Below, piece after piece: positions 1-64,000 of a stretch of DNA of 64,000 nt. The DNA is taken from positions 33,274 through 97,273 of the forward strand of contig CAKPBJ010000004.1 of NCBI GenBank assembly GCA_934140575.1, written 5' to 3'. A model generated the notes under the pieces. That model ran no database searches. It had not been told where the DNA came from and saw nothing but the letters and a program-made list of their open reading frames with translations. Origin of the DNA: an uncultured Bacilli bacterium (lineage in GTDB: Bacteria > Bacillota_I > Bacilli_A > RF39 > UBA660). The position numbers and the translations under genes are program-made. How positions within the stretch are numbered: position 1 is the stretch's first letter; each line of letters opens with the position of its first letter.

Positions 1-247
1 GGATTGCTCCTGTTTGTCCTTGGAATCCACCACCAGATACTTTTGCATCTACATCAAACATTTCAACAGTATTAGTTAATACTAATGGTTGACTTAAATC
101 CATAACACAGATTTCTGAAGGGAAGTATTCTCTTACATCTCTACCATTAACTGTGATTTTTCCTTTTCCTGGTGTTAATGTAACTCTTGCTACACTTGAC
201 TTTCTATGTCCAGTACCAGTATAAACATTCTTCTTTTCTTTTGCCAT
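1..247 (-). CDS. rpsI: 30S ribosomal protein S9 (partial; runs off window edge)
   Basis: The reverse-strand translation from ATG at 247 reads [24 protein letters not shown], the typical uS9 N-terminus. It is truncated by the window start. Confidence 0.85.
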
Positions 248-259
248 TACTTAACCCTC

Positions 260-691
260 CTACTTAACTTCAAGTACTTCTGGCTTTTGAGCCTCGTGCT
301 TGTGTTCACTTTCTGCATAAACAAATAACTTCTTAGCCATTTGTCTACCTAATCTATTATGAGGTAACATTCCTGTTACTGCTCTTTCCATCATTTCAAC
401 TGGATAGCTTTCTCTCATAGTTTTTGCAGTTCTTTCTCTTAATCCACCTGTATACATTGAGTGATTATAGTACATTTTGTTTTCTAACTTGTTACCAGTT
501 AAATTTACTTTTTGAGCATTAACAATAATGATATAATCTCCACAATCAATATGTGGTGTATAAGTTGGTTTGTGTTTTCCACGTAAGTATGCTGCTGCTA
601 ATGAAGCAACTCTACCTAAAGATTTTCCTTCAGCGTCAATAACATACCATTTACGGTCTACAGTTTCTTTCTTTTGCATATAACTTGTCAT
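260..691 (-). CDS. rplM: 50S ribosomal protein L13
   Basis: The 143-aa ORF has uL13-family sequence ([17 protein letters not shown]...[10 protein letters not shown]) and sits directly upstream of rpsI in the conserved rplM-rpsI pair. Confidence 0.95.
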
Positions 692-1146
692 ATTTTTCTC
701 CTTTTACTTAAATCAGACTTTCCCACGGCCTAATTTATGTGGGGATTTAATGTACCGATTGTAATTATACTAAAAAAACTATTAAAAATCAATAGTTTTT
801 GATTTTTTTGTATAGTTTCATCGCTTTATTTTACAATCATTTTTGCTTTCTTCCATTTGTATATTGATATTCTGATTTAACTTTCTTTGTTTTCTAATTT
901 GTTCTTAATTCTCTTCGTATTGCTAACTTAGCAATTATCGCTTGTTCATAAATTGTCTGTTTTTCTTTTTTTGTTGATGCATGTTTTAATCTTTTCTTAC
1001 TTTTATAATCTACTAATTTTTCATATGTTGAAATAAAATTTGGTATTTTATTAACTACTTTAAATTTCACTTTTTCAACTAAGAATACAGCTTTTTGGAA
1101 TTTTTTTCCTCCTGGTTTTTTATTCTACTATTTTTTTGTATTTTTA

Positions 1147-1881
1147 TCAATTAAATTTCACATCTACTAAATATAATCCTTCGGCAGGAGCAGTTTTTCC
1201 TGCTTTTAACCTATCTTTTGATTCAATTATTTCTTTTATTTTATTCGGCTCTAGTTTATTTTCTCCAACTTTTATAAGTATACCAACCATATTTCTTACT
1301 TGATATCTCATAAAACCATTCCCTATAAAAGTTATAGTTAATTTATTATTATCTTCTTCTATATTTGTTTCTGTGATTGTTCTTATACAATTTTCTTTTT
1401 CTTTATTATCAGTTACAAAGGCTCTAAAATCATGTGTTCCTTTAAAATACTCTATGGCTTTTTTCATGGCATTGATATTTAATTTATAGTTATATTGGAA
1501 TACATAATTTCTTTCTATTGGATTATATTCACCTAGATTTATTATATATTTATATGTTTTTTCTGCTACATTATATCTTGCATGAAAATTATCATTTACA
1601 ATTTTTGTATCTATTACATGAATATCTTCTGGTAGGTTACTATTAAGTGCTCTTTTTAATTTATATTCTGTTATTGATACCTTAATATCTGCATGTCCAT
1701 ATTGTGATAATGCATGTACTTTTTTGTCTGTTCTACCAGTTGATGTTATAGTTGTCTTTACGCCGTTATTTATTTTTGTTAAAGCTTCTTCTAGTTTGCC
1801 TTCTATAGTATTTAGACCTGGTTGTTTTTGATATCCTGAGTAATTTGTACCATCATATGAAAATTTTATTAAAAAGCGCAT
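1147..1881 (-). CDS. truA: tRNA pseudouridine(38-40) synthase TruA
   Basis: The 244-aa ORF starts MRFLIKFSYDGTNYSGYQKQPG, the TruA family N-terminus. It lies in the conserved position between the ecfA genes and rplM. Confidence 0.9.
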   Translation of the reverse strand: MRFLIKFSYDGTNYSGYQKQPGLNTIEGKLEEALTKINNGVKTTITSTGRTDKKVHALSQYGHADIKVSITEYKLKRALNSNLPEDIHVIDTKIVNDNFHARYNVAEKTYKYIINLGEYNPIERNYVFQYNYKLNINAMKKAIEYFKGTHDFRAFVTDNKEKENCIRTITETNIEEDNNKLTITFIGNGFMRYQVRNMVGILIKVGENKLEPNKIKEIIESKDRLKAGKTAPAEGLYLVDVKFN

Positions 1882-1890
1882 ATAAACCTC

Positions 1891-2682
1891 CTATACGTGT
1901 TTGTAAATATCTTTTATTATATCTCTTATATCTTTATGATAATCAATATTTATATTTTTCTTTTTTTTAGCAATATATGTAAATTCAACTATTTCTGGAA
2001 TTGTTATTTTATTTCTTGTTAAAAAGTCTACTCTTTTATATAATTCCTCTGTTTCTCCTTCTGCAAGTATTTTATCATTTTTAAAGATAATTAAGTGAGT
2101 TGTATATTTATGTAGAATATTACTATTGTTTGAAACAAATATAATTGTTTTGTTATAGATATCTTTCATTTTATTTAGAAGCATAATTATTTTTTTCTCA
2201 TTTATTTTGTCTAAAAATTTGAAAGGCTCTATAATAATAATTAATGATGGATTTGATAAAAGGCCCATTGCTATTTGGATTAGCTTTTTTTCTGATGATG
2301 ATAATGTATAAATGTTTCTTTTTAGAATATCTTGATCTAATTCAACTATTTTTATTGAATCTTTTATTTTTTTATCTGGATTTTTTAGCTTTAATTTTCT
2401 TCTTATTATTTCATAATATAATAAATCATAAACTGTTTGTAGTTTTATATTTTCATCTATTTCTTCATTAATTATACTAATTTTATTTTTATATTTATTT
2501 ATATTATCTTTTGTTAATTCTTCTTGATCTATTATTATTTTGCCTCTATATGTATTTTTTAAATTTATAATTCTTACTAATTCTTCAGTATCCTTACCTG
2601 TTATTCCATTTATTTTTGCTTTTTCTATTGTAAAGTTTAGGAGATTGTCTTTATATTTGTAATTTTTAAATATCATTTCCAT
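1891..2682 (-). CDS. ABC-type ATPase-like protein with degenerate motifs (EcfA2 position)
   Basis: This is a 263-aa ABC-ATPase fold in the syntenic ecfA2 slot. Its Walker A is degenerate (GITGKD), its signature reads LSSSE, its Walker B reads IIIIEP rather than hhhhDE, and its H-loop His is replaced (SNNSN). Confidence 0.6.
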   Translation of the reverse strand: MEMIFKNYKYKDNLLNFTIEKAKINGITGKDTEELVRIINLKNTYRGKIIIDQEELTKDNINKYKNKISIINEEIDENIKLQTVYDLLYYEIIRRKLKLKNPDKKIKDSIKIVELDQDILKRNIYTLSSSEKKLIQIAMGLLSNPSLIIIIEPFKFLDKINEKKIIMLLNKMKDIYNKTIIFVSNNSNILHKYTTHLIIFKNDKILAEGETEELYKRVDFLTRNKITIPEIVEFTYIAKKKKNINIDYHKDIRDIIKDIYKHV

Positions 2683-3458
2683 AATTCTTCAACCATCCTA
2701 TTCATATCAAGTGTTAGTTTTGTTATTAATTCGTAATCTCTTAGTTTAACAGATAAGTCAACCATAAATGGTAAGTTAAGTCCTGCTTTATTTATTAAGT
2801 TGTCTCTTTGTAATATTGTAATTGGCTCTCCAGATAAAAGTGTTCTTCCCTCATCTATTATGTATAAATAGTCTGAGTAAAGGCTTTGGTTTAAATCTAT
2901 TGTTGTCATAATTACGGTTAAGCCAAATTTATCTCTATAATCTCTTAAAAAGTTATATACGTTTTCAAGTTCTTTTAAATCTAAGTAATTATCAATATTA
3001 TCCAATAGTAGAATGTCAGGATGATTTATTAGGGCAACTGCAATTTGAGCTAATACAATTTCACTTGTTGATAATGTATTTATCTCTTTGTTTAACATTC
3101 TTTTTATTTTTAGTCCTTTTACTATGTAATTCATAAATATTCTTTTATCTTTATCAAGTAATTCTGATTGGAATGATAATTCTTCTTCTAATGTATTTTC
3201 TATAAAAATTATTTCCTTTGGAATTACACTTCTTACTATCTTTAGATATTCATCAGGTTTATATTCGTTTATGTTTTTTCCATATAATATTATATTACTA
3301 TCTAATTTTATTTCTCTTCTTAAAATTCTTATAAGTGTAGTTTTGCCACAGTTATTTTTACCTGAGATAGTTGTAATTTTATTTTTTTCGATATAAATAC
3401 TTAAATTATTAAAAATATTTTTATATTTTAAGTCATTAATATTTAAAATAACATCCAT
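2673..3458 (-). CDS. ABC-type ATPase-like protein with degenerate catalytic motifs (EcfA1 position)
   Basis: The 261-aa ORF keeps a Walker A (GKNNCGKTT), but its signature reads LSTSE, its Walker B reads ILLLDN (the catalytic Glu is missing), and its H-loop His is replaced (TTIDL). It overlaps the next gene by 10 nt. Confidence 0.6.
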   Translation of the reverse strand: MDVILNINDLKYKNIFNNLSIYIEKNKITTISGKNNCGKTTLIRILRREIKLDSNIILYGKNINEYKPDEYLKIVRSVIPKEIIFIENTLEEELSFQSELLDKDKRIFMNYIVKGLKIKRMLNKEINTLSTSEIVLAQIAVALINHPDILLLDNIDNYLDLKELENVYNFLRDYRDKFGLTVIMTTIDLNQSLYSDYLYIIDEGRTLLSGEPITILQRDNLINKAGLNLPFMVDLSVKLRDYELITKLTLDMNRMVEELWK

Positions 3459-3490
3459 TTTACCACTCCCCTGAATTAATATTAAAAGCC
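3459..3490. terminator. hairpin with flanking T/A runs (possible intrinsic terminator)
   Basis: agccaactgttagctggct forms an imperfect 8-bp stem, followed by TTTTTTC on the plus strand and TTTTAAT on the minus strand. It sits between the SDR gene stop and the ecfA-like start. Confidence 0.4.
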
Positions 3491-3495
3491 AACTG

Positions 3496-4251
3496 TTAGC
3501 TGGCTTTTTTCTTTTGAATTCTATAAATTATTCTTAATAAGAATTTATCTGAAACAAATCTACTAAAGAATTTTGCACATTTCATTTTAAAGCCTGGAAT
3601 AATTAACATCTTGTTTTCTAGTGTTTTATCAATGGCGTAGCGTGCTACAAAAGCACTTTTTAATGGTTTAACTGAAAATTTCACCTTTGCTACATTATTA
3701 AAGTTAGTTTCTACTGGACCTGGGCATAGTACAGATACGTGTACTTTTGTTTTCTTTTTCTTTTCTTCATAGTATAATGCCTCTGTTAGTTGATATACAT
3801 ATGATTTTGTTGCATAATATGTACTCATTAATGGTCCAGGCTGGAAAGCTGCAGATGATGCGACATTTAATATATATGTATCTGAATCACGTTTTTCCAT
3901 ATCTTTTACAAATGATTTAGTTAATATATGAACTGCTTTGATATTTGTATTAATTAATTCTAAATCCTTGTTAAGGTCTGTTTCTGATAATGGTCCAAAG
4001 TCTCCTAATCCGGCATTATTTATTAACATATCAATATTTTCTTTTTTTGCTAATGCATACAATTCTTTTACTTTTTGTTCTTGAGAAAGGTCTGCAACTA
4101 TTATTGTTACTTTTGTAGGAAGTTTTTCTTGTATTTCTTCTAGCTTTTCTTTGTTTCTAGCTACTAATATTAACTCCCATTTTTTTGTTGCGAGATATCT
4201 AGCCATATCTAGTCCTATACCAGATGATGCGCCTGTTATTAATGCTTTCAT
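3496..4251 (-). CDS. short-chain dehydrogenase/reductase (SDR) family oxidoreductase
   Basis: MKALITGASSGIGLDMARYL carries the TGxxxGIG Rossmann motif, and YxxxK is present. The likely start is the internal ATG at 4251, preceded by GGGTGA. Confidence 0.8.
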   Translation of the reverse strand: MKALITGASSGIGLDMARYLATKKWELILVARNKEKLEEIQEKLPTKVTIIVADLSQEQKVKELYALAKKENIDMLINNAGLGDFGPLSETDLNKDLELINTNIKAVHILTKSFVKDMEKRDSDTYILNVASSAAFQPGPLMSTYYATKSYVYQLTEALYYEEKKKKTKVHVSVLCPGPVETNFNNVAKVKFSVKPLKSAFVARYAIDKTLENKMLIIPGFKMKCAKFFSRFVSDKFLLRIIYRIQKKKAS

Positions 4252-4314
4252 AAAATCACCCATTTCTCTTTTATTATAGCAAATTGTCAGCTGTTTTTCC
4301 ACTTAAATATTGCA

Positions 4315-4342
4315 TCAAAAAAGCAAGTAAAACTACTTGCTT
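4315..4342 (-). terminator. rho-independent terminator after rplQ
   Basis: The minus strand reads AAGCAAGTAgttttTACTTGCTT followed by TTTTTTGATG, directly downstream of the rplQ stop. Confidence 0.7.
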
Positions 4343-4347
4343 AAAAA

Positions 4348-4746
4348 TTATTTGTCTTCTTTTTTAGATTTTTTTGTTTCTTTTGTTTCTTCAGGTTTAG
4401 TTTCTTCAACTAATCTTAAAATTACCATTAAGGCATTGTCTCCACGTCTTTCATCTAATTTTAAGATTTGTGTATAACCACCATTACGATTTTCATAGCG
4501 TTTTGCTAAGTCATTAAATATTTTATCAACAACTTTTTTGTCATTATGTAAGAAAGCTAATGCTTTACGACGAGAAACTAAGTCACCTTTCTTTCCATAA
4601 GTAATCATCTTATCAACGAACTTACGTACTTCTTTGGCTCTAGTTTCAGTTGTTGTGATTGATTCATTTAAAACTACTTGCTTTGTTAATGTAGCTAATA
4701 AACTTCTTCTATGTTTATTATCTGAACCTAATTTTCTATATGCCAT
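4348..4746 (-). CDS. rplQ: 50S ribosomal protein L17
   Basis: [25 protein letters not shown] is the bL17 family N-terminus. The protein carries a K/E-rich C-terminal tail and follows rpoA. Confidence 0.95.
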
Positions 4747-4763
4747 AGTTACTCCTCCTTATT

Positions 4764-5714
4764 TTAGTCATCATCACGTAAGATTAAGCCCATATCTCTA
4801 ATTTTATCTAATACTTCTTTTAGAGATTTTTTACCTAAATTACGTATTTTCATCATATCAGATTCACTCTTATTTACAAGATCTTGTAATGTATGAATTC
4901 CTGCTCTCTTTAAGCAATTATATGCTCTTACTGAGAAGTCTAAATCTTCTATTGATGTTTCTAAAGCTTTAACTTTTGGATCTTCTGTTTTTTCAATCAT
5001 CATTCCACTTACATCAGCGATTGCTGATAAATCAGTTAAGATTTCTAAGTGTTCGATTAAAATTCTTGATGCTAATGCTATTGCTTCTTCAGGTTTAATT
5101 GAACCATTTGTCCAAACATCTAAAGTTAATTTATCATAACTTTCATCTTGTCCTACACGAGCATTTCCAACTTCATATGAAACTCTTTCAATAGGAGAAT
5201 AAATTGAGTCAATAGCAATTTCTCCAACACCTTTTATATCATGAATTCTCTTGTTATCTTCACTTCTAACATATCCACGACCATTTGTAACAGTCATTTC
5301 CATGCTGAAAGATGCACCTTTTGATAAAGTACAAATAACTTTATCTGGGTTAATTACTTCAATATCTGCATCATGTTCAATATCTGCTGCAGTTACTTCT
5401 CCTTCTTTTGTTGTGTTGATACGTACAACCTTTGCTTCATTTGAATGATTTTTAAATACTATTCCTTTTAAGTTTAAGATAATAGTAATTACATCTTCAT
5501 ATACTCCATCAATTGTTTGGAATTCATGAAGTACTCCATCAATTTTAATACTACTGATAGCGCTTCCTGGAAGAGATGATAGCATAACTCTTCTTAATGC
5601 ATTACCGATTGTAGTACCAAAACCTCTTTCTAATGGTTCTAGTTCGAATTTTCCATAAAAATTACTTTCTACAGAATCAGTTATTTTATAAATTGGTTTT
5701 TCAAATTGTAACAT
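4764..5714 (-). CDS. rpoA: DNA-directed RNA polymerase subunit alpha
   Basis: The 316-aa ORF has the RpoA N-terminal dimerisation domain and a C-terminal domain motif (VRAYNCLKRAGI). It follows rpsK. Confidence 0.95.
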   Translation of the reverse strand: MLQFEKPIYKITDSVESNFYGKFELEPLERGFGTTIGNALRRVMLSSLPGSAISSIKIDGVLHEFQTIDGVYEDVITIILNLKGIVFKNHSNEAKVVRINTTKEGEVTAADIEHDADIEVINPDKVICTLSKGASFSMEMTVTNGRGYVRSEDNKRIHDIKGVGEIAIDSIYSPIERVSYEVGNARVGQDESYDKLTLDVWTNGSIKPEEAIALASRILIEHLEILTDLSAIADVSGMMIEKTEDPKVKALETSIEDLDFSVRAYNCLKRAGIHTLQDLVNKSESDMMKIRNLGKKSLKEVLDKIRDMGLILRDDD

Positions 5715-5758
5715 GAAACTAACCTCCCTTTACTTTTTTTCACAAACTAATTTCTAAA

Positions 5759-6142
5759 TTATCCACGAGGACGTTTTGGTGGACGACATCCATTGTGTGG
5801 AATTGGTGTAACGTCAACGATTGATGTTACTTCTAGACCAGCTGTTTGTAATGAACGAATTGCAGTTTCACGACCTGGACCTAAACCTTTTACGCGAACT
5901 TCAACTTTACGCATACCCATATCGAATGCTGCTTTTCCTGCAGCTTCTGCAGCCATTCCTGCAGCGAATGGAGTTGATTTCTTACTTCCTTTGAAACCGA
6001 TTGCACCAGATGATGCCCAACTAATTACATTACCATCTTTATCTGTTAATGTTGTAATTGTATTATTAAATGTTGAATGAATATGAGCTATACCTTCTGG
6101 AACATTCTTTTTAACTTTTTTCTTTCTTGTTTTATAAGCCAT
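5759..6142 (-). CDS. rpsK: 30S ribosomal protein S11
   Basis: The 127-aa ORF has the uS11 sequence ([13 protein letters not shown]...[13 protein letters not shown]). Confidence 0.95.
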
Positions 6143-6175
6143 AAGTCTTACCTCCTTTTAAATTTTATCCTTTAA

Positions 6176-6544
6176 CTAAACTTTCTTCTTATTTGCTACA
6201 GTTTTACCTTTACCCTTACGAGTACGAGCATTACGATTAGTTCTTTGTCCTCTTACAGGTAATCCTTTTTTATGACGACTTCCTTCATATGAGTTAATTT
6301 CCATCTTTGTTTTAATGTTCATGTTAACTTCACGACGTAAGTCACCTTCAGTTAAATGTTTATTGATTTCATCACGAATTTTAATTAAATCATCTTGTGA
6401 TAAATCTTTAGTTTTTGTAGTTGGATCAATGTCAACTTCTTTTAAAATTTGTTTTGCAAGACTTCTTCCAATACCATAAATGTATGTTAATGAAATACAG
6501 ATATGTTTATCATTTGGAATGTCTACACCTTTAATACGTGCCAT
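6176..6544 (-). CDS. rpsM: 30S ribosomal protein S13
   Basis: The 122-aa ORF starts [15 protein letters not shown], the uS13 N-terminus, and has an R/K-rich C-terminus. Confidence 0.95.
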
Positions 6545-6564
6545 TTAATACACCTCCTATAAAT

Positions 6565-6678
6565 TATCCTTGAACTTGTTTGTGTTTTGGGTTTTCACAA
6601 ATAATTCTTACTTTTCCTTTACGCTTAATTACTTTACATTTTTCGCATATTGGTTTTACTGATGCTTTAACTTTCATA
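6565..6678 (-). CDS. rpmJ: 50S ribosomal protein L36
   Basis: This ORF is missing from the ORF track because it is under 60 aa. Reverse translation gives [37 protein letters not shown], a 37-aa zinc-ribbon bL36. Confidence 0.9.
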
Positions 6679-6691
6679 TTTTTCCCTCCTA

Positions 6692-6907
6692 TTATTTACG
6701 ATAGGTAATACGCCCACGTGTTAAATCATAAGGCGATAGTTCTATCATTACGGTATCTCCTGCTAAGATGCGAATATAATTCATTCGTATTTTACCAGAA
6801 ACGTGAGCTTCCACAATGTGTCCATTTTCCAATTGAACTTTGAATTTTCCTCCTGGAATAATTTCAAGAACTTTACCTTCAATTTCAATTGTATCTTCCT
6901 TAGCCAT
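6692..6907 (-). CDS. infA: translation initiation factor IF-1
   Basis: The 71-aa ORF has the S1-like OB fold of IF-1 ([32 protein letters not shown]). Confidence 0.95.
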
Positions 6908-7023
6908 CTTTTCACTCTCCTGTCAATATTTTATCCATCGGCAGTTATTAATAGAGCGATGGAATTGTATCTATCTAAGAAGGTAATAAATACCTTCTTA
7001 TTATCAGATACTGATTTGATACA

Positions 7024-7677
7024 TTAATCTCTTATAATTTTATCAATTTTTTTAAATATATTTTCAACAGTATCATTACCGTCTACTTCTATTAACACTT
7101 TCTTATCTCTATAATGTTCTATTATTGGTTCAGTTTTTTCTATATACATTTGATATCTTGTATCGAATGCCTCTAGGTTATCATCAGATCTTTGATATAA
7201 CTTACCACCACAACTATCACATATAGAGTCTACTTGTGGAGAACTACTTTCATAGTTAATGTTATAAATTGTTTTACAATCTTCACATATTCTTCTTCCA
7301 ACAATTCTTTTCTCAAGTGTTTCTTTGTCTACATTTATTAAAATTACATTACCTACTTCATATCCTAGTTTATCTAAGATTTTGTCATATTCATAAGCTT
7401 GGTCTAAATTTCTAGGAAAACCATCAATTATAAAACCATGCTTACAATCATCTTTTTTTAATCTGTCTTCGATTAATTGATATGTAATTTCATCTTTTAC
7501 TAGCTTCCCGCTCGCTAATGTTTCAGCAACATATTGACCAATTTCATTATCTTGCTTGGAAATTTCTCTTAGGATATCTCCTGTTGAGATATGAGGTATG
7601 CCATATTTTTCTACTACCAATTCGGCTTGTGTACCTTTTCCTGCGGCAGGTGGAGCTATAAACATAACATTTTTCAT
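7024..7677 (-). CDS. adk: adenylate kinase
   Basis: The ORF has a P-loop (PPAAGKGTQ) and a zinc-binding LID domain (CEDC...CDSC), between secY and infA. Confidence 0.9.
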   Translation of the reverse strand: MKNVMFIAPPAAGKGTQAELVVEKYGIPHISTGDILREISKQDNEIGQYVAETLASGKLVKDEITYQLIEDRLKKDDCKHGFIIDGFPRNLDQAYEYDKILDKLGYEVGNVILINVDKETLEKRIVGRRICEDCKTIYNINYESSSPQVDSICDSCGGKLYQRSDDNLEAFDTRYQMYIEKTEPIIEHYRDKKVLIEVDGNDTVENIFKKIDKIIRD

Positions 7678-8948
7678 TATCTTCTACTATATCCTCTCTT
7701 ATAACTTCTAGTTAAAATACTTCCTTCTAGTTGTTTATAAGTTTCAAGTGCAACACCAACTACAATTAACAATCCTGTTCCACCTATTGTTACAGATGTT
7801 GGCAGACTTGTAATTTTAGAAAATATAATTGGTAGCCCTGCGATTACAGTTAAGAATGTTGCTCCTAAAATTGTTAATCTTGATAAGATTCTATTTACAT
7901 AGTTCTTTGTTTCATCTCCTGGTCTAATACCTGGAATGTAACCACCATTATCTTGTAAGTTCTTTGCAAATTCATCTGGTTTTAATTGGATGAATGTATA
8001 AAAATATGCAAAGAAGAAGATAAATATTACATATAATATAAATCCTACTGGAGTTGTATATGTTAAGTATTTTTGAACAATTACTGTGAAATTATCATTT
8101 TTTATAACTGTTGCAATAATACTTGGTATTGACATCAAGCTTGATGCGAATATTACTGGAATAACTCCTGCTGAATTTAATTTTATAGGCATAAAACTTT
8201 GGGCATTGCCATAAGCACTTGTTGATTTATTGGCATATTGTATTGGTATTCTTCGTTCTGATTCTTGAACAAATATCATTCCAATTACTATTGCAAAATA
8301 TACAATAACGAATAATGCAAATTTAACAATTCCAAGTGTTATAATTTGTGCTGTTCCATCAAATGTTACAAGGTTTGAAAACGCAGTGATAAACATTTGT
8401 GGAAGTGATGCAATAATTCCTGCCATAATTATTAGACTCATTCCATTTCCAAGGCCTTTTTGAGTGATTTGATCACCCAACCACATAAGTAGTGAAGTTC
8501 CAGCAGTTAAAACTGTTGCAATATACATATATTGCATTGGACTTTCACCTTTTCCAAAGAATGCAAAGGCAAATGCATATCCTTCAATAAAAGCGAATGC
8601 TACTCCTAAGTATCTTGTTATTTGACTGATTTTTTGTCTACCAGTATGTCCTTGTTTTCTTAATTCTGTAAAATATGGAATAATGTCCATTTGTAATAAT
8701 TGCATTATGATTGATGCCGTTATATAAGGCATAACTCCTAATGCGAATATTGAGAAGTTTTTAAGAGCTCCTCCTCCAATAGTATTTAACAATTCTAGGA
8801 AACCTAGACTTTCCGTTAAATCTTTTGTGCCTGGTACTCTAATTGAACATCCTAATACGAATATTGTTAGAGCAGCTAAAGTATAGTATATTCTATGACG
8901 TAAATCTTTATTTTCTGAAGTAAATAATTCCTTCATAAATTTAAACAT
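7677..8948 (-). CDS. secY: preprotein translocase subunit SecY
   Basis: The 423-aa polytopic membrane protein lies between rplO and adk, the conserved spc-operon position. Confidence 0.95.
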   Translation of the reverse strand: MFKFMKELFTSENKDLRHRIYYTLAALTIFVLGCSIRVPGTKDLTESLGFLELLNTIGGGALKNFSIFALGVMPYITASIIMQLLQMDIIPYFTELRKQGHTGRQKISQITRYLGVAFAFIEGYAFAFAFFGKGESPMQYMYIATVLTAGTSLLMWLGDQITQKGLGNGMSLIIMAGIIASLPQMFITAFSNLVTFDGTAQIITLGIVKFALFVIVYFAIVIGMIFVQESERRIPIQYANKSTSAYGNAQSFMPIKLNSAGVIPVIFASSLMSIPSIIATVIKNDNFTVIVQKYLTYTTPVGFILYVIFIFFFAYFYTFIQLKPDEFAKNLQDNGGYIPGIRPGDETKNYVNRILSRLTILGATFLTVIAGLPIIFSKITSLPTSVTIGGTGLLIVVGVALETYKQLEGSILTRSYKRGYSRR

Positions 8949-8949
8949 C

Positions 8950-9393
8950 TTAGATCACCTCAGCTTTACTTCCTGCCTCTTTAATCTTTTCTAATGCACT
9001 AGTTGAAAATTTATTAGCTTGAATAGTAATTTTCTTTTCAAGTTTACCATTTCCTAGTACTTTAACTCCATCTAATTGTTTTTTTAATAAACCAGTATCT
9101 TTTAATAATGCTGGTGTAACTACTGTTCCATCTTCAAAAACGTTTAAGTCTTCTACATTGATTGTTGCATAAACAGTTTTGAACTTAGCGTTTTTAAATC
9201 CTCTTTTAGGGATTCTTCTATATAATGGTAATTGTCCACCTTCAAATACTGGGTTGATACTACCACCACTACGTGCTTTTTGTCCTTTTTGTCCGCGACC
9301 ACTTGTTTTACCAAGACCACTACCTGATCCACGTCCTACACGTTTCTTTGCATGAGTAGCACCGATATTTTTTTCTAATTCATGTAACTTCAT
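8950..9393 (-). CDS. rplO: 50S ribosomal protein L15
   Basis: The 147-aa ORF has a Gly-rich N-terminus ([19 protein letters not shown]), typical of uL15. Confidence 0.95.
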
Positions 9394-9899
9394 TATCCTA
9401 ATATCTCCTCTACTGTTTTTCCGCGAAGTGCAGCAACTTCTTCTACAGTCTTTATTGACTTTAATGCATTCATTGCAGCTCTTGCCATATTTAATTTTGT
9501 TCTTGCTCCTAGTGATTTAGATACAACATCACGAACTCCTGCTAAATCTAAGATAGCACGAACTGATCCACCAGCGATAACACCAGTACCTGCAGCAGCA
9601 GGCTTGATGATTACTCTAGCAGCTCCAGCTGTACCAATTGCTTCATGTGCAACTGTTCTTCCTTCGATTAGAGGGATTGTGATAATATTCTTGTTTGCAT
9701 CTTGTAATGCTTTTTTGATTGCATCAGGTACTTCGTTTGCTTTTCCAATACCTAATCCAACTTTACCTTTACGATCTCCGATAACAACTGTTGCAGAATA
9801 TCTTCTTTGACGTCCACCTTTGTTAACTTTAACAACGCTTTTAACATCAATTACTAATTCTTCGAATTGTTTTTCTTTAGAGTCATTTCTCTTTTGCAT
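9393..9899 (-). CDS. rpsE: 30S ribosomal protein S5
   Basis: The 168-aa ORF has the uS5 family sequence ([21 protein letters not shown]). Its stop abuts the rplO start, so no rpmD lies between them. Confidence 0.95.
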
Positions 9900-9911
9900 A
9901 TTACCCTCCTA

Positions 9912-10274
9912 TTAGAATTCTAATCCGTTTTCACGTGCAGCTTCAGCTAAAGCTTTAACACGTCCGTGATAAAGGTAACCACCTCTATCAAATACTACTT
10001 TTGTAATTTTAGCTTTTGTAGCTTTTTCAGCGATTGCTTTTCCAACAACCTTAGCTGCTTCTACATTACTTCCATTTTCAATTTTTAGATCTTTATCTAA
10101 TGAGGAAGCTGATACAAGAGTAGTTCTAGTTTCATCATCTATGATTTGTGCATAAATTCCATTATTAGAACGGAATACACATAATCTTGGTATAGCGCTT
10201 GTTCCCATTAATGTTTTACGAATTCTTTCGTGACGAGATTCACGCATTTTATTACGAGATTCTTTTTTAATCAT
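9912..10274 (-). CDS. rplR: 50S ribosomal protein L18
   Basis: The 120-aa ORF has uL18 family sequence ([18 protein letters not shown]). Confidence 0.95.
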
Positions 10275-10298
10275 ATAACTTTTCTCCCTTCCTACTTA

Positions 10299-10829
10299 TT
10301 AAGCAGCTTTCTTTCCTTCTTTACGACGAATATGTTCATCTTTATATCTGATACCTTTTCCTTTATATGGTTCAGGTTGTCTTACTTTTCTAATATTAGC
10401 TGCAAATTCTCCAACTAACATTTTATTAATACCTTTAACTTTGATTTCAGTATTACTTACTGATTCAACTGTAAGTCCTTCTGGTACTTCCATTTCAACT
10501 GGATGTGAATATCCAGCATTAATTACTAATTTCTTTCCTTGAACATTGAAACGATAACCAACACCAACTATTTCTAGTCCTTTTTCATAACCATTAGTTA
10601 CACCAATAATCATGTTTTCAACTAAAGCATTCATTGTTCCATGCATTGCTTTAGCATTCTCGTTTGCACGTGCAAATGTTAATTTGTTACCTTCAATATT
10701 CATTGTAATGTCTTTTAACATTGGTTGAGTTAATGTTCCTTTTGGTCCTTTAACTGTTACAACGTTATCAGCATTTTCAACTGTAACTCCTTCTGGAATT
10801 GTAATAATACGATTTCCAATACGGCTCAT
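10299..10829 (-). CDS. rplF: 50S ribosomal protein L6
   Basis: The 176-aa ORF starts MSRIGNRIITIPEGV, the uL6 N-terminus. Confidence 0.95.
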   Translation of the reverse strand: MSRIGNRIITIPEGVTVENADNVVTVKGPKGTLTQPMLKDITMNIEGNKLTFARANENAKAMHGTMNALVENMIIGVTNGYEKGLEIVGVGYRFNVQGKKLVINAGYSHPVEMEVPEGLTVESVSNTEIKVKGINKMLVGEFAANIRKVRQPEPYKGKGIRYKDEHIRRKEGKKAA

Positions 10830-10858
10830 AATGACACCTCCTTATATTTTTATATTTA

Positions 10859-11260
10859 TTACCAAATATAAGCTAGAACTTCTCCACCTATATTTTGTTT
10901 ACGAGCTTCTTTATCTGTCATAATTCCTTTAGATGTTGAAATGATTGCGATTCCTAATCCGTTTAAAACTTTTGGAATTTCATCATTTTTTGCATATACA
11001 CGAAGTCCTGGTTTGGAAATTCTCTTTAAACCAGTGATAACTCTTTCTTTTTTATCAGTATATTTTAAAGTTAAAACTATTGTTCCTTGAGCGTCATCAC
11101 TGTCAATCTTATAATCTTTTATAAATCCTTCTTCTTTTAAAATCTTAGCGATTTCTTTTTTTATGTTAGAAGCTGGAACTTTTACTTCTTCATAACGCAT
11201 TTGGTTAGCATTACGAATTCTTGTTAACATATCTGCAATTGTATCAGTTACTACTGCCAT
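10859..11260 (-). CDS. rpsH: 30S ribosomal protein S8
   Basis: The uS8 sequence is present ([15 protein letters not shown]). The likely start is the internal Met (MAVVTD) rather than the upstream in-frame ATG. Confidence 0.9.
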
Positions 11261-11281
11261 TATAATTTTCCTCCTTTCCAA

Positions 11282-11467
11282 TTACCAACTTGATTTTTTT
11301 ATTCCTGGTATTTGTCCTTTATAAGCTAATTCACGGAAGCAAATACGGCAGATTCCGAATTTACTCATAACTGCGTGTGGACGACCGCAACGAGAACATC
11401 TTGTATATTCACGTACTTTGTATTTTTGTGGTCTATTAGCCTTTACTATCATACTTTTCTTTGCCAT
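11282..11467 (-). CDS. rpsN: 30S ribosomal protein S14 type Z (zinc-binding)
   Basis: [48 protein letters not shown] is a 61-aa uS14 with four Cys. The start is taken at MAKKS. Confidence 0.9.
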
Positions 11468-11483
11468 AATATTCCTCCCATTT

Positions 11484-12023
11484 TTACTTTTTAAAAGGAA
11501 TTCCAAGTCCATTTAATAAGTCGAATGATTCTTCATTTGTTTTTGCTGTTGTAACAAATACGATATCCATACCGCGAACTTTTACAACATCATCGTAATT
11601 AATCTCTTGAAAGATTAATTGTTCTTTAATTCCCATTGTGTAGTTTCCTCTACCATCAAATGCTTTTGAACTAACTCCACGGAAATCTCTTACACCTGGA
11701 AGTGATATTGATACTAACTTGTCAATAAAGTTATACATATTATCTCCTCTTAGTGTTACTTTACAACCAATTGCTTGACCTTCTCTTACTTTAAATCCAG
11801 CGATTGATTTTTTTGCTTTTGTTATTACTGGCTTTTGTCCAGAAATTAATGTTAAATCATGAACTGCTGCTTCTAATAATTTAGAGTTTGTAGTTGCATC
11901 ACCAACACCCATATTAATAACAACTTTTTCAAGTCTTGGAACTTGCATTATTGACTTATAATTATATTTTTCTTGTAAACTTGGAACTACTTCATTTAAG
12001 TATTTCTCTTTTAGGCGGTTCAT
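11484..12023 (-). CDS. rplE: 50S ribosomal protein L5
   Basis: The 179-aa ORF starts [16 protein letters not shown], the uL5 N-terminus. Confidence 0.95.
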
Positions 12024-12040
12024 AATTACCCTCCTTCCAA

Positions 12041-12352
12041 TTAATCAATTTTTTCGTTTGATTTTTTTGCTATTCTTATTTTTTTACCTGTTTTTTCATC
12101 AGTTGTATGTCCTATTCTAGTTCTTTTTTTAGTTTTAGGATCAACAATCATAACATTTGATGCATTTATTGGTGCAGCTACATCAATTATTCCACCTGTT
12201 TCAGTGCTAGTTGGTTTTTGATGTTTCTTAACCATATGTACACCTTCAACGATAACTTTATTTTCGTTTCTTAATGTTTTAACGATTTTTCCTGTTTTAC
12301 CTTTATCAGAACCAGTGATAACTACAACTTCATCTCCTACTTTAAAGTTCAT
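12041..12352 (-). CDS. rplX: 50S ribosomal protein L24
   Basis: The 103-aa ORF has the KOW motif ([21 protein letters not shown]). Confidence 0.95.
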
Positions 12353-12365
12353 ATTTATCCTCCTC

Positions 12366-12734
12366 TTATAGTACTTCTTTTGCTAAAGAAACAATTTTCA
12401 TGTAATCTTTATCACGAAGTTCTCTTGCTACTGGTCCAAAGATACGAGTTCCTACTGGACTCTTGTCATCACGAATGATAACGCAAGCATTGTCATCGAA
12501 CTTAATGTAACTTCCATCTTCACGACGAACGCCTTGACGACTACGAACGATAACTGCTTTTACAACTTTTCCTTTTGGTACTGGTGAGTTAGGAATTGCG
12601 CTTTTAACTGTTCCAACTACTACATCACCAATGTTACCTGTTTTTACTTTACTTCCACCTAATACACGAATTACTAAAAGTTCACGTGCACCAGAGTTGT
12701 CAGCAACCTTCATACGGCTTTCTTGTTGTAACAT
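12366..12734 (-). CDS. rplN: 50S ribosomal protein L14
   Basis: The 122-aa ORF starts [24 protein letters not shown]. Confidence 0.95.
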
Positions 12735-12761
12735 AGATTATTCCTCCTTCTCATCTAAGCG

Positions 12762-13022
12762 TTAAATAATAACTGCTTCTTTTACTATTTCTTTTAAATA
12801 GAAATGTTTAGTTTTTGATAATGGTCTAGTTTCTACTATACGAACAGTATCTCCAACTTTTGCTATATTTTTTTCATCATGTACACAATATTTCTTTGAG
12901 CTTTTAACTCTTTTGTGATATAACGGATGGTTTTTATAAGTTTCAACTAAAACACTGATTGTTTTATCATTAGTTGCGCTTACTACTTTTCCAACTAATT
13001 CTTTTCTTACTTTCTTTTCCAC
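12762..13022 (-). CDS. rpsQ: 30S ribosomal protein S17
   Basis: The 86-aa ORF has uS17 family sequence. Confidence 0.9.
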
Positions 13023-13033
13023 TTTATATCCTC

Positions 13034-13228
13034 CTATTCGTTAATCTCACGTTCTTTTAGAACGGTTTTCATTCTTGCAACGGTGTGTCTTAAATCTCTA
13101 ATTCTAGAAGGTTTTTCTAAATTACCTGTTGCTTGTTGAAAACGTAAATTGAATAGTTCTTCTTTTGCTTCAACTAATTTTTTGTTGATTTCTTCAGTTG
13201 ATAATTCTCTAATCTCTTTAACCTTCAT
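13034..13228 (-). CDS. rpmC: 50S ribosomal protein L29
   Basis: [18 protein letters not shown] is the uL29 N-terminus. The start is taken at the internal Met. Confidence 0.9.
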
Positions 13229-13649
13229 TTGATTCACCACCATTTTCTTTTTTTACAAATTTTGTTGTTACTGGTAGTTTATGAGAAGCAAGTCTTAATG
13301 CTTCACGTGCAGTTGCTTCATCAACACCTGCTATTTCGAACATTATTTTTCCTTCTTTAACTACTGCAACCCATCCTTCAACATTACCTTTACCTTTACC
13401 TTGTCTTGTACCGATAGGCTTTTTAGTTAATGGCATATGTGGGAAGATGTTTATCCAAACTTTTCCACCACGTTTCATGTAACGAGTCATAGCTACACGA
13501 GCAGCTTCGATTTGGTTTGCTGTAATCCAAGCACCTTCTTTTGCTTGAAGTCCATATTCACCGAAATGTAATTCTCTGTTTCCACGTGATCTTCCTTCGT
13601 AAGGTAATCTATGAACACGACGATATTTAGTTCTTGACGGTATTAACAT
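13218..13649 (-). CDS. rplP: 50S ribosomal protein L16
   Basis: The 143-aa ORF starts [14 protein letters not shown], the uL16 N-terminus. Confidence 0.95.
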
Positions 13650-13650
13650 A

Positions 13651-14301
13651 TTAATTACCTCCTTTAGCCTTTTTGTTTAGGATTTCTCCCTTATAGATCC
13701 ATACCTTTACACCAATTTTTCCGAATGTTGTGTCAGCTTCACTTGTAGCATAATCAACATCTGCTCTTAATGTATGTAGAGGAATAGTTCCTTCTGTATA
13801 TCCTTCGCTACGAGCCATATCAGCTCCACCTAAACGTCCAGATACACTTGTTTTAATTCCTTTAGCTCCTGCTTTCATAGCATTTCTAATTGCTCTTTTT
13901 TGAGCCATACGGAATGATGCTCTATTAGTAATTTGGTTTGCAATATTGTCTGCAACTAATTGAGCGTTTAAGTCTACTTTTTTAATATCAGCGATTGAGA
14001 TTTGAACATTCTCGCCTGCAACCTTTGAAAGTTGTTTCTTTAATTTTTCAATTTCTTCTCCACCGTGTCCAATCATAACACCTGGTTTTGAAGTGTGGAT
14101 AACAACTTCTGTTTTCTTAGCATTTCTTTCAATTTCAACTTTAGCAATTCCAGCATTAGTTAAATTTTTCTCTAAATATTCACGAATTTTAATATCTTTG
14201 TCTAAGAATTTTGAGAAATCTTTGTTATTACTGTACCATTTTGCTTCCCAGTCTTTATTGATACCAAGTCTTAGTCCATTAGGATTTACCTTTTGTCCCA
14301 T
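13651..14301 (-). CDS. rpsC: 30S ribosomal protein S3
   Basis: The 216-aa ORF has a KH domain and uS3 sequence ([13 protein letters not shown]). Confidence 0.95.
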
Positions 14302-14316
14302 TCTGTTACCTCCTTA

Positions 14317-14652
14317 TTAGTTTTTTGTAGCCACTACTATATTAATGTGACTAGTTCTGTGATTTCTATGTCCTATGTGTGAACGTGAATCAAAAAAGTG
14401 ACGTTTCATAACAGGACCAGCATCTACTCTTGCTTCTTTAACATAAAGTGTTGTAGCATCTGCACCATTATTATTAACAGCGTTAGCAATAGCAGAATTT
14501 AAAACTTTTTTAGTTAATCTTGCTGATTTATTATTAACATTTGTTAAGATGTTTAATGCTTCTTGTACACTTTTACCACGAATCATATCTGCAACTAATC
14601 TTGCTCTGATAGGTGATACTCGAAGACCTTTAGCAATTGCTTTTGCTTCCAT
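14317..14652 (-). CDS. rplV: 50S ribosomal protein L22
   Basis: The 111-aa ORF has uL22 family sequence. Confidence 0.95.
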   Translation of the reverse strand: MEAKAIAKGLRVSPIRARLVADMIRGKSVQEALNILTNVNNKSARLTKKVLNSAIANAVNNNGADATTLYVKEARVDAGPVMKRHFFDSRSHIGHRNHRTSHINIVVATKN

Positions 14653-14677
14653 TTTTTTACCCTCCTAGTCATTTCTA

Positions 14678-14944
14678 TTATTTTTTGTCTGAACCATGTC
14701 CACCAAATTTACGTGTTAATGCAAATTCTCCTAATTTGTGTCCAACCATATCTTCAGTTACATAAACTGGAATAAATTCTTTTCCGTTATGTACTGCAAA
14801 TGTGTGTCCAATAAAATCAGGAAAAATAGTGGAACGGCGTGACCAAGTTTTAATGACTTCTTTTTTTCCAGACTTATTTAATTCTTGAACCTTTTTTAAT
14901 AATCTATCGAATACATAAGGTCCTTTTTTTAAACTTCTTGCCAT
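14678..14944 (-). CDS. rpsS: 30S ribosomal protein S19
   Basis: The 88-aa ORF starts [11 protein letters not shown]. Confidence 0.95.
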
Positions 14945-14961
14945 TTTTTAATCATCCTTTC

Positions 14962-15792
14962 CTATTTACTATTGCGACGACGTACTATGAACTTGTCAGA
15001 TTGTTTTTTCTTACGTGTCTTTAATCCAAGTGCTGGTTTACCCCAAGGTGTCATTGGTGCTTTACGTCCAATTGGTGCACGTCCTTCACCACCACCATGT
15101 GGATGGTCATTTGGATTCATAACTGAACCACGAACTGTTGGTCTAATACCCATGTGACGTTTACGTCCAGCTTTTCCAACTTTAACAAGTGATGAGTCTT
15201 CGTTTCCAACTACACCAATTGTTGCATAACATGTACCTAACACTTTTCTTTGTTCTCCACTTGATAAACGAATCATAACGTAATTTCCTTCACGACCTAG
15301 GATTTGTGCTGATGTACCAGCACTTCTTGCTAGTTCTCCACCTTTTCCAGGACGTAATTCGATGTTGTGAATCATTGTACCAACAGGAATACTCATAATT
15401 GGTAATGCGTTACCAACTTTGATATCTGCCTTTTCTCCAGATTCAACTGTTGCTCCTACTTCTAATCCTTTTGGAGCAATAATGTATCTCTTTTCTCCAT
15501 CTGCATAATTGATTAATGCAATATTTGCAGTTCTATTTGGATCATATTCAATACTTGCTACTTTTCCAGGTACGTTTAATTTATTTCTTTTAAAATCAAT
15601 AATACGATATTTTCTTTTTACTCCGCCACCTTGATGACGAACAGTTATCTTACCTTGATTGTTACGACCACTGTTTTTCTTTACAGTAACTAATAGTGAT
15701 TTTTCTGGAGTGCTAGTAGTTATTACTTCATTTACTAATGCACTCATCTTTCTACGTCCTGGTGTAGTAGGTTTATAATTTCTGATTGCCAT
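14962..15792 (-). CDS. rplB: 50S ribosomal protein L2
   Basis: The 276-aa ORF has uL2 sequence ([14 protein letters not shown] ... [11 protein letters not shown]). Confidence 0.95.
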
Positions 15793-15808
15793 AATTTATT
15801 TCCTCCTT

Positions 15809-16093
15809 CTAACCAAGATCAATTGTTTGTCCTTCTGCAAGTGTAACAATTGCTTTTTTTGAACGATTAGTTAATCCAGTATAACGACCAACTCTTCTTT
15901 TCTTTGGTTTAACATTCATTGTTCTAATTGATGTTACTTTAACATTGAATATTTTTTCAATTGCTTCTTTTATTTCAATTTTGTTTGCTTTTGGATCAAC
16001 TTTAAAAGTATATTTTCCTTCGCTTCTAGCTGCTTCTGATTTTTCAGTAATAACTGGTGCTTTGATTATTTCTAAATATTTAGTATCTTTCAT
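15809..16093 (-). CDS. rplW: 50S ribosomal protein L23
   Basis: The 94-aa ORF has uL23 family sequence. Confidence 0.9.
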
Positions 16094-16719
16094 TATTTAA
16101 GCACCTCCTCGATAAATTTTAAGGCATCTTCTGTAACTACCATTACATCAGTTCCTACAATATCTAACACATTAATTTCATCTGCTAAAATTAATACTAG
16201 ATTTTTTAAATTTCTTGATGCAAGAATTAAATTTTCATCAAATTCTTTAACAACAAGTAAGACTTTCTTATCAGCTACTTTTAAGCCTTCTAAAATAGCT
16301 TTCATATCTTTTGTCTTAGGAGTTTTTATTTCTAAGTTTTCTAATACTACTAACTCTTTATTAGCTGCTTTTTCAGATAATGCTGATTTGATTGCTAATT
16401 GTCTTTCTTTTCTATTTTGTTTTTTGCTATAGTCTCTTGGTACTGGAGTTCCATAATTTCCTCCACCTACCCATTGAACGGCTCTAATTGAACCTTGACG
16501 AGCATGCCCAGTTCCTTTTTGTCTCCATGGCTTTCTTCCTCCACCAGAAACCTCTGAACGATTTTTTGTTTTATGTGTACCTTGTCTTAATGATGCCATT
16601 GATAAAATGATTGCATCTGTTAAAACGTTTTTGTTTGGCGTAATTCCAAATATTTCTTCATTTAAATTAATGTCCTTTACTTTTTCACCTTTAAGATTTA
16701 AAAGTTCTACTTTTTTCAT
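16093..16719 (-). CDS. rplD: 50S ribosomal protein L4
   Basis: The 208-aa ORF has uL4 family sequence. Confidence 0.95.
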
Positions 16720-16786
16720 CTACGATTCCTCCTTTCATCACTTTATACAATTTTTATTCTTTCTTTATTTATATACTGTGATGATT

Positions 16787-17503
16787 TTATTCTTCTGTTG
16801 TTTCTTCTGTAACTTCAGCAACTTCTTCAACTGTTGGTTCAGCATAACTTACAAGATTAGCTGCTTCTTTCTTTACAGTAGGTTTTTTAACTGCAGTACG
16901 AATCATTACTAATGATTTCTTTGGACCAGGGACATTACCCTTAACTAAAATTACGCTGTTTTCTGTATCGATTGATACAACTTCAAGATTTTGAACAGTT
17001 CTTTGAACATTACCCATTTGACCTGGCATTTTCTTTCCTTTAAGTACGTGCATTGGTAACATTGTACCTAAAGAACCAACACCTCTATGATATTGAGAAC
17101 CGTGTCCCATAGGACCTCTTGATTGATTGTGACGTTTAATAACGCCTTGGAAACCTTTTCCTTTACTTGTTCCAGTAACATCAACAATTTCCCCTGCTTC
17201 GAAAATGTCCACACCAATAGTTTGACCTAAAGTGTAATCATTAACATTAACTCCTCTAATTTCTCTTAAGAAGCGCTTAGGTGTTGTGTTAGCTTTCTTT
17301 GTATGACCTAATTCTGGCTTGTTACTTAACTTTTCTCTAATAGTTTGAGTTCCAAGTTGAATTGCATCATATCCATCTTTTTCAACTGTTTTTATTTGAG
17401 TTACTACATTTGGCTCAACTTCAATTACAGTAACTGGAATTAATTTACCCTCTTGAGTAAATACTTGTGTCATTCCAATTTTCTTACCTAAGATTCCTTT
17501 CAT
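16787..17503 (-). CDS. rplC: 50S ribosomal protein L3
   Basis: [15 protein letters not shown] is the uL3 N-terminus, with a GGAGG 8 nt upstream. The upstream in-frame ATG lies inside that RBS. The protein has an acidic C-terminal extension. Confidence 0.95.
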
Positions 17504-17517
17504 TACTTTTTCCTCCA

Positions 17518-17829
17518 TTATTTAGTTTTGATTTCGATATCTACACCGCTTGGTAAATCTAAGTGTGCTAATGCATCAATAGTTTCCTTGCTTGGATTTT
17601 TGATATCAATAAGTCTTTTGTGTGTACGCATCTCGAATTGTTCACGAGAATCTTTGTATTTATGTACAGCTCTTAAAATTGTGAATTTTTCAACTTCTGT
17701 TGGAAGTGGTACTGGACCAGAGATTTGTCCACCAGATCTTCTTACAGTTTCAACAATTTTCTTTGCAGCATTATCAAGTATTCTGTGATCGTATGCTTTA
17801 ATTCTTATACGAATTTTTTCTGTTGACAT
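17518..17829 (-). CDS. rpsJ: 30S ribosomal protein S10
   Basis: The 103-aa ORF has uS10 sequence and is the first gene of the cluster. Confidence 0.95.
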
Positions 17830-17953
17830 TTGAAATCCTCCTCTCGCCTATATCTAGTATAGACTTGCTCCGTAGCGAATAACCCGATAACCAATTATCA
17901 ACTTAACCTGGTGTATCAGCAACCTCGCACATCTAAGCAGTCACACGTATTAA

Positions 17954-17982
17954 ATTATAACGGATAGTCCTTGATTTTTCAA
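17954..17982 (-). promoter_or_regulatory. sigma-A-type promoter for the S10 ribosomal operon
   Basis: The minus strand reads TTGAAA, then 17 nt, then TATAAT. It lies about 125 nt upstream of the rpsJ ATG, ahead of a GC-richer leader. Confidence 0.6.
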
Positions 17983-18057
17983 GCTTTTTTTTAATTTTTT
18001 TGATGTTTTTGCAAAGTTTTTCTTTTTTTGTCAGATTTTTTTGATTTTTTTTGAATA

Positions 18058-19266
18058 TTATTTTTGCAAACGCTTAAGTGACGCTGGTAATACAATGGTA
18101 CTCCCGAATTTTTTGTTTATTTCATCAATTGTTCCTTGAATATTGTCTACTTTATTATCTTGTTCTTCATTTTCATCAAATAATGATATTTGTGTTTGTT
18201 TAGTTGTTGTTAAGTTTGAAATTCTAACTCCAATCAATCTTATTTTTTCTTGACCATATGTCTTATCAAACAGTTTAACAATTGTTTTTAAAACTTTTTC
18301 TGTATTATTTGTTGGATTATTTAATGTTTCTTGATAGGAATAATTTTTAAATGTACTATCCTTATATATAATAGCAATCGTTGATGTATATAATTTTTTT
18401 TCTCTCAATTGTCTCATAACATCTTCTGTTTGACGTAGAATTATTCCTTTTAATTTTTCTGTATCAGTTTCATCATGTGGCAGTGTAGTTGTTGTGCTAA
18501 TACTTTGTCTTCTCCCTTTTTTTACTATTACCGGTGTATTATCTATTCCATATGAAGCTTCTTTTAAATATGTTCCTTGACTTTTAAATTTTTTATTTAA
18601 TATTTCTTGGTTTGTATTTGCTAAATCTTTTATTGTATAAATATGCATCTTATTTAATTCTTCAGTGGCCTTTTTTCCACACATAAATAAATCTTTTACT
18701 GGTAACGGCCAAAGTTTTGTTTCTATTTCATCTTTAAAAAGTGTATGAACCTTATCTGGCTTCTCAAAGTCGCTTGCCATTTTTGCACATAATTTGTTAT
18801 TTGCAATTCCGACATTTACGGTATAACCAAATTTGGTTTTTATATTATCCTTTATTTCATGCGCTAACTTTATATAATCTTTATACAAATAATTTGTTCC
18901 TGTCATATCCATAAAACATTCATCTACTGAAAACTGTTCTAGTGTTGGTGTAAAATTTCTTAGATAATTCATCAATTCTTTAGACTTTTGATAATAAAAT
19001 TCATGATTTGGTGGAAAAATTTGTAAGCTTGGACATTTTCTTTTTGCGGAATATATTGTTTCTGCGGTAACTATTCCATATTTTTTTGCTACAGGGCTTT
19101 TCGCCAGTACTATGCCATGTCTTTGTGATTCGTCTCCACCTATAATTGATGGTATTTTTCTTATGTCTTGTTTATATCCGTTTTTTAATAAAAGAACAGC
19201 ACTCCAAGAAAGAAATGCATTATTTACATCTACGTGAAATATGATTCTTTCTGACACTATTCTCAC
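18058..19266 (-). CDS. Y-family DNA polymerase (DinB/UmuC-like translesion polymerase)
   Basis: The 402-aa ORF starts HVDVNNAFLSWSAV, the Y-family N-terminal motif. Finger-domain acidic residues are present (DECFMDMTG). Confidence 0.8.
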   Translation of the reverse strand: MRIVSERIIFHVDVNNAFLSWSAVLLLKNGYKQDIRKIPSIIGGDESQRHGIVLAKSPVAKKYGIVTAETIYSAKRKCPSLQIFPPNHEFYYQKSKELMNYLRNFTPTLEQFSVDECFMDMTGTNYLYKDYIKLAHEIKDNIKTKFGYTVNVGIANNKLCAKMASDFEKPDKVHTLFKDEIETKLWPLPVKDLFMCGKKATEELNKMHIYTIKDLANTNQEILNKKFKSQGTYLKEASYGIDNTPVIVKKGRRQSISTTTTLPHDETDTEKLKGIILRQTEDVMRQLREKKLYTSTIAIIYKDSTFKNYSYQETLNNPTNNTEKVLKTIVKLFDKTYGQEKIRLIGVRISNLTTTKQTQISLFDENEEQDNKVDNIQGTIDEINKKFGSTIVLPASLKRLQK

Positions 19267-19330
19267 CTCAACTTCATTATACTATTTTTTATATTTTTTT
19301 TAAACAAAAAAAGTACTATAAAGTTAGTAC

Positions 19331-20608
19331 TTATATTGTTAAATTATCTAAGCAAAATGTTGCGTATATTGGAATGTATCGTATGTCCTTTTTAGTTTGA
19401 AAGTTATTTTCTGTTATCCTATATCCTTCTGGTACAGTATACTTTTTCATAAATACTGATAGTGATTTTGCTTTTGAATTAGTTTTAGTTGTTAGTTCGA
19501 TTGGAATAATTTGACCCATTCTATTTTGAACTACGAAGTTAACTTCTGCTTTTCCATCTGACTGATAATAATATAATGAAAAGCCATTTTCTGCTAGCGT
19601 TTTTGCAATGTGATTTTCATATAATGTTTCTTTTATGTCTTCATTAGTTATAAATTGTTTATAGTTTAAATGTAACATTGTATATAAAAGCCCATCATCT
19701 ACTGTATATAGTTTAAAACTATCATTATCTCTACAACTACTTAATGGCGACTTTATTTCTTTTGCTTTAAAACTTCTGTATACTATTTGATTATTTACTA
19801 AATAATTTATTGAGCTTTCATATTCTTTAGATCTTTTTCCTTGACCAATAACTCCATATTGGAATTTTTTATTTTCTTTTTGTAATTGATCTGGTAACGA
19901 ATCTAATACTTCTATTCCTCTTGGAATGTCGATTAAGTTTTTATTTAATGCTATTTCCTTTTTATATACGTCTATTAACTTTTGTTTTATTGCATCTAAC
20001 TCATATTGTGACTTACCATTTATTGATGCTGATACTACTTCTGGTAGTCCTCCAGATATAATGTATTCTTGGAATAATTCTAATGCAACTTTGTGGAATG
20101 GGCATGTTTTTCTCTTTGTAAATGATTCTTTAATTAGTTCTGCTAAACTTTTTTCATCATGTGCCCAAAGATATTCTTCAAAGTCCATTTCATTCATACT
20201 TTTAAATTGTAATTCTTCTCCTTTAAATTCTGATAATTTTTCTTTTCTGGAAGTAATAGCTATTAAATGATATTTACTGTGTTCGCTTCCAAATAGCTTT
20301 AAACCTTTTACTATTTCTTTATCTGTTAAGTTATCTAATATTATTAAGGTGTCATCTTTAAGTATTGTTTCTCCAGAAATAAGTGATAAGTTTAATATTA
20401 ATTTTTCTGTTGACTTTTCTTTAGTAAATAGTTCTATTATTGTTTTGTTGTTTTCTGTATTAAAGTAAATCATATTTTTATACTCTTTTTTGCCAAAATC
20501 AAGTACTGAGTATGTCTTTCCAACTTGCTTAGGTCCAAATAATATTAATGGCTTTCTAATTATATCTGCTTTCCATTTTTGTAGAAATTTTTCTATTTTA
20601 CGTTCCAT
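19331..20608 (-). CDS. AAA-family ATPase (AAA_14 plus DUF4143-type architecture)
   Basis: The 425-aa ORF has an N-terminal P-loop (LILFGPKQVGKTYSV). Its architecture is common among Firmicutes ATP-binding proteins. Confidence 0.65.
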   Translation of the reverse strand: MERKIEKFLQKWKADIIRKPLILFGPKQVGKTYSVLDFGKKEYKNMIYFNTENNKTIIELFTKEKSTEKLILNLSLISGETILKDDTLIILDNLTDKEIVKGLKLFGSEHSKYHLIAITSRKEKLSEFKGEELQFKSMNEMDFEEYLWAHDEKSLAELIKESFTKRKTCPFHKVALELFQEYIISGGLPEVVSASINGKSQYELDAIKQKLIDVYKKEIALNKNLIDIPRGIEVLDSLPDQLQKENKKFQYGVIGQGKRSKEYESSINYLVNNQIVYRSFKAKEIKSPLSSCRDNDSFKLYTVDDGLLYTMLHLNYKQFITNEDIKETLYENHIAKTLAENGFSLYYYQSDGKAEVNFVVQNRMGQIIPIELTTKTNSKAKSLSVFMKKYTVPEGYRITENNFQTKKDIRYIPIYATFCLDNLTI

Positions 20609-20733
20609 TTACTGTTTTCACCTCACATATTTTCTAGAATAAGTATACTTTTTTATCTATGGTTTGTCAAGAATAATAACAAATTAAATTTTGAACATTT
20701 TAAGTTAATTAAATATTTTTAAAAATTTCTTTA

Positions 20734-20760
20734 AAATAAAAAAAGACTATTTTTAGTCTT
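20734..20760 (-). terminator. rho-independent terminator downstream of spo0A
   Basis: AGACTATTTTTAGTCT is followed on the minus strand by a T-run, TTTTTTATTTT. Confidence 0.65.
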
Positions 20761-20761
20761 A

Positions 20762-21535
20762 TTAGTTTCTTACTGGTACGTTGTATTCTAGTCTAAGTTT
20801 ATCTGCTATTGTAACAATAAATTCTGAGTTTGTTGGCTTAGCTCCATCTATATCAACTGTATATCCGAATAAACTAACCATAAAATCCCAATTAGCTCTA
20901 TTCCAGCTAATATCAATTGCATGTCTTATAGCTCTTTCTACTCTAGAGGCTGTTGAATTATATGTTTTTGCGATAGTGGGATATAATTCTTTGGTAATTC
21001 CTCCAATATATTCTGGGTTTTTGAATACTAGTGTTATACCTTCTCGGATATATTGATATCCTTTAATATGAGATGGTACTCCAAGTTCATGAAGTGTGTT
21101 TGATATTGACACTTGTAAATTGTTTTGAAATATATCAACAGATTCTGACACTCTTTTATGATCTTTATAGATACTTTCTATTTTTTCTTGTAAATATGAT
21201 AATTCAAATGGTTTTAACATAAAATAGCATGCCCCTAACTCAGCTACTTTTCTAATCATATCTTGAGTATTATATGATGTTAATACTATTACTTTTTTAT
21301 TTATACTATTATCTCTAATATACTCAAGTACAGCTAATCCATCTTTTTTAGGCATTACTAAATCTAGTAATATTAAATCAAAATCATTCCTATGATTTTT
21401 GATTATTTCTAATCCTTCTTCTCCATCATACGCAATGAATGGAGCTTCTATTTCATCAGTCTTTTTGAAGAATTCTGTTACCATTCCTACTAAGCTTCTA
21501 TTGTCATCAATAATTAATAATTTTATTTTTTCCAT
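20762..21535 (-). CDS. spo0A: sporulation master regulator Spo0A (response regulator)
   Basis: The receiver domain has the acidic pocket (IIDDN) and the phospho-acceptor Asp (LLDLVMP). The C-terminal Spo0A-specific DNA-binding domain is present ([17 protein letters not shown]). Confidence 0.9.
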
Positions 21536-21595
21536 AATCTCTCCTCTTTATCTTTTTTATCACGTATTTTAATTATATAACATAGATAAAAAAAT

Positions 21596-21643
21596 AGAAA
21601 GAAAAAAATAGACAAGTTTTGTCGAAAATATAAACTTATCTAT
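21596..21643 (-). terminator. rho-independent terminator at the tpiA 3' end
   Basis: atagacaagttt / aaacttatctat forms an 11 of 12 bp stem around a 12-nt loop, followed by a T-run on the minus strand. The hairpin overlaps the tpiA stop codon. Confidence 0.6.
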
Positions 21644-22340
21644 TTTTTAATTTATTAAGAAATTCTTGAAGGTTCTCTGGCTTTAGACTTATTCCGCCTA
21701 AAAGATATCCATCTATGCCTTTACAATTATTTAGGATTTCAATATTTTTTTCATTTGCACTTCCGCCATAAAGAATTTTATTTTTTGGAAGTATTTCCTT
21801 TATTATCTTAAAAACTTCTTCTATTTGTTCATTGGTTGGGATTATTCCTGTTCCTATTGACCATATTGGTTCATAGGCAACAATTATTTTTTCTTGTTCT
21901 TCTTCTGTCAGATTGATAATTGCTGATGTTAGTTCTTTTTTTATTACCTCTTTAACTTTACCTTCTTCTCTTTGTGTTATTGTTTCTCCTATACATAATA
22001 TTGGAGTAATATTATTCTCAAAAAGCATTCTCATTTTCTGATTAATTTCTTCTAAAGATTCTTTTTGATATGCTCTTCTTTCACTATGACCTATTATTGA
22101 ATACTCTACATTAAATGTTTTTAATTGTTCAGCTGATATTTCTCCTGTATAAGCACCATTACTCGTTGCACTTACATTTTGAGAGCCAAGGTGAATATTA
22201 TCTAAATTAAAATTTGCTATGTTCAAAAAAGTGGGACATAATATCATTTTATTATCTGTTATTATTGTAGACAATTTACTCTGATACTCGATAAACTCAT
22301 TTTTATTTAAATTTGACTTATTATTTAGTGCAATAATCAT
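21636..22340 (-). CDS. tpiA: triose-phosphate isomerase
   Basis: The 234-aa ORF has the TIM catalytic motifs (AYEPIWSIGTG, GHSERR). Confidence 0.9.
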   Translation of the reverse strand: MIIALNNKSNLNKNEFIEYQSKLSTIITDNKMILCPTFLNIANFNLDNIHLGSQNVSATSNGAYTGEISAEQLKTFNVEYSIIGHSERRAYQKESLEEINQKMRMLFENNITPILCIGETITQREEGKVKEVIKKELTSAIINLTEEEQEKIIVAYEPIWSIGTGIIPTNEQIEEVFKIIKEILPKNKILYGGSANEKNIEILNNCKGIDGYLLGGISLKPENLQEFLNKLKNR

Positions 22341-23572
22341 TAGAACTTCTCCTTTATTACTTTTATTATTTTAGATATAAATCCAAATCTATTTTCTTCT
22401 TGTTTTTCTTTTATTGCTCTTTGATATACTTCTAAAACTCTATCGGCATAATTTTTTGAACTATAATGTTCAGCTTGAATTCTTGCTTGTTTGTCAAATC
22501 TTTTTAATTCTTTAGGGTTTTGATATAAACGCTTGATTTCTGTTTCATATTCTTCATTAGTTACAAAGAATAAACCATTTAGCTCTTCTGTAACCATACT
22601 TTGAAATGCTTCATCCCTCATACAAACCGGTACTACTTGTGAGGCCATTGCTTCTATTATAGTTAGACCTTGTGTTTCTGTTTTTGATGCAGTAGCAAAT
22701 ACATCTGAGACATGATAGTAATATGGCATGTCTCCCCAAGCTGCTTTTCCTGTAAATATAATATTATTGGAAAGGCCTAGACTATTACTTAATTTTTCAT
22801 ATTTTTCTTTATCTGGACCATCTCCAACAATAATTAGTTTTATATTATTATATTTTTTATTTAAATTTTTTTGTGAGTTTATTAAGAACTCAACATTTTT
22901 TTCTTCGGCAAGTCTTCCAACAAATAATATTACAAAGTCTTTTTTTGATAAATCTAATCTTTTGCGTAAATTTTGTACTTCTTCTTTGTTTATGTTTTCT
23001 TCAAAAAATCTATCAACTTCTATTCCTGTTGGAATTATGTGAATATTTTTTTCAAATTTATATTTTTCAGTGAACAGCTTATATGTCTTTGTTGTTGGGA
23101 CTATTAATTCAGTAGCAGTTGTATCACAATAAAATTTTGTAAAATATTCTAGTAGTTTTTTTGTTGATTTTTTAAAATATCCTTTTGTTACATAATGAAT
23201 ATAATCTTCATACATTGTATGATATGTGTGGACTAGTGGAATATTATATTGTTTGGCAATAATACGAGCAAATGTTCCTACGGCAAATTCTGTTTGTGAG
23301 TGGATTACATCAAGTTTCCAACTTTTTATTTTTTTTACAGCACGAACTGGATATATGCTTGTAAGTCTTGAATCATATATTCCTGTTGGTAAGCCAGGTA
23401 TCTTCAAAACTCTCTCTTTTTCATCATACTCATATTTAAAACTCTCGATATTTGCGGTTACAACATACACTTCATGTCCTTGTTTTTCTAGGGCATGTTT
23501 TAACATAACTTCACTAGTTACTAATCCACTTATATATGGCGTATATGTTTCTGTAAATATTCCTATTCTCAT
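22340..23572 (-). CDS. GT4-family glycosyltransferase (possible glycolipid synthase)
   Basis: The 410-aa ORF has the GT-B fold and a C-terminal Glycos_transf_1-type domain (VGRLAEEKN...EGLTIIEAMA). It overlaps the upstream membrane-protein gene by 4 nt. Confidence 0.75.
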   Translation of the reverse strand: MRIGIFTETYTPYISGLVTSEVMLKHALEKQGHEVYVVTANIESFKYEYDEKERVLKIPGLPTGIYDSRLTSIYPVRAVKKIKSWKLDVIHSQTEFAVGTFARIIAKQYNIPLVHTYHTMYEDYIHYVTKGYFKKSTKKLLEYFTKFYCDTTATELIVPTTKTYKLFTEKYKFEKNIHIIPTGIEVDRFFEENINKEEVQNLRKRLDLSKKDFVILFVGRLAEEKNVEFLINSQKNLNKKYNNIKLIIVGDGPDKEKYEKLSNSLGLSNNIIFTGKAAWGDMPYYYHVSDVFATASKTETQGLTIIEAMASQVVPVCMRDEAFQSMVTEELNGLFFVTNEEYETEIKRLYQNPKELKRFDKQARIQAEHYSSKNYADRVLEVYQRAIKEKQEENRFGFISKIIKVIKEKF

Positions 23573-24570
23573 TTATTCACCTTCTTTTCAAAAATAAATA
23601 TTAGTGCTCCTAAAATCACTCCAAAATAATATGTGATAAATCTCCATATTAACAATACGGCTGATACTGTTCCTGCACCTATAAAATTACCAAAAAATTG
23701 AGTAAATCCATATTCAATACCTCCACTTGCTCCTGGTATTGGGACAAATGCTCCTATTACGTATATGTATGCAGATGCTGTTAATGTATCGGCAACATTT
23801 AAACTATTATAGTCATGCATACTAAATAGAACAAATAATGGTATTATATATAAAAATATAAGGCTTAATATATTTAATCCAATTCCTACAAAAGTTAGTT
23901 TTTTTCTCTTTGATAGTTCTTTGAAACCTTCATATAAATCTTTAAACTTTTCTGTTATTTCTTCTTCTTTTATTTTTAATTTTAATTTTTTTGAAACTTT
24001 TATTGTGAAATTACACATTTTTTTTGTAGCTTTTTTTGAGTTTGCAACTAATAGTAAAACTATTACAACACCTATATTTATTAAAAAACCAAGTAAAACT
24101 AAATACTTTAAGAAGTTTACTTCTGGGAATATTTTAAAAATAAAGTTATATGTTACTGCGAAAATTCCACAGATTACTAGAGCAATTTGATAAAATATAA
24201 AACTTTGTACTGTGTAATTAGTTGCTTTTGAAAGAGAGATATTATGTTCTGTTAACATATATATTTCCATTGGCTGACCACCTGTTGAGAATGGTGTTAT
24301 TCCATTAAAAAATTGTGTTATTAAATTGTGTTTTATTGCTTCTTTTACGTTTATCTTTTTTTTATCGTTTACAATAAGATAATTCACAATTCCCTTTAAT
24401 GCTATGGATATAAATAAAGAGATTACTGCAAGAAGTACATATTTTATATCAATTGTACTCATAGCTTTAACTATCGATGACCAATCATCTTTTAAAACTA
24501 TATAAAGTACTATTGCCGTTATAAGGAATAAAATAATTGTATTTTTTTTAATTGTATTTATAAAATTCAT
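23569..24570 (-). CDS. UPF0104/flippase-like polytopic membrane protein (LPG-synthase TM-region family)
   Basis: The 333-aa ORF has about 8 TM segments, and its Gly/Pro-rich segments resemble the YbhN/UPF0104 family. It is coupled to the GT4 gene. Confidence 0.5.
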   Translation of the reverse strand: MNFINTIKKNTIILFLITAIVLYIVLKDDWSSIVKAMSTIDIKYVLLAVISLFISIALKGIVNYLIVNDKKKINVKEAIKHNLITQFFNGITPFSTGGQPMEIYMLTEHNISLSKATNYTVQSFIFYQIALVICGIFAVTYNFIFKIFPEVNFLKYLVLLGFLINIGVVIVLLLVANSKKATKKMCNFTIKVSKKLKLKIKEEEITEKFKDLYEGFKELSKRKKLTFVGIGLNILSLIFLYIIPLFVLFSMHDYNSLNVADTLTASAYIYVIGAFVPIPGASGGIEYGFTQFFGNFIGAGTVSAVLLIWRFITYYFGVILGALIFIFEKKVNK

Positions 24571-25073
24571 GATAATTTCCTTTGAGTTTCTAATTCTTCT
24601 TCTCTTTCTTTTAAAAAGACTATTTCCCCTTCATTTTCTCCTAAATTTTCAAAGCTATTTTGCTTTAGAATATCAATCATAGTTTTATCTTCTGGTGATA
24701 CTTTTACAAATATCTCTTCCATTTTTAAATGATTTATTGCATAGTCCGTGGCAATTCCTATTAAATTTCTTTTCTTTAATTTCTTTTTTAAAGGTGCAAA
24801 AGAGATAGTACAGGCTTTAATATCTTTTTCTCCCTCTATGTAACATAAGTCTATTACTTTTGAATTGAATTCTAGAAAAAGTGATTCTTTAATTTCGTTT
24901 GATAGTTTTTTGTTTTTTTCATATTCTGCTTTTTCAACATTTGATACATGAGAAATGTATGTTCCGGTTGATGTTACTATTCCATTTTCTTTTTCAAATT
25001 CTTCAATCATCTTTTTATAGTCTTCATCATAGGGATCAACCAATAATAGTTTTTCGTTATTCAATTTACTCAC
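24567..25073 (-). CDS. hypothetical protein
   Basis: The 168-aa ORF starts 1 nt after the pgk stop and overlaps the next gene, so it is co-operonic with pgk. Confidence 0.5.
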   Translation of the reverse strand: MSKLNNEKLLLVDPYDEDYKKMIEEFEKENGIVTSTGTYISHVSNVEKAEYEKNKKLSNEIKESLFLEFNSKVIDLCYIEGEKDIKACTISFAPLKKKLKKRNLIGIATDYAINHLKMEEIFVKVSPEDKTMIDILKQNSFENLGENEGEIVFLKEREEELETQRKLS

Positions 25074-26246
25074 CTACTTAATTGCTTCTAATCCTGGTAA
25101 CTTCTTTCCCTCCAAAAACTCAAGTGTTGCTCCGCCACCAGTTGATGCATGATAAACTTTTTCTTTATATCCTGAATTACTTGCGGCAGCTACTATATCT
25201 CCTCCACCTAGTATCATTTTAATATTATTTGATACAGCATATTCTAATAACTCATCGGTTCCTTTTTTATACTTATCAAATTCATATACTCCAAGAGGTC
25301 CATTCCATAATACTATTGATGCATTTTTTATGATATTTTGATATTTTTCAATTGATTGTGGTCCAATATCTAATCCCATTTCATCATTGGCTATGTTGGT
25401 TACTTCTTTTACTCTATATTCTTCATCATTTGTATATTCATTTGTTACTGCAAAATCTACTGGAAGTTCAATCTTATCTTTATAGTTTTCTAACATTTTT
25501 TTACAGAAGTCAATATTTTCTTTATCTAATAATGATTTTCCTATTTCATATCCTTGGGCTTTTAGGAATGTAAATGCCATTCCACCACCTATTAAAATCT
25601 TGTCAGCTTTTGTTACTAAGTTTTCTATTACGCCAATTTTATCAGCAACTTTTGCTCCACCTAAAATTACAATAAATGGATGTTCTGGATTTTCTAAAAC
25701 ATTTAATGCATTTAATTCTTTTTCAATTAAGAAACCAATACATGATTCTAAGTTACTTGCTATTCCAACGTTTGAAGCATGAGCTCTGTGGATAGTTCCA
25801 AATGCATCATTTACGAATATATCTCCTAATGATGCCCAATATCTTCCTAGTTCAGGATCATTTTTGCTTTCTTTTTTTCCATCTAAGTCTTCATATCTTG
25901 TGTTTTGAATTAATAAAACATCTCCTGGTTCCATACTATCTACAGTTGCTTCTAATTCACTACCTCTTGTTTTTTCACTAAAAAGTATGTCTTTTTCCAA
26001 AAGCTTTGATAATTCTTGTGCTACTGGTGCTAAATTATTCTTATCTAGGTCTGATTCTTCTTTTATTCTTCCTAAATGTGATAATAATATTACCTTTGCA
26101 TTATGTTCTATTGCATACTTTATTGTTGGAAGTGCTCCGACAATTCTTGTATTGTCTACTATTTTTCCTTCTTTTATTGGTACATTAAAATCACATCTTA
26201 TTAATACTTTTTTATTATTTATATCAATATCTTTTATTGTTTTCAT
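25074..26246 (-). CDS. pgk: phosphoglycerate kinase
   Basis: The 390-aa ORF has PGK family sequence (KVLIRCDFNVP; GGGASLEFLEGK-like C-terminus). Confidence 0.95.
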   Translation of the reverse strand: MKTIKDIDINNKKVLIRCDFNVPIKEGKIVDNTRIVGALPTIKYAIEHNAKVILLSHLGRIKEESDLDKNNLAPVAQELSKLLEKDILFSEKTRGSELEATVDSMEPGDVLLIQNTRYEDLDGKKESKNDPELGRYWASLGDIFVNDAFGTIHRAHASNVGIASNLESCIGFLIEKELNALNVLENPEHPFIVILGGAKVADKIGVIENLVTKADKILIGGGMAFTFLKAQGYEIGKSLLDKENIDFCKKMLENYKDKIELPVDFAVTNEYTNDEEYRVKEVTNIANDEMGLDIGPQSIEKYQNIIKNASIVLWNGPLGVYEFDKYKKGTDELLEYAVSNNIKMILGGGDIVAAASNSGYKEKVYHASTGGGATLEFLEGKKLPGLEAIK

Positions 26247-26310
26247 TAGCCAATTCTCCTATCTATTTCAGTATAACATTATTTTAAATCAAAAAAAAGG
26301 GAGTTTACCC

Positions 26311-27315
26311 CTATTTAGTCATTAAATACTTTGCAGTTCTTACCATTTGTGCTGTATAAGACATTTCATTATCATACCAAGATACAACTTTAACTAGTTG
26401 TTTTCCGTCTACTTCTACTATACTTGTTAATTGTCCATCTACTAATGAACCACAACGTCTTCCAATTACATCACTAGAAACAATTGGATCTTCTGTATAT
26501 TTTAACGTTTCATTTTGAGAATTTTTTAATGTATTATTAATTTCTTCTACTGTTGTATTTCTTCCAAGCTCTAATACTAAATCAACTACTGAACCTGTTG
26601 GCACTGGTACACGCATTGCAGTTCCTTCAAGTTTACCATCTAAGTTAGGGCATACTTTTCCAATTGCTGAAGCTGCTCCTGTAGATGTTGGAACGATATT
26701 TGCTGCGCACGCTCTTCCACGACGAGCATTTATTCCTTTTTTATGTGCAACATCTAAAGTAACTTGGTCATTAGTGTATGCATGAACTGTTGTCATATAT
26801 CCTTTATTTATTCCAAATTCTCTATCAAGTACATCTACTACTGGTGCTAAACAATTTGTTGTACAAGATGCTGCTGAGATTATCTTTTCATCTCCTGTTA
26901 AATTTTCGTGGTTTACGTTATAAACTATAGTTTTTACATCACCTTTAGCTGGTGCAGAAATTATTACATGTTTTGCTCCTGCATTAATATGAGCCATGGC
27001 CTTTTCTTCTGATGTAAATAGTCCAGTACATTCAAATACTACATCAATATCTAAATCTTTCCATGGTAACATAGCTGGATCCTTTTCTGAGTAAACTTTA
27101 ACTCTTCTATCTCCTATTACTATATATTCTCCATCGCTTGTAATTTCATCAATTCTATAGTTTCTGTGATTAGTATCATACTTTAATAAATATGCTAATT
27201 GTTCTGCATCAGTTAAATCATTAATTGCTACTACTTCAAACTCCTCATTTTCTTCCATTAAACGGAAACATAATCTTCCGATTCTTCCAAATCCGTTGAT
27301 TGCTACTTTTATCAT
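26311..27315 (-). CDS. gap: glyceraldehyde-3-phosphate dehydrogenase
   Basis: The 334-aa ORF has the NAD-binding motif (INGFGRIGR) and the catalytic Cys (SCTTNCLAP). Confidence 0.95.
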   Translation of the reverse strand: MIKVAINGFGRIGRLCFRLMEENEEFEVVAINDLTDAEQLAYLLKYDTNHRNYRIDEITSDGEYIVIGDRRVKVYSEKDPAMLPWKDLDIDVVFECTGLFTSEEKAMAHINAGAKHVIISAPAKGDVKTIVYNVNHENLTGDEKIISAASCTTNCLAPVVDVLDREFGINKGYMTTVHAYTNDQVTLDVAHKKGINARRGRACAANIVPTSTGAASAIGKVCPNLDGKLEGTAMRVPVPTGSVVDLVLELGRNTTVEEINNTLKNSQNETLKYTEDPIVSSDVIGRRCGSLVDGQLTSIVEVDGKQLVKVVSWYDNEMSYTAQMVRTAKYLMTK

Positions 27316-27337
27316 TTTTCAATCCTCCTATGCTTTC

Positions 27338-27366
27338 ATTATATATTTTTATCTTTTTTGTTTCAA
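27338..27366 (-). promoter_or_regulatory. sigma-A-type promoter upstream of gap
   Basis: The minus strand reads TTGAAA, then 17 nt, then TATAAT. It lies about 25 nt upstream of the AGGAGG RBS of gap. Confidence 0.55.
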
Positions 27367-27464
27367 TATATTCAACAAGTTTTAGTTGTAAAGATGTCAA
27401 ATAAAAATATCCACAGAAATTGTGAATACTTTATATTTTAGTTTTGTTTTTCCACAAAAAATGT

Positions 27465-29132
27465 TTATTCTGCATTGAAATAACTTCCACCAATAAATTC
27501 TCTTATAACAGCATCTTCGGGAATTGATTCAGATGGTATTGGTAAGAATGATCTTAAGAAGTTAATTAATCTTTTAGCTTCTTCATAGTATGGAGAATCA
27601 CTTTCTACAGAATATAATAATGGTTCAGCATATGTTTTAAGAACTCCAATTTCATAAATTGCTGCAGAATTTATGGTAACATCACTTTCATCTTGGAATG
27701 GGAAAATGTATTTTTCTTCTCCAATTCGAACGCTTGGCCATTGTGCTAATGTTTTTTCTACACTATAATTTCTTGTTCTGTTATCGCGAACTATTCTTCT
27801 TAGAAGTCTATTGTCTGTTGTTGGGATTCTATTATGATCATCTATACTTAATTCAGTTAATGGTGAAATATATATTTTAAATTTCTTTTCACGACTTATA
27901 TTTGATAATACTTTAGGATCAAGTGCGTGAATACCTTCAATTATTAAAATATCTTTTTCATCTAATTTCATTTCCGTATTATATTCTTTTTTTCCTAAAC
28001 TAAAATTATATTTTGGCATCTTTACAGTTTTGCCATCTAATAACTCTGAAATTTTTTTATCAAATAATTTTAAATCTACGGCTTCTAAACATTCGAAATC
28101 ATAACTACCATCTTCATTTTTTGGAGTTTCTTCTAATTCCATAAAAAAGTCGTCCATACCAACTGTTTTTGGCTCAAGTCCAAAGCTTTTTAGATACATA
28201 CATAATTTTCTTGATGTAGTCGTTTTTCCTGATGATGATGGTCCTGCCATTAAAACAATCTTAACCTTATTTTTTCTTGTATTTATTGATTTTGCGACAT
28301 TTAATAGACGATTGCTTTGAAGTGTTTCATCAATTTTTATTAATTCGCTTATTTTCCCTGTTGATACAACTTTATTTAAGTCTACTGAGTTCTTTACTCC
28401 TATTAATTTAGCCCATTCTTTATATTCAGCAAATATTTCAAACATATGTGGATGATGTTGATATTTTTTTATTTTGTCATTTATATAAATTGTTGGGAAT
28501 CTTAGAGTAAAGCCATTATCTTTAATATAAGTTAAATCAAATGCTTTTAGTTTAGCTGTTGATGGTGGCATTTGGTTGTAGAAATAATCATAGATATTAC
28601 CTAATCTATATAGTGTTACGTAACTATCAGTATTGTATCTTAGGGTATCAGCCTTTGTTTGGTTTCCGACTTCTTCAAAATATTTTTTTGCTTCTAGTCT
28701 ATCAATGGTTACTTTAGTAATTGGTAAGTCTTTTTTTACGATTTCTTTCATTAAGTTTTTTATCTTTTCTAACTTTTCTTCTGTTAGTTTAAAACTTGTT
28801 TTAATATATATTCCTTTATCTAATGAGTGTTCTACAGTTATGTTTGCAGATTTTCCATATAATTTTTTTACAGCATAAATAAGCATAAATACAAGTCCAT
28901 TTACATGAGCTCTATTTCCTGCTGGTGTTGTCAAATCAATAAACTCTACTACAGAATTTTCTTTTATTTTTGATGATAATTCTCTTAATACATTATTAAC
29001 TCTAGCTAGAATTATTGGATACTTAAATTCAGGTTGATGCTCTTTATAAATTTCTAATAAAGTTACATCTTTACTATAATTATACTTTTTTCCATTAATA
29101 GTTACTTCGACTGTCTCAATCACACTATTCAC
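27465..29132 (-). CDS. TGS-domain/uridine-kinase-family nucleoside kinase fusion protein
   Basis: The 555-aa ORF has an N-terminal ThrRS-like TGS domain and a central P-loop (VLMAGPSSSGKTTTSRKL) of the Udk/PRK-type kinase fold. Confidence 0.7.
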   Translation of the reverse strand: MNSVIETVEVTINGKKYNYSKDVTLLEIYKEHQPEFKYPIILARVNNVLRELSSKIKENSVVEFIDLTTPAGNRAHVNGLVFMLIYAVKKLYGKSANITVEHSLDKGIYIKTSFKLTEEKLEKIKNLMKEIVKKDLPITKVTIDRLEAKKYFEEVGNQTKADTLRYNTDSYVTLYRLGNIYDYFYNQMPPSTAKLKAFDLTYIKDNGFTLRFPTIYINDKIKKYQHHPHMFEIFAEYKEWAKLIGVKNSVDLNKVVSTGKISELIKIDETLQSNRLLNVAKSINTRKNKVKIVLMAGPSSSGKTTTSRKLCMYLKSFGLEPKTVGMDDFFMELEETPKNEDGSYDFECLEAVDLKLFDKKISELLDGKTVKMPKYNFSLGKKEYNTEMKLDEKDILIIEGIHALDPKVLSNISREKKFKIYISPLTELSIDDHNRIPTTDNRLLRRIVRDNRTRNYSVEKTLAQWPSVRIGEEKYIFPFQDESDVTINSAAIYEIGVLKTYAEPLLYSVESDSPYYEEAKRLINFLRSFLPIPSESIPEDAVIREFIGGSYFNAE

Positions 29133-29223
29133 TCCCTTATAATATTATGTTAAGTATAACATATTTTGTAATATTATTATATGCATATTTTTTTTAATTG
29201 ACACTATATTTATAATGGGTGAT

Positions 29224-29796
29224 ATGATGAATTTGATTCCTATGGTATTTGATAAGAGTAGTGATTTAATGGGATATGATATTTATTCTAAGTTACTAGA
29301 ACATAGAATTATATTTATTAGTGGCGAAATTGATGATAATTTGAGTAATACTGTTATTGCGGAATTACTTTATTTGGATTCTATTTCTAATGAGGACATT
29401 TATATTTATATTAATTCAATTGGTGGAAGTGTTAGTAGTGGATTGTCTATTTATGATACTATAAATATTATTAAAAGTGATGTTTGTACTGTTGGTATTG
29501 GTATTTGTGCTAGTATGGGAGCTTTTCTTTTGTCTAGTGGTTGTAAAGGTAAAAGGTTTATTCTTGAAAATACTGAGGTGATGATTCATCAAGTAAGCAG
29601 TGGTTTTGAGGGACAGACTGATAATATTAAACTGATGAGTGATAGAATATTTGTACTTCAAAAGAGGCTTAATAAAATTCTTTCTAAAAATACTCATAAA
29701 AGTTTAAAAAAAATAGAAACTGATATAAAGCATGATTATTATATGGATTCTATTCAAGCTATAGAATATGGGATTGTGGATAAAATATTAAAATAA
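29224..29796 (+). CDS. clpP: ATP-dependent Clp protease proteolytic subunit
   Basis: MMNLIPMV...YDIYSKLLEHRIIF matches ClpP. The catalytic Ser (ASMGAFLL) and His (MIHQ) are present. GGGTGA lies upstream of the ATG at 29224. Confidence 0.9.
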   Translation: MMNLIPMVFDKSSDLMGYDIYSKLLEHRIIFISGEIDDNLSNTVIAELLYLDSISNEDIYIYINSIGGSVSSGLSIYDTINIIKSDVCTVGIGICASMGAFLLSSGCKGKRFILENTEVMIHQVSSGFEGQTDNIKLMSDRIFVLQKRLNKILSKNTHKSLKKIETDIKHDYYMDSIQAIEYGIVDKILK

Positions 29797-29824
29797 AAAA
29801 TATCTACTAATTATAGATATTTTA
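29795..29824. terminator. bidirectional terminator between convergent clpP and whiA
   Basis: AAATATCTA ctaatta TAGATATTT is a perfect 9-bp inverted repeat with an A-run before it and a T-run after it. Confidence 0.6.
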
Positions 29825-30769
29825 ATTATTTTTATTACGATCAGCTTTTTCAAATGAATCGGCTAGATCTTTAATTTTTCTCATTCTATGATTCATACCT
29901 GATTTAGATATTGATTTTCCTGTTTCTAGAGTAATTATTTCTGCTAATTCTTTTAGTGATGACTCTTTATATGCTTTTCTATATTTTAAAGCGACTTTTG
30001 CTCGGTCATCTAATAGGTCTATTCCATCATGGTCTTCTATAATTTTAATTTGTCTTAGTTGTTCATTTGCTGTTTCAAAAACTCTATCAATATTTGCTTG
30101 TTCCATATTATTCAATCTGTTTGTTTTATTTTTTTGATCACGATATATCCTTACATTTTCATAGTATAATACTGCTTGATTAGCTCCTAATAGTTTTATA
30201 AAGTCACTTATTTTTTCAGCTTCTTTTATATATATCATATATCCTTTTTCTCTATTTAGAATTTTAGCATTTAAATCAAATAGATTTAATAATTTTTGAA
30301 CAAATACTGCTTCTTCAGGTTCTGTTACTAGTATTTCCATATGATATCTTGATATTTTTGGATCACTGATACTGCCTGATGCGAAGAATACTCCTCTTAA
30401 ATAAGCTCTTATTTCTTCGTTTGCTCCTACAATGTAAGTTGGAACTGTTGGTAAATAGTTATTTTCTTCATCAATTATTCCTAAGTCTTTAAGTAGTCCC
30501 TGAACGTTATTATCTATTATAACTTGATATAATTCTCTTTTACTAAAATTTAGGTTTTCTATAATTTCTATTTTTGGAATAATATCTGTTATTGATGTTA
30601 TAAAATAATTTACTCTTTCTACTAAGAATCTATTTTCTGTATTTAGAGTAATTTTATCATCATTTATTAAACCATTATTTCTGATGTATGCTGATAACTC
30701 AGCTATTATTTCTGATCTTGTACTTTTAATTTTAGATATTTCTTCTTTTATTTTTACAGTGAATGACAT
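29822..30769 (-). CDS. whiA: DNA-binding protein WhiA
   Basis: The 315-aa ORF has a LAGLIDADG-like core and a C-terminal HTH (LKELAEIITLETGKSISKSGMNHRMRKI). It lies downstream of yvcK. Confidence 0.85.
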   Translation of the reverse strand: MSFTVKIKEEISKIKSTRSEIIAELSAYIRNNGLINDDKITLNTENRFLVERVNYFITSITDIIPKIEIIENLNFSKRELYQVIIDNNVQGLLKDLGIIDEENNYLPTVPTYIVGANEEIRAYLRGVFFASGSISDPKISRYHMEILVTEPEEAVFVQKLLNLFDLNAKILNREKGYMIYIKEAEKISDFIKLLGANQAVLYYENVRIYRDQKNKTNRLNNMEQANIDRVFETANEQLRQIKIIEDHDGIDLLDDRAKVALKYRKAYKESSLKELAEIITLETGKSISKSGMNHRMRKIKDLADSFEKADRNKNN

Positions 30770-31722
30770 TATTTTCTCATTAGATATGAAAATATTAATG
30801 AACTTAGTTTTAAGCTATTATGTTTTAATGTATTATCATCAATTGTTATTAGGTCATCTTCTATTAGTTCTACGCCTATTTTTTTAATTTCATCATAGTC
30901 TATTAAAACTGGGTCTTTTTGTTCTTGGCTTTCATATCTTTTTGCCATTTCATCATCTATTTTTGTATTGCTGGCGATTACTACGTCAACTTTCTTTTTA
31001 TCTAAATATCTATTTAAAAGTTTTACATGATCACCTACCGTGAAATTATCAGTTTCTCCTGGTTGAGTTACTATATTACAAGTATACATAATTGGTGCTT
31101 TACTTTCATTAAGAACTTCTTCTACTTCTTTACAAATAATATTTGGAAGAACGCTTGTATATAAACTACCCATACTAATTATTATTAAGTCTGCATTTTT
31201 TATTGCTTCTAGAGCCTCATGTGATACCTTTGGTTCTTTTTTATAAAAGATTTTTTCAAATTGACGGTGTGATTCTGTAATTTGTTCTTCTCCTTCAATT
31301 ATATTTCCATCTTTATCTAAGCCCATTAGTGTTAAATCACAATCTTCTGATATAGGTAAGACTTTGTGTCTTACGTCTAATAATTTGCTTAATTGTTTTA
31401 TTGATTCTGTTAGTGATCCTGTTATATCTAACATTGCAGTTAAGATTAAATTTCCTACTGCGTGTCCATCTAGATCACTTGATGTTTTAAAGCGATATGA
31501 CATCATATCTTTGATTGGTTGGTCTATTTGTGAAAGATTTGTTATAACCTTTCTTATATCTCCAACTGCTGGTGTGTGGAATTCTTCTCTTAATTTTCCA
31601 GTTGATCTTCCATTATCTGAAACTGTTATTATGGCTGTAATATCTACTGGAAAGTCTTTTAGTCCTTTTAATAAATAAGACATTCCTGTTCCTCCACCTA
31701 AAACTACTACTTTTTTATACAT
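30769..31722 (-). CDS. yvcK: gluconeogenesis factor YvcK (UPF0052/CofD-like)
   Basis: MYKKVVVLGGGTGMSYLLKGLK is the YvcK N-terminus. The gene is paired with whiA. Confidence 0.85.
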   Translation of the reverse strand: MYKKVVVLGGGTGMSYLLKGLKDFPVDITAIITVSDNGRSTGKLREEFHTPAVGDIRKVITNLSQIDQPIKDMMSYRFKTSSDLDGHAVGNLILTAMLDITGSLTESIKQLSKLLDVRHKVLPISEDCDLTLMGLDKDGNIIEGEEQITESHRQFEKIFYKKEPKVSHEALEAIKNADLIIISMGSLYTSVLPNIICKEVEEVLNESKAPIMYTCNIVTQPGETDNFTVGDHVKLLNRYLDKKKVDVVIASNTKIDDEMAKRYESQEQKDPVLIDYDEIKKIGVELIEDDLITIDDNTLKHNSLKLSSLIFSYLMRK

Positions 31723-31733
31723 TTATGTCCTCC

Positions 31734-32531
31734 TTAATTTGTAACAATTTTATCTAAACAATACTTTTTCTTTTTTTTGTAACTGTATATAAACAAAGCA
31801 ATTCCTGATATAACAAATAATAATGATACTAGTTGAGCTACTTTTATTTGACCTAGCATTAGCGAATCACTTCTTAGTGTTTCAATTCCAAATCTTACTA
31901 TTCCATACCAGATAAGATATATTGCGGTTAATTGTCCAGTTTTTAATTTCTTTGTAGCTCTTAATATTAATAATAATATAAAACCTATTAATGAGCAAAT
32001 TGATTCATAAAGAAATGTTGGTTCTCTATAAAAACCACTTATATACATCCCATCTATAATGAACTTTGGTAAGTGCATATTTTTTAGTGCTTGTAGGGAA
32101 ATTATATTTCCATATGCTTCTTGATTGAAGAAATTTCCCCATCTTCCTATTGCTTGAGCTATAATTACGCCTACCACCATAATATCTAACATTTGTAGAA
32201 TATTTATTTTGTTTTTTCTTGAGTATATTATTAAAAATATTAGGGCTGATATTAAACCACCATGAATAGCTAATCCACCATTCCAAATAGCAAATATTTG
32301 GGATGGATTGTTTAGGTAGTAATCTAAGTTAAAAATTACATAATATAACCTTGCTCCTAGTATTCCAATTATTAATCCATAAAATATTAAGTTTGTTAAA
32401 TAATTATCTGGTACATTTTTCTTTTTAGATTCTTTAAAAATTATTAAGCATGCCGTTAACATCGCAAGAAATATAAAGAACGAGTACCATTTAATTTGAA
32501 ATATTCCTAAGTTAAGCATTACATCATTCAT
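31734..32531 (-). CDS. lgt: prolipoprotein diacylglyceryl transferase
   Basis: The 265-aa membrane protein carries the Lgt signature (GRWGNFFNQEAYG). Confidence 0.85.
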   Translation of the reverse strand: MNDVMLNLGIFQIKWYSFFIFLAMLTACLIIFKESKKKNVPDNYLTNLIFYGLIIGILGARLYYVIFNLDYYLNNPSQIFAIWNGGLAIHGGLISALIFLIIYSRKNKINILQMLDIMVVGVIIAQAIGRWGNFFNQEAYGNIISLQALKNMHLPKFIIDGMYISGFYREPTFLYESICSLIGFILLLILRATKKLKTGQLTAIYLIWYGIVRFGIETLRSDSLMLGQIKVAQLVSLLFVISGIALFIYSYKKKKKYCLDKIVTN

Positions 32532-32949
32532 GTTTTTTCACCTTACTTAGAATACTTTTTATAATTTCTTCCATTATAAAGTTTGTTACTGAAATAAGTA
32601 TTGCGGCAAAGAATGCTACTAATAAGTTATTTACTTGAAAGTGTGGTCCTAAAAGCCAATCAACTAATTTTAAAATAAAGACATTTATACATGGGTAAAA
32701 CAGTCCTAAAGTTATACCTGTTATTGGTATTGTTAGTGTTATTAATATTGGTTTTATAGTTTTATTTAATAAGTATGTTATAAAAACTATTACTATTGAC
32801 CATATGATTAAGTGATTATTATCTATTACTATACTATTAAATAATGATGTAGTAAGAATAAAGACTATCGTATATCCAATAAAATATAAAGTCCAATCTA
32901 TTAACTTATTTATTCTTACTTTATCTTGTTCTTTTATAATTATTTGCAA
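32524..32949 (-). CDS. YvlD/DUF360-like small membrane protein (phage holin family-4-like superfamily)
   Basis: The 141-aa ORF has 3-4 TM segments and overlaps the lgt start by 8 nt. Confidence 0.45.
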   Translation of the reverse strand: MQIIIKEQDKVRINKLIDWTLYFIGYTIVFILTTSLFNSIVIDNNHLIIWSIVIVFITYLLNKTIKPILITLTIPITGITLGLFYPCINVFILKLVDWLLGPHFQVNNLLVAFFAAILISVTNFIMEEIIKSILSKVKKHE

Positions 32950-32960
32950 TCATCTCACCT

Positions 32961-35774
32961 CTAGAGCATTTTATTTAAGAATTGTCCAGTATAAGATTCT
33001 TTTACTTTTGCTACTTCTTCTGGTGTTCCACAGGCAACTATTTGTCCACCTTCATCTCCACCTTCTGGACCTAAGTCGATAATATAGTCTGCTACTTTTA
33101 TTACATCTAAGTTATGTTCTATAACGACTACCGTATCTTTATTATCTACTATTTTTTGAAGAATTGCAAGAAGTCGTTTTATGTCATCTGTGTGTAATCC
33201 TGTTGTTGGTTCATCTAGGACAAATAGTGTTTTTCCGGTTGCTCTTTTCTGTAACTCTTTTGCTAATTTTACTCTTTCAGCTTCTCCTCCTGATAGTGTT
33301 GGTGCACTTTGGCCAAGCTTAATATATCCTAGTCCTACATCTTCTAATACTTGTAGTTTTTGTTTTATTTTTGGGACATTATCAAAAAATTCTAATGCTT
33401 CTTTGACCCTCATATCTAATACTTCTGCAATATTTCTTCCTTTATATTTTATGTTTAGAGTTTCTCTATTATAACGAGTTCCGTGACATACTTCACAAGG
33501 AACATAAACATCTGGTAGGAAATGCATCTCTATTTTCTTTACACCATCTCCTCTACAAGCTTCACAGCGACCACCTTTTACATTAAATGAAAATCTGTTT
33601 TTTTCGAATCCGTACATTTTAGCTTCTTTTGTTGTTGTGAATAGTGTTCTTATATCATCAAATACTCCTGTATAAGTTGCTGGATTTGACCTTGGTGTTC
33701 TTCCTATAGGATTTTGAGAAATTGCAACTATTTTATCAATATTATCTATTCCTAAAATTTTTTTATGTTTTCCTGGTTTTTCTTTACTATGGTATAATTC
33801 TTGAGATATTTTCTTTACTAGTATTTCATTTATTAATGAACTTTTTCCACTGCCTGATACTCCAGTTATACACGTAAAAGTTCCAAGAGGAATATCTACA
33901 TCAATATTTTTCAAGTTGTGTTCTTCTGCCCCTCTTATCTTCAAATACTTTTTATTACCTTTTCTTCTAGTTTTTGGAATTTCTATTCTTTTTTTGCCAC
34001 TTAAATATTGTCCAGTTATGCTTTTTTCATTTTTCATAACTTCTTCTGGAGTTCCACAGGCAACTATTTGTCCACCTTGATCTCCAGCTCCTGGTCCAAT
34101 ATCAACTAGATAATCACAAGCTCTCATTGTATCTTCATCATGTTCTACTACTATAAGAGTATTTCCTAAATCACGCATCTCAAGCATTGACTTTATTAAT
34201 TTTTCATTGTCTCTTTGATGAAGTCCAATACTAGGTTCATCTAAAACATATAAAACTCCCGTTAAATGAGAACCTATTTGAGTAGCAAGTCTAATTCTTT
34301 GAGCTTCTCCACCTGATAATGTACCTGCACTTCTACTTAATGTTAAATATTCTAATCCAACATTTTTTAAGAAGTTTAGTCTATCTTCTATTTCTTTTAA
34401 TATAAGTTTTGCAATTTCTTGTTTTTCTTTAGAAAGCTTTAATTTACTAAAGAAATTTACTAATTCTTTAATACTCATTTTTGTAACTTGATAAATATTT
34501 TTTCCTCCAACTTTTACTTGAAGTACATCATCATTTAATCTAGCGCCTTTACAAGTATCACATTCATATTCAATCATATAATTTTCTAGCCATTCTCTTA
34601 TCCATGTTGAACTAGTTTCCATATATCTTCTTTGAAGATTATTAATAATTCCTTCATAAAATGAATTTGAATTCATTATATTCCCGCTTTTTGTTGAATA
34701 ATTAAAATGAATTACTTCATCTGATCCATATAAAATCATATCTTTTTGTTTTTTAGTTAATTTAGAAAAAGGTTTATCCATATCAATTTTATAATGATTA
34801 CAAACACATTGTAATTTTTTGTAATCCATATTTTCTTGATCATCACTTAGTGTCTTTATTGCACCTTCATTAATTGATATATTTTTATCTGGAATTACTA
34901 AGTCTGGGTCAATTTGTAATTTTATTCCTAAACCTTTACATTCTGGACATGCTCCATATGGGGCATTGAAACTAAACAATCTTGGTTCAAGTTCTGGTAG
35001 ACTAAATTCACAATGAGGACATGCAAATTGTTCTGAAAAGACTATTTCTTTCTTGTCTTCTCCAAGAATTTGAATGACTACTTTGCCATTTGATAATTTT
35101 GTTGATTGTTCTATTGCTTCGAAAAGTCTACTTCTTGATTCTTCCTTTAAAACAATTCTATCTATTACTACATCAATTTTATCTTTTACATTTTTATCTA
35201 GAGTTATGTCTTCACTTAAATCATACATTTCGCCATTTACTCTGACTCTTATATATCCTTCTTTTCTCAACTTATCTAATAAATCTTTATGTGTTCCTTT
35301 TTCTCCATGAACTACAGGTGACAAAATAATCATTTTTGTTCCTATAGGATATTCCATGATCTTATTTGTCATTTCTTCTACACTTTGAGAAGATATTGGA
35401 ATATTATGATTTGGACAATATGGAGTCCCCACTCTTGCGAATAATAGTCTTAAGTAATCATATATTTCTGTCACTGTTCCCACTGTTGATCTTGGATTAT
35501 TAGAAGTTGTTTTTTGATCAATACTAATTGCTGGAGATAGACCTTCAATCGAATCAACATCTGGTTTTTCTGAGCCACCTAAAAATTGTCTAGCATATGC
35601 TGATAGGCTTTCTACATATCTTCTTTGTCCCTCAGCATAAATTGTATCAAAAGCTAATGAACTTTTTCCACTTCCAGATAATCCTGTCATAACAATCATT
35701 TTATTTTTTGGTAATTCAATACTTACATTTTTTAAATTATTTTCCCTTGCACCTTTTACTATAATTTTATCCAT
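32961..35774 (-). CDS. uvrA: excinuclease ABC subunit A
   Basis: Two ABC ATPase modules (GLSGSGKSS, GVSGSGKSS) and zinc-finger Cys clusters are present. The likely start is MDKIIVKGAREN at 35774, preceded by AGGTGA. Confidence 0.95.
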   Translation of the reverse strand: MDKIIVKGARENNLKNVSIELPKNKMIVMTGLSGSGKSSLAFDTIYAEGQRRYVESLSAYARQFLGGSEKPDVDSIEGLSPAISIDQKTTSNNPRSTVGTVTEIYDYLRLLFARVGTPYCPNHNIPISSQSVEEMTNKIMEYPIGTKMIILSPVVHGEKGTHKDLLDKLRKEGYIRVRVNGEMYDLSEDITLDKNVKDKIDVVIDRIVLKEESRSRLFEAIEQSTKLSNGKVVIQILGEDKKEIVFSEQFACPHCEFSLPELEPRLFSFNAPYGACPECKGLGIKLQIDPDLVIPDKNISINEGAIKTLSDDQENMDYKKLQCVCNHYKIDMDKPFSKLTKKQKDMILYGSDEVIHFNYSTKSGNIMNSNSFYEGIINNLQRRYMETSSTWIREWLENYMIEYECDTCKGARLNDDVLQVKVGGKNIYQVTKMSIKELVNFFSKLKLSKEKQEIAKLILKEIEDRLNFLKNVGLEYLTLSRSAGTLSGGEAQRIRLATQIGSHLTGVLYVLDEPSIGLHQRDNEKLIKSMLEMRDLGNTLIVVEHDEDTMRACDYLVDIGPGAGDQGGQIVACGTPEEVMKNEKSITGQYLSGKKRIEIPKTRRKGNKKYLKIRGAEEHNLKNIDVDIPLGTFTCITGVSGSGKSSLINEILVKKISQELYHSKEKPGKHKKILGIDNIDKIVAISQNPIGRTPRSNPATYTGVFDDIRTLFTTTKEAKMYGFEKNRFSFNVKGGRCEACRGDGVKKIEMHFLPDVYVPCEVCHGTRYNRETLNIKYKGRNIAEVLDMRVKEALEFFDNVPKIKQKLQVLEDVGLGYIKLGQSAPTLSGGEAERVKLAKELQKRATGKTLFVLDEPTTGLHTDDIKRLLAILQKIVDNKDTVVVIEHNLDVIKVADYIIDLGPEGGDEGGQIVACGTPEEVAKVKESYTGQFLNKML

Positions 35775-35875
35775 ACTCTTCACCTGTCGTATATTATACC
35801 ACAAATTATTTTATTTATACTCTTAAAGATTTTTTTTGTTGGGATGTTTATGATATATTATTATTAGGTGATATT

Positions 35876-37321
35876 ATGGAAGATACATTATTGACTACTT
35901 TTATTATAGGATATGAAGAGGTTAATTTATTTAATGTTCCAAGAAATGTTCAAATATTAAGATATAATGATTTAAATTCTATTAATGAAGCACTTGGTAA
36001 ATATATTTCTTTTATCGATTGTGAAGATAATATTAGTGACAATTATTTTGATATTATATTGAATAAGATAAAGTGCGAAGAGTTTGATTCATGTTTTATT
36101 AATTATAAAATTAATTATCCCTTTAAAAGAGAGTTAAAGCTTAGATTAGAAGAAAGTGAAATGAGTACTTATATTCCAAAAAATGGTGAATATATTTGGA
36201 ACTTTATTTTTAATAAGGAAAAGTTATTATGTTATTTTAAGGAGATTAATAAGAAATATTTAATTAGTGGTGAATGTATTGAGGATGAAGTTTTTAAGAA
36301 AAGAAGTGTTATTACTGATTTAATATACTTTCATAATAAAGATGGAGAGTTCATTAATATTTGTGGTCTTGTGAATAGAAAAGAAGCTAAGTACTTTAAA
36401 AATATTATTTATATGGGTAATTTTTGTAATGGACTATTTAATGGTTATATAACATGGTTAAGAGAGATTTATAATGCTTTTCCTTCTTTAGATATTTGTC
36501 TTATTTATACAGAGATTAATGATATTATTTTATGTGAGTTTAATAAGTATTTTAAGTGTGTTAAGTACGATTCTTGTGTTGATTATGTTTGCTGTAATTT
36601 AATTACTACCTATTCTACTTATTTTTATCCGATGAATATTTATAGTTTAAATGAATGTAGTTTGTTTATTCATGGTAACATGGCTGATTACGAGGCTTCT
36701 GCTAGGTTTTATAATGATATTTATGATAGATATATTGCAGTATCTCGTATTTCAAGAGATAGAGCTATTGGATATTTTCCTACTGATAATATTGAATATA
36801 TTTATAATCCATATACATATGATAAATCAAAGATTAAACCACATTTAAAACTAGTTTCTGCTTTAAGAAATGCTCCTGAGAAAGGAATTGATAGAATAAA
36901 GAAAATGGGTAGAATTCTTGATATTTTGAATATTCCATATACTTGGGAAGTGTTTACTGACATAGTTGAGGCTAATCAAGGTGGATTACTGTTTAGAAAT
37001 TGTGTTACTAATATAATTGATTATATACAGGATGCAGATTACTTAGTTCAATTTAGTAGGACTGAAGCATTATCTTATTCATTAACAGAAGCATTATCTT
37101 CTAATGTGAAAGTTATTGTATGTGATATTCCAGCAATAGTCGAGTTAGGGATTGTTGATGGTGTTAATGGTATTGTGATATCTTTAGATGATTTTAATGA
37201 TGGAAGAGAAGATATATTAAAAGAAAAAATCCTTGAAGCATATAGAATCAAGGATAAGAAAATAAATTATAAATATGATAGAAGTAGATTTGAAGCTTTA
37301 GAAGATGTATTTAGTAAATAG
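35876..37321 (+). CDS. Cys-rich glycosyltransferase-like protein (C-terminal GT1/GT4-type domain)
   Basis: The 481-aa ORF has a C-terminal Rossmann domain with EX7E-like motifs (SRTEALSYSLTEALSS) typical of GT4 enzymes. The N-terminal roughly 300 aa are divergent and contain about 20 Cys. Confidence 0.55.
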   Translation: MEDTLLTTFIIGYEEVNLFNVPRNVQILRYNDLNSINEALGKYISFIDCEDNISDNYFDIILNKIKCEEFDSCFINYKINYPFKRELKLRLEESEMSTYIPKNGEYIWNFIFNKEKLLCYFKEINKKYLISGECIEDEVFKKRSVITDLIYFHNKDGEFINICGLVNRKEAKYFKNIIYMGNFCNGLFNGYITWLREIYNAFPSLDICLIYTEINDIILCEFNKYFKCVKYDSCVDYVCCNLITTYSTYFYPMNIYSLNECSLFIHGNMADYEASARFYNDIYDRYIAVSRISRDRAIGYFPTDNIEYIYNPYTYDKSKIKPHLKLVSALRNAPEKGIDRIKKMGRILDILNIPYTWEVFTDIVEANQGGLLFRNCVTNIIDYIQDADYLVQFSRTEALSYSLTEALSSNVKVIVCDIPAIVELGIVDGVNGIVISLDDFNDGREDILKEKILEAYRIKDKKINYKYDRSRFEALEDVFSK

Positions 37322-37323
37322 AA

Positions 37324-38157
37324 TTAACTATTGAGTCTTTCTTTAAAAGTACATGATTGGCATAATTTTTCACAAGGTTTTCTATCTTGAAATGATTTTT
37401 TTAATGATATGTATTTTTCTGAATTAATTATTTCTTCTAGGCTTTCTTTGAATATATTACCAAGATTAACTACTCCATTTGAATCAAGACAACAAGGAAC
37501 TACTGTTCCATCTACTAATATACCTATTTGAGTTTTTAAGGCATAGCAATAACCATTACTTTTATGAGTTGTTACTTCTGGCCAAGAAAACTCATTATCT
37601 TTATCCACATATATTGTGGATTTTATTTTTATGTTATTAGATGTATAAATTTTATCAACAGTTTCTTGTGGTAAATTATAATATTTTTTTATTTTATTAA
37701 CAATTTCTTGTGACTTACTATCTAATTGATTATTTTTTAAAGTCCATAAACGATATATTATAATTTTATCTTTTAATAATTCCACTTTTTTAAATATTTC
37801 TTCACAGTAATTATCAAGACTATTTTCTGAATGAAGAGAGAAATTTATTTTGCGTAGTGAGTTACATTCACTTAACTCTTTTGCTACTTTACTAAATAAT
37901 GTACCATTTGTTGTAAGGTTTACTTTTAAATTATACTTATCTGCAAGGCGTAAGAACTCTATAATATTTGGATGAAGTAATGGTTCTCCTTTAATATGAA
38001 GATATATATAGTCGGTGTAGTCTTTTATTTTTATTAAAATATTTTCAAACTCTTCTGTTGTCATAAATCTTCTTTTTCTTTTTACTTCACTGCAAAAACT
38101 GCATTTTAGATTACAATTATTGGTAATTTCTATATAAATTTTTTTGTATTTTTTCAT
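37324..38157 (-). CDS. radical SAM/SPASM-domain protein
   Basis: The N-terminal CNLKCSFC motif is a CxxxCxxC cluster, and GEPLL is present. A C-terminal Cys cluster (CCLD...CEKLCQSC) is typical of SPASM/twitch domains. Its ATG overlaps the uvrB TGA as ATGA. Confidence 0.7.
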
Positions 38158-40106
38158 AGTGTTGTCTTCATTTCAAATAAGATATCACGTAATTCCATTG
38201 CTCTTTCAAAGTCAAGGTCTTTTGCAGCTTTTCTCATTTCTGCTTCGATACTATCTATTTCTTTCATTATTTCTTTCTTAGTTCTCTTCTTCTTTGTCTT
38301 TGTATCTGCATTAGCATTATTTGTGATAATGTCTCTTATATCCTTCTTTATTGTTTGTGGAACTATACCATGTTCTTCATTATATTTTTCCTGAATTTTT
38401 CTACGTCTTGCAGTTTCAGTAATTGCTTCATTCATAGAGTCTGTTATTTTATCACCATACATTATTACGTGACCATTTGCGTTTCTTGCACATCTTCCGA
38501 TAGTTTGAATAAGACTTCTTGTACTACGTAAGAATCCTTCTTTATCAGCATCAAGTATGGCAATTAATGATACTTCTGGAATGTCTAGACCTTCTCTTAA
38601 CAAGTTGATTCCTACAAGTACGTCGTATTTTTTGGCTCTTACATCATGAATTATTTGCATTCTCTCTAATGTTTTTACTTCACTATGAAGATAAGCAACT
38701 TTTATGTCTAACTCTTTTAGGTAATTTGTTAATTCCTCTGCCATTCTAATAGTTAAGGTTGTGATTAGTACTCTTTCATCTTTTTTGATTCTTTCATTTA
38801 TCTCACCAACAAGATCATCAATTTGACCTTCAGTTTTTCTTACTTCTATTGTTGGATCTAATAATCCTGTCGGTCTAATAATTTGTTCTACATATTGATT
38901 ATTTGTATGTTCTAATTCTAAATCACCTGGTGTTGCGGAAACATATATGGCTTGATTTATCTTTTTTTCAAATTCATCATACTTTAAAGGTCTATTATCT
39001 AGGGCACTTGGAAGTCTAAATCCATAATCAACTAAATTCATTTTTCTAGCTCTGTCACCATTATACATACCTCTAACTTGTGGTAATGTAACGTGAGATT
39101 CGTCTACTACTAATAAATAATCATCTGGGAAGAAGTCCATTAATGTCGTTGGTGTTTCTCCTGGCTTTCTTCCGGCCATTGGTGCAGAATAATTCTCTAT
39201 TCCTGAACAAAATCCTGTTTCTTCTAGCATCTCTAAATCATAATTTGTTCTTTGTTCTAGACGTTCTGCAGCAAGTAATTTATTTTCATTCTTTAACACT
39301 TCCAATCTGTCTTTTAATTCAAGTTTAATTCTTTCAATTGCTGATTTTAATTTTTCATCACTTACCACGAAGTGACTTGCGGGGAAGATGCTTACATTTT
39401 TCATATTTTTTAATATTGTACCAGTTAATGTGTCTATTTCACAAATTCTATCTATTTCCTCATCAAAAAATTCTATTCTATATCCTATTGTATTTTGATT
39501 TGCTGGAATAATTTCTAATGTATCTCCTCTTACTCTGAATGTACCACGCTTAAAGTCTAAATCATTTCTTTCATACAACATTTCAACTAACTTTGTTAGA
39601 ACTTGTTCTCTTGATGTGTTTTCTCCAACACTTAGAGTTAACATTTTGTTTTTATATTCTTCTACTTCACCAATACCATAAATACATGATACTGATGATA
39701 CTACTATTACATCTCTTCTACTAATAAGGGCAGAAGTTGCGGCATGACGTAATTCATCTATTTCATCATTAATTGATGAGTCTTTTTCTATGTAAGTATC
39801 AGTTGATGGAACATATGCTTCAGGTTGATAATAATCATAATAAGATACAAAATATTCTACTCTATTTTCAGGAAATAATTCTTTTAATTCACTGTATAAC
39901 TGACCAGCAAGAGTTTTATTATGAGCAAGAACTAGAGTTGGCTTATTTGTTCTTGCGATTACATTAGCTATAGTGAAAGTTTTTCCTGTTCCAGTAGCGC
40001 CTAGTAAAACTTGTTCTTTTTTTCCTTCTTCTAATCCTTTTACTAGTTTGTTAATTGCTTGTGGTTGGTCACCTGCTGGTTCATAATGTGCGTGTAATTT
40101 AAACAT
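38154..40106 (-). CDS. uvrB: excinuclease ABC subunit B
   Basis: The helicase motifs ([13 protein letters not shown]) are present, and the C-terminal UVR domain reads [15 protein letters not shown]. The likely start is [10 protein letters not shown] at 40106, preceded by GGAGGGAGG. Confidence 0.95.
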
Positions 40107-40242
40107 TTTTTTCCTCCCTCCTTTATAACTTTCTGTGACTTTTTTTGAACTTTTAAAAGTATAACTGTCAGCCAACTATTAGTCCCTAAATTTGTCCTCA
40201 TTGCTTATAATTTAATGGTTAAATTGATACTTTTTTCTTTGG

Positions 40243-40263
40243 GACGAATGAAAGTCACAAATT
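40243..40263 (+). repeat. 21-nt direct repeat, copy 1 (gggacgaatgaaagtcacaaa)
   Basis: An exact 21-mer recurs at 47537-47557 in the same orientation, with extended similarity of about 30 nt. The two copies bracket the accessory segment. Confidence 0.8.
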
Positions 40264-40433
40264 TTATTTTCTGGACTAAATAACATTAAACAACATTAGA
40301 TGGCGTTTTCGCTATATTATTTTATCATTTTTCCCTTGAAAAAACAAGGTAATCGCAAAAATACCCTATTCTTATTATCATCTATTTTTTAATTAAAATA
40401 CTGTTAATTCATTTAAAATATTTTCATCAATAG

Positions 40434-41135
40434 AAATATCAGATTCGTCCCCAATTTGTATTTCTAATTATTGGTACCGCAATTTATGCAGCAGCATATA
40501 ATTTATTTTTCTTTAAGAATAGCATAGTATTTGGTGGTGCAAGTGGTATATCAATAATTACCCAAAAGATAATAGATCCTTCTGTTATGATACTTATCTT
40601 AAACGTATTTTTCCTGATTTTAAGTTTGTTTTTATTAGGAAAAAGAAAAAACCTAGATTCGGTTGTAGGTTCTGTTTTATTTCCACTATTTGTTAAATTT
40701 ACGGCAAATATAGGAGATTATATTCATATTTCAAACGATAATTTACTTTTAATATCAATAGTAGGCGGTGTATGCGTAGGTACTGCATCTGATATTATAT
40801 TTAAAAGTTGATTTACAACTGGTGGAACTGATATATCAAACCAAGTAGTAGCAAGATATTTTAAAGTTTCAATCGGAACTTCTATGCTAATGACTGATGG
40901 ACTTTCAGCGTTTAATGTATCGGTTGGACAAATAGTTACTAAAGATACTGTAATAGGAAAATCAGGAAATACCGGTAATTCAACAGGACCACACTTACAT
41001 TTAGGATTAGCAAATGGTAGGTGATATGCTGACTATTATTCATATTATGGAAATAATTGTTTTATAGGACATTCATTTAACCCAAGAAATATAATAGGAT
41101 TTCCGGTAAAAGGACAGAACTATTATAACAGATAA
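40434..41135 (+). pseudogene. chimeric pseudogene: YitT-family N-terminal part joined to an M23-peptidase C-terminal fragment
   Basis: The translation QIRPQFVFLIIGTAIYAAAYNLF...FTTGGTDI matches residues about 20-175 of the YitT paralogue at 55275-56153. It then continues in frame into VGQIVTKDTVIGKSGNTGNSTGPHLHLGLANG, which is M23-like (compare GYMGNTGYSFGCHLHLE at 51576-52733). In-frame stops lie at 40809 and 41022, and no start codon is present. Confidence 0.7.
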
Positions 41136-41319
41136 AAAAATCTAAAAAAGTCAAGTTTTTAACTTTGATTTTTTTTAATTTACGTCAAGAAAAATATTGA
41201 TTTTTGTCGAATTTTGTGGTATTTTTTTATAGTAGGATAGCCGATTCTAAGTGGTTTAGTGGTTATCTAAAAGAAGCATTAAATGTCTTCAATATTTCAT
41301 ACAAAAGGAGGCGAATAAC

Positions 41320-41847
41320 GTGAATCAAAAGGAAAAGAAAGGGTTAATAGCTTTAGTAATACTACTTGTAGTAGCTATTGGTGTTGGTTTTGCAGCATCA
41401 CAAGACGCAGTAAATATTACTGGTACTGCAAGCGCTGTTGCAACGGATTTTGATATTCAGTTTAAAACTGATGCTGAAATAACAATACAAAAAAGTGCTG
41501 GTGCTGCAATAGCTGCTTCAGGTGCTTATGGTGCTAATGGAAATGCTGATGCTACAATGACTGTTTCTGGATTAAAGAACGCTGGTGATTATGCAGAAGC
41601 AACTTATACTATCATAAACAAAAGTACTGATGTAAACGCTGACATTACAGCAAAAGTATCATCTGCTATTGAAGATGCAGATCATTATAATGTTGAAGTA
41701 ACAGGTGGTGCAAATGGTGTTGCTCCAGATGCAACAACTACTGTAACAGTTAAAGTTACACTAATCAAAGCTTTTGCTGATGATACAGCTGCAAAGACAG
41801 CAAAATCATTCAAAATTACAGCAACTGGTGTAGCAGCTGAAAAATAA
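41320..41847 (+). CDS. small secreted protein with SipW-cognate-type signal peptide (TasA/BsaA-like matrix-fibre subunit candidate)
   Basis: The 175-aa ORF uses a GTG start after AAAGGAGG. It has a K-rich N-region, an h-region, then FAASQDAVNITGTASAV. The mature part is Ala/Thr/Gly/Val-rich and acidic. Confidence 0.55.
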   Translation: MNQKEKKGLIALVILLVVAIGVGFAASQDAVNITGTASAVATDFDIQFKTDAEITIQKSAGAAIAASGAYGANGNADATMTVSGLKNAGDYAEATYTIINKSTDVNADITAKVSSAIEDADHYNVEVTGGANGVAPDATTTVTVKVTLIKAFADDTAAKTAKSFKITATGVAAEK

Positions 41848-41882
41848 TATTTGAAAGAAATTAATTAAGGAGGAGGTATATC

Positions 41883-43007
41883 GTGGCTAAAAGAAGAGAT
41901 TCGGCTTATATATACTTTGCATTTGTAATAGTATTTCTTCTCCTTAATCTTCTTGTGCTAAATATTAGTGCAAAATTACAATTGTTACCCATATTTATAA
42001 TTATATTTTTGTTAAGTTTTATCTTCTTCAAATTTAGAAAAGACAAAACTTATGCAAGAATTCGGGTAACTATTACAATGTTACTTATAGGAATTGTACA
42101 AATAGTTTTATATCTTTTAACCGGCTTTTTAGAGGGTTTTTCTAAGAATGCTATTAGTATGAGTTTTAACCGTTTTTTAACCGTTATTTTACCTATTATA
42201 TTAATATTAGTAGTTATTGAATTATTAAGATATATGATATCAGTAAAATTCGAAAAAAACAATTTAATAAGAATACTTAGTATTACTATGTTTGTACTAT
42301 TTGATGTGACTTTATTTGGCTCAAATGTGATTTTTAATAGTTTGGATTCTGTATTAGAATTTTTAGGAATAACGTTTTTTCCTAGTCTGGTAAGTAATAT
42401 TGTGTTTGATGATATGGTAGTTAAATATGGATATAAACCAATACTTGTTTATAGATTATTAACAACGTTATGTTATTACATGTTGCCTATCGTTCCTAAT
42501 ATGTATATTTTATTTAGGGCAATTGCAAGAATAGTTATTCCTCTTATTTTTTACTTCATATTATCTTATATGTATGATAGGGTAACGTTTCAAGAAGCAT
42601 TAAAGGTAAAGCCTAATATAAGTATTTCATCAATAATTATACTTATATTAGTAATTATTATGGCAGGTTTAATATCTTGCGAATTTAGATATGGTATTTT
42701 AACAATTGGAAGTGGTTCTATGACTGGAACTTTAAACAAAGGAGATATTGCTTTTGTCGAAAAATTTAATGGTCAGGAGTTAGAAATAGGTGACATTATT
42801 ATATTTAAACGAGGCAAAAGAAATATAGTCCATAGAATCACACAAGTTGGCATATTCAATGATGAATACGTTTATATAACAAAAGGAGATAAAAATAAAG
42901 TAGAAGATAATGGGTATGTTTATCAAAAGGATATTCAAGGTATAGTTCACTATAGGATAAAATATATTGGATACCCATCTATTTGGATAAGAAATTTATT
43001 TAATTAA
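41883..43007 (+). CDS. SipW-type (archaeal/ER-type) signal peptidase I fused to an N-terminal 8-TM domain
   Basis: The C-terminal roughly 110 aa read GSGSMTGTLNKGDIAFV...IVHRITQV...ITKGDKN, with the Ser and His of the SipW/Sec11-type catalytic dyad. The N-terminal roughly 250 aa contain 8 predicted TM helices and no His. The start is GTG after GGAGGAGG. Confidence 0.6.
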   Translation: MAKRRDSAYIYFAFVIVFLLLNLLVLNISAKLQLLPIFIIIFLLSFIFFKFRKDKTYARIRVTITMLLIGIVQIVLYLLTGFLEGFSKNAISMSFNRFLTVILPIILILVVIELLRYMISVKFEKNNLIRILSITMFVLFDVTLFGSNVIFNSLDSVLEFLGITFFPSLVSNIVFDDMVVKYGYKPILVYRLLTTLCYYMLPIVPNMYILFRAIARIVIPLIFYFILSYMYDRVTFQEALKVKPNISISSIIILILVIIMAGLISCEFRYGILTIGSGSMTGTLNKGDIAFVEKFNGQELEIGDIIIFKRGKRNIVHRITQVGIFNDEYVYITKGDKNKVEDNGYVYQKDIQGIVHYRIKYIGYPSIWIRNLFN

Positions 43008-43038
43008 TGTAATTAAAATTTAAAAAGGAGGTAAAGTT

Positions 43039-44133
43039 ATGGACAGAAAACAAATAAACAAAGTTATGCAAGCAACAAAAAAAAGAACTAGAACTATTGC
43101 TATTTTGATATTTGTTGTAATAGCTGTTTTACTTGCAGCTATAAGCATAATTTTTATCTCTATAAATAGTGAGAAGAATTACTACATTCATTATGATGAA
43201 AAAAGTGATTTAGATTATAAGGTATATTTAAAAGAAAATGATTATTTTGGAAGATACCTAGGTAAAAACAATCAATATATTGCAAGCCTAATTGATTATG
43301 TGGAGGCAGATTTTAATTATAAATTATCAATCGATGAGAAAATTGATTATTCATATTATTATTACGTAGAAGCAACTGTTCAGGTTTTAGATACTAATGA
43401 TAAACCATTATATAAAAAGGTTGATAAAGTAGTTGAAAAACAATATTTCAAGGATCCTATTAATCATGCTTTTGAAATAGATCAAACTGTTAATTTGGAT
43501 TATAATTACTATAATAATATAGTAAATACGTTTATTAAGAGATATAACTTATCAAATGTTAAAAGTAATGTCACTTTAAGTATGTATGTTGGAATTGAAG
43601 GGGAATGTAAAAAATTTGATTCTTCTTTAGCAGACAACGCAGTTATTAGTATGAACGTCCCATTAACAACAAACACTGTTAATATTGACATGAATTATAA
43701 ATTAAATAATTCTACAAACAAGTTATTAAAATGTAGAGAAGAATCAGTATTAAATAATAAATTACTTATTTTAGGCATAGTTTTATTATTCATTGATTTA
43801 GGTGTTTTCGTAGGAACTATTAGATATTCAAAAAGAACTAGAAGCACTTTAACTATATATAATAAAAAACTAAAAAGTATTTTTAATAATTATGGTCAAT
43901 ATATATCTAAGATTAAAACGGAGTTTAAATATGAAAAATTTCAAATTGTATTAGTTGAAGAGTTTGAGGATTTATTTGAGGTAAGAAATTCAAGTAATTC
44001 ACCTATATTATTTTGTCAGGATGAAACAAAAACAAGAAGTGCCTTTGTTGTTCCAACAAATTCTGGACTAGTGTACATCTATTATTATTCAATTAGTAAT
44101 GTGATTGAGCAAGGATGCAAACATGAAAGTTAA
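43039..44133 (+). CDS. bitopic (2-TM) membrane protein of unknown function
   Basis: The 364-aa ORF has a TM helix near residues 20-42 and a second near 243-262, with a Tyr/Asp-rich extracytoplasmic domain between them. It overlaps the next gene. Confidence 0.5.
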   Translation: MDRKQINKVMQATKKRTRTIAILIFVVIAVLLAAISIIFISINSEKNYYIHYDEKSDLDYKVYLKENDYFGRYLGKNNQYIASLIDYVEADFNYKLSIDEKIDYSYYYYVEATVQVLDTNDKPLYKKVDKVVEKQYFKDPINHAFEIDQTVNLDYNYYNNIVNTFIKRYNLSNVKSNVTLSMYVGIEGECKKFDSSLADNAVISMNVPLTTNTVNIDMNYKLNNSTNKLLKCREESVLNNKLLILGIVLLFIDLGVFVGTIRYSKRTRSTLTIYNKKLKSIFNNYGQYISKIKTEFKYEKFQIVLVEEFEDLFEVRNSSNSPILFCQDETKTRSAFVVPTNSGLVYIYYYSISNVIEQGCKHES

Positions 44134-46492
44134 AGATAAATTTTTAAAGGCACGAAAAAAATATAGTGATAGTAAGAAGTGGGCAATTTTTCTTATATTA
44201 ACTATATTTTTATTGAATATAGGTTACGCAGCTTCAAAGGCCTCGCTTGAAATAAATGGTAGTGCGAGTGCTGTAAAAGTACCAGAATTATTTATCGAAG
44301 AAGTAAAAATAATTGACATAAACGGATGTTCACAAAATGAACTTCCCATAACAAATGGAACTACTTTGGATACTAATATAAATTTTCCTTCTAATGAATA
44401 TTCATATATAACATATCAGGTAACTATTGCAAATGGTACGGATTCTATTCAAAAGTATACAGGAGAAACTTATAATAGCGTTACATCAACTAAAAATGTT
44501 ATTAATTATGAACTTACGGATGGTCTTTCTTCCGGTGAGTATTTGTTTCCTGGGAATAGTGCAACATATACGTTAACTTATAAGTATAGAAACGGTGCAA
44601 GTACAGGTAATTATGATTTGAAAATGAACTTTAATTTTGAAGATTCCGGTAAGTTTTCTGCACTTTCATATACAAATAGTGTTGATTTAACTAATAAAAC
44701 TAAGGAAGCCGTAAAAATTAAGGTAATGAATAATGGAGATTCTGCAATCAATTATAATCTCAACATAGATAATACTAAATTTGAACTAACTGATATTAAT
44801 GGAAATTTTTTAAGTTCTCTTTCTATAAAAGCTCATACTGAAGAAGAAATAACTGTTTATATATCCAAAAAGCCAGATGTTACATATTACAAAACAGAAT
44901 ATGAAACAAACTTTAGTTTAAGTTATAATGATATTACACTAGATTTTGGAAAAATAAAAATAAAAACAAATACAACAAGTGGCTATGTTGATACAACACC
45001 TCCTCAAATAGGGGCAGTATCAGTTGATATCGTATATGAAGTCGGATCAATTGATGTTACTTGGTCTAATTTAGATAATAAAAATGAGGCTCCAGTAACT
45101 AATTATGTTGTTTTACTTTATAATGATTCGGGAACTCTTGTTACAACCGGAAACACTGGTAATTCAGATACCACCTATAGATTTAAAAATCAAGCACAAG
45201 GAAATTATTATGCTGTAGTTTATGGTATAGACGAAGCTGAAAATTCAGGAGAAACTTATGTTTCAGTTTCTTCAACATCAACAACCAATGCAAGAAAATC
45301 TGTTACAAAAGAAATGAGATGGAAAAGAACAATAACATATAATGTTACAAATATTAATGTTACAGGACCTAATGAGGCTAATTTAGGTGAGTCATTTACA
45401 GCTACATTAAAACCGAATAATAACTATAAATATAATTCTGTTCCTTCAGTTACGTCAGACGGTAAAACTTTTAAAGATTATTCAACGGATGCTAATAAAT
45501 ATACTATAACAATAAATCAGGTGACAGGTGATTTAGTTATTAATGCAACAGCAGCAAGAAATGCTTGCCTTGCTAAAGGAACAAAAATATTACTTGCAAA
45601 TGGCAAATATAAGAACATAGAAAATATTAGATATGATGATTTACTAATGGTATATAATCATGAAAATGGTACATTTACTCCTGAATATCCTATTTGGATT
45701 GAAAAAGGTAATTTGTCTAGTAATTATCAAGTAATAACATTTAGTGATGGTACTTCTTTAACAACGATTGATAAACATTCTTTATTTAGTGTTGATGATA
45801 ATAGATATGTTGATGTAACAGATGAAAATACATTTCACGTTGGAACTAACATATTAAAAACAGTAAAATCTAAGAGAGGTTACAAGCTCAAAAGTGTTTC
45901 TGTAACTAATATAGAAAAGGTAAATAAATCGATTGATTATTATGACGTTGTATCAACAAGATACTATGATATAATTGCAAACGATGTATTAACATCAGAT
46001 GGAAGAACAGGACTAGTTAATTTTTATGAATTTAAGGAAAATGCTGTTTGGTCTTCAAGAAGACAAGAAGTTATAAAGAATAATACATTCTTAAACTATG
46101 AAGATTATAAATTTATTCCGTATTACTTGTTCCATGGCTTAAGAGCACAAGATGGAGCGGTTATAATTAAGTATAATTATATGACTAAAGAAGAATTTGA
46201 ATCTGTGTTTACCGATTTATTATTAAATAAAGAAATGGTATTAGATCCAATAACTAAAAACAAAAAAAGATATTGGATGGTAACAACATCAGATGATAAA
46301 GTAACAAGTAAAAATAAAGGAAAATATTTACTGAAAGAAAATAGTTATTATACGTTAGAAAAACCTAAGAAAACGAAAGATTTCAAAGGTTGGTATAATA
46401 CTGGCGATGGGAAAATTTATAAACCTGGTAGTAAGGTAAAGATATATCATGGTACACATTTTGTTGCATCATATAAAAAAATTAGCTCATAA
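44123..46492 (+). CDS. large secreted multidomain protein (SipW-cognate-type signal, FN3-like, Hint/intein-like domain, C-terminal Flg_new-like repeat)
   Basis: The start is taken at ATG 44123, with AAGGA 6 nt upstream. The signal ends NIGYAASKASLEINGSASAV, which parallels gene 41320. An FN3-like segment is present (DVTWSNL...YRFKNQAQGNYYAVVYGIDEAENSG). The Hint N-terminus reads CLAKGTKILLANGKYKNIENIRYDDLL and the Hint C-terminal block reads YYDIIANDVLTSDG. The C-terminus, FKGWYNTGDGKIYKPGSKVKIYHGTHFVASYK, resembles a Listeria-Bacteroides repeat. Confidence 0.6.
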   Translation: MKVKDKFLKARKKYSDSKKWAIFLILTIFLLNIGYAASKASLEINGSASAVKVPELFIEEVKIIDINGCSQNELPITNGTTLDTNINFPSNEYSYITYQVTIANGTDSIQKYTGETYNSVTSTKNVINYELTDGLSSGEYLFPGNSATYTLTYKYRNGASTGNYDLKMNFNFEDSGKFSALSYTNSVDLTNKTKEAVKIKVMNNGDSAINYNLNIDNTKFELTDINGNFLSSLSIKAHTEEEITVYISKKPDVTYYKTEYETNFSLSYNDITLDFGKIKIKTNTTSGYVDTTPPQIGAVSVDIVYEVGSIDVTWSNLDNKNEAPVTNYVVLLYNDSGTLVTTGNTGNSDTTYRFKNQAQGNYYAVVYGIDEAENSGETYVSVSSTSTTNARKSVTKEMRWKRTITYNVTNINVTGPNEANLGESFTATLKPNNNYKYNSVPSVTSDGKTFKDYSTDANKYTITINQVTGDLVINATAARNACLAKGTKILLANGKYKNIENIRYDDLLMVYNHENGTFTPEYPIWIEKGNLSSNYQVITFSDGTSLTTIDKHSLFSVDDNRYVDVTDENTFHVGTNILKTVKSKRGYKLKSVSVTNIEKVNKSIDYYDVVSTRYYDIIANDVLTSDGRTGLVNFYEFKENAVWSSRRQEVIKNNTFLNYEDYKFIPYYLFHGLRAQDGAVIIKYNYMTKEEFESVFTDLLLNKEMVLDPITKNKKRYWMVTTSDDKVTSKNKGKYLLKENSYYTLEKPKKTKDFKGWYNTGDGKIYKPGSKVKIYHGTHFVASYKKISS

Positions 46493-46513
46493 CTACATGA
46501 GCTAATTTTTTTT
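46481..46513. terminator. bidirectional rho-independent terminator
   Basis: ATTAGCTCAT aacta CATGAGCTAAT forms a 10-bp stem followed by TTTTTTTT on the plus strand and an A-run before it. It overlaps the stop of gene 44123-46492. Confidence 0.75.
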
Positions 46514-46531
46514 ATAGATCAAATAGAAAAA

Positions 46532-46885
46532 TTATTCTTTAATTATATATTTTATTACTTCTTCTATGCTTTTCTTTGTTCCATTAGTATTGTAATATAT
46601 TAAAACAGTATCAATAGCAAGTTGTAGCATATTAAAATATATTGTAATCTCACGCTCTTTAGCAGTGTCTTTATATTCATTAATATATTTTTCAAATATC
46701 TTTTTATCTTCATTTGAAAGTGGTTTTATTTCAAAATTATATTTCTTTTCTTTTTTTGCAAATTCAGGAATTATTATTTCTTCTTTTGTATCTTCTATTA
46801 CATTTTTTTGTTCTTCTTTTTGTTTTTTAATATCACTTATTTTGACTTTAAGGTGGTCATTTGCAGAATTCTCTTTTACTTTCAT
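46532..46885 (-). CDS. hypothetical K/E-rich protein with predicted C-terminal ribbon-helix-helix-like segment (ParG/omega-like?)
   Basis: The 117-aa ORF has a C-terminus (REITIYFNMLQLAIDTVLIYYNTNGTKKSIEEVIKYIIKE) with a beta-alpha-alpha pattern. It lies immediately downstream of the ParA fragment, in the same frame, separated by one stop codon. Confidence 0.35.
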   Translation of the reverse strand: MKVKENSANDHLKVKISDIKKQKEEQKNVIEDTKEEIIIPEFAKKEKKYNFEIKPLSNEDKKIFEKYINEYKDTAKEREITIYFNMLQLAIDTVLIYYNTNGTKKSIEEVIKYIIKE

Positions 46886-46900
46886 TTCTGATACTATCTG

Positions 46901-47206
46901 TTATACTCTCTCCATTGCTATCTCTTGAATATTCATTAAGTGCTCATTAGTAGTGTTGTGTATAGAGATTTCTTTCTCTCTTTCAAATACTTTAACCTCA
47001 TCATTGCGTGTTTGTCCTCTACTTAAATCTTCTTCATTATACCAACCTGCATAAGTTGTTAGGTTACTTTGTGGATCAACATCTACAATTAAAACTTTTT
47101 TACATTGCTTTGCTAATGCTACTCCAAGATTAAAAGTTGTTGTTGTTTTACCAACTCCCTCTTTTTGGTTTGTAATAGCAATTACCTTACACCTACTTTC
47201 TTGCAT
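46901..47206 (-). pseudogene. ParA/Soj-family partition ATPase, N-terminal fragment (truncated)
   Basis: The 101-aa ORF has the deviant Walker A ([23 protein letters not shown]...[10 protein letters not shown]) but ends after about 100 aa, whereas full ParA proteins are about 200-260 aa. Confidence 0.6.
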
Positions 47207-47300
47207 ATATTCTCCTCCTTTCTTTTTAATTTAGCCACCATACAATTAAATAGAGTGGCTATGTATGGGTACAAAAAAAAACTGACTATTTCTAATCAGT

Positions 47301-47453
47301 TCAAATATATTTATTTAATTTTAATATAAGTTCATCAACAGGTTCTGTGTATCTGCCATGTTCTAATATTTTATTTCTAAATTCATTTAAAGCATTTAAT
47401 ACTATTTTTATTTCATTATTATAAGTCGGTAGTTTAATTTTTTTCTTTATCAT
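47301..47453 (-). CDS. small hypothetical protein (50 aa)
   Basis: This ORF is not in the ORF track. GGGAG lies 10 nt upstream of the ATG at 47453. The translation is MIKKKIKLPTYNNEIKIVLNALNEFRNKILEHGRYTEPVDELILKLNKYI, ending at TGA. Confidence 0.3.
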   Translation of the reverse strand: MIKKKIKLPTYNNEIKIVLNALNEFRNKILEHGRYTEPVDELILKLNKYI

Positions 47454-47536
47454 AATAATCAAACTCCCATTTGTTATTTATATTATATCAATATAATAAT
47501 ATTAAGTTAATTGTGCAATTATTATTGGGGACGAAT

Positions 47537-47557
47537 TGGGACGAATGAAAGTCACAA
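47537..47557 (+). repeat. 21-nt direct repeat, copy 2 (gggacgaatgaaagtcacaaa)
   Basis: This is identical to 40243-40263. It is preceded by a partial tandem copy (gggacgaatt). Confidence 0.8.
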
Positions 47558-47644
47558 AATCTATTTTAACATTCAGTATTATCTAGTCCATTTCGTTTTA
47601 TTTAGTCCTATTTTTGTGGATTTATCAACACTAGATAACATAGG

Positions 47645-47928
47645 AAAAGTGCTAACATCATAATAAGATACAAAATATTCTACTCTATTTTCAGGAAATA
47701 ATTCTTTTAATTCACTGTATAACTGGCCAGCAAGAGTCTTATTATGAGCAAGAACTAGAGTTGGCTTATTTGTTCTTGCAATTACATTAGCTATAGTGAA
47801 AGTTTTTCCTGTTCCAGTAGTGCCTAGTAAAACTTGTTTTTTCCTTCTTCTAATCCCTTTACTAGTTCGTTAATTGCCTGTGGTTAATCTCCATTTGGTT
47901 TATATTTTGAAACAAGTTTAAACATAAA
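47645..47928 (-). pseudogene. duplicated, decayed copy of the uvrB 5' end (codons 1 to about 93)
   Basis: The segment aligns to 39832-40106 (the real uvrB 5' end) and covers the start codon. Identity is about 96-97 percent over the first roughly 190 nt, then a 5-nt deletion, and the last roughly 40 nt are heavily diverged. The deletion breaks the frame. Confidence 0.8.
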
Positions 47929-48014
47929 TTACTTCTTTTTTTATTTATTTGTATTTTATCATTTTATATACATCAAAACAAGGAAACTATTTTTAGTTTC
48001 CTATATATTTTTTA

Positions 48015-49160
48015 TTAATAATTTTTATTTTCCTTTACCATTTTTTTGGGTTTTTCTTCATTTTCATCTTGCAAATTCTTTGGTTCAAAAGGTTTTAATT
48101 TACTAAAAAAATCATCTTCTATCAAAAAGGAATTTTTAGGATTAAATATTGGTTCATGGCTTGCGAAATCTTTACTTGATAAATGTAATCCTTGAACAAA
48201 AGAAGTTCCTATATCTCCATTAAAACAAATACTTCTTAAATGATTAGAAAAACCATTTGGATAATCATAGTGATTTGATGGTTCACTAGATATTACTCCA
48301 TTAGTTGTACATTTATCTATCTTATCAATAAACTCATAGGATACGTTATTTGTTTTCTCATGCAAAAGATCATTACTTTTTTTCATGCAAGAACTATAAA
48401 GATAAAGTCCAGCGGCTTGAATAGGGTTAAATTCTAATACATCAATATAACTTTGATTTTCAATTTGATATTCAAATAAATCTAAAACATAATAATCAGG
48501 AAATACTCCTTTAAGTTTTTCAACAATACTTTCTGCAAATTCTAATACTTCTGGCTCTATACTATGTAAAATAGTAGTTGTATTTCTAGAAATATTATAG
48601 ATTTCATTGTTAACTACAAAACATCGATATTCTTTTACACCATAATTATCCTCTTCAATATTAACTTTTTTACTAATAATAAAGTCATCTTCTAAATGAT
48701 GCATTAAAGTTTTGTGTAATGCGCATTCTTTATCTAAAAGTAACTTTACTGGAATAATAGCACTAAAGTTTTTAGTTTTAGTTTTAAAGAATATTTCTTT
48801 TCCATATACTTCTTCTATTTCTTTTACTATATCAGAGTTAATCAAATCTTTTCCTTTAAATATTTTACATTTTCTTTCTGTAGAGTAATAATTTGGCCAA
48901 CTTTTTACTATCTCAACATCATTATTTGACATGATAGGAATACCACCTTGTTTAATAATTTCATCATTCATATCATGTATTTGAGTTTCACCAGTTCTTG
49001 GAAATATTAGTTTAGACTTAATATCTATTATATTACCATCAAAATCAGTAAAAATTTTTAATTTATTATCATAAAGTATTCCATTTTGATTCATCTTAGA
49101 AATTGCCATTTCCCTTTTAGAATAATCCCATGGTAAAAGTTTATCAAAACAATATAACAT
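48015..49160 (-). CDS. ATP-grasp-fold domain protein (putative ligase)
   Basis: The 381-aa ORF has a central region (YRCFVVNNEIY ... YVLDLFEYQIENQSYIDVLEFNP) that resembles ATP-grasp nucleotide-binding motifs. Confidence 0.45.
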   Translation of the reverse strand: MLYCFDKLLPWDYSKREMAISKMNQNGILYDNKLKIFTDFDGNIIDIKSKLIFPRTGETQIHDMNDEIIKQGGIPIMSNNDVEIVKSWPNYYSTERKCKIFKGKDLINSDIVKEIEEVYGKEIFFKTKTKNFSAIIPVKLLLDKECALHKTLMHHLEDDFIISKKVNIEEDNYGVKEYRCFVVNNEIYNISRNTTTILHSIEPEVLEFAESIVEKLKGVFPDYYVLDLFEYQIENQSYIDVLEFNPIQAAGLYLYSSCMKKSNDLLHEKTNNVSYEFIDKIDKCTTNGVISSEPSNHYDYPNGFSNHLRSICFNGDIGTSFVQGLHLSSKDFASHEPIFNPKNSFLIEDDFFSKLKPFEPKNLQDENEEKPKKMVKENKNY

Positions 49161-49445
49161 AATGTCACCTCAAAATCATACTTATTATAAATCATTTTCA
49201 AAAAAATACAAAGAACTATTTTATTATTTTATAAGCTAATACGAGATTTTCATGATATTCTGAATTTTTTCTATGTCATTTGCTTTCTACTTCTTTTATA
49301 ATTTAATAACTTTACTTGTTGCGTGATTTAAATAAAAGTATGTTTACAGTTTTTTCTATTAGTAAATCACTTAAAGTACTAATAAAATTTTCTGCTAATT
49401 AAACTATATTTAGATTTTTTATTTTGCTTATAAACTTGTAATACA

Positions 49446-50087
49446 TTAATTGTTATCTTCAATTATAGTTCCACAATACTCACATTTTACTTTACTAAAT
49501 TTATTAAGTTCATTAATTGCACCACAATTTGGACAATTTATAGTCTTTTTTTCCAAACTAACTTTTCTTTTATCAATAGTATAATATGATATCGACTTAT
49601 CAACGTTATTTAATTTTATTCCATTTAATAAACCTTTTGAATAAAGATATGATATGTCATTATATATTTTATTTTTTGTCTCTTCAAGGTTATTAAATGT
49701 AGTTTTTGGGTATCTTACTGCTATTTCATCTATTTGTAAGTGTTGATAATAGATAAATTTTGAATATTCATTTAATAGTTTCTCATCACTTTCAGAACAA
49801 GGCCTTATTTTTTTAGTATTTACATCTATATAATAATCTCCAATTAATCTTTTGTTCTTTAGATAGCGAATTTTCATGACACATTCTTCTAATGTACAAT
49901 TACTCTCTTTAGCAATAATTTCTATATCATCATATTTTTTATTTATAATTAAATCATAAATTATTTCTAATTTCCTATTAAATTCATTATCCGTTGGCTC
50001 AGTTAAATTATAGTATTTAGCGTATTTTTTATATGATTCATCTGATATTTTTGCTTTTGTCTTTTTTATTAATTCTAGTAAGTTCAT
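49446..50087 (-). CDS. hypothetical protein with C-terminal zinc ribbon
   Basis: The 213-aa ORF has a C-terminal CPNCG...CEYCG zinc ribbon. Confidence 0.5.
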   Translation of the reverse strand: MNLLELIKKTKAKISDESYKKYAKYYNLTEPTDNEFNRKLEIIYDLIINKKYDDIEIIAKESNCTLEECVMKIRYLKNKRLIGDYYIDVNTKKIRPCSESDEKLLNEYSKFIYYQHLQIDEIAVRYPKTTFNNLEETKNKIYNDISYLYSKGLLNGIKLNNVDKSISYYTIDKRKVSLEKKTINCPNCGAINELNKFSKVKCEYCGTIIEDNN

Positions 50088-50153
50088 TTTCTTCTCCTTT
50101 TTTATTATAAATTTTTTGTATAAAACTTTCTGATTTATAATTTATCTTATTTT

Positions 50154-51047
50154 TTAGTTTTTATATAGTGCGTTTTCTTTTTCTATTTTTGGATACCAGT
50201 TTTCATAATCAACAGTATAAAAATTCATCTTTTCTTGTTTTAGTCCATCATAATAATTTTTATGTTTTTTATCTCTTATACTTGCGGCATATGTTGAATC
50301 ATAATAATAGAATTTTCCATTATATTTGACTATATTCCACATGTGTGAACCTGTTGAGTAGCCTGTTATAATCATAGAATCTATACCTATATTTTGAAAA
50401 ATCACTTGACTTGTTTTAGCAAATCCTGCACATACTGCATTACCTTTTATAAAGACATTATATATAGATTGATTTTTAGAACTTCCTGTAAGCAATTGAT
50501 CATAATAAGCATTATCTCCAATCCATTCATAAACATATTTTATTTTTTCTAAATCAGACATATTTTTTGTAGCTTTTTTTATTTTATCAATTTTACGTTC
50601 TATTAACAATGTATTTATTTCTTCTTCTAATTGGTTATTAATTGCATATATTGGAAATATTTCTATATAATCTGAATTTTCTTTATAGCGATAAGAATAG
50701 TATGCATAACTTATTAATTCTGGATGTTCTACCCATATAGCTTGATTGGCTACCCTATAATCACTAATTATACTTTCAATTGTTTCATTATCTTGCTTTT
50801 TTATTTTTTTAGAAGTCTTTCTTTGTTTTATTGTTTCTAATAAAGTTTTATATGCTTTTTTCTCATTTTTACTTAAATAATTATTATAAATTTTTCCATC
50901 TGACATATATATATCATTTATGTATAATTCGCTTTTTTTATTTATATTTGGATTTGGTTCTATTATTCTTGTATAATTTATATAAATGAACACTGAAGCA
51001 ATAATTAATATTACAGTAAAAATTTTATTTCTTTTATAATATCTCAT
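50154..51047 (-). CDS. membrane-anchored transglutaminase-like (papain-fold) domain protein
   Basis: The 297-aa ORF has an N-terminal TM helix. GNAVCAGFAKTSQVIF...GYSTGSHMWNIVKYNGKFYYYDST matches the Cys-His-Asp arrangement of the transglutaminase-like core. Confidence 0.6.
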   Translation of the reverse strand: MRYYKRNKIFTVILIIASVFIYINYTRIIEPNPNINKKSELYINDIYMSDGKIYNNYLSKNEKKAYKTLLETIKQRKTSKKIKKQDNETIESIISDYRVANQAIWVEHPELISYAYYSYRYKENSDYIEIFPIYAINNQLEEEINTLLIERKIDKIKKATKNMSDLEKIKYVYEWIGDNAYYDQLLTGSSKNQSIYNVFIKGNAVCAGFAKTSQVIFQNIGIDSMIITGYSTGSHMWNIVKYNGKFYYYDSTYAASIRDKKHKNYYDGLKQEKMNFYTVDYENWYPKIEKENALYKN

Positions 51048-51404
51048 TTAGTCCTCCATATCATATCTATATGCCCCTGTAAAATAAGCAAGTATTGGAT
51101 AAAATACAAATGGAAATATAAAGCAAAGTAAACCTGTAATTTTTCCTTTTTCATAGGCATCTGCTAGTATAAATGGCATAAATACAAAAATAAGTGTTCC
51201 AAAAAACGATCTGTCTGGCGAGAAAATTAATCCTAAGCTAATGATTATTAATAAAATTGGACTTATTTCTAATATTTGAAATAAAATGTATAAGTTATAT
51301 ATGGGGATTAAGCCAGATAGAGCATTATATCCTGCTTTACTAAAAAAGCCTGGTAATGATAGATAAAATGATAATATATAAATAATTATTAAAACTTTAA
51401 TCAT
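51048..51404 (-). CDS. small membrane protein
   Basis: The 118-aa ORF has 3-4 TM helices, and its start abuts the stop of the transglutaminase-like gene. Confidence 0.5.
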   Translation of the reverse strand: MIKVLIIIYILSFYLSLPGFFSKAGYNALSGLIPIYNLYILFQILEISPILLIIISLGLIFSPDRSFFGTLIFVFMPFILADAYEKGKITGLLCFIFPFVFYPILAYFTGAYRYDMED

Positions 51405-51575
51405 ACTACACCTCTATTTTTATTATAGCTTATTTTTATACAAATAAAAAATAATATTTTTAATTAAAAGCATTATAAAAGAGTGATTAAAAATCACTCT
51501 CTCTAAACAAGTCATTTATCAAATTTATTGTTCACCAACACTTTTTGACAAAGAACCAATACTTTTTTTTATATT

Positions 51576-52733
51576 TTAACGTGGAACATACTTAAATGGA
51601 TTAATTATATGTCTTATATATGTATAATATGATGAATTATAGTTCCATCCATAATCTTCTGACATTTCTAGATGTAGGTGGCAACCAAATGAATATCCTG
51701 TATTTCCCATGTATCCTATTACTTGTCCTACGCTTACATCTTGGCCTGAACTTACTGCATAACCATTCAAATGAGCATATTGTGAGAATACTAATCTACC
51801 ATTTACATTATGGACTATTATAATCATCTTTGCTCCATAATTGTCTAATGTGTTTCCTACATAATAAACTCTACCTGATGCTACGGCTTTGATTGGTGCA
51901 TTGCATGCTTTTCCAATATCTACACCTTTGTGTCCTCTATTTCCATAACTTTGTGAAATATGACCTCCACTTACTGGGAAAGTAAATCCATTTGCAGCAA
52001 TTACATCTCCAGCACTTGTACTTCCACCAGGTTTAACTGCTGGCTTTGGTTTATCACAATCAATACCAATTCTATCGCTTGATTTACATCCTTTATTCTT
52101 ATAATATGTAACTCTTGCTTGAGCAGTCTTTAAGTCATTTTCAATATTTGGTATTGTTCCTTCTATACTTTTATTATCAGCTTCTATTTTTTTCTGTTCA
52201 GCTTCTTGTTCTGATTGAAGTTTTTTTAATTCTTCTTTCTTAGCTTTTAATTCTATTTGACTTTTCTTATTTTTCTCAACTAAAGCATTTAATTCCTTCA
52301 TGATTTTATCATTGTAATCTGTTAGTTGTTCTACAACAGACATACGATAAATCATATCTGTTATTGAACTTGCTCCAAAGATATATTCTAAATAAGAATT
52401 ATTTCCATTTGATATTTGATAATACTCAACTAATTTCTTTGATTCTGCAGTTTTCTTTTTTATCTTTGCATTAGAGTCATCAATTTCTTTTTGTAGTCTT
52501 TCTTGTTCTTCTTGATTTTTTTGTATTTGACTTTGATAACTTTTTATCTTTGCTTGAACACTGGCTATTGTTTCATTATTTTTTGCAAGTTGAGCTTTTT
52601 TATCATTTATTTGTGATTGATATTTAGCAACTTCATTTTCATATTCTTGTAATGTTACAGCTTTTGTATTTATTGGTAGTGCTGCAATAGATACTATAAT
52701 TATAGCTGTTAGTAATACTTCTTTTATTTTCAT
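51576..52733 (-). CDS. M23-family peptidoglycan endopeptidase with N-terminal coiled coil (PcsB/EnvC-like FtsEX partner)
   Basis: The 385-aa ORF has a signal peptide, a long coiled-coil region, and a C-terminal M23 motif (GNTGYSFGCHLHLE). It is directly downstream of ftsX. Confidence 0.8.
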   Translation of the reverse strand: MKIKEVLLTAIIIVSIAALPINTKAVTLQEYENEVAKYQSQINDKKAQLAKNNETIASVQAKIKSYQSQIQKNQEEQERLQKEIDDSNAKIKKKTAESKKLVEYYQISNGNNSYLEYIFGASSITDMIYRMSVVEQLTDYNDKIMKELNALVEKNKKSQIELKAKKEELKKLQSEQEAEQKKIEADNKSIEGTIPNIENDLKTAQARVTYYKNKGCKSSDRIGIDCDKPKPAVKPGGSTSAGDVIAANGFTFPVSGGHISQSYGNRGHKGVDIGKACNAPIKAVASGRVYYVGNTLDNYGAKMIIIVHNVNGRLVFSQYAHLNGYAVSSGQDVSVGQVIGYMGNTGYSFGCHLHLEMSEDYGWNYNSSYYTYIRHIINPFKYVPR

Positions 52734-53632
52734 TATATCTTTAAGTATTTCCTTACAGCACTTGCACTACCTATCATACCTACTATTACTCCAATTACTA
52801 TTACAATTAGTGATGTAGAATAAATAAATGGTTCAGGTTTAATTAATTTAATTAACTCTGAGAATAAGTATCCATTAAAATGTTCATAGAATGCTAAATA
52901 GCCATATGTTGTTATTAATACTGGTACAATAGAACCAAATAGTCCTAAAATCATACCTTCTATGATAAATGGAATCTTTATTGATAAGTTACTAGCTCCT
53001 ACAACACGCATTATTTCTATTTCTCTATGTCTTGCTGAAATAGTTAACTTAATTGTATTAATAATTAAGAATATAGTTACTAAAATTAGAGCAATCACTA
53101 TTCCATAAGTTACTTTTTGTATTGATGAGAATGCTGTTATCATTTTATCAACATATCCTTCACCATATCTTACAACTGAAACATTATCCATATTTTTTAT
53201 TGTATTTGCTGTTTTTTTAATTTTAGTGATGTCTTTTACTTTAACTTGGAATGTATCTTTTAGTGGGGATTCATTTTCGTCCCATCCATCTAATACTGTT
53301 TTAAAGACATCTGATTCTTTTTGCATTTGTTCTTTTACTTCAACCTTAGATTGATATGTATATTTTTCAACATTTGATAATTTTTTTATTTCTTTTTCTG
53401 TAGTTTTTACATCTTCTTCATCTGCATTATTATTTAAAAATACTACTATTGTCATGTCTCGCTCTATTTCTTTTGTAAAGTTTTCTACATTGAACGATGC
53501 AATAATGGCAATGGCAACTATTATTAGTGTGATTGTAATACAGGAAATTGATGCTAGGGATAAACTAAAGTTTCTTATTACACTTTTGAAAGCATCCCTT
53601 ATGCTTCTTCCTAACATTCTAAACAACTTCAT
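52733..53632 (-). CDS. ftsX: cell-division ABC transporter permease FtsX
   Basis: The 299-aa ORF has 4 TM helices and a large extracytoplasmic loop. It overlaps ftsE. Confidence 0.8.
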   Translation of the reverse strand: MKLFRMLGRSIRDAFKSVIRNFSLSLASISCITITLIIVAIAIIASFNVENFTKEIERDMTIVVFLNNNADEEDVKTTEKEIKKLSNVEKYTYQSKVEVKEQMQKESDVFKTVLDGWDENESPLKDTFQVKVKDITKIKKTANTIKNMDNVSVVRYGEGYVDKMITAFSSIQKVTYGIVIALILVTIFLIINTIKLTISARHREIEIMRVVGASNLSIKIPFIIEGMILGLFGSIVPVLITTYGYLAFYEHFNGYLFSELIKLIKPEPFIYSTSLIVIVIGVIVGMIGSASAVRKYLKI

Positions 53633-54317
53633 CGCTATAAGTTCCTTTCTGTTTATAATGTACTAAATGACCATCTTTTAAAGTGATAACTTGTTTTTTC
53701 ATCTTGTTTACTATGTCTTTATCATGAGTTGCCATTATAATTGTTGTCCCTCTATTTTTATTGATGTCATCTAATACTTTCATTATTTCCATACTTTTTT
53801 CTGGATCTAGGTTTCCTGTAGGTTCATCACATAATAATAATTTAGGATTATTTACTATTGCTCTTGCGATTGCGACACGTTGTTGTTCTCCTCCTGATAA
53901 TTGGTCAGGGTAATTATGAACTTTATTTTTTAATCCAACATCTTCTAATGCTTTTAGAACTTTTTTTCTAATTATTTCTTTTTTCTCACCAATGCATTCT
54001 AATGCAAACGCTACATTTTCATAGACTGTTAGTTTTGGTAGTAGTCTATAATCTTGAAAAACTATTCCTAGTTTTCTTCTAAGTTTATAGACTTTTTTAT
54101 TTCTTAGTTTTGCAACATCAAGACCACCTACTACTACTTGACCTTTTGTCGGTCTTTCCTCTCTATATAACATTTTTATCAATGTTGACTTTCCACTTCC
54201 TGAGCCTCCAATTATGAAGACAAAAGAACCTTTTTCTATTGCTAAGTTTAAATCGTAGATGGCTGTTACTCCGTTTTTATATTTTTTTTCTACATTTTTA
54301 ATTCGAATTAAATCCAT
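53619..54317 (-). CDS. ftsE: cell-division ABC transporter ATP-binding protein FtsE
   Basis: The Walker A (GGSGSGKST), the LSGGEQQRVAIARA signature and the Walker B (LLCDEPTGNLD) are all present. Confidence 0.9.
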   Translation of the reverse strand: MDLIRIKNVEKKYKNGVTAIYDLNLAIEKGSFVFIIGGSGSGKSTLIKMLYREERPTKGQVVVGGLDVAKLRNKKVYKLRRKLGIVFQDYRLLPKLTVYENVAFALECIGEKKEIIRKKVLKALEDVGLKNKVHNYPDQLSGGEQQRVAIARAIVNNPKLLLCDEPTGNLDPEKSMEIMKVLDDINKNRGTTIIMATHDKDIVNKMKKQVITLKDGHLVHYKQKGTYSDEVV

Positions 54318-54415
54318 CTATATTATCACCACCTTAGTTATTTCATTATATCATAATTTTTTGTATAAAAAAAGAAAGGCTCTCTTTAGCCTTTAGCTTT
54401 TAATTTTACTTTACG

Positions 54416-55297
54416 TTATTTTGCACCTTCTACTGTATAAGAATCTGTTACTACAAAGAATGCATCTTTATCAATTTCTTTTATTCCTTCTGTTACTCTA
54501 TAATACTCTCTTGATGGAATAACTGTTAATATTACTTTTCTGTTTTTATCTAAAAAGCCACCTTTTACTTCAAATGTTGTTACATTGTGATTTAGTGTTT
54601 TTATGATATATTCTTTTACTTTTTTTTCTTCTTCTGTAATGATATAGAATGCTTTATTATTAGATATTCCTAGTAGGACTTTATCTAATACTATACTATT
54701 TATATATAAAAATATAATTGCATATAAGGCATTAGTTATTCCAAAGAAATATGCTCCTACTATAACTATTGCAATGTTAATTGCAAGTGATGATTTACCA
54801 ACTGGTATTTGTTTTTCTTCAAAAAGAATTTGACTTATTACTGGAAATCCTCCATTGCTATAACCTGTTTTATACATTAATCCATTTGCAATTCCACTTA
54901 ATACTCCCGCAAATAATACCATTAATAACATATCAGTATTTGATTGTGATATTAATGCTGTTAAGGGTGACGTTAATTGTACTAATAATGGATATACTAC
55001 ACTTGCAACAAGTGTTCCTGCTGTTCTTTTAGGTCCTAAGTACATAAAACTTAATATTGCACAAGCTATGGATAATAATAAAAGCATTATTGCCGGATTA
55101 ATTCCGTATAAATAATGGGTAATTGTTGCGACACCATTTGTTCCACCTGTTACTAGACTTAAAGGTAAAAGAAATACATTATAAAGAATTGCAGTTACTA
55201 GTAGTGATGCTCCCATTAATAAAATTCTATATAACTTTTTCTTTTTTCTAATTACTTCTAATATATTTTCCATACTACTCTCCTCCAAATACTTCAT
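54416..55297 (-). CDS. YitT-family membrane protein (DUF161 plus DUF2179)
   Basis: The 293-aa polytopic membrane protein is a paralogue of the upstream gene. Confidence 0.7.
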   Translation of the reverse strand: MKYLEESSMENILEVIRKKKKLYRILLMGASLLVTAILYNVFLLPLSLVTGGTNGVATITHYLYGINPAIMLLLLSIACAILSFMYLGPKRTAGTLVASVVYPLLVQLTSPLTALISQSNTDMLLMVLFAGVLSGIANGLMYKTGYSNGGFPVISQILFEEKQIPVGKSSLAINIAIVIVGAYFFGITNALYAIIFLYINSIVLDKVLLGISNNKAFYIITEEEKKVKEYIIKTLNHNVTTFEVKGGFLDKNRKVILTVIPSREYYRVTEGIKEIDKDAFFVVTDSYTVEGAK

Positions 55298-56153
55298 AGG
55301 AGTCTGTTACAATAAAGAATGCATCTTTATCGATTTCATTAATTCCTTCTTTTAATCTATAATAGTCTTTTGTTGGTAATACTGCCATTAGTACATTTTC
55401 TTCTTTTCTGTCATATCCACCTTTTCCTTTAAAGATAGTTACTCCATGATGAAGATATTTCAAAATATATTCTCTTACTTCCTCATCTTTTTTAGTTACT
55501 ATATAAAACATTTTATTACCTGATATTCCTAGTACTACTCTATCTGACATTAAACTTATTATATATAAAATAATTATTGAATATAGCATACTGTTTATTC
55601 CAAAAAATAATCCTGAGCATAAAACAATTAGTCCATCACTAAATAACATGCTTTTTCCCATACTCATTTTAAAATATTTTGAAAATATTTGATTTATTAT
55701 GTCTGTTCCACCTGTTGTGAATCCTGCTTTAAAAACAAGTCCTGCACCAAAACCATATAGCATTCCTCCAAATATTGCATTTAATAGTAATTTTGATGTA
55801 TCTATTTGAAGATAAACATGTAGATATTGAGTTAGACTAATAAATAATGGAAATAGAATTGAGCCTAAAAGTGAAGCTTTTGTCTTTTCTTTATCAAGTA
55901 AAAAGTAACTGGCGATTAATAAAAATATATTTAGTATGAAAACTGATAAAGCATTGTTAAAGCCGAATAAGTTATCTAATATAATTGCAATTCCTCCTAC
56001 GCCACCTGGCACTAAGTCATTTGGGGCTATAAAAAGGTTATACGCAAGGGCTATTATTAAGCAACCTATAATAAATTGAATTAATCTTTTTTTATATGAT
56101 TTTTTATTAATATATTCAACAAAATTTGTTTTATTTTTAGAAAATAGATTCAT
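55275..56153 (-). CDS. YitT-family membrane protein (DUF161 plus DUF2179)
   Basis: The 292-aa ORF carries the GFTTGGTDI motif. It is the closest relative of the pseudogene fragment at 40434. Confidence 0.7.
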   Translation of the reverse strand: MNLFSKNKTNFVEYINKKSYKKRLIQFIIGCLIIALAYNLFIAPNDLVPGGVGGIAIILDNLFGFNNALSVFILNIFLLIASYFLLDKEKTKASLLGSILFPLFISLTQYLHVYLQIDTSKLLLNAIFGGMLYGFGAGLVFKAGFTTGGTDIINQIFSKYFKMSMGKSMLFSDGLIVLCSGLFFGINSMLYSIIILYIISLMSDRVVLGISGNKMFYIVTKKDEEVREYILKYLHHGVTIFKGKGGYDRKEENVLMAVLPTKDYYRLKEGINEIDKDAFFIVTDSYEVFGGE

Positions 56154-56154
56154 A

Positions 56155-57253
56155 CTATAAACCCCTTTTTAAATTATCTTCTATAAATTCATCTATATCT
56201 CCATCTAGCACTTTTGTTACATTACTTGTTTCTGTGTTTGTTCTGTGATCTTTTACCATGGAATATGGATGCATTACATAACTTCTAATTTGAGATCCAA
56301 AATTAATATTCATTTGGTCTCCTTTTATTTTATTAAGCTCTTGTTCTTGACGCTCAATTTCCATTAGTAATAATTTATTTTTTAAAACACGCAGTGCTTG
56401 TTCTTTATTTTGAATTTGACTTCTTTCATTTTGACATGTAACTACTGTCTTTGTTGGTAAATGAGTAATTCTTACTGCTGAATCTGTTGTATTTACTCCT
56501 TGACCTCCTGCACCACTTGAACGATAAACATCTATTTTTAAGTCTTTTTCATCTATTTGTATATCTACATCTTTGTCAATATCTGGTGTTACTTCTACTG
56601 ATGCGAATGATGTATGACGTCTATTGTTTGAGTCAAAAGGAGATAATCTAACTAATCTATGAATTCCTTTCTCATTTTTTAAATAACCATAAGCATTAGT
56701 ACCTTTTATTAAGATAGATACACTCTTTAGTCCAGCTTCATCTCCATCTTGATAATCTAATATTGTTACTTTAAAAGATTTTTTTTCACAATATCTTAAA
56801 TACATTCTATATAACATACTTGCCCAGTCACAGGACTCTGTTCCTCCCGCACCAGGATGAATTTCAAGAATACAATCGTATTTATCATATGGTCCATTTA
56901 ATAGTAATAATTTATTTAAGTTTTCTGTTTCTAAGTGTAATTTTTTTGTTGAAATTTCTAAATCTTTTAATAAGTCATCATCAAATTCAACTTCTAAAAG
57001 GTTAATCATTTCTAAATTAGTATCAATATTGTTTTTTAAACTAACTATTTGATTAACGGTTTCTTTTAATTCATTTAATTCTTTTAATGTTTTTTCTGCA
57101 GTTTCTCTGTCATTCCAGAAATTTTCTTTTTCTTTTTTTTGTTGGAGTTCTTTTATTTTAGACTGTTTATTTTCAATGTCAAAGTGACCTCCATAGATTA
57201 TTTATTGTATTTAAATTTGATTCTAATGAATTTTTTATTTCTCTTAGTTCCAT
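56155..57253 (-). CDS. prfB: peptide chain release factor 2 (programmed +1 frameshift)
   Basis: The 0 frame from ATG 57253 (after AGGAGA) reads MELREIKNSLESNLNTINNLWRSL, then TGA within GGAGGTCACTTTGAC around 57179-57193. The +1 frame continues into the 284-aa ORF, which carries GGQ (SGAGGQGVN). Confidence 0.9.
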
Positions 57254-57431
57254 AAGATATCTCCTTCTACTTTGTTACTTATAGTGTAGCATATTTTATT
57301 ATTTTTATTCAACTTAAGAATTTATTGGTATTATTTTTTTAATTTATCATATATTATTATTGAGGAAGGTTCACTATGTAGTGTGAAGATCCTCTGTACA
57401 TAGATTAAGGAGCTTAAGTTTTAGCTCCTTT

Positions 57432-58259
57432 TTATTTGTCATATTTTTCTAAGAATGAATGGTATTCTTTATTTTCTTTATATCCTAAAATACAGTCCAT
57501 ATTAACATTATCAAGTGATTTAAAAATATGTTCATCTATATTTGGATTAGTTTTCTTTAATTTCTTTATTAAATCTTTTACAACTTTTCTTTTACTTGAA
57601 GCGTCATTTATTAATGAACAACCTTCGGTAAAGCGACATGCACAATTTATAAATGTTAAGTCATGGTGGTCTCTCCAAGTAATTATTGATTGTTCTTTTA
57701 CTAGATATAGTGGTCTAATTAGTTCAATCCCTTCAAAATTATCAGAATGAAGTTTAGGAAGCATAGTTTTTATTTCTGATGAATAAAACATTGATAGAAG
57801 TGTTGTTTCTATTACGTCATCAAAGTGGTGTCCTAGGGCTATTTTATTACAACCTAAATCTTTTGCTTTTTTATATAAAAATCCTCTACGCATTCTAGCA
57901 CACATATAGCAAGCACTTTTTGAATCTATTTTTTCTACCACATCAAAAATATCACTATTAAAGAATTCAACTGGTATATTTAAAATCTTAGCATTATCTT
58001 CGATAAAAGATCTATTATATTCATTATATCCTGGGTCCATTACTATATAGTGAGCATTAAATTTGTATTTACCATGTCGTTGTAGTTCTTGAATACATTT
58101 TGCTAGTAGGAAGGAGTCTTTTCCACCACTAATACAAACCATGATATTATCTCCTTCTTTGATTAATTCATAATCAATTACTGCTTTTATAAATCTAGAC
58201 CATATATCTTTTCGATAAGTTTTTATTATACTTCTTTCAATTTCTTTATATTTTTCCAT
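57432..58259 (-). CDS. ttcA: tRNA 2-thiocytidine biosynthesis protein TtcA-like PP-loop ATPase
   Basis: The PP-loop SGGKDS and Cys motifs (CYMC, CACRF) are present. The ORF is 275 aa. Confidence 0.75.
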   Translation of the reverse strand: MEKYKEIERSIIKTYRKDIWSRFIKAVIDYELIKEGDNIMVCISGGKDSFLLAKCIQELQRHGKYKFNAHYIVMDPGYNEYNRSFIEDNAKILNIPVEFFNSDIFDVVEKIDSKSACYMCARMRRGFLYKKAKDLGCNKIALGHHFDDVIETTLLSMFYSSEIKTMLPKLHSDNFEGIELIRPLYLVKEQSIITWRDHHDLTFINCACRFTEGCSLINDASSKRKVVKDLIKKLKKTNPNIDEHIFKSLDNVNMDCILGYKENKEYHSFLEKYDK

Positions 58260-59385
58260 TGACTAACTCCTTTTGAACTTTTTCTAATACTTTTAAGAAT
58301 TCCTCTATTTCTTCTTGTTTTGTTAAATGAGAAAGTGAAATTCTAACAGATGTGGATGATAAATTTTTATCTTTTGTTTTAGCATAAACTAATTTGGATG
58401 GGGCGTCTATTGGACAACAAGATGTTTTTCCAGAGATGCAAATATTATTTTTACCCATGTAATCCACAAATTCTGTGGATTTAATTCCTTTGATACTGAG
58501 ATTGATAATATTTTTAACAGAATTTTCATTTGAATTGATATAAATATTATTATATTGTTTTAAATTTTCCATGATTTGTTTATTTGATTTTTCCACAGAT
58601 TTTGTTCGTAAGTCTATATTTTCAAGTGCTAGTTCTAAAGCTTTATCAAGGGCTGCAGCTTCCGCAATTACTGGTGTTCCACTTCTATAAGGGGTAGTTG
58701 ATCTGCCACCTTCAATTATGGGTGACAATTCAACTCCTTTTTTCTTAATTAATATTCCGGTTCCATTTAAACCATAAAATTTATGTGGGGCTATAGTTAC
58801 TAAATCTATTCCTGTAAAATCTATATTTATTTTTCCAATAGCTTGAGAAGCATCTGTATGGAATTTACAGTTTTTATATTCTTTTAATAGTTCTTTAATA
58901 TCATTTATTGGTTGTATAATTCCCAACTCTGAATCCACTGAAGTTACGCTAACTAATATTGTATCCTCTCTTATCATATCTTTTAATTCATCTAAATCTA
59001 CAATACCATTTTTATCTACTGGAATTAGTTCAACTTCAAATCCTTCTTTTTCTAGAGATGTTGCAGGGGCTATTAATGATTGATGTTCTAATGAACTTAA
59101 TAAAATATGTTTTCCATAATTCTTATATCTTTTTGCAATTCCCTTTATAACTAAGTTATTTGACTCAGTTGCTCCACTTGTATATATTATCTCATCTTTA
59201 TCGATACCTAATCTGTTTGCGATACTATTTGTATAATAATCCAACTTTTCTTTTGCCTCTAATCCTAGAGGATGTATTGAGTTTGGATTAGCGAAATATA
59301 AGTTATTTGTTTCATTGTATATTTTTAATACTTCTTTATCAGCAGGTGTTGCGGATGCGTAATCTAAATATATCATTTCTGCCAC
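58246..59385 (-). CDS. cysteine desulfurase (class V aminotransferase, NifS/IscS-like)
   Basis: The 379-aa ORF overlaps the ttcA-like gene by 14 nt. The PLP-lysine region (HKFYGLNGTG) is present. Confidence 0.8.
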   Translation of the reverse strand: MAEMIYLDYASATPADKEVLKIYNETNNLYFANPNSIHPLGLEAKEKLDYYTNSIANRLGIDKDEIIYTSGATESNNLVIKGIAKRYKNYGKHILLSSLEHQSLIAPATSLEKEGFEVELIPVDKNGIVDLDELKDMIREDTILVSVTSVDSELGIIQPINDIKELLKEYKNCKFHTDASQAIGKINIDFTGIDLVTIAPHKFYGLNGTGILIKKKGVELSPIIEGGRSTTPYRSGTPVIAEAAALDKALELALENIDLRTKSVEKSNKQIMENLKQYNNIYINSNENSVKNIINLSIKGIKSTEFVDYMGKNNICISGKTSCCPIDAPSKLVYAKTKDKNLSSTSVRISLSHLTKQEEIEEFLKVLEKVQKELVNGKI

Positions 59386-59402
59386 TCCTTTTTTCTTTGT
59401 AT

Positions 59403-59431
59403 ATTATAGTACTTTTTTTGCTTAACCGCAA
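59403..59431 (-). promoter_or_regulatory. sigma-A-type promoter upstream of the cysteine desulfurase gene
   Basis: The minus strand reads TTGCGG, then 17 nt, then TATAAT, about 18 nt before the AAGGAG RBS. Confidence 0.5.
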
Positions 59432-59491
59432 ATATGTTTTTTCCACAAAAAATGTGGATTATTGTTGCTTATCTTTTTCCACAACTTTTGT

Positions 59492-59522
59492 GAAAAAAAG
59501 AAATACTTTGCTTGTATTTCTT
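59492..59522 (-). terminator. rho-independent terminator downstream of nfnB
   Basis: The minus strand reads GAAATACaagcaaaGTATTTC followed by TTTTTTT. Confidence 0.6.
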
Positions 59523-59556
59523 TCATCTAAATAATATTTTGAGTCATAATTAATTT

Positions 59557-60918
59557 TTATTCATATCTTCTTATAATATTTTCTGCTGCTTTTTTCCCTG
59601 CTTCCATAGCAAGTATTACTGTAGCTGCTCCTGTTACAGCATCTCCTCCAGCATATATATTACTTTCTGTTGTCTCATAATTATTAACTATAATTAATCC
59701 CTTTTCATTTAATTTGATATTAGATTCTTTTAATGATTCATGATTTTGTAATGTACCTAGAGCCATTATTACCATGTCACATTTTACTCTTTTATTAGAA
59801 CCTTCTATTCCTTTTACTTTTCTTCTTCCATCTTCTCCTGGTTCTCCTAATTCCATATCAACATATTCAATTCCTGTTACATTATTATTTTCATCTTTAA
59901 TAATTCTTTTAGGATTTTTTAATATATCAAAAATAATACCTTCTTCTTTAGCATGACGGACTTCAGTTTTTCTAGCAGGCAACTCTTCCTCACTTCTTCT
60001 ATACATTAAGTGAGTTTCAATTCCAAGTCTTTTTAGAGATCTTGCGGCATCCATTGCGACATTACCTCCACCTATTACATAAGCGATACCTGACTTTTTA
60101 ATTGGAGTTTTTGAATTATCTTTATAACTTTTCATAAGATTTATTCTAGTTAATATTTCGTTTGCAGAAAAAACTTCATTTGCATCTTCTCCATCTATTC
60201 CCATAAATTTAGGTATTCCGGCACCAGTTCCAATAAATATTGCATCATATTCTTCTTTTAATTCATTTATAGTAATTGCATTTCCAACTGGTATATTTAA
60301 TTTTATTTTTACACCTTGTTTTTTTAAGTTATCAATTTGTTTGTTTACTATTTCTTTTGGTAATCTAAATTCTGGTATACCATAAGTTAATACTCCTCCA
60401 GCTTTATGAAGAGATTCATATATAACAACGCTAAACCCATGTTTTATTAATTCTGATGCACATGCTAAACCTGCTGGTCCACTTCCTATGATTGCGACTT
60501 TCTTATTATTCTTTTCTTTTATAAATTTGCTTTGCATATTATCAAGTAGTGCTTTATCAGATACATATCGTTCTAATGCTCCTATTGCAATTGAATCTCC
60601 TTTTATTCCTCTAACACATTTTCCTTCACATTGTTTTTCTTGAGGACATACTCTTCCACAGATTGCTGATAATGAAGATGATTCACTTATAATTATATAG
60701 GCTTTTTCTATATCTTGTTCTTTTATTGCACTTATAAATTCTGGTATTTTAATGTTTATTGGACATCCTTCTACGCACCTTGGAATCTTACAATTTAGAC
60801 ATCTGCTTGCTTCTTTTACTGCTTCTTCATCATTATAGCCAAGCTCTACTTCTTCAAAGTTTTTATTTCTTACATCAGGTCTTTGTGTTCTCATTGGTAT
60901 TTTTTCTAAATTAATCAC
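59557..60918 (-). CDS. nfnB: NADPH-dependent glutamate-synthase-beta-like oxidoreductase (NfnB/SudA-type)
   Basis: The 453-aa ORF has N-terminal Fe-S Cys clusters (CLNCKIPRCVEGCP; CGRVCPQEKQCEGKC) and two FAD/NAD(P) Rossmann folds (IIGSGPAGLA, VIGGGNVAMD). Confidence 0.75.
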   Translation of the reverse strand: MINLEKIPMRTQRPDVRNKNFEEVELGYNDEEAVKEASRCLNCKIPRCVEGCPINIKIPEFISAIKEQDIEKAYIIISESSSLSAICGRVCPQEKQCEGKCVRGIKGDSIAIGALERYVSDKALLDNMQSKFIKEKNNKKVAIIGSGPAGLACASELIKHGFSVVIYESLHKAGGVLTYGIPEFRLPKEIVNKQIDNLKKQGVKIKLNIPVGNAITINELKEEYDAIFIGTGAGIPKFMGIDGEDANEVFSANEILTRINLMKSYKDNSKTPIKKSGIAYVIGGGNVAMDAARSLKRLGIETHLMYRRSEEELPARKTEVRHAKEEGIIFDILKNPKRIIKDENNNVTGIEYVDMELGEPGEDGRRKVKGIEGSNKRVKCDMVIMALGTLQNHESLKESNIKLNEKGLIIVNNYETTESNIYAGGDAVTGAATVILAMEAGKKAAENIIRRYE

Positions 60919-61744
60919 TTTTCTTTTCCCCTCTATTTTTCAATTTTTTCTCTTCTTCTTTATAAATATTCAATCTCTTAAGTGCAATATCAAAATCTAT
61001 TTTATGTCCATCAAATTCTGGCCCATCAATACAAGCAAATTTCGGTTTTCCTTCCACTTCACAGCGACAAGCTCCACACATTCCTGTTCCATCTACCATT
61101 ATTGGATTCATACTAACAATCGTCTTTAAATTATATTTTTTGGTTAGTTCTGACACATTTTTCATCATTATAACTGGGCCTATGGCAACACATATATCAT
61201 ATTCATTAATATGTTTTTTTAAAACATCTGTAACAAATCCCTTCTCTCCATATGTTCCATCATCTGTTGTATAATAAACTTTATCTGCGACTTTTTCAAT
61301 TTTTTCTTTTATAATTAATAAATCTTTATTTCTTGCTCCATATATAACATCTATATTAAAACCCTTTTCTTTCAAATATTTTACTTGTGGGTATACTGGA
61401 GCAATTCCTACTCCACCTGCTACATAAACTATTCTTTTATTTTGATAGTTATCTGGATTTTTACATATTTCATTTGGATTACCTAATGGTCCAGTTAGTG
61501 CAAATATTTCTTCTTTGTTTTCTGATAATTCTTTTGTTGATGCTCCTACTACTTGATATATTAAATTTAGAATGCCATCATCTAGATTATAATCATATAT
61601 TGTTAGTGGTATTCTTTCGCTATCTTCTTGTGACATTATAATTACAAATTGTCCAGGCAGAGCTTTTTTTATAACTATTGGACATTTTATACTTAATAAA
61701 TAACTATTTTTATTTATCTTCTCGTTTTTTAATATCTTATACAT
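60911..61744 (-). CDS. nfnA: ferredoxin-NADP reductase-like subunit (NfnA/SudB/PyrK-type)
   Basis: The 277-aa ORF has the PyrK-like FAD-binding fold and a C-terminal 2Fe-2S Cys cluster (CGACRCEV...C). It overlaps nfnB by 8 nt. Confidence 0.7.
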   Translation of the reverse strand: MYKILKNEKINKNSYLLSIKCPIVIKKALPGQFVIIMSQEDSERIPLTIYDYNLDDGILNLIYQVVGASTKELSENKEEIFALTGPLGNPNEICKNPDNYQNKRIVYVAGGVGIAPVYPQVKYLKEKGFNIDVIYGARNKDLLIIKEKIEKVADKVYYTTDDGTYGEKGFVTDVLKKHINEYDICVAIGPVIMMKNVSELTKKYNLKTIVSMNPIMVDGTGMCGACRCEVEGKPKFACIDGPEFDGHKIDFDIALKRLNIYKEEEKKLKNRGEKKSD

Positions 61745-61812
61745 ATGTACCTCCTATAATTTTAGTATACCATGTTACTAATTCTACTATATAAATTTAA
61801 TTAAATAAATAC

Positions 61813-61849
61813 AATAAAAAAACTAGTAGTATTTTATATGATTACTAGT
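61813..61849 (-). terminator. rho-independent terminator downstream of the LD-carboxypeptidase gene
   Basis: ACTAGTA ... TACTAGT forms a 7-bp stem around a 14-nt loop, flanked by an A-run and a T-run. It is potentially bidirectional. Confidence 0.5.
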
Positions 61850-61853
61850 ATTT

Positions 61854-62867
61854 TTATTTTAGTTCGAATTTAATTTTTCCTTTATTATTTTTTACTGAAA
61901 TAGTTGCAATGCTACCATTAATGATTGTTAAGCATGGAGATTTATGCGTAATATCAGCATCATATATTATTGGTATGTTTAATTCACTTAGTACACTATC
62001 TTCTAGACAAGTTTTCGTGGTATAACCATAAACACTTTCTTCCCTACCAAATCTTCCAAATATGATAGCTTTTGTATATTTAAAATAACCTAGTTCATTT
62101 AATTTCCATAGAACTCTTATTGTTGCATCACAACTTAGTTCACAATTATCAAAGTACCAAATAATTCCATCATCTTTGTATTTTTCTATAAAAGTTTTTG
62201 TACCATCATATTTGGTACCAGATAATTCACTTATTATATCTAGGCAACCTCCTATAATTCTTCCTGTTACCAATACATCTTTATTATCAAGTGTTTTCCA
62301 AAGTACTTTTTTATCTAAATTATAATACTCTAATCCAGTTACTGATTCTTGATAGCCATCTTCATATGATTCATAACTTTCTTCTTCTAAGTTTTCTCCT
62401 GTAATAATATTTAAAAAATCTTCTTGTGACTTATGTAATTTTTCCATTCCAAAAGGACTGAAGTTTTGTCCATAGATTGTTGCAACATCATATTTGGTAG
62501 TTAATGGAAATAAAATACATGTGGGATCTGAAAATCCTGCGACAAATTTATTGCAATTACTTAAGTCTTCAAAGTTTATATATGGTAGAGTTTCTATACA
62601 AAAATCTCCCCCTGTTGCGGATAAAATAAAATCTATATTATTATTTTTCGAAATATCATTTATCTCTTTTGCTCTATTAAATTTAGTTGTACTTCTTCCT
62701 TTTTCGTCATTATATAAATAAGCAGATTCTTTTACTTTAAAACCTTTTTCTTCTAAATTTTTCTTGGCATTTTTAAATTTATTTTTCTTTTGTTCTGAGT
62801 ATGCTCCAGCAGATGGGGCAATAATTCCTATTACATCTCCTTTATTTATAAATTTTGGGTATTTCAT
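61854..62867 (-). CDS. LD-carboxypeptidase (peptidase S66, LdcA-like)
   Basis: The 337-aa ORF has the N-terminal KGDVIGIIAPSAG motif and the S66 fold. Confidence 0.7.
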   Translation of the reverse strand: MKYPKFINKGDVIGIIAPSAGAYSEQKKNKFKNAKKNLEEKGFKVKESAYLYNDEKGRSTTKFNRAKEINDISKNNNIDFILSATGGDFCIETLPYINFEDLSNCNKFVAGFSDPTCILFPLTTKYDVATIYGQNFSPFGMEKLHKSQEDFLNIITGENLEEESYESYEDGYQESVTGLEYYNLDKKVLWKTLDNKDVLVTGRIIGGCLDIISELSGTKYDGTKTFIEKYKDDGIIWYFDNCELSCDATIRVLWKLNELGYFKYTKAIIFGRFGREESVYGYTTKTCLEDSVLSELNIPIIYDADITHKSPCLTIINGSIATISVKNNKGKIKFELK

Positions 62868-62876
62868 GTTACCTCC

Positions 62877-63851
62877 TTATAATTTATTATGTAATTTTAA
62901 TATTTCAATCAACATCTTATCTCTATATTCAGCAAGTGACTCATCTGTATTTCCAATTTCTGGATTTCTATTTTTTAATGCTTCTTCTACTCCTTTACGT
63001 GCAACTTCTGGAAATTTTTCTGGGAATTCTTTCCAATCTGCCATATCATTTAACCATAGATTTATAGATTCATTTAAATGTTTCATTAAACCATCAATGT
63101 GTACTTTTCCTCCACCTAATTCAAATACTAAACTAGGTCCCATAATTGCCCATCTAATTCCTGGTCCGTATGTTACAGCTTTATCAGCATCTTCAATTGT
63201 ACATACTCCTCTCATAACAAGGTCACATACTTCTCTATAAACTGCCATTTGAATTCTATTACAAATAAATCCAAGAGCTTCTTTTTGTAATATTACTGGT
63301 TCTTTCTTTATAGATTTATATAAATCATAAGCTAATTTTACATTTTCTTCTTTAGTCTTTTCTCCTTTAGTTATTTCTACAAGAGGTATTAAATGTGGTG
63401 GATTATATGGATGAGCTCCAATGAATCTTTCTGGATGTTGTGCATTTTTAGCAATTTCTGTTATTAAAAGACCTGAAGTAGATGAGGCAACAATAGCATC
63501 TTCTGGTGCAAATTTTTCTATTTCTTCAACAATTGACCATTTAATTTCATATTTTTCTGGTCCTGATTCAACAATAAATTTAGAATTTTTAACTGTCTTT
63601 TCAATTGATGTTGAGTAATCAATTCTCTTTTCTATTTTTTCTATTTTATTTGGATTTATAACTTTATTTTGAGCAAGATTTTCTAGTGATTCATGAATTC
63701 TTTCTTTAGCAAGTTTAAGGGATTCATCATTTATATCATAAACATGTACTGGATGTCCATTCATAGCAAATGAAAGTGCCCATGAATATCCTATTACACC
63801 AGAACCTACTATAGCTATATCCTTTATATCGTTTAATTTCAAATTTACCAT
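62877..63851 (-). CDS. 3-hydroxyacyl-CoA dehydrogenase family protein (NAD-binding)
   Basis: IAIVGSGVIGYSWALSFAMNGHPVHVYD is the Rossmann motif, and the 3HCDH C-terminal domain is present (AHPYNPPHLIPLVEI). Confidence 0.7.
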   Translation of the reverse strand: MVNLKLNDIKDIAIVGSGVIGYSWALSFAMNGHPVHVYDINDESLKLAKERIHESLENLAQNKVINPNKIEKIEKRIDYSTSIEKTVKNSKFIVESGPEKYEIKWSIVEEIEKFAPEDAIVASSTSGLLITEIAKNAQHPERFIGAHPYNPPHLIPLVEITKGEKTKEENVKLAYDLYKSIKKEPVILQKEALGFICNRIQMAVYREVCDLVMRGVCTIEDADKAVTYGPGIRWAIMGPSLVFELGGGKVHIDGLMKHLNESINLWLNDMADWKEFPEKFPEVARKGVEEALKNRNPEIGNTDESLAEYRDKMLIEILKLHNKL

Positions 63852-63978
63852 CTCCTATTTTTATATTATCACTTTATTAGATTATTTGGTGAATTAAATT
63901 TAGTTGATTTACAATTATATTACATTTAACTTTAAGGTGTGCTATTATATAGTAAATGAGTTCTAAGGAGGATCTATA

Positions 63979-64000
63979 TGGATGATAATACTTTTATAAT
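63979..64000 (+). CDS. start of an unidentified gene (partial)
   Basis: AGGAGG lies 6 nt upstream of ATG 63979 (MDDNTFI...). The ORF runs off the window. Confidence 0.3.

Follow-up and report, generated by a model that had tools for sequence, protein, structure and literature searches.

A gene in the window (the whole stretch of 64,000 nucleotides that was analysed) encodes a membrane domain free of histidine joined to a signal peptidase I of the ER/archaeal type, and it lies in an operon with genes for a small AbpX-like secreted subunit, a DUF5305 protein and a large secreted protein (Table 1). As the best explanation, which we hold with middling confidence, we propose that the product of this fusion gene is a signal peptidase dedicated to a surface-fibre operon of the TasA/AbpX type, with a pseudo-CPBP domain as its built-in non-catalytic partner. 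The fusion architecture is not unprecedented, since it was already noted in one sentence of a 2026 preprint. For the N-terminal domain, neither the CPBP fold assignment nor the parallel with SpbR turned up in the literature that could be searched.

The fusion gene and its signal peptidase domain

The ORF is intact and encodes 374 aa plus the stop codon in one reading frame. It starts at a GTG codon placed 6 nt 3′ of a Shine-Dalgarno-like run, and this start is supported by the homologues, which align from residue 1. In DNA as AT-rich as this, a scan for promoters and terminators was of no help: it found 40 promoter-like sites, where 49 were expected.

A set of 5.8 billion proteins contained 402 homologues. 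The best 120 homologues, with identity down to 36%, have 372–380 aa except two (281 and 348 aa), and the initial annotation was right to treat the sequence as a single gene and not as two ORFs. The same architecture occurs in many homologues, with no sign of an artefact. The survey of other genomes that had been suggested showed that the fusion is conserved: a profile of the N-terminal domain retrieved 1139 cluster representatives at 50% identity, mostly of 364–391 aa, 715 of them at E ≤ 1e-10.

Genomes were scanned for loci with the full-length alignment as query. Rare split copies of the fusion gene resemble frameshifts, and none of the candidates for a natural two-gene version is convincing as a split system. 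In loci L003 and L090 the 3′ ORF lies in a different frame and has no ribosome-binding site; in L091 the peptidase is missing entirely; and L075 is fragmented.

The C-terminal third is a Ser-His-Asp signal peptidase I of the ER/archaeal type, similar to SipW and Sec11 as initially annotated, and its cleavage activity is predicted. Residues 248–366 match TIGR02228 (sigpep_I_arch) with 77.3 bits (cutoff 51.85), and the protein matches Pfam Peptidase_S26 with 28.4 against 22.9. The profile of the fusion family finds human SEC11C (E 7e-23) and SEC11A (E 5e-22), and its Ser, His and GDxN..D columns align with SEC11C. SEC11 is the closest sequence relative of the catalytic domain, with a Foldseek E-value of 4e-5.

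The motifs quoted for this domain are all present (S279-M-T-G, H317-R-I-T-Q-V and K334-G-D-K-N), and it also carries G335-D336-x-N338 together with D342. Among 101 diverse members, S279 (in GSGSM), H317 (in VHR), G335 and D342 never vary, while D336 and N338 are retained in at least 98% of 101–102 diverse members. At the C-terminus, a family-specific motif, Y-I-G-Y-P-S-I-W, is located on a short helix (365–373). The SipW equivalog model NF046067 gave 52.7 bits, below its cutoff of 190, and the fusion gene is therefore no SipW orthologue. SipW has about 190 aa and no eight-TM domain.

The peptidase has its own membrane anchor, visible as a hydropathy peak at residues 246–264 (score 3.0) and as an AF2 helix at 248–265, which ends in the conserved sequence L-I-S265-C266-x-F268. 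Since eight helices precede this anchor and the cytoplasmic loops are basic (positive-inside rule), the catalytic domain is predicted to be outside the membrane.

Table 1. Features of the fusion gene and of the genes of its operon, in coordinates of the window.
Feature	Position	Strand	Basis or remark
Small-subunit gene (175 aa, secreted, predicted Ig-like)	41320..41847	+	presumed cognate substrate and fibre subunit
Signal peptide of the 175-aa subunit, residues 1–25	41320–41394	+	
Shine-Dalgarno-like run AAGGAGGAGG	41867..41876	+	read directly from sequence
Fusion gene, proposed pseudo-CPBP membrane domain and ER/archaeal-type signal peptidase I	41883..43007	+	
N-terminal domain, residues 1–245	41883..42617	+	CPBP/Rce1-like by prediction, with eight TM helices and without histidine
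E113 codon	42219–42221	+	
Ninth TM helix, residues 246–268, membrane anchor of the peptidase	42618..42686	+	hydropathy, AF2, conservation
Catalytic domain, residues 269–374	42687..43004	+	extracytoplasmic (predicted)
S279 codon	42717–42719	+	
H317 codon	42831–42833	+	
DUF5305 gene (364 aa)	43039..44133	+	putative peptidase accessory subunit
Gene for the 795-aa secreted protein	44105..46492	+	presumed second substrate, tip or minor component

The eight-helix domain and its predicted CPBP/Rce1 fold

The topology of eight TM helices given to the N-terminal region in the initial annotation agrees with the AlphaFold model, which has helices at residues 2–26, 31–48, 59–84, 95–122, 127–145, 154–182, 185–200 and 209–231; hydropathy gave seven clear peaks. 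The lack of histidine in this region is confirmed, as H317 and H356 are the only histidines of the protein. Scans of Pfam and NCBIfam (15 and 101 members, E up to 10) gave only scattered single matches for the domain, and no CPBP, exosortase, rhomboid or PrsW model was among them. No model of these two collections covers the domain, which belongs to no named ordinary family, and thousands of proteins of the family are for this reason labelled just ‘signal peptidase I’.

A set of polar residues is conserved in the domain, namely E113, R116, D/E141, N172 and R/K191, with the Glu on TM4, the acidic residue on TM5, and N172 and R/K191 on TM6 and TM7. E113 is invariant (129 of 129 sequences), the other four are each retained in 117–127 of the 129, and the conservation of the site holds down to 22–30% identity. 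Residues G81, P104, P202, P205 and P220 are also conserved, and no Cys or His of the domain is. A pure scaffold would not need conservation as strong as that of the polar set, which fits a non-canonical site for catalysis or binding.

The closest likeness of the domain seems to be with inactive partners of the CAAX-protease-like kind, and both its eight-TM topology and its CPBP-like fold are predicted. The predicted model has the eight TM helices of the Rce1-type fold, an assignment obtained with a single model of medium confidence and a single structural aligner. The low pLDDT of the linker and anchor (242–268) makes this model unreliable on the packing of the two domains.

Sequence searches gave no link to the CPBP family. 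PF02517 had no match in 15 N-terminal domains or 101 full-length members, even at E ≤ 10. The domain was compared in hhalign first with 8 and later with 116 CPBP sequences, and local as well as global mode returned probabilities of 0.2–1%; the CPBP alignment consisted of 8 plasmid-annotated proteins and was enlarged by 107 of 120 PF02517 proteins and a reconstructed Rce1 sequence. Against the sequences of the PDB, the profile of the domain found only chance matches, to Kv channels, and the full-length profile found signal peptidases only, with no CPBP chain in either search.

The CPBP motifs are degenerate, and both canonical histidines are missing across the whole fusion family. Motif 1 (E-E-x-x-x-R) is absent, and in its place the family has a single Glu with tighter spacing, [S/T/I]112-E113-x-x-R116. 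In a forced global alignment, E113 falls on the second Glu of Rce1 (E141) and not on the catalytic E140, at which the family has S, T or I. Motif 2 (F-x-x-x-H) is absent, with F137-x-x-x-D/E141 kept instead. Motif 3 (H-x-x-x-N/D) is also absent, as residues 1–245 contain no histidine, and its equivalent differs between two alignments (N172...N/D176 in one, R191 in the other). Because the hhalign probability is about 1% or less, this mapping of the motifs is tentative.

The operon and related fibre systems

The small-subunit gene is found 5′ of the fusion gene in about 55–59 of 81 loci, and the DUF5305 gene is directly 3′ of it in 77 of the 81. Locus L001 has the same four-gene block in a different chromosomal neighbourhood. 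The 175-aa subunit has a predicted cleavage site, GFA↓ASQD, followed by an alternating strand, AVNITGTASAV, which places an acidic residue at mature position 4 (A-S-Q-D4). Its N-terminus, signal peptide and donor strand together, matches archaeal AbpX with an hhalign probability of 90% (E 1.6e-6).

The 795-aa protein has a signal peptide of the same type as the small subunit, ..LLNIGYAAS KASLEINGSASAV, within a single N-terminal hydrophobic segment (26–44). Besides Ig-like regions, a Hint-like module is seen from C488 onward, with Hint matches that are weak and below cutoff. Its homologues are found in close relatives only; elsewhere, other large proteins with the same signal motif are encoded 3′ of the DUF5305 gene. 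The signal peptides of the operon are unusually conserved, with a basic n-region, an h-region and the ending G-x-G-[YF]-A↓A-x-x-D. In TasA, the signal ends in G-x-aromatic-A↓A-x-x-D, and a donor strand follows.

The DUF5305 protein matches the Pfam model DUF5305 with 51.4 bits against a cutoff of 29. Its predicted TM helices, at 22–40 and 243–261, enclose an extracellular domain, and a tail lies in the cytoplasm. Proteins of this type have been described as accessory to TafD or SPase I (PMC11821415, PMC12337348, bioRxiv 10.64898/2026.01.04.697558), and the preprint likens DUF5305 to an accessory subunit of the eukaryotic SPC.

Close described counterparts of the locus are those of AbpX, in which a dedicated TIGR02228-type SPase I ‘possessing ten TM helices’ (A0A1M6GRN4, A0A2R7Y7S8 and WP_338249487.1) is encoded beside donor-strand subunits and DUF5305, in Bacillota and archaea; the AbpX subunits have an SPase I signal, an amphipathic donor strand and an acidic mature position 4 (bioRxiv 10.64898/2026.01.04.697558). 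By this description the locus of the window is alike, with an AbpX-like subunit, DUF5305 and a peptidase composed of eight TM helices, an anchor and a short C-terminal helix. The preprint treats the peptidase in a single descriptive sentence and gives no fold for its TM domain, and its text has zero mentions of CAAX and Rce1.

In B. subtilis, SipW is likewise an ER-type Ser-His peptidase encoded together with the fibre subunits that it processes. The window operon differs from the SipW/TasA/TapA system in its peptidase, which is not orthologous, and in the DUF5305 gene that is present in place of a TapA gene. In archaea, TafD was genetically shown to process a fibre subunit, and the DUF5305 protein TafG was proposed as its helper (PMC11821415, PMC12337348). 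The pairing of a dedicated signal peptidase with a DUF5305 protein is the same as in the window, whereas TafD, with its four TM helices, lacks the N-terminal eight-TM domain and instead has an additional extracellular domain at the C-terminus, and the subunits of Tat fimbriae use the Tat pathway. The peptidases SipW, TafD and that of the AbpX loci decide when biofilm or pilus subunits are released for donor-strand polymerisation.

Explanations for the fusion

The N-terminal domain very probably acts with the cleavage of the cognate substrates of the operon, as was initially suggested. We propose that residues 1–245 represent a degenerate, histidine-less domain of the CPBP/Rce1 (type II CAAX protease) fold. 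Instead of acting as a second protease, this domain would be a membrane partner permanently linked to the peptidase, with SpbR (of SpsB), SpdC (of SagB) and LnsB (of LnsA) as pseudo-CPBP counterparts. Two traits of such non-catalytic partner proteins are present, the degenerate motifs and the association with an enzyme, here as a covalent fusion in hundreds of clusters. Together with the two-TM DUF5305 protein, the fusion protein may form a multi-helix signal-peptidase holoenzyme. The holoenzyme would dock the conserved signal peptides of the operon in a gating role, restricting or positioning cleavage, and the donor strand at the N-terminus, once released by the cleavage, would be available for the assembly of a putative fibre.

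One parallel is SpbR of S. aureus. It is a non-proteolytic CAAX-like protein in a validated 1:1 complex with SpsB, formed via the SpsB TM helix, and it modulates cleavage, controlling which substrates SpsB cuts; its motifs are degenerate, HELYMR, FIYLD and QIVAI (PMC12260438). The remnants E-x-x-R and F-x-x-x-D of the fusion family present the loss pattern of the published HELYMR and FIYLD. On the other hand, SpbR and SpsB are two separate proteins and the effect is inhibitory, whereas the window has one polypeptide, a Ser-His peptidase and a DUF5305 partner (77 of 81 loci). SpsB is a Ser-Lys signal peptidase of the P type. As permanent inhibition would be senseless in a fusion and the enzyme is of the Ser-His type, the analogy is one of partnership only and not of the direction of the effect. 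The fusion would be independent support for the recent finding, from SpbR and SpsB, of signal peptidases under the control of CAAX-like pseudoproteases that bind them.

A broader reading, which we consider doubtful, takes the fusion as a Rosetta stone. CPBP pseudoproteases would be general and ancient partners of SPase I, the Rce1-like cavity would be a receptor for the signal-peptide helix, and with DUF5305 the enzyme would be a prokaryotic counterpart of the SPC, selective for one fibre family. In the eukaryotic SPC (SEC11, SPC22/23, SPC25 and SPC12; PDB 7P2P and 7P2Q), the catalytic subunit is also placed amid accessory TM helices. In the window, however, such helices belong to the fused CPBP-like domain and to DUF5305 and not to homologues of SPC12 or SPC25, and no homology was found between the accessory parts of the two systems. 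In a more radical version of this reading, E113, D/E141, N172 and R191 would together be a new catalytic site within the membrane, one free of histidine, and would clear the signal peptide.

It is unlikely that the domain is an unrelated new membrane family, such as an export or assembly platform or a fibre anchor, whose CPBP likeness is merely that of a generic eight-helix bundle. Compared with SpdC (LyrA) in complex with SagB (PDB 6U0O) and with Rce1 (PDB 4CAD), the domain has an identity of 9–16% only, with no significant sequence or profile similarity.

It appears quite improbable that the domain works as an intramembrane protease, in which E113, D/E141, N172 and R/K191 would form a non-canonical site and which would destroy the cleaved signal peptide or cut the substrates again. 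The fold family is that of intramembrane glutamic proteases with catalytic residues on TM4, TM5 and TM7, the polar residues of the domain are on TM4–TM7, and their strict conservation in distant members suggests a functional site; in addition, coupling removal to clearance would be sensible for an abundantly exported fibre subunit. However, the catalytic residues of Rce1 (E140, H173, H227 and N231, a numbering that was reproduced) are not conserved in the domain, the canonical histidines are missing family-wide, and E113 corresponds to the non-catalytic Glu of the forced alignment. Moreover, this Glu and this Arg are also found in SpbR, which is not proteolytic and in which their mutation is tolerated, and the characterised histidine-less CPBP proteins cited in the same work are all non-catalytic (PMC12260438).

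The initial proposals, in which the domain would process or anchor substrates like a sortase or help assembly like TapA, are rejected as extremely improbable: fusion and operon do place the domain on or near the same substrates, and the CPBP family includes C-terminal sorting proteases such as myxosortase (PMC11980579), but the 175-aa and 795-aa proteins have one N-terminal hydrophobic segment each and no C-terminal hydrophobic segment, anchor or sorting tag, whereas a sortase needs a C-terminal sorting signal, and the domain has none of the conserved Cys or His required by sortases and exosortases. TapA is a secreted protein and has no polytopic membrane domain.

For the proposed dedicated peptidase with a built-in partner, the fusion protein and DUF5305 are a compact genetic handle on how dedicated signal peptidases recognise their own substrates. 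The family occurs in gut Bacilli and Clostridia and is abundant in uncultured members of the human and animal gut, and the fibres matured by it may therefore matter for gut colonisation.

Fusion gene and its cassette

The fusion gene is a single ORF of 374 codons without interruption. It starts with GTG, and a AAGGAGGAGG run ends 6 nt upstream of this codon. Judged from its sequence, the C-terminal part of the product is an ER/archaeal-type signal peptidase I. Residues 248–366 match NCBIfam TIGR02228 with 77.3 bits (cutoff 51.85), and Pfam Peptidase_S26 is matched with 28.4 (cutoff 22.9). In a search of PDB sequences, a profile built from 101 diverse members of the family retrieved human SEC11C (E 7e-23) and SEC11A (E 5e-22), with the catalytic columns aligned. 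S279 (GSGSM), H317 (VHR), G335 and D342 are invariant in the family, and D336 and N338 almost so. These matches and the retained catalytic residues bear out the SipW-type peptidase proposed in the initial annotation. The Bacillus SipW equivalog model scored 52.7, far under its cutoff of 190; thus, the enzyme is SipW-like in type and no SipW orthologue.

The gene is the second of four closely spaced co-directional genes, and the same set is found in another chromosomal neighbourhood in L001, a further locus. The DUF5305 gene directly follows the fusion gene in 77 of 81 loci. Of the remaining four, two break off after the fusion gene, one has a gap of ~280 nt (L065), and one is fragmented (L075). 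A small-subunit homologue is present upstream in about 55–59 of the 81. The 795-aa protein is lineage-specific, with homologues in close relatives of the window only, and the DUF5305 gene of other loci is followed by genes of other large proteins that share the signal motif.

Features of the fusion-gene cassette and of the neighbouring region (window positions)
Feature	Position	Strand	Description
Radical SAM protein	37324–38157	-	SPASM domain; Radical_SAM 58.5 bits, SPASM 59.2 bits
YitT-family membrane protein fragment	40587–40811	+	74 aa; profile positions 49–116 of 205
Secreted protein, 175 aa	41320–41847	+	ORF, first gene of cassette
Fusion gene	41883–43007	+	374 aa; N-domain (residues 1–245) and signal peptidase
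DUF5305 protein	43039–44133	+	Pfam 51.4 bits (cutoff 29); TM helices 22–40, 243–261
Secreted protein, 795 aa	44105–46492	+	ORF, fourth gene of cassette
Small unassigned ORF	46532–46885		Beside the 101-aa ORF
ParA/MinD-like ORF	46901–47206	-	101 aa; AAA_31 72.9 bits, profile positions 1–55 of 177
R2K-clade ATP-grasp protein	48015–49160	-	381 aa; R2K_2 29.8 bits (cutoff 26.2)

The uninterrupted ORF and the uniform length of its homologues indicate that the fusion is genuine, as had been supposed. The full protein has 402 homologues in a collection of 5.8 billion proteins; 118 of the best 120 have 372–380 aa, with identity down to 36%, and the other two have 281 and 348 aa. A profile of the N-domain, the N-terminal membrane domain, matched 1139 representatives of clusters formed at 50% identity, and 715 of these matches have E<=1e-10. 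Among the 150 matches listed, the N-domain takes up residues 1 to ~245 of the complete proteins, whose length is 364–391 aa; shorter matches are mostly fragments. In public sources, the fusion proteins are named only 'signal peptidase I'. Eighty loci come from MAGs, mostly gut or faecal by record labels and isolation source, and are labelled Bacilli or 'Tenericutes', Clostridia, Oscillospiraceae and Eubacteriales. At the fusion gene, the window (G+C 28%) is 96–98% identical to human-gut 'Bacilli bacterium' and 'uncultured Tenericutes UMGS957'.

Copies with the two domains in separate ORFs, or with the peptidase absent, are rare, and the few apparent split genes inspected look like frameshifts or decay, not natural two-gene systems. 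In L090 (1229–2139; coordinates local to each locus), a TAG stop is followed 11 nt on by an ORF in another frame, which lacks a ribosome-binding site and begins MVIFMTLLAMLISCQF..GSGSMTG. The copy in L003 (6001–7126) is frameshifted, and L091 (267–1668) has the subunit gene and an N-domain-only gene, with the peptidase missing. Tandem double copies of the fusion-plus-DUF5305 pair occur in L065 (2009–4284 and 7505–9145) and L074 (877–2729 and 5896–8176), so this module is sometimes duplicated within one genome.

Predicted fold of the membrane domain

The AlphaFold model presents eight helices within residues 2–231 and a ninth helix (248–265), which by this model is the peptidase's own anchor. 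The positive-inside rule would place the catalytic domain outside, and the N-terminus together with loops 49–58, 123–126 and 232–245 in the cytoplasm. H317 and H356 are the only histidines of the protein, and the initial description of eight predicted TM helices free of histidine holds. Where it was used to argue against a CAAX/Abi protease, it goes wrong in one respect: a CAAX/Abi-type fold is compatible with having no histidine.

By sequence criteria, the N-domain is no member of PF02517, the type II CAAX protease (CPBP) family. When 15 N-domains and the sequences of 101 full-length members were compared with Pfam and NCBIfam (E up to 10), only scattered chance matches resulted; no curated family in either database covers the domain, and a PDB-sequence profile search with it returned nothing relevant. 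A CPBP set was assembled from eight annotated plasmid genes, 107 of 120 PF02517 proteins and a reconstructed Rce1 (M. maripaludis residues 23–257), with E140, E141, R145, H173, H227 and N231 at their published numbers. The hhalign comparison of the N-domain family with this set gave nothing significant (probability ~1% or less).

SpdC and Rce1 are CPBP proteins, and TMEM147 is APH-1-like. Pei et al. (2011) reportedly traced APH-1 to the CPBP superfamily. In the structure comparison of the N-domain model, the next alpha-helical membrane protein was a GPCR fusion, with a score of 5.8. The Foldseek agreement is weak, with Rce1 as first membrane match (E 1.0, probability 0.51). An unrelated new membrane family, with a spurious fold match, is unlikely. 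We conclude that the domain forms a separate family, for which a CPBP/Rce1-like fold is predicted with fair confidence.

In 129 sequences, E113 is kept in all, R116 in 127, D or E at position 141 in 125, R or K at 191 in 121, and N172 in 117; G81, P104, P202, P205 and P220 are also strongly conserved. Position 112, the place of the canonical catalytic first Glu, is S, T or I, which gives the family motif [S/T/I]-E-x-x-R in TM4, with F-x-x-x-D/E in TM5. The same losses (no first Glu, but a retained second Glu and Arg, and Asp in place of the motif-2 His) are found in SpbR of S. aureus, a non-proteolytic, degenerate CAAX-like protein with the motifs HELYMR, FIYLD and QIVAI, whose function is unaffected by mutation of H118, E119 or R123 (PMC12260438). 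An active histidine-free intramembrane protease, such as a signal-peptide peptidase, is a still less probable reading of the N-domain than an unrelated membrane family. In a forced global hhalign alignment, E113 falls on Rce1 E141, R116 on R145 and R191 on H227, and the sole local match places N172...N/D176 on HxxxN; both alignments lack significance, which leaves the position of motif 3 ambiguous.

Presumed substrates and proposed role

The small proteins have an unusually conserved N-terminus, composed of M-K-K-K-R, a hydrophobic stretch and l-G-(V/I)-G-[YF]-A|A-x-x-D-x-L-x-I-x-G (bar, predicted cleavage site). A profile of 30 of them matched the signal peptide and donor strand of Pyrodictium abyssi AbpX, taken from the supplement of a preprint (bioRxiv 10.64898/2026.01.04.697558), with hhalign probability 90% and E 1.6e-6, aligning GFA|ASQD on TYA|QWSE. 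AbpX, a subunit of the TasA superfamily, polymerises through donor-strand complementation, and its relatives keep an acidic residue at mature position 4 (same preprint), which corresponds to D4 in the window's small protein.

DUF5305 is TafG of the haloarchaeal Tat-fimbriae and a proposed helper of their dedicated peptidase TafD; deletion of TafD stops the processing of TafA (PMC11821415, PMC12337348). The preprint, which reports a ten-TM SPase I with DUF5305 in AbpX loci, regards DUF5305 as a putative accessory subunit of SPase I that in some cases is fused to it, and compares this arrangement with the eukaryotic complex. The window protein likewise reaches ten helices when its anchor and a short conserved helix at the C-terminus (365–373) are added to the eight TM helices, and it probably belongs to the class of the preprint's ten-TM SPase I, compared by description. 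No fold is given for the TM domain in the preprint, where CAAX and Rce1 have zero occurrences, and the literature search found no CAAX/CPBP link to TasA-type peptidases and no further mention of a ten-TM SPase I. The architecture is already mentioned once, and its kind is barely characterised. Placing the TM domain in the Rce1/SpdC fold appears to be new.

The parallel with SpbR-SpsB also appears to be new. SpbR binds the signal peptidase SpsB in a 1:1 complex, validated by cross-linking, and inhibits the cleavage of LtaS and further substrates; the predicted interface, which is supported by cross-links, has the TM helix of SpsB against TM5 and TM7 of SpbR (PNAS 2025, PMC12260438). This parallel makes the fusion gene a natural system for testing how CAAX-like pseudoproteases and signal peptidases act together.

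We propose that an AbpX/TasA-type fibre may have its own signal-peptidase holoenzyme, with the fusion protein as catalytic core. Here the Ser-His-Asp domain would cleave precursors after G-x-G-[YF]-A and so free the donor strand, surrounded by TM helices of the fused pseudo-CPBP domain and of the DUF5305 protein. The pairs SpbR-SpsB, SpdC-SagB and LnsB-LnsA suggest by analogy that the pseudo-CPBP domain would hold the peptidase anchor helix as a non-catalytic partner. A permanently fused inhibitor makes no sense, so this domain more likely docks or gates the conserved signal-peptide helix, which would give substrate selectivity. Built on the observed domain identities, fusion conservation and synteny, the proposal as a whole has about an even chance; the peptidase and operon assignment is firmer, and the non-catalytic docking role is tentative, falling slightly short of even. 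The functional coupling of the membrane domain to cognate substrates, suggested initially, is very probable. A sortase-like or TapA-like module, suggested with it, is highly improbable, as the substrates lack any sorting signal at the C-terminus and conserved Cys or His residues are absent from the N-domain.

Other genes of the region

The C-terminal half of the 795-aa protein, from Cys488 (NA|CLAKGTKILLANG; ~45566 on), resembles a Hint or bacterial-intein-like module; the Pfam matches, all under cutoff, are to Hint with E 5.8e-4 and to Hom_end_hint with E 6e-5. This suggests possible self-cleavage or ligation of the fibre-associated protein.

Directly downstream of the cassette, the 101-aa ORF has only the N-terminal P-loop part of ParA/MinD-type ATPases and looks like a truncated partition gene; the R2K_2 gene sits among small unassigned ORFs farther downstream. 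Just upstream of the operon, the YitT fragment, probably a gene remnant, is included in ~1.1 kb (40200–41300) without long ORFs. No obvious substrate peptide gene was seen for the radical SAM gene, whose start overlaps the uvrB stop and which is located between uvrB and the gene of a 481-aa protein whose C-terminal part weakly matches glycosyltransferase group 1.

Follow-up and report, generated by a model that had tools for sequence, protein, structure and literature searches.

The locus raises the question why a large secreted protein of an uncultured member of the Bacilli carries a Hint domain, and what this domain may do to the protein that bears it. Such domains occur in inteins, in Hedgehog, in BIL domains and in pretoxin modules. 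In the literature that we searched, they have not been connected with TasA-like, donor-strand or pilus fibres. The window considered here is the whole analysed stretch of DNA, comprising 64,000 nucleotides.

Gene organisation and domain layout

The Hint-cassette protein is encoded by the last gene of a four-gene module:

41320-41847, + strand: small putative major fibre subunit of 175 aa, an acidic beta protein with a signal peptide and a donor-strand-like N-terminus; first gene of the module
41883-43007, + strand: multi-TM archaeal/ER-type signal peptidase I of 374 aa (TIGR02228, 77.3 bits, cut-off 51.85; PF10502, 28.4 bits)
43039-44133, + strand: DUF5305 membrane protein of 364 aa with two TM segments (residues 22-40 and 243-261), putative accessory subunit of the signal peptidase (PF17231, 51.4 bits, cut-off 29)
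44123-46492, + strand: CDS of the Hint-cassette protein of 789 aa (full-length homologues, n=69)

Among 80 related loci, found in MAGs of uncultured Bacilli, "Tenericutes" and Erysipelotrichaceae from gut and rumen, about 55 have the genes in this order (small subunit, signal peptidase, DUF5305 protein, Hint protein). The DUF5305 gene overlaps the Hint-protein gene by 11 nt, the ATG of the latter (44123) has an AAGGA motif 8 nt upstream, and the genes following it lie on the opposite strand. Promoter and terminator scans yielded sites no more numerous than expected by chance. An alternative genetic code, considered in view of in-frame TGA codons upstream, was rejected since these codons fall in gene fragments left by a deletion of about 3 kb, while table 11 leaves the long open reading frames intact in that part of the window which was inspected. 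Relatives of the Hint protein were detected in at least 120 species genomes, and the nearest protein cluster comprises 362 member sequences.

The open reading frame and the Hint-block strings quoted in a preliminary description of the locus are present, and its observation holds overall. The protein consists of a signal peptide, four beta domains including one FN3 domain, a Hint domain of 145 residues (482-626), a helical region and one Flg_new-like domain, as follows (boundaries within sequences are marked by a slash):

44123-44227, + strand: signal peptide, residues 1-35, h-region ending ...NIGYA/A, the exact cleavage site being inferred
44228-44287, + strand: donor-strand-like mature N-terminus, residues 36-55, ASKASLEINGSASAVKVPE, disordered in the monomer model (pLDDT 45-62)
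44288-44644, + strand: Domain 1, beta sandwich, residues ~56-174 (model strands 21-139), homologous to the small subunit
44654-44965, + strand: Domain 2, Ig-like beta sandwich, residues ~178-281 (model strands 143-246)
45011-45277, + strand: FN3 domain, residues ~297-385
45290-45559, + strand: Domain 4, beta sandwich, residues ~390-479, ending ...VINATAARNA (model strands 355-444)
45566-46000, + strand: Hint domain, residues 482-626, with the nucleophile Cys482, the block-B His552 and the C-terminal T624-S625-D626
46001-46252, + strand: conserved helical region, residues 627-~710, packed against the Hint domain (model helices 156-227, pLDDT 87-94)
46253-46489, + strand: single Flg_new-like beta-grasp domain, residues ~711-789

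The N-terminal boundary of the Hint domain (...ARNA/CLAKGTKILLANGKYKNIEN) is encoded at 45536-45625, with the Cys482 codon at 45566-45568, and the C-terminal boundary (...DIIANDVLTSD/GRTG) at 45968-46030, with the Asp626 codon at 45998-46000.

Scanned directly against Pfam and NCBIfam, the window protein showed only sub-threshold Hint matches and none for fn3, Flg_new or TIGR04088, so that profiles and structure prediction were required; a PDB search with the single window sequence was uninformative. By profile (PF00041) and by fold the FN3 domain was recognised, as had been described before for the region preceding the Hint domain, and Domain 2 corresponds to weak PapD/ASH-type Ig matches in family members.

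Relation to a putative fibre system

The mature small subunit has a pI of 4.48. It has more than 700 homologues without name or annotation, and it belongs to no Pfam family, showing only weak Ig-like matches and one weak camelysin match. Profiles built from 5 and from 36 sequences found no solved relative, TasA-like proteins included, and models of TasA, camelysin and AbpX have no detectable sequence match in the small subunit. By profile comparison this small protein is homologous to the N-terminus of the Hint protein (hhalign 96.9%, E 1.8e-10, 110 columns, reaching residue ~116). The leaders of both proteins are 46% identical over 35 aa and share the motif xG[FY][AS], the one of the Hint protein containing the single hydrophobic segment found near its N-terminus by a hydropathy scan (residues 20-38). 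Most family members have the leader site G[FY]A/x[FY], with Ser at that place in the window proteins. Furthermore, the mature N-termini of the Hint protein and of the small subunit co-vary within loci (0.269 vs 0.196±0.010; 0 of 5000 shuffles).

The signal peptidase has at least seven distinct hydrophobic segments before its catalytic domain according to the scan, and about nine by eye, so that it probably spans the membrane about nine times. It is not a SipW equivalog (NF046067, 52.7 bits vs 190). The preliminary description had assumed a SipW-cognate-like signal and a SipW-dependent secretion system. A signal of the dedicated-peptidase type is borne out by the similar leaders and by the archaeal-type peptidase gene in the operon, but TIGR04088, the model of the SipW-cognate signal, matched neither the Hint protein nor the small subunit at E<=1. 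The peptidase, with 374 aa and a DUF5305 partner, is likewise not of the Bacillus SipW type, although related cassette proteins do occur in a true sipW/TasA operon (see below).

Judged from its gene content, the module matches the AbpX/TasA-superfamily loci in its make-up. AbpX loci encode a ten-TM signal peptidase I, DUF5305 and minor, tip or anchor subunits, and DUF5305 has been proposed to act as signal-peptidase accessory (bioRxiv 10.64898/2026.01.04.697558); a search of this preprint for the terms "Hint" and "intein" found neither. To the known fibre loci of this superfamily also belongs the TasA-TapA-SipW system of B. subtilis (PMC9674648, PMC10151520). The locus in the window shares with such loci the acidic small subunit, which has an N-terminal strand, the dedicated archaeal-type signal peptidase I with its many TM helices, the DUF5305 accessory protein and a large accessory subunit bearing the N-terminus of the small subunit. 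The accessory subunits described so far, by contrast, bear LPXTG or SLH anchors or varied tip domains.

Fold and catalytic residues of the Hint domain

The window protein lies below every Pfam Hint threshold, a point against the self-cleavage reading given below: PF05203 (Hom_end_hint) matched residues 482-509 only, with 21.9 bits against a cut-off of 32.1, and PF01079 and PF07591 did not match. Among 46 family members weak matches were obtained to Hom_end_hint (26/46) and to the PF01079 Hint model (11/46). A profile of residues 474-789, however, was aligned with the Tetrahymena BIL2 HINT domain (PDB 6y75/6tmm) over the whole domain with an E-value of 3.5e-5. The model has the horseshoe-like all-beta Hint fold of a mini-intein, and BIL2 is the best match both by sequence and by Foldseek. 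By profile and predicted fold the domain is a well-conserved member of the Hint superfamily, and the full Hint domain of the preliminary description is borne out: the Pfam search that it had proposed as a check stays below threshold for the window protein, whereas the family profile recovers the domain.

Cys482 aligns with Cys1 of BIL2 and occurs in 152/152 aligned family proteins, as does the block-B His (His552) in 151/151. For the 155 distinct family proteins, all of which carry the Hint domain, Thr624 was found in 151/151 and Asp626 in 133/151 aligned sequences. Conservation within the protein is highest in the Hint region, with flanks down to 27-35% identity across at least 150 proteins, and most members have a single Cys within the domain. 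The C-terminal block in the window reads T624-S625-D626/G627, and in the family T-[TS]-D followed mostly by Gly, otherwise by R, D, A, E or T. The residues flanking the domain at -1 and +1 are variable across the family.

This C-terminal block had previously been read as that of Hint domains as they occur in inteins, BIL and pretoxin-HINT domains. The intein His-Asn with a +1 Cys, Ser or Thr was not found in the family alignment. Since T-[TS]-D and a mostly Gly residue stand in place of His-Asn, splicing or ligation is unlikely and an N-terminal cleavage or transfer is to be expected, predicted here at Ala481/Cys482. Of the suggestion that the domain autocleaves or ligates its flanks, the autoprocessing part is thus backed by the invariant Cys1 and block-B His in the 155 proteins, while ligation is improbable. 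Judging from these motifs, the window Hint is not a splicing intein. The mini-intein fold and the Cys1 nucleophile would agree with a true mobile, protein-splicing intein, but the missing His-Asn and +1 nucleophile, the lack of an endonuclease, the presence of the domain in every one of the 155 family members and the flanks, which are separate folded domains and not a split host domain, make this reading negligible in probability, and it was rejected on motif and architecture.

Several features also argue against self-cleavage. The block-B Thr is displaced by one position (TxxxH instead of the canonical TxxH) and present in 94/151 members (62%), and neither a conserved block-F Asp nor a penultimate His was found in the family alignment. 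Together with the missing terminal Asn and +1 nucleophile and the scores under the Pfam thresholds, they would fit a catalytically dead, structural Hint domain within an uncut multi-domain adhesin. In such a domain the nucleophile would not be expected to be so conserved, yet Cys1 and the block-B His are invariant in at least 150 proteins with flanks of just 27-35% identity, and no other part of the protein is conserved as well as the Hint region. We therefore regard a dead domain as improbable. Cleavage is predicted from this conservation.

The C-terminal cassette and its carriers

Between the Hint domain and the C-terminal domain lies a conserved helical region of about 80 residues which had been missed in the preliminary description. 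This region (627-~710) has no PDB relative by sequence or by fold. The C-terminal profile found no sequence match in the PDB either, and Pfam Flg_new did not match the window sequence itself. The profile did, however, retrieve genuine Flg_new tandem-repeat proteins (E 2.6e-21; Pfam Flg_new 1.9e-125), and the sequence profile together with the InlB B-repeat beta-grasp fold assigns the domain to Flg_new (PF09479, Listeria-Bacteroides repeat). The Flg_new-type repeats suggested before consequently amount to a single Flg_new-like domain.

The Hint domain and the C-terminal region modelled together form one compact unit (pTM 0.89), and all 98 representatives that carry the C-terminal module and reach a length of 440 aa have the Hint domain immediately ahead of it. 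The region after the Hint domain is conserved, whereas the region before it is variable. The C-terminal region has a pI of 9.6 in the window but a family median of 7.0, i.e. the pI is not conserved; for this reason binding to the wall via a basic C-terminal region was dropped as a candidate.

The same cassette terminates a 578-aa protein of a true sipW/TasA-camelysin operon, a 924-aa prepilin-like protein heading a Tad pilus operon, and LRR and DUF285 surface proteins. The operon of a related cassette protein also encodes a TIGR04088 protein (42.1 bits). The N-termini joined to the cassette are accordingly AbpX-like, TasA-like, prepilin-like, LRR and DUF285.

This arrangement also bears on the toxin-processing role considered in the preliminary description, in which a polymorphic-toxin PT-HINT domain would release residues 627-789 as a toxin domain. 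The protein is secreted, its Hint domain precedes a C-terminal region, and a distant match (P0071) carries PT-HINT. However, none of the 46 members matched PF07591 at E<=0.01, the last ~70 residues form the Flg_new beta-grasp domain, no immunity-like gene follows (the next genes being on the other strand), and a conserved C-terminal region behind a variable N-terminus is the reverse of polymorphic toxins. A toxin role is consequently very improbable and was rejected on motif and architecture. Pretoxin-HINT proteins (PF07591; PMC3482391) resemble the window protein in being large, secreted and equipped with a Hint domain towards the C-terminus, and release of the following part is supposed for them, but they combine a variable C-terminal toxin with an immunity gene, whereas the window protein has a constant, non-toxin-like C-terminus and a variable N-terminus.

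Predicted processing of the Hint protein

We consider it fairly probable that the Hint protein is a large accessory subunit (tip, cap or anchor) of a TasA-superfamily-like fibre, whose C-terminal cassette would cleave itself at Ala481-Cys482 without splicing. The small protein encoded at 41320 would make up this fibre, and the dedicated multi-TM signal peptidase I with its DUF5305 partner would carry out the processing. Export and signal removal would provide the Hint protein with a free N-terminal strand (ASKASLEINGSASAV...) and a pilin-like first domain, by which it would enter the fibre, presumably by strand donation. The three further beta domains, one of them FN3, would form a stalk, followed by the constant autoprocessing cassette of Hint domain, helical region and one Flg_new domain. 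In an N-S acyl shift, helped by His552, the Ala481-Cys482 bond would be moved onto the thiol of Cys482, and resolution of this thioester would separate a ~49-kDa N-terminal passenger from a ~36-kDa cassette. By default the thioester may simply be hydrolysed, resulting in maturation or release. Protein splicing is not part of this scheme due to the missing His-Asn/+1-nucleophile motif.

The closest Hint relatives are the BIL domains, which were reportedly described by Amitai et al. in 2003 and Dassa et al. in 2004 (summarised in PMC7765530). The window protein, the BIL domains (the B-type especially) and BIL2 of Tetrahymena BUBL (PDB 6tmm/6y75) have in common that a Hint fold resides in secreted, non-housekeeping proteins, and BIL domains and window protein share the Cys1 nucleophile and the block-B His. 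BIL2 ends in His-Asn, the window Hint in T-[TS]-D; the conserved C-terminal His-Asn of A-type BIL domains (PMC7765530) is lacking in the family as well. B-type BIL domains, which possess the intein motifs except for the C-terminal one, occur in secreted variable proteins and are cleaved at their own N-terminus (review PMC7765530), and the description of this type fits the window Hint: it too lacks the C-terminal motif of inteins and the +1 nucleophile, and would be expected to cleave itself at its N-terminus. In contrast to BIL domains, the window Hint resides within a fixed three-part C-terminal cassette that is tied to fibre operons.

A second possibility, which we regard as doubtful, is that the helical and Flg_new region serves as an adduct-recognition region. 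The cassette would then correspond, as an autonomous bacterial unit, to the Hedgehog autoprocessing domain, forming a thioester, passing the protein on to a specific nucleophile and so linking the passenger covalently via the Ala481 carboxyl. If this nucleophile was a peptidoglycan or lipid II amine of the wall, a sortase-free covalent anchoring of the fibre base would result, and if it belonged to a host or target molecule at the tip, covalent adhesion. The window protein and the Hog domain indeed have the same layout of varied N-terminal cargo, Hint domain and conserved C-terminal region (Hint + SRR/ARR; PDB 1at0; PMC2362128). The compact Hint and C-terminal unit and the helical region that never occurs without the Hint domain (98/98) point in the same direction. 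Hedgehog is eukaryotic, however, with a short sterol-binding SRR, whereas the extension in the window comprises ~160 aa with a novel helical part and Flg_new. Equivalents of Asp46 and Cys143 are absent from the window family, most members of which have a single Hint Cys, the C-terminal region varies in its pI, and no adduct or binding site was identified.

As to the wall, the counterpart in AbpX loci, a large strand-donating protein, bears an LPXTG or SLH wall anchor in other bacteria, srtA/B have been reported absent from the related uncultured orders RFN20 and ML615J-28 (PMC10868615), and no further anchor is apparent in the LRR and DUF285 cassette proteins, which carry ordinary Sec signals. 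Sortase likewise employs a thioester which is resolved by an amine. The sortase/LPXTG system and the TED pilus-tip adhesins of Gram-positive bacteria, in which a thioester at a fibre subunit's end, or close to it, reacts with an amine or a hydroxyl to give a covalent link to wall or host, are only a conceptual parallel; there is no homology, and the thioester in the window would come from the protein's own Hint domain. The wall-anchor version is weakened by cassette proteins with prepilin or lipoprotein leaders, since these are already held at their N-terminus. If the transfer did occur, uncultured, genome-reduced gut Bacilli would use a Hedgehog-like cassette on at least three unrelated filament systems.

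Under self-cleavage as well as transfer, the Hint module is predicted from its sequence to provide an undescribed route for cutting or attaching a bacterial fibre protein. With it, the AbpX-type loci described recently gain a further component. It may also offer a new extracellular tool for protein ligation or cleavage. The hosts are abundant, uncultured Bacilli of the human gut and the rumen, some orders of which are reported to be sortase-free, and the cassette points to a general self-catalysed step in the building or attachment of their surface structures.

Gene set and domain layout of the Hint protein

The last gene of a four-gene set on the + strand encodes a protein of 789 aa, hereafter the Hint protein, which probably represents a large accessory subunit of a TasA-like fibre with a C-terminal autoprocessing cassette predicted to cleave at Ala481-Cys482.

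Genes of the + strand set
41320-41847, +, small acidic secreted protein, 175 aa (small subunit, putative major fibre subunit)
second gene, +, signal peptidase I of the archaeal/ER type, 374 aa (TIGR02228, 77.3 bits vs 51.85)
third gene, +, DUF5305 protein with two TM segments (PF17231, 51.4 bits)
44123-46492, +, Hint protein, its start overlapping the DUF5305 gene

The reading frame of the Hint protein begins with an ATG at 44123, located 8 nt downstream of an AAGGA ribosome-binding site, and ends at 46492. Both sequence strings on which the preliminary description based its Hint domain were found in the translation, at the junctions preceding Cys482 (codon 45566-45568, ...NATAARNA followed by CLAKGTKILLANGKYKNIEN) and following Asp626, the last residue of the domain (codon 45998-46000, ...DIIANDVLTSD followed by GRTG). 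In the structural model of residues 36-481 (pLDDT 92.1) approximately 20 disordered N-terminal residues are followed by four beta domains. The Hint domain is succeeded by a helical region of about 80 residues, for which no relative was found by sequence or fold and which has no Pfam coverage.

When 1.84 billion representative proteins were searched with a profile of residues 627-789, the matches also included proteins carrying 8-10 genuine Flg_new repeats (E 2.6e-21; Pfam Flg_new 1.9e-125), which align only to the final approximately 65 positions of the profile. Thus, the C-terminus was correctly likened to Flg_new before, but it comprises one copy instead of repeats, and the surface binding suggested for it is a putative role.

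Assignment of the Hint fold

In a Pfam scan the Hint protein alone remained below the cut-off (PF05203, 21.9 bits vs 32.1, residues 482-509), and its scores against the NCBIfam intein models were far under threshold. A protein search detected 69 full-length homologues, all unnamed, and the family has no named members. The alignment of 46 homologues identified the Hint region as the best-conserved part of the protein, with 26 of them matching Hom_end_hint and 11 matching PF01079 (Hint). Furthermore, the profile of residues 474-789 matched the solved BIL2 HINT domain of Tetrahymena BUBL (6y75/6tmm; E 3.5e-5) in an alignment spanning the whole 145-residue domain, and the AlphaFold2 model of the same residues is of high confidence (pLDDT 92.4, pTM 0.89). 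Based on the Pfam matches of the homologues, the BIL2 alignment and the predicted structure, the assignment of residues 482-626 to the Hint fold is regarded as secure, far beyond chance, and the domain proposed in the preliminary description appears to be complete.

Conservation of catalytic residues

The protein search and 80 genome loci yielded 155 distinct family proteins in which residues were counted. The first residue of the Hint domain is Cys (152 of 152 proteins) and block B invariably contains its His (151 of 151), while the block-B Thr is shifted by one position (TxxxH; 62% of the family members). At the position aligned with the terminal Asn of inteins (Asn143 of BIL2) 133 of 151 proteins carry Asp. 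Instead of the penultimate His the proteins carry Thr or Ser, immediately preceded by an invariant Thr. The residue following the domain (+1) is variable, being Gly in most proteins, and the one preceding Cys1 (-1) varies freely. Most family members lack a second Cys inside the domain.

This pattern resembles the description of B-type BIL domains, in which, of the intein motifs, only the C-terminal one is missing and which cleave at the N-terminus and, in an atypical manner, at the C-terminus (PMC7765530). With regard to cleavage competence, the family alignment revealed an invariant nucleophile but a replaced C-terminal intein motif. Canonical splicing is therefore excluded, and a true intein, which fits the data poorly, is extremely improbable. 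Since the nucleophile and the His are invariant while the remainder of the family proteins outside the Hint region shares 27-35% identity, the N-S acyl shift at Ala481-Cys482 is presumably functional; a catalytically dead Hint domain fits the data poorly and appears improbable.

Relation to AbpX-type loci

Four metagenomic relatives and about 55 of the 80 loci taken from species genomes share this order of the four genes, the closest being UMGS957 (98%) and HGM10828 (96%). These loci are labelled as uncultured Bacilli, "Tenericutes", Erysipelotrichaceae or Mycoplasmatota; their sources are human gut, rumen and chicken. The gene set is of the kind described in a January 2026 preprint for AbpX, a matrix protein of the TasA superfamily (bioRxiv 10.64898/2026.01.04.697558). 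AbpX loci combine a dedicated ten-TM signal peptidase I and a DUF5305 accessory protein with minor subunits and with predicted tip proteins or, in the bacterial case, LPXTG/SLH anchor proteins, which enter the fibre via donor-strand complementation (bioRxiv 10.64898/2026.01.04.697558). N-terminal to its catalytic domain, the 374-aa peptidase has a minimum of seven hydrophobic segments, the probable number being about nine. A search of the preprint for the terms "Hint" and "intein" gave no match (bioRxiv 10.64898/2026.01.04.697558), and the literature collection searched contained no paper joining a Hint domain to TasA-like, donor-strand or pilus fibres.

The leader and first mature residues of the Hint protein and the small subunit share 46% identity over 35 aa. 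Profile-profile comparison of the two families (96.9% probability, E 1.8e-10) covered 110 columns and extends well inside the first beta domain of the Hint protein. In the 19 residues following the xG[FY][AS] motif, compared among 48 distinct loci, likeness was 0.269 within loci vs 0.196±0.010 between loci (0 of 5000 shuffles), a significance inflated by related loci. Taken together with the disordered N-terminal strand of the model, these results support the view that the same peptidase cuts both proteins and that the Hint protein may enter the fibre by its N-terminus. A TasA-like fold of the small subunit, searched for with profiles and Pfam, could not be shown.

On the contig L002 (10559-17554), and also on L032 and L041, a second paralogous module adjoins the Hint-containing module downstream. 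On L002 it encodes a 217-aa small subunit, a 375-aa peptidase, a 487-aa DUF5305-like protein and two subunits of about 560 aa with a leader of the same kind, and is devoid of the Hint cassette.

The cassette on other proteins and its putative role

Among 98 representatives (proteins of at least 440 aa with the full C-terminal module), the Hint domain directly precedes this module in all 98, and the cassette is located at the extreme C-terminus. The majority carry an AbpX-like leader. On the contigs L080 (859-5107) and L075 (6155-10392) the cassette also terminates a protein of 578-583 aa with the classical TasA-type leader VYAYFSDS. The gene of the 578-aa protein opens a genuine sipW/TasA-camelysin operon (TIGR04088, 42.1 bits; PF12389, 32.5 bits; TIGR02228, 95 bits), in which a 372-aa protein, a camelysin/BsaA-type TasA homologue (TIGR04088, PF12389) and a SipW-like peptidase of 179-187 aa follow. 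L080 also harbours an AbpX-like module. On L087 (8001-16440) a Tad-type pilus operon starts with the gene of a 924-aa prepilin-like protein (N_methyl) that ends in the cassette, followed by genes for TadE, a CpaE-like ATPase, a T2SSE ATPase and two T2SSF proteins; the cassette likewise terminates a second prepilin-like protein. It was furthermore detected at the C-terminus of BspA-type LRR or DUF285 repeat proteins with ordinary or lipoprotein signals. Judged from these sequences, the cassette is a unit and is mobile among proteins.

Cassette proteins resemble Hedgehog/Hog proteins in combining a variable N-terminal cargo with a constant C-terminal Hint domain and extension (PMC2362128). The layout of pretoxin-HINT proteins is the opposite, and a toxin module, a poor fit to the data, is very improbable. 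Upon cleavage of the Ala481-Cys482 bond by the cassette, the thioester would by default be hydrolysed, leading to maturation or release. The most interesting alternative, a Hedgehog-like transfer of the thioester to a nucleophile of the wall or host, is less likely, albeit worth considering: the Hint domain and its extension are modelled as a compact unit (pTM 0.89), the helical region is strictly coupled to the Hint domain, the corresponding proteins of other loci bear LPXTG or SLH anchors and related orders have been reported to lack sortases (PMC10868615). However, no adduct site is visible, and in cassette proteins with a prepilin or lipid anchor the N-terminus already provides attachment.

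Neighbouring DNA

The uvrB gene is located on the - strand (38154-40175), its end overlapping by 4 nt with a 277-aa ORF (37324-38157, - strand) with a radical-SAM-like CxxxCxxC motif and a Cys-rich C-terminus. A 273-bp stretch of the uvrB 5' end forms a direct repeat (39834-40106 and 47657-47925, 90.5% identity), the second copy being located downstream of the fibre operon. The two copies flank the + strand operon together with several gene fragments, and the GC skew changes sign across approximately 36-46 kb of the window. The region between the copies looks like an inserted or rearranged island.

At 40400-41130 fragments of genes for a YitT-like membrane protein and an M23 peptidase are fused, each with an in-frame TGA. 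The contig L001 is 97% identical to the window, which lacks about 3 kb comprising ftsE, ftsX and most of a pcsB-like gene: window 40684-40904 corresponds to L001 1-221, and the window from 40901 on to L001 from 3200 on. The ftsEX-pcsB copy of L001 is an inverted duplicate of the downstream ftsEX-pcsB set. Directly after the operon, the region 46532-47206 (- strand) holds a truncated ParA/MinD-like ATPase ORF (101 aa, Walker A KEGVGKTT) and a 117-aa ORF rich in lysine and glutamate, both probably left behind by a mobile or plasmid-like element.
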